NCBI GenBank assembly: GCA_023136205.1
Contig: JAGLRQ010000081.1
Location: 1 to 5,477 of the forward strand
DNA length: 5,477 nt
Direction of reading: 5' to 3'
Source: Candidatus Auribacterota bacterium
GTDB taxonomy: Bacteria; Auribacterota; UBA6266
Part shown: positions 1 to 5,477 of the stretch, piece after piece
How positions within the stretch are numbered: position 1 is the first letter of the stretch
Layout: every line of letters begins with the position of its first letter
Program-made: the position numbers and the translations under genes
The notes under the pieces: generated by a model
Database searches by the model: none
What the model saw: the letters and a program-made list of their open reading frames with translations, nothing else
What the model was told of the DNA's origin: nothing

Positions 1-23
1 TAAATTTAAAAAAATATTTTTAG

Positions 24-50
24 ACAGGATTAACAGGATTTCCACAGATT
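24..50 (+). repeat. three tandem direct repeats ACAGGATT / ACAGGATT / ACAGATT (spacing 9 and 11 bp)
   Basis: Read directly: 24-31 ACAGGATT, 33-40 ACAGGATT, 44-50 ACAGATT (preceded by CC at 42-43). Confidence 0.5.
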
Positions 51-120
51 TTAAAATTCAAATAGCCTATATTTTTAATTTCTTATCTTCTATATCAATA
101 TTCTGAATGTTTTTTACTCT

Positions 121-156
121 ATTTGTGTGATTTGTGTAATCTGTGTTCATCCGTGG
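121..156 (+). repeat. four tandem direct repeats ATTTGTGT / ATTTGTGT / ATCTGTGT / ATCCGTGG (spacing 9, 9, 10 bp), probable regulator-binding array upstream of the hydrolase gene
   Basis: Read directly: units start at 121, 130, 139 and 149. Consensus AT[TC][TC]GTG[TG]. The array ends 39 bp before GTG 195. The units are the inverted counterpart of the 24-50 array: rc of 42-50 is AATCTGTGG, against AATCTGTGT at 138-146. Confidence 0.55.
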
Positions 157-194
157 TTAGTATTTATATATCTTTATAATGGAGAAACCGCGCA

Positions 195-917
195 GTGAAA
201 GAAATAATCCTTGATACAAAAGACTCTGAAAAAATATATGCCAACTGGTTTAAAAATGACAATTCAGGTGTAATCCTTATATGTCATGGGTTGCTTGAAT
301 ATAAAGATTCATCGACTTTCAGATCTATTTCAGGGGAAATAGCCAAGAATTTTGATGTTTTGACTATTGATATGAGAGGGCACGGGAAAAGCACAGGAAA
401 ATATACTTATGGAGCAAAGGAAGCTTTGGATATTCAAGCCGGGATTGATTTTTTAAAAACAAGGTATAGCAAAATAGTTCTCATGGGGTTTTCTCTTGGC
501 GCGTCAGTTTCTCTTGAAGCGGCTGTAAAGAATAAGTGTGTGGACGGCCTTATTTTAATAAGTCCGCCGGCTTCTTTCAGTAAAATAAGGCCTAAATTGT
601 GGACAGTTGCTGCTATAAAGACTGGTATAGGAAATATTGGGTCAGGCAAAAAAGTGTGGGGATTTAATGTTTTTATGAAAAAACCGAGTAATCTCGATAA
701 TATAAAGAAGGTCAAAATTCCTGTTCTTATCTTGCATGGTACGAAGGATTGGGTAATTAACCATCGCCACAGCATTGAACTCAAAGATGTAGCCACACAG
801 AATGTGAAACTGATTATTGTCAAAGACGGTACACATGCAGAATATATGTATAAGCAGGATGCTCAAAAATTTGTTAACACAATTAATGATTGGCTGGGTG
901 AAAAAGGGGTTAAGTAA
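195..917 (+). CDS. alpha/beta-fold serine hydrolase (esterase/lipase or S33-peptidase-like), cytoplasmic
   Basis: 240-aa ORF. The only in-frame start after the TAA at 177-179 is GTG 195, 10 nt downstream of GGAG (181-184). Oxyanion-type HG motif (ICHGL, res 29-33). Nucleophile elbow G-F-S-L-G with Ser100 (nt 492-494). LHGTKDW (Asp185) and DGTHAE (His214) give a Ser-Asp-His triad in canonical order and spacing. No signal peptide or TM segment. Confidence 0.85.
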   Translation: MKEIILDTKDSEKIYANWFKNDNSGVILICHGLLEYKDSSTFRSISGEIAKNFDVLTIDMRGHGKSTGKYTYGAKEALDIQAGIDFLKTRYSKIVLMGFSLGASVSLEAAVKNKCVDGLILISPPASFSKIRPKLWTVAAIKTGIGNIGSGKKVWGFNVFMKKPSNLDNIKKVKIPVLILHGTKDWVINHRHSIELKDVATQNVKLIIVKDGTHAEYMYKQDAQKFVNTINDWLGEKGVK

Positions 918-975
918 AGATGAAAAGAAGAGTAGAATTGCAAACAGATTAATTTTATAATAAGTGTCTGTGTAA

Positions 976-1004
976 TCTACATATTGGCGTATCTAGTATA
1001 GAAT
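976..1004 (+). promoter_or_regulatory. weak candidate promoter for the PilZ-protein gene (TCTACA-17 nt-TAGAAT)
   Basis: TCTACA at 976-981, 17-nt spacer, TAGAAT at 999-1004, in the 165-bp gap between the hydrolase gene and the PilZ gene. Hexamer matches are 4/6 and 5/6. Confidence 0.2.
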
Positions 1005-1082
1005 GGTGATTTTTTATTTAAAAGGGAAGAACTGCAGGTAAAAATTCTAAAAAGATAGCAGAGAAAATTAAGAAGTGAAATC

Positions 1083-2939
1083 ATGGGATATTTAAGCCAG
1101 AATATAGACAGAAGGCGTTATATAAGAATTGATACCGTTTTGCCTGTTGCTTTTCAGCTTGTAGGCACTGATTCGGATGGCCCTCTGACAGATATTAAGC
1201 AGGGTTTTACCAGGGATATTAGCCGGAACGGCATGTGTCTGGTGATAAGGAATCTCGATAAAGAAACAGTGTCGTTGTTTGAAAAATCCGGCCATAAGGT
1301 TTTACTTCACATAGATTTAATCTATAAGAAAGCTCCGGTTCGTGTCGAGGGAAAAATCATTTCTTTCCACCAGGGGCGTTCTTCTCCCCCCAATGAGTTT
1401 GTCCTTAACATAGTTTTTACCGATATTGAGAAATCCGACGCGTCTTCCCTGGTACGTTATGCTCTTATAAGGAAAAACAGGATGCGTATTACCATCCTTT
1501 TTTCTGTTCTGGCGGGAATAGCTTTTATTTTCGCGACATGGAGGGGAATTAAGACAGAAGAAATGAAGCGTTTGACAGAAGATGCTTTCGCGAAGTTAAA
1601 GATTGAGAAGGTAAGTGTTGAGGAAAAATATGCCGGTTTTTATAATTCTAAGATGAAACTTGAAAAGAAGATAAAAATCTACGCGGAGAATCTTAAAGAA
1701 ATACAGAAAGTTGTGGAAGAAAAAGAACTTGCCGAGGAAACCCGGGGGAATGTTGAAGAGCAAATAGATGAAATTCAGGAGGCGAAGAAGTCTCTTGAGC
1801 GGGAATTAAAGAAGGTTTTAAGGAAAAAGGAATATTATGAGAAAGAAATCGCGAATCTAAGAGACAAATTTAAAAGCGATGAAGTTAGAATTACTTTTAA
1901 AAGCGGGGCTTCGATGATTGGTAAGGTTTTGTACCAGGGACGTGATAACATCAAACTCAAAATTCAGTATGGGATAATAGATGTAAATAAAGAAGAAGTA
2001 GATAAAATTGATTTTGTAACCTACGCGGAAAAAATAGCTGAAGAAGCAAAAGTAAAAGACCTCAGGATTTATCATTTCGAGAATAACGGTGTATGGCTGA
2101 ATATTACATGGATAAGCCAGAACCGGGATGTTAAAGAAATAGCAAAATTGAGAGAGTTTTTAAGGATATTGGAGATAAAAAAGATTTTCCTTGTAGTTAA
2201 AAGAGACGCGGGGTGGCTGCAGCCTCCCGGGAAACTTTCATTTGCCGGTTCTTTTATAAAAGAGATGAATAGGGGAAATACGAAATTCGAGTTTTATGCC
2301 TGCCTTAAAGGGCAGACTGAATTTAGTGACGAACCGGATACAGACCTATCGGGAGAATCTGATTACCGCGGCATAGTTGATACTGTGAAGGGACTCTGTT
2401 CAGAGTATCCGTTTGACGGTATACTATTAAACCTGGTTCCAGTGCCCAATGGAAACGAAATTTTCATTTCTCTTATAAAGGATTTGAAAAAGCAAGTTCC
2501 TTCAAAAAAAGTTTCAGTTGTCTCAATGGAATGGGGAAGTGAGGGTGAGGTTGATGTGTGGGACACGGATTATTACCGGGAGGTAACGTCTCTTGCCGAT
2601 TTCATAATTGTTCCCTGTTATGACGCTTATTTTGAAAATTCTGATATGTATATTTCATGGATCGATGAGCAAATAATTCAAATAAGCAATATTACCAAGT
2701 GCAATTTTCTTGTTGGAGTTTCAACCAGTAAAAAAACAAAGGAAGAACATAATCCTGTTATTGAAAATTTTGATAACGCTCTGGTTGGAATACGGTCTGG
2801 ATTAAACAATAAGGGTGCCGGCATTTCAAAGTTTGATGGGATCGCGGTTATGGGCAATTGGTCTACGACATCTGATGAGTGGAAAACATTTTTGTCACTA
2901 TGGGTTAAAAAGCCTTTCTATGTTAAAGAGGGGATCTAA
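1083..2939 (+). CDS. PilZ domain-containing single-pass membrane protein with coiled coil and C-terminal TIM-barrel-like (glycoside-hydrolase-like) domain
   Basis: 618-aa ORF, ATG 1083, with only a weak purine-rich SD (aagaagtga). PilZ signature pair RRRYIR (res 10-15, nt 1110-1127) and DISRNG (res 45-50, nt 1215-1232). Hydrophobic helix ITILFSVLAGIAFIFATW (res 136-153) preceded by RKNRMR. K/E-rich heptad-like region res 157-265. Beta-rich module res 266-312. C-terminal region res ~330-618 has eight alternating hydrophobic strand-like segments. All antisense ORFs in this span are short and low-complexity. Confidence 0.85.
   Translation: MGYLSQNIDRRRYIRIDTVLPVAFQLVGTDSDGPLTDIKQGFTRDISRNGMCLVIRNLDKETVSLFEKSGHKVLLHIDLIYKKAPVRVEGKIISFHQGRSSPPNEFVLNIVFTDIEKSDASSLVRYALIRKNRMRITILFSVLAGIAFIFATWRGIKTEEMKRLTEDAFAKLKIEKVSVEEKYAGFYNSKMKLEKKIKIYAENLKEIQKVVEEKELAEETRGNVEEQIDEIQEAKKSLERELKKVLRKKEYYEKEIANLRDKFKSDEVRITFKSGASMIGKVLYQGRDNIKLKIQYGIIDVNKEEVDKIDFVTYAEKIAEEAKVKDLRIYHFENNGVWLNITWISQNRDVKEIAKLREFLRILEIKKIFLVVKRDAGWLQPPGKLSFAGSFIKEMNRGNTKFEFYACLKGQTEFSDEPDTDLSGESDYRGIVDTVKGLCSEYPFDGILLNLVPVPNGNEIFISLIKDLKKQVPSKKVSVVSMEWGSEGEVDVWDTDYYREVTSLADFIIVPCYDAYFENSDMYISWIDEQIIQISNITKCNFLVGVSTSKKTKEEHNPVIENFDNALVGIRSGLNNKGAGISKFDGIAVMGNWSTTSDEWKTFLSLWVKKPFYVKEGI
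1104..1472 (+). other. PilZ (c-di-GMP binding) domain, residues ~8-130 of the 618-aa protein
   Basis: RxxxR (R11-R15) and D/NxSxxG (D45-G50) motifs about 30 residues apart at the N-terminus, followed by beta-strand-like segments (CLVIRNL, VLLHIDLIY, VRVEGKIISF, FVLNIVF) typical of the PilZ beta-barrel. Confidence 0.75.
1488..1541 (+). other. single transmembrane helix (residues 136-153)
   Basis: 18 consecutive hydrophobic or small residues. A basic cluster (RKNRMR) lies on the PilZ side, consistent with N-in topology. No other hydrophobic segment of TM length occurs in the protein. Confidence 0.75.
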
Positions 2940-2949
2940 TGCCCTGAAT

Positions 2950-3957
2950 TCACACTTTTTCTGCTGAACCGAGAACGTGTTCGTTTTTATGTTTATACAT
3001 ATCTATGAGAGCTTCGCGGGCAGGCCCTAGATATTTTCTCGGGTCGAACTCAGCAGGCTTTTCGGTAAATGTTTTTCTTATCATAGCTGTCATCCAGAGC
3101 CGCCCATCTGAATCTATATTTACTTTGCAGACAGCTGATTTTGCGGCTTTTCTCAACTGTTCTTCAGGTATACCTACTGTATCTTTTAAGGCGCCGCCGT
3201 TCGAGTTTATAATTTTTACCGCTTCAGGGGGAACGGATGAAGAACCATGGAGTACGATCGAGAATCCGGGAAGCTTCTTTTCAATTTCTTCAAGTATGTC
3301 GAACCTGAGTTCCGGCGGGACAAAGACGCCGTCCTTGTTTTTAGTGCACTGCTCCGGTTTAAATTTATTTGCCCCGTGAGAGGTTCCTATTGAGATAGCC
3401 AGGGAATCAACCCCTGTCCTTGTTACAAAGTCAATTACCTCTTCAGGCTGGGTATATATTGATTTTGCCGCCTGAACATCATCTTCAATGCCGGCGAGAA
3501 CCCCAAGCTCACCCTCTACCGTGACATCATATTTATGAGCAAGGTCGACAACTTTCTTTGTGAGGGCAATATTTTCCTCGTAGGAATGATGGGAGCCGTC
3601 AATCATAACGGAAGAAAATCCTGATTCGATACAGGATTTACAGAGTTCGAATGTATCTCCGTGGTCAAGGTGAAGAGCTATAGGTATTTGTTTAAGATTT
3701 TTTTCTTTAGCCATTTCTCTCATCATCGCGGCAGCGCCCTGTGCCATATATTTTAATAGTATCTGGTTCGCGTATTTTCTCGCTCCGCTGGAGACTTGCA
3801 GGATAACGGGAGATTGTGTCTCCACACACGCGGTAATGATTGCCTGAATCTGTTCCATGTTATTGAAGTTATAAGCGGGAACAGCATAGCCGCCATCCAT
3901 TGCTTTCTTAAACATTTCTTTAGTATTTACCAGCCCTAAGTCCTTGTAATTAATCAT
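2950..3957 (-). CDS. fba: class II (metal-dependent) fructose-1,6-bisphosphate aldolase, long anaerobe/Giardia-like form
   Basis: 335-aa ORF. ATG (rc of 3955-3957) is preceded by AAGGAGAG (rc of 3962-3969). Hallmark class II FBA blocks: AYNFNNMEQIQA, SPVILQVS, ALHLDHGD, GFSSVMIDGSHH, VEGELG, SIGTSHGANKF, VLHGSSSVP, KVNIDSD, FDPRKYLGP. Confidence 0.95.
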   Translation of the reverse strand: MINYKDLGLVNTKEMFKKAMDGGYAVPAYNFNNMEQIQAIITACVETQSPVILQVSSGARKYANQILLKYMAQGAAAMMREMAKEKNLKQIPIALHLDHGDTFELCKSCIESGFSSVMIDGSHHSYEENIALTKKVVDLAHKYDVTVEGELGVLAGIEDDVQAAKSIYTQPEEVIDFVTRTGVDSLAISIGTSHGANKFKPEQCTKNKDGVFVPPELRFDILEEIEKKLPGFSIVLHGSSSVPPEAVKIINSNGGALKDTVGIPEEQLRKAAKSAVCKVNIDSDGRLWMTAMIRKTFTEKPAEFDPRKYLGPAREALIDMYKHKNEHVLGSAEKV

Positions 3958-4021
3958 GATTCTCTCCTTTTGTAAGGCAGTTATGCGTTTCTAATGCAAA
4001 ATCCGGGATAAAATGAACCCC

Positions 4022-4030
4022 ATTATATCA
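4022..4030 (-). promoter_or_regulatory. candidate extended -10 promoter element for fba (TGaTATAAT on minus strand)
   Basis: rc of 4022-4030 reads TGATATAAT, a perfect TATAAT with the TGn extension, about 65 nt upstream of the fba ATG. The -35 region is poor (TTTGTT/CTTTGT), which extended -10 promoters tolerate. Confidence 0.4.
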
Positions 4031-4113
4031 GATTGTAAAAAATAACAAAGCCCAAAAATTAAATTTTGTTAGATTACTGTTTTTCTCTGCGGGTTTCCAG
4101 GCTAATAATCTTA

Positions 4114-4143
4114 TTGAAGAAATATACTTGCTAATGTTACTAT
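4114..4143 (+). promoter_or_regulatory. weak candidate promoter for lemA (TTGAAG-18 nt-TACTAT)
   Basis: TTGAAG at 4114-4119, 18-nt spacer, TACTAT at 4138-4143. Each hexamer matches consensus at only 4/6 positions and the spacer is 1 nt long. Confidence 0.2.
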
Positions 4144-4215
4144 AAGCGTGTCTGCGTGCCTGACTGTTGGTCATAACAGAAGATAAATCTCTTTTGAAGA
4201 GGAAGGAGGTATGAA

Positions 4216-4773
4216 ATGATAGTAGGTGTTATTCTTATAGTGTTGCTGTTGCTGATACCTGTTTTTATGGTTGTCGGTATATACAACGCGCTTATCAAGT
4301 TAAGAAACAGGGTAAAAAATGCCTGGAGCCAGATAGATGTTCAGCTTAAGAGGCGTTATGATTTGATTCCCAACCTGGTAGAAACTGCAAAGGGTTATTT
4401 GAAACATGAAAGGGAAGTTCTTGAAAATGTTACAAAAGCACGAACTCAGGCAATAAAAATTGACGAAGGTGTTGCCCAACAGGCTAAAGCCGAAAACTTT
4501 CTTAGCCAGACACTGCGCTCACTTTTTGCCGTAGTTGAGAATTACCCTGACCTGAAAGCTAGCCGGAACATGCTGGCAGTTCAGGAAGAACTGACTTCTA
4601 CTGAAAATAAAATTTCTTTCGCGAGACAGCATTACAACGATAGTGTGATGAAGGTTAATACGAAGATTGAAATATTTCCCTCGAATATAGTCGCGGGTAT
4701 GTTTAGCTTTAAGCAGGAAGAATTTTTCGAAGTTGAAGAAGAAGAAAGAAAAGCTGTGAAGGTTAAGTTTTAA
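4216..4773 (+). CDS. lemA: LemA family membrane protein
   Basis: 185-aa ORF. ATG 4216 lies 6 nt after AGGAGG (4204-4209). N-terminal TM helix ([21 protein letters not shown]), then the characteristic LemA block [54 protein letters not shown], and later ENYPDLKA and YNDSV. Confidence 0.9.
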
Positions 4774-4849
4774 TCCGCCTTCGCGAAATTTCCCGTACGT
4801 AAGTCCGTGGAGCTTCAGCAATCTGTTAAAGAAATAGCGTTGAGAAAAG

Positions 4850-4893
4850 AAAAAAGAAAGGAGGATGTATTAAGCATCCTCCTTTCTTTTTTT
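4850..4893. terminator. bidirectional rho-independent terminator shared by lemA (+) and the lipoprotein gene (-)
   Basis: Perfect 18-bp stem: 4850-4867 (AAAAAGAAAGGAGGATG region) pairs with 4875-4892. Loop is 7 nt (4868-4874, tattaag). The 5' arm starts with an A-run and the 3' arm ends in a T-run, so each strand reads as hairpin plus U-tract. It sits between two convergent stop codons (4773 and 4913). Confidence 0.8.
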
Positions 4894-4912
4894 AAATAAG
4901 ATGGAGCTAAAA

Positions 4913-5272
4913 TTATTTATTCATTGCCGCTCTTAGAGCATTCGCGTAAGTTTTAATAGCCGCGTCAAGTTTGGCTTTTGCCGCGTCGCGTTTAACTTTA
5001 GCGCGAAGAGAAGCTTTATACTTTGAATCTATTTCTTTTCTAGTTTTGTCCTTAACTTTTTCCTTTAGATAAGCCATCTTTGCTTTGCAAAGGGTTTTGT
5101 TGGCAGCACTGAATTCACTGCGCGCCCGATTTCTCGCGATTTTGAGGTTGAGAGTTTCATCCTCCACTCGCTGTGTCCGAACTTTTCTGACGGTTCTGCC
5201 AGCCGCGAAAGAACCAGTGCAGGAAACAAGAAAAACAATTAACAACAACGCGAGTCCGATTTTCTTAAGCAT
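4913..5272 (-). CDS. small basic alpha-helical lipoprotein, unknown function
   Basis: 119-aa ORF. ATG (rc of 5270-5272) lies 4 nt after AAGGAGGA (rc of 5276-5283). N-terminus MLKKIGLALLLIVFLVSC is an n-region, h-region and lipobox L-V-S-C (Cys18). The mature part is Lys/Arg/Ala-rich with no recognisable family motif. Confidence 0.7.
   Translation of the reverse strand: MLKKIGLALLLIVFLVSCTGSFAAGRTVRKVRTQRVEDETLNLKIARNRARSEFSAANKTLCKAKMAYLKEKVKDKTRKEIDSKYKASLRAKVKRDAAKAKLDAAIKTYANALRAAMNK
5219..5272 (-). other. type II (lipoprotein) signal peptide with lipobox LVSC
   Basis: Residues 1-18: basic KK at positions 3-4, an 11-residue hydrophobic core, then L-V-S-C matching the [LVI][ASTVI][GAS]C lipobox. 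The Cys18 codon is rc of 5219-5221. Confidence 0.7.
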
Positions 5273-5327
5273 ATATCCTCCTTCTATGTTTTATATCTCG
5301 AACAAATTTATAACATAGTGTAAAACC

Positions 5328-5355
5328 ATTTTATATTCACAATGCCAAAAGTCAA
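5328..5355 (-). promoter_or_regulatory. candidate sigma70-type promoter of the lipoprotein gene (TTGACT-16 nt-TAAAAT on minus strand)
   Basis: rc of 5350-5355 is TTGACT and rc of 5328-5333 is TAAAAT, with a 16-nt spacer. This would give a leader of roughly 45-50 nt. Confidence 0.4.
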
Positions 5356-5477
5356 GTTATTTATGAGAATCTGAAAGACCTTTTTACACGTTGTTTTGTG
5401 ACAATATTACACATTTGAGTATATCAAAATGTGGATAAAAAGAACTGTATTTGAAGAAAGGTATTTTAAAACAGTTT

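Follow-up and report, generated by a model that had tools for sequence, protein, structure and literature searches.

The window analysed, a stretch of 5,477 nucleotides from an uncultured Candidatus Auribacterota bacterium, is 100% identical to positions 8919-14395 of ENA ERZ23498405 scaffold_219 (locus L059). One of the ORFs listed for it starts with ATG and encodes 618 amino acids, in which a PilZ domain, a transmembrane (TM) helix, a helical stalk, a beta module and a barrel follow one another (Table 1). The first-pass annotation had described the product as such a fusion, and all five parts were confirmed. Orthologues are 54-91% identical to the 618-aa protein and alike in length and layout.

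Table 1. Features of the gene and its product (residues of the protein; nucleotide positions of the window). Alignment A2 comprises the N-termini of eight diverse cassette members.
Feature	Residues	Nucleotides	Strand	Basis
Complete gene, PilZ-TM-stalk-beta module-GH18-like protein	1-618	1083..2939 (stop codon counted)	+	ORF list, orthologues, dN/dS
PilZ domain, predicted cytoplasmic c-di-GMP-binding beta-barrel	9-126	1107..1460	+	Pfam PF07238, AF2, profile
RxxxR motif, RRRYIR	10-15	1110..1127	+	R11, R12 and R15 invariant in eight diverse cassette members
[D/N]hSxxG motif, DISRNG	45-50	1215..1232	+	D45 and G50 invariant in alignment A2
PilZ C-terminal alpha-helix and basic juxtamembrane stretch (...IRKNRMR)	117-135	1431..1487	+	AF2, charge count
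Single predicted TM helix, N-in/C-out	136-156	1488..1550	+	Hydropathy
Predicted extracytoplasmic K/E-rich heptad stalk, break at 214-217	157-263	1551..1871	+	Heptads, AF2
Five-strand beta module	267-311	1881..2015	+	AF2
Divergent GH18-superfamily (beta/alpha)8 barrel, predicted non-catalytic	313-618	2019..2936	+	AF2, Foldseek, profiles
Degenerate beta4 catalytic motif, DGILLNLV	445-452	2415..2438	+	Alignment with relatives
PCYD, equivalent of GH18 beta6 MxYD (Y and D kept, M to P)	511-514	2613..2624	+	Alignments
E561, beta7-alpha7 loop (HxPxxEN)	561	2763..2765	+	Invariant in 82/82 relatives, kept in window protein

The ORF is found uninterrupted and full-length in at least seven independent assemblies (L001, L003, L008, L010, L011, L059 and L060), one of which carries it on a 1.99-Mb contig; the joining of PilZ to the barrel is therefore not an artefact. 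Compared with L008, the window gene has a dN/dS of 0.24 as a whole, 0.46 in the PilZ domain, 0.17 in the stalk and 0.19 in the barrel, which is kept by purifying selection. That the architecture results from assembly or gene calling, or is a decaying fusion devoid of function, has as its sole basis that every sequence is metagenome-assembled. The reading is effectively refuted by the recurrence of the same unbroken frame, the long contig included, by dN/dS values of 0.17-0.46 across all domains, and by high-confidence AF2 models. Upstream of the gene the Rfam scan gave no credible match, and an RNA element or riboswitch was rejected; promoter-like sites are no more frequent there than in shuffled sequence.

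By sequence, the N-terminus is a canonical PilZ domain and a predicted c-di-GMP receptor. PF07238 matches with 29.1 bits (E 1.3e-6; profile positions 1-99 of 102), above the gathering cutoff of 22.5 bits, and AF2 models six strands between residues 14 and 114 followed by a helix (117-131), the pLDDT of the block being 88-95. The RxxxR and [D/N]hSxxG motifs, which contact c-di-GMP in PilZ domains (10.1101/814665), are both intact at the extreme N-terminus, where the first-pass annotation had placed them. A profile of cassette N-termini (see below) matches the PilZ domain of MotI/YpfA (5vx6; E 2e-5), the nearest solved relative in the profile search.

A sole hydrophobic segment, about residues 133-156, exceeds the threshold (Kyte-Doolittle, 19-residue mean >1.6), with a peak of 2.02; the next-best window reaches 1.37. 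The 15 residues preceding the TM helix, IRKNRMR included, hold five positive charges and no negative one, the 15 following it four of each, a bias that favours an internal N-terminus. In the AF2 model helices 117-131 and 133-213 are parted by one non-helical residue, and the C-terminal helix of PilZ joins the TM helix without a linker. TM segment and stalk are spanned by helices 133-213 and 218-263. Hydrophobic residues occupy 69-77% of the a and d heptad positions of the stalk versus 12-29% of the others, and Pfam matches in this region are weak and mostly to coiled-coil families. The stalk helices, of 57 and 46 residues, lie on either side of a 4-residue break, and the model (full-length pTM 0.53) fits a parallel coiled coil in extended form as well as a hairpin. 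The beta module is modelled as strands 267-272, 277-285, 289-294, 297-302 and 306-311, and includes the stretch ITFKSG...KIDF (270-311). It has no match in Pfam and one sub-threshold match in NCBIfam (Lepto_7_Nterm, E 9e-4); a comparable module is carried by the protein P0005.

Proteins related to the barrel, and made up of little else, bear on the topology as well. A hydrophobic segment starts within the first 80 residues in 98 of 148 of these stand-alone relatives, and in all those inspected the barrel domain follows closely on it. The single TM helix, the bias of the flanking charges and the membrane anchors of homologues support the location of the C-terminal ~460 residues outside the membrane, the whole being predicted to be a type II (N-in/C-out) membrane protein. 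What had been proposed earlier for this part of the protein, namely exactly one TM helix with RKNRMR on the PilZ side, a K/E-rich heptad-like stretch after it, a beta module of ~45 residues and an extracytoplasmic portion of ~465 residues, agrees with these results. An additional TM helix precedes PilZ in the protein P0007, in which the PilZ side stays inside.

The C-terminal ~300 residues are modelled by AF2 as an eight-fold beta/alpha barrel (pLDDT 92.4, pTM 0.90), as surmised from the sequence in the first-pass annotation, which had suggested a TIM-barrel-like domain of ~290 residues of carbohydrate-enzyme type. Foldseek matches in the PDB are SleL, chitinases and chitinase-like lectins (E 2e-9 to 1e-6), SleL 4s3j ranking at the top (E 2.4e-9), with TM-scores of 0.5-0.6. 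GH18 proteins dominate the list, the non-catalytic concanavalin B, YKL-40 and SI-CLP included; GH20 and GH164 barrels score too. The window protein has no barrel match above threshold in Pfam and NCBIfam, PF00704 does not match the barrel at E<=10, and a single-sequence search of the PDB returned coiled-coil noise plus one chitinase match (E 0.77). The link to GH18 becomes visible only through exhaustive search of representatives, profiles and the structure model. The first gave 361 library representatives at E<=1e-3; six of ten scanned relatives exceed the 29.6-bit cutoff of PF00704, and the family profile of the barrel matches PDB chitinases (E 8e-15) with DxE and MxYD aligned. On these profile and model data, the barrel is classed as a divergent branch of the GH18 superfamily. 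In word-indexed searches the barrel alone as query returned P0002 only, and the PilZ profile mostly short fragments, known full-length members being missed; these searches served only to deepen alignments.

The closest sequence relatives of the barrel are stand-alone bacterial proteins of ~330 aa (23-30% identity, E to 6e-24), labelled as glycoside hydrolase family 18 proteins in Chloroflexota and Dependentiae and as hypothetical in a Nitrospirota member. They lack PilZ, stalk and beta module, and are likely extracytoplasmic because most bear an N-terminal anchor or signal sequence. Residues W338, W343, D445-G446, D506, Y513, E561, W593 and W600 are common to them and the window barrel. No functional study of these relatives was found in the literature search. 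In one further relative of the barrel, P0105, the domain is fused to a GT2 synthase and a PIG-L deacetylase gene comes next.

The window barrel diverges from its relatives at the catalytic centre. In the trimmed alignment A4 (82 relatives and four PilZ-fused proteins) column 452, at the end of modelled strand beta4, holds E in 76 and D in four of the 82 relatives, and V, A, V and F in the PilZ-fused proteins. The motif reads DGvHlDiE in relatives (FDGvHlDiEP in the stand-alone GH18-like proteins, which keep the Glu and the preceding His) and DGxDxDxE in GH18, and the HMM alignment pairs 'gfdGvhldie' with 'fDGIDLDWE'. The window protein does not match GH18 DxxDxDxE, having V452 for the Glu, L448 for the second Asp and N450 for the third; column 448 is H in 65 of the 82 relatives. 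The barrel also carries the changes H448L, M511P, P547S and Y590M, and 8 of the 24 positions conserved at >=85% in relatives are altered. In the catalytic scheme of GH18, and likewise in that of clan GH-A (4/7), the beta4 Glu serves as acid/base.

The barrel is probably a lectin-like pseudo-glycosidase, to judge from the alignment. The first-pass annotation had left a choice between binding and processing of polysaccharide by the ectodomain; binding is the likelier, because the beta4 Glu and several strand-end residues are lost, and processing loses ground accordingly. It is quite unlikely that the ectodomain is instead an active glycoside hydrolase with non-canonical residues (E561 with D506/D514, or the clade-specific E459), c-di-GMP switching its hydrolysis of envelope glycan or exopolysaccharide on or off in a role akin to that of BcsZ, PslG, PelA or PssZ, here fused directly to the receptor. 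Non-canonical catalysis is conceivable since E561, D445, D506 and Y513 are retained, position 514 is D or N, and all four PilZ-fused proteins of the alignment share E459, in the beta4-alpha4 loop. The purifying selection on the barrel, the rank of PslG (4zn2), fifth in Foldseek, and the nucleophile Glu kept in the GH2_C version of the cassette point the same way. Yet the position of the beta4 acid/base is hydrophobic, the nearby H448 is altered, as are four further positions at strand ends that relatives conserve, and loss of the beta4 Glu is a hallmark of the non-catalytic GH18 lectins that are themselves structural matches of the barrel.

The window gene is surrounded by housekeeping genes, namely those of PFK, an alpha/beta hydrolase, an aldolase and LemA. 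An overlap of 4 nt joins the gene to a GH9 gene in four related lineages of Auribacterota (L001, L003, L010 and L011), and the GH9 product bears a signal peptide; in the window lineage the GH9 gene is absent from the window and is not found beside the gene. Because of these housekeeping neighbours and the missing GH9, the context of the window gene provides no functional anchor. Exopolysaccharide genes had been looked for nearby at the suggestion of the first-pass annotation, without success: an exopolysaccharide operon was rejected, none lying within 10 kb at L059, L001 and L003, and the sole linked glycan gene is that of the secreted GH9 enzyme in relatives.

These data bear on whether the protein acts, in the manner of Alg44, as co-polymerase or scaffold in a synthase-dependent system of polysaccharide secretion. 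Its PilZ domain would then, with c-di-GMP, activate a membrane glycosyltransferase encoded elsewhere, and in the periplasm the growing chain would be guided or held by stalk and barrel. Such a role is very unlikely. The domain order is that of Alg44, an N-terminal PilZ, one TM helix and a periplasmic domain (10.1101/814665). The GT2 fusion of P0105 with its PIG-L neighbour, GT2 and GT1 genes 2-5 kb off at the P0005 locus, and a GT4 gene that precedes the window gene by 3 kb also fit a co-polymerase. However, the HlyD/MFP domain is absent (no Pfam or NCBIfam match to HlyD, Biotin_lipoyl or MFP families at E<=1 in the window protein), the 10 kb flanking the gene on each side at L059, L001 and L003 contain no gene for a processive GT2 synthase, for export or for an outer-membrane porin, and the two stand-alone barrel relatives whose loci were examined reside in housekeeping neighbourhoods, which are uninformative.

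The PilZ-TM-stalk N-terminus is not confined to this gene. In a collection with one genome per species, it was found as a cassette at 48 loci in Omnitrophota and Auribacterota. The cassette is defined by a PilZ domain with [QE]GFT[RMK]D[IV][SG]x[GN], a TM helix right after the PilZ helix, and then an extracytoplasmic helical stalk and a glycosidase-like domain of roughly 300-450 aa; in the window protein the motif reads KQGFTRDISRNG. Cassette ORFs are mostly of 586-750 aa; four run off the contig end and four are shorter yet complete. Nearly all feature a single hydrophobic segment, starting about residues 122-196, after PilZ; one ORF has two such segments and one, truncated, none. Ectodomains cluster as GH76-like (37), GH18-like (4) and GH2_C (2), so that, as judged by sequence, one conserved cassette is joined to three unrelated glycosidase-like ectodomains. 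The Asp-Asp dyad of GH76 aligns weakly (E 3e-4) with an invariant Gly-Pro in the GH76-like group, and NDAP replaces NEP in GH2_C ectodomains. That all cassette ectodomains are dead enzymes was not upheld, the identical NDAP variant occurring in a non-PilZ paralogue and the GH76 alignment being weak. Homology of an Omnitrophota ectodomain to the linked GH9 was likewise rejected (BLASTP E 0.28). Omnitrophota cassette genes adjoin pilin-like genes. The literature search found no paper describing a PilZ-glycosidase fusion, and in this respect the earlier remark that the combination is not a characterised class stands; it is no one-off, however, given the 48 loci.

The reading that we tentatively prefer as the best one, at a level somewhat short of probable, is an inside-out relay of c-di-GMP, from the PilZ receptor through the helix to a pseudo-glycosidase ectodomain. 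Binding of c-di-GMP to PilZ would alter the packing or the oligomeric state of the continuous helix, and this would in turn affect which molecules the ectodomain binds or retains on the outer side of the membrane. The barrel may bind a GlcNAc-type glycan (of the own envelope, peptidoglycan or a substrate) or a partner glycosidase, the likely partner in the four related lineages being the translationally coupled secreted GH9 enzyme. The relay would resemble LapD in logic and Alg44 in layout, and the gene may place the binding of sugars at the cell surface under the control of an internal signal.

Alternatively, the ectodomain serves passively, as an anchor or landmark on a cell-wall or surface glycan, no signal crosses the membrane, and PilZ recruits or frees a cytoplasmic partner on binding c-di-GMP; we regard this as unlikely. 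PilZ domains usually work through protein-protein contacts of their C-terminal helix (10.1101/814665). A barrel that binds glycan without cleaving it, borne on a stalk that could reach ~16 nm at full extension (an estimate from helix length), suits a tethering role, and the dN/dS of PilZ, higher than that of the ectodomain, and the pilin-like genes next to Omnitrophota cassette genes are consistent with it. In the window protein, however, the PilZ C-terminal helix is taken up by the join to the TM helix, which leaves little free surface for a partner; the swapping of three glycosidase-like ectodomains on one N-terminus suggests that the outer domain is the output; and no conserved cytoplasmic partner gene lies near the Auribacterota loci (L001, L003, L059).

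Extended to both phyla, the inside-out relay would make the cassette a general c-di-GMP transducer, with glycosidase-derived non-catalytic binders as outputs. The extension, prompted by the E-to-V change in the GH18-like barrel and by the weak alignment of the GH76-like dyad with Gly-Pro, is possible and rather doubtful. Omnitrophota and Auribacterota are thought to live attached to, or prey on, other cells; if the relay is real, the cassette would turn surface attachment on or off, or decide whether secreted enzymes such as GH9 are held or let go. To our knowledge c-di-GMP effectors act almost wholly inside the cell, the exceptions being LapD, with a degenerate EAL domain through which the signal is carried outward, and, as gates of polymer synthases, Alg44 and BcsA. 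The relay would be the first PilZ-based one across a membrane with a pseudo-enzyme output, a second, independent route of inside-out second-messenger signalling, and a bacterial case of a GH18 pseudo-enzyme taken into signalling. Recurring in two phyla without cultured models, the cassette could explain how internal state and surface glycans are coupled in small-genome bacteria. The model is confident for the soluble parts (residues 1-135 and 264-618), which are small, and recombinant assays are possible without culture. New in this analysis are the GH18-branch barrel devoid of the beta4 Glu, the 48-locus cassette and the 4-nt GH9 overlap in relatives.

Alg44, the alginate co-polymerase of Pseudomonas aeruginosa, shares with the window protein a PilZ domain at the cytoplasmic N-terminus, one TM helix and, C-terminal to it, a large part located in the periplasm, and we know of no other characterised PilZ protein of this topology. 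In Alg44, binding of c-di-GMP by PilZ is required for polymer production. Its periplasmic part is a HlyD/membrane-fusion-protein domain, in place of heptad stalk, beta module and GH18-like barrel, and its gene belongs to the alginate operon, which also encodes the GT2 Alg8, whereas no synthase adjoins the gene analysed here. The analogy made in the first-pass annotation thus holds for the layout and fails for the periplasmic domain and the adjacent synthase. The likeness to LapD of Pseudomonas fluorescens concerns the proposed logic only, cytoplasmic c-di-GMP being relayed to a non-catalytic periplasmic domain. The latter binds or releases a periplasmic enzyme, the LapG protease, to which GH9 would possibly correspond here. 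LapD combines a degenerate EAL sensor with a HAMP relay and a pair of TM helices; it has no homology to the window protein, in which Pfam detected no LapD-type domain.

Concanavalin B, YKL-40/CHI3L1 and SI-CLP (6caf/1cnv, 1hjx/8r42 and 3bxw; Foldseek E about 1e-7) have, like the window barrel, a GH18-type (beta/alpha)8 fold in which the catalytic beta4 Glu is replaced. Chitinase-like GH18 lectins bind glycans without cleaving them. They are soluble secreted eukaryotic proteins with direct Pfam GH18 matches; the window barrel has none to PF00704, resembles them at the TM-scores given above, and is tethered to a second-messenger receptor. In BcsA, too, a PilZ domain governs a glycan-handling membrane machine, and a gene for an (alpha/alpha)6 endoglucanase family is linked, GH8 BcsZ there and GH9 in relatives of the window gene. 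The PilZ domain of BcsA follows a multi-TM GT2 in the chain and acts as the gate of an active site in the cytoplasm; that of the window protein is N-terminal, Pfam finds no glycosyltransferase in the protein, and the event regulated, unlike that in BcsA, would have to take place outside the membrane.

Both PilZ motifs noticed near the N-terminus in the first-pass annotation are in place (RRRYIR at residues 10-15, DISRNG at residues 45-50), and the Pfam PilZ profile matches residues 9-126 above its curated threshold (29.1 bits vs. 22.5). The window protein shows every sequence and fold feature by which a PilZ domain is recognized; it is a true PilZ-domain protein, with a canonical, motif-complete PilZ inside the cell. 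The single TM helix earlier reported is likewise the only one: 19-residue Kyte-Doolittle means exceed 1.6 exclusively for segments starting at residues 133-138 (peak 2.02), the second-highest value in the protein being 1.37. Of the 15 residues preceding the hydrophobic segment on the PilZ side (...IRKNRMR), five are positively and none negatively charged; of the 15 following it, four are positive and four negative, a distribution favouring an N-in/C-out topology. Positions 8919-14395 of locus L059, which lies on a metagenomic contig of 63,982 bp (ENA ERZ23498405 scaffold_219), match the DNA of the window with 100% identity, and sequences grouped with it at 90% identity bear the label Candidatus Auribacterota (Aureabacteria). 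The ORF is uninterrupted, and the same architecture was found in only four proteins of the first homology search (P0001-P0004, 54-91% identity); that it is an artefact is scarcely conceivable.

Features of the window, of the 618-aa protein (residues, AlphaFold2) and of related loci (L-numbers)
Feature	Coordinates	Strand	Remarks
Alpha/beta hydrolase gene	195-917		neighbour of the PilZ gene
PilZ gene, ORF of 618 aa	1083..2939	+	uninterrupted; ORF list of the window
Class II fructose-bisphosphate aldolase gene	2950-3957		convergent with the PilZ gene
LemA gene	end 4773		after the aldolase gene
119-aa ORF	4913-5272	-	lipoprotein-type signal (LLLIVFLVSC), K/A-rich helical body
PilZ barrel strands	between residues 14 and 114
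PilZ C-terminal helix	residues 117-131
81-residue helix	residues 133-213		TM segment and first half of stalk; one non-helical residue after the PilZ helix
Helix break	residues 214-217		four residues
Second stalk helix	residues 218-263
Beta module	residues 267-311		compact, five strands
GH9 gene	L010:3122-5974; L011:3125-5977; L001:7176-10004; L003:1-918

In the full-length AlphaFold2 model (57-row alignment, mean pLDDT 86.4) the c-di-GMP sensor is joined to the membrane helix without a flexible linker, and the helical connection through the membrane is predicted to be rigid. The K/E-rich, heptad-like stretch described beyond the membrane corresponds to residues 157-263, where a/d positions are hydrophobic in 69-77% of cases vs. 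12-29% elsewhere, and the register shifts near residues 199-206. Fully extended, these ~107 residues would span an estimated ~16 nm, the monomer model (pTM 0.53) not distinguishing an extended parallel coiled coil from a hairpin. The beta module, also picked out earlier between stalk and C-terminal domain, was recovered in the model.

The C-terminal domain, modelled separately (residues 313-618, 86-row alignment), is very confidently predicted as a (beta/alpha)8 barrel (pLDDT 92.4, pTM 0.90), in agreement with its first description as TIM-barrel-like and carbohydrate-enzyme-like. GH18 proteins make up most of the top Foldseek matches in the PDB, among them the cortex-lytic SleL (E 2.4e-9) and numerous chitinases, with TM-scores of 0.5-0.6; the non-catalytic lectins concanavalin B, YKL-40 and SI-CLP are included, and the barrels of PslG, GH20 and GH164 rank slightly below. 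The window barrel itself is too divergent to match Pfam GH18. When 1.84 billion representatives were searched exhaustively with HMMER, 361 relatives came up at E<=1e-3, mostly proteins of ~330 aa from Chloroflexota, Nitrospirota and Dependentiae; some are annotated as 'glycoside hydrolase family 18 protein', and six of the ten scanned pass the Pfam GH18 cutoff. The family profile matches solved chitinases (E 8e-15 to 1e-9), 'gfdGvhldie' being aligned on the GH18 catalytic 'fDGIDLDWE' and 'vmaYD' on 'LMTYD'. The window barrel belongs to the GH18 superfamily. A hydrophobic segment begins within the first 80 residues of 98 out of 148 relatives, immediately N-terminal of the barrel in each one inspected. 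The domain is thus normally extracytoplasmic, which independently supports the N-in/C-out topology, and with it the earlier placement of the C-terminal part outside the membrane.

The Glu of strand beta4 is the proton donor in the substrate-assisted mechanism of GH18 enzymes; in the clan GH-A scheme, which relies on Glu residues on beta4 and beta7, it would be the acid/base. The residue at the C-terminal end of beta4 is Glu in 76 of the 82 relatives aligned and Asp in four; it is V452 in the window protein, and Ala, Val and Phe in its three aligned orthologues. All PilZ-fused proteins have Leu in place of the preceding His (65/82 relatives). Further changes affect strand-end positions conserved in >=88% of relatives (M511P, the M of MxYD; P547S; Y590M) as well as G378W, W407C and G409K, and overall 8 of the 24 positions >=85% conserved among relatives are altered. 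D445-G446, D506, Y513 and several Trp residues are kept, with D or N at position 514. The window protein lacks the GH18 catalytic motif, and for this reason does not count as a GH18 member in the functional sense. As the beta4 Glu is needed in both schemes, canonical hydrolysis by either would be unlikely. An active hydrolase of non-canonical type, for which E561 in the beta7-alpha7 loop (invariant in 82/82 relatives, and kept) and the clade-specific E459 (NGNE) in the beta4-alpha4 loop could provide the chemistry, seems quite unlikely. The barrel is not decaying: in the comparison with the 90%-identical orthologue in L008 its dN/dS is 0.19, close to values for the beta module (0.18) and the stalk (0.17), that of PilZ being 0.46. 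The higher ratio in the PilZ region (1083-1487) than in the rest (1551-2936) is the reverse of what is expected of a conserved sensor and a degenerate output. The best reading is that the barrel is a putative lectin-like pseudo-glycosidase.

The first homology search also yielded PilZ-TM-stalk proteins with different C-termini, P0005 featuring a GH2_C TIM barrel with a beta module, P0006 and P0008 an (alpha/alpha)6-type domain. Eight such proteins can be aligned well over their N-terminal 160 residues; R11, R12, R15, D45 and G50 are invariant, and the proteins share the motif [QE]GFT[RMK]D. Scanning one genome per GTDB species for this motif led to 48 confirmed loci, mostly labelled Omnitrophota, about a dozen Planctomycetia/Planctomycetales, four (L008-L011) being members of the Auribacterota-like group. 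The ORFs are mostly 586-750 aa long (four are truncated where their contig stops, four are shorter and complete), and in almost every one there is just one hydrophobic segment, beginning at residue ~122-196; one ORF has two, one truncated ORF none. Clustering of the regions beyond the stalk gave 37 members of one type, 4 GH18-like and 2 GH2_C. The large class is weakly similar to GH76: 10 of 27 members match the Pfam family (best E 1.6e-6), and its profile matches the alpha-1,6-mannanase 6u4z (E 3e-4). When the C-terminal 400 aa of 27 Omnitrophota proteins are aligned, the GH76 catalytic Asp-Asp (FIDDMEW) falls, weakly, on an invariant Gly-Pro (HSGPNIW), a hint that the (alpha/alpha)6-type ectodomain may also lack canonical catalytic residues. 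GH2_C ectodomains have WNDAP in place of the acid/base WxNEP of GH2 enzymes, and keep the nucleophile Glu. NDAP was dropped as a sign of inactivation, since it occurs also in a non-PilZ GH2_C-TPR protein (L003:12021-12773). The sensor-TM-stalk N-terminus is hence a cassette. That three unrelated glycosidase-like domains have been swapped on it argues that the domain outside would be the functional output. That the ectodomain is a passive anchor, PilZ acting solely inside the cell, is rather unlikely.

GH2_C cassette genes (P0005, at L005:8288-10501, and L030) cluster with two more GH2_C genes and with CBM30-like, GH42, GT2 and GT1 genes. In P0007 and L051 an extra TM helix (residues 10-35) precedes PilZ, predicted to be still cytoplasmic, and the C-terminus is different and non-glycosidase-like (462-470 aa). 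Genes found within 4 kb of the cassette gene in 36 Omnitrophota loci (among L012-L054) encode a secreted thermonuclease-like protein downstream (17/36), prepilin-type (GFTL[VL]E) pilin-like proteins upstream (10-15), TolC-like proteins (9/36), a transglutaminase/TPR protein (9/36) and phosphofructokinase (11/36), the latter also near the Auribacterota gene.

In L001, L003/L009, L010 and L011 a gene for a protein of 942-950 aa, with signal peptide, CelD_N Ig-like domain and GH9 domain (weak match, 39 bits), lies upstream of the orthologue and overlaps its start by 4 nt. Such translational coupling of a secreted GH9 enzyme to the PilZ protein suggests a shared extracytoplasmic function in these four related lineages. 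DUF2157 and GDYXXLXY genes precede the GH9 gene there. The GH9 gene is missing in the window lineage and in L008, as are DUF2157, GDYXXLXY, BioY, DUF4870, RRM and M48 peptidase genes, so that in the window lineage the PilZ protein is kept without its cis partner.

The exopolysaccharide genes which the first-pass annotation proposed to seek nearby did not turn up: 10 kb on each side of the gene contain housekeeping genes, a single gene for a GT4 glycosyltransferase (3 kb upstream) and no exopolysaccharide operon. Neither Rfam elements nor riboswitches were found upstream of the gene. In one barrel relative, P0105 (L061:5477-7522), a multi-TM GT2 synthase is fused N-terminally; genes for PIG-L deacetylase, WbqC and acetyltransferase/DegT come next, which hints at a locus for a GlcNAc-type polymer. 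This fusion, with the PIG-L gene adjacent, would fit an Alg44-like co-polymerase serving a synthase encoded elsewhere, a role which for the window protein appears very unlikely.

In relatives, an ORF of ~158 aa separates the aldolase gene from LemA, and LemA is followed by a gene for an M48 peptidase; in the window both are replaced by non-coding spacers (3958-4215 and 4774-4912), and the locus is thus a trimmed version in this lineage. A long hairpin at 4850-4892 (18 pairs, G-T allowed; 7-nt loop; A and T runs on the flanks), set between the convergent LemA (end 4773) and 119-aa (end 4913) genes, resembles an intrinsic terminator acting in both directions; Rfam gave sub-threshold chance matches only. 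Relatives carry the 119-aa ORF at the same place (119-120 aa), and it matches no Pfam family.

An inside-out relay, in which c-di-GMP controls binding by the ectodomain, is tentatively preferred, and comes close to being probable. Ligand binding to PilZ would change the packing or the oligomeric state of the continuous helix; this in turn would alter the binding, by the ectodomain, of a GlcNAc-type glycan or of a partner such as GH9. When known PilZ domains bind their ligand, the N-terminal RxxxR arm closes over it; the PilZ domain of Alg44 dimerises via its C-terminal helices (10.1101/814665). We infer that the window protein, from uncultured organisms, is a PilZ effector with transmembrane output, of an unusual design that can be tested directly with recombinant fragments.

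The combination had not been recognized as a characterised effector class, and full-text searches of the literature that combined PilZ with glycoside hydrolase, with GH18 or with Omnitrophota retrieved no description of it; an Auribacterota genome paper mentions neither PilZ nor c-di-GMP. A survey of PilZ proteins lists GT2, HlyD, REC, GGDEF, EAL, HD-GYP, MCP and CheC as fusion partners, and mentions one PilZ-containing Ser/Thr kinase; glycoside hydrolases are absent from the fusions listed (10.1101/814665). Identity with BcsA or LapD was rejected. The comparison with Alg44 made in the first-pass annotation holds for the layout, not for identity, as the window protein has neither an HlyD/MFP domain nor a synthase operon. 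The proposed relay resembles Alg44 in layout, and LapD in logic.
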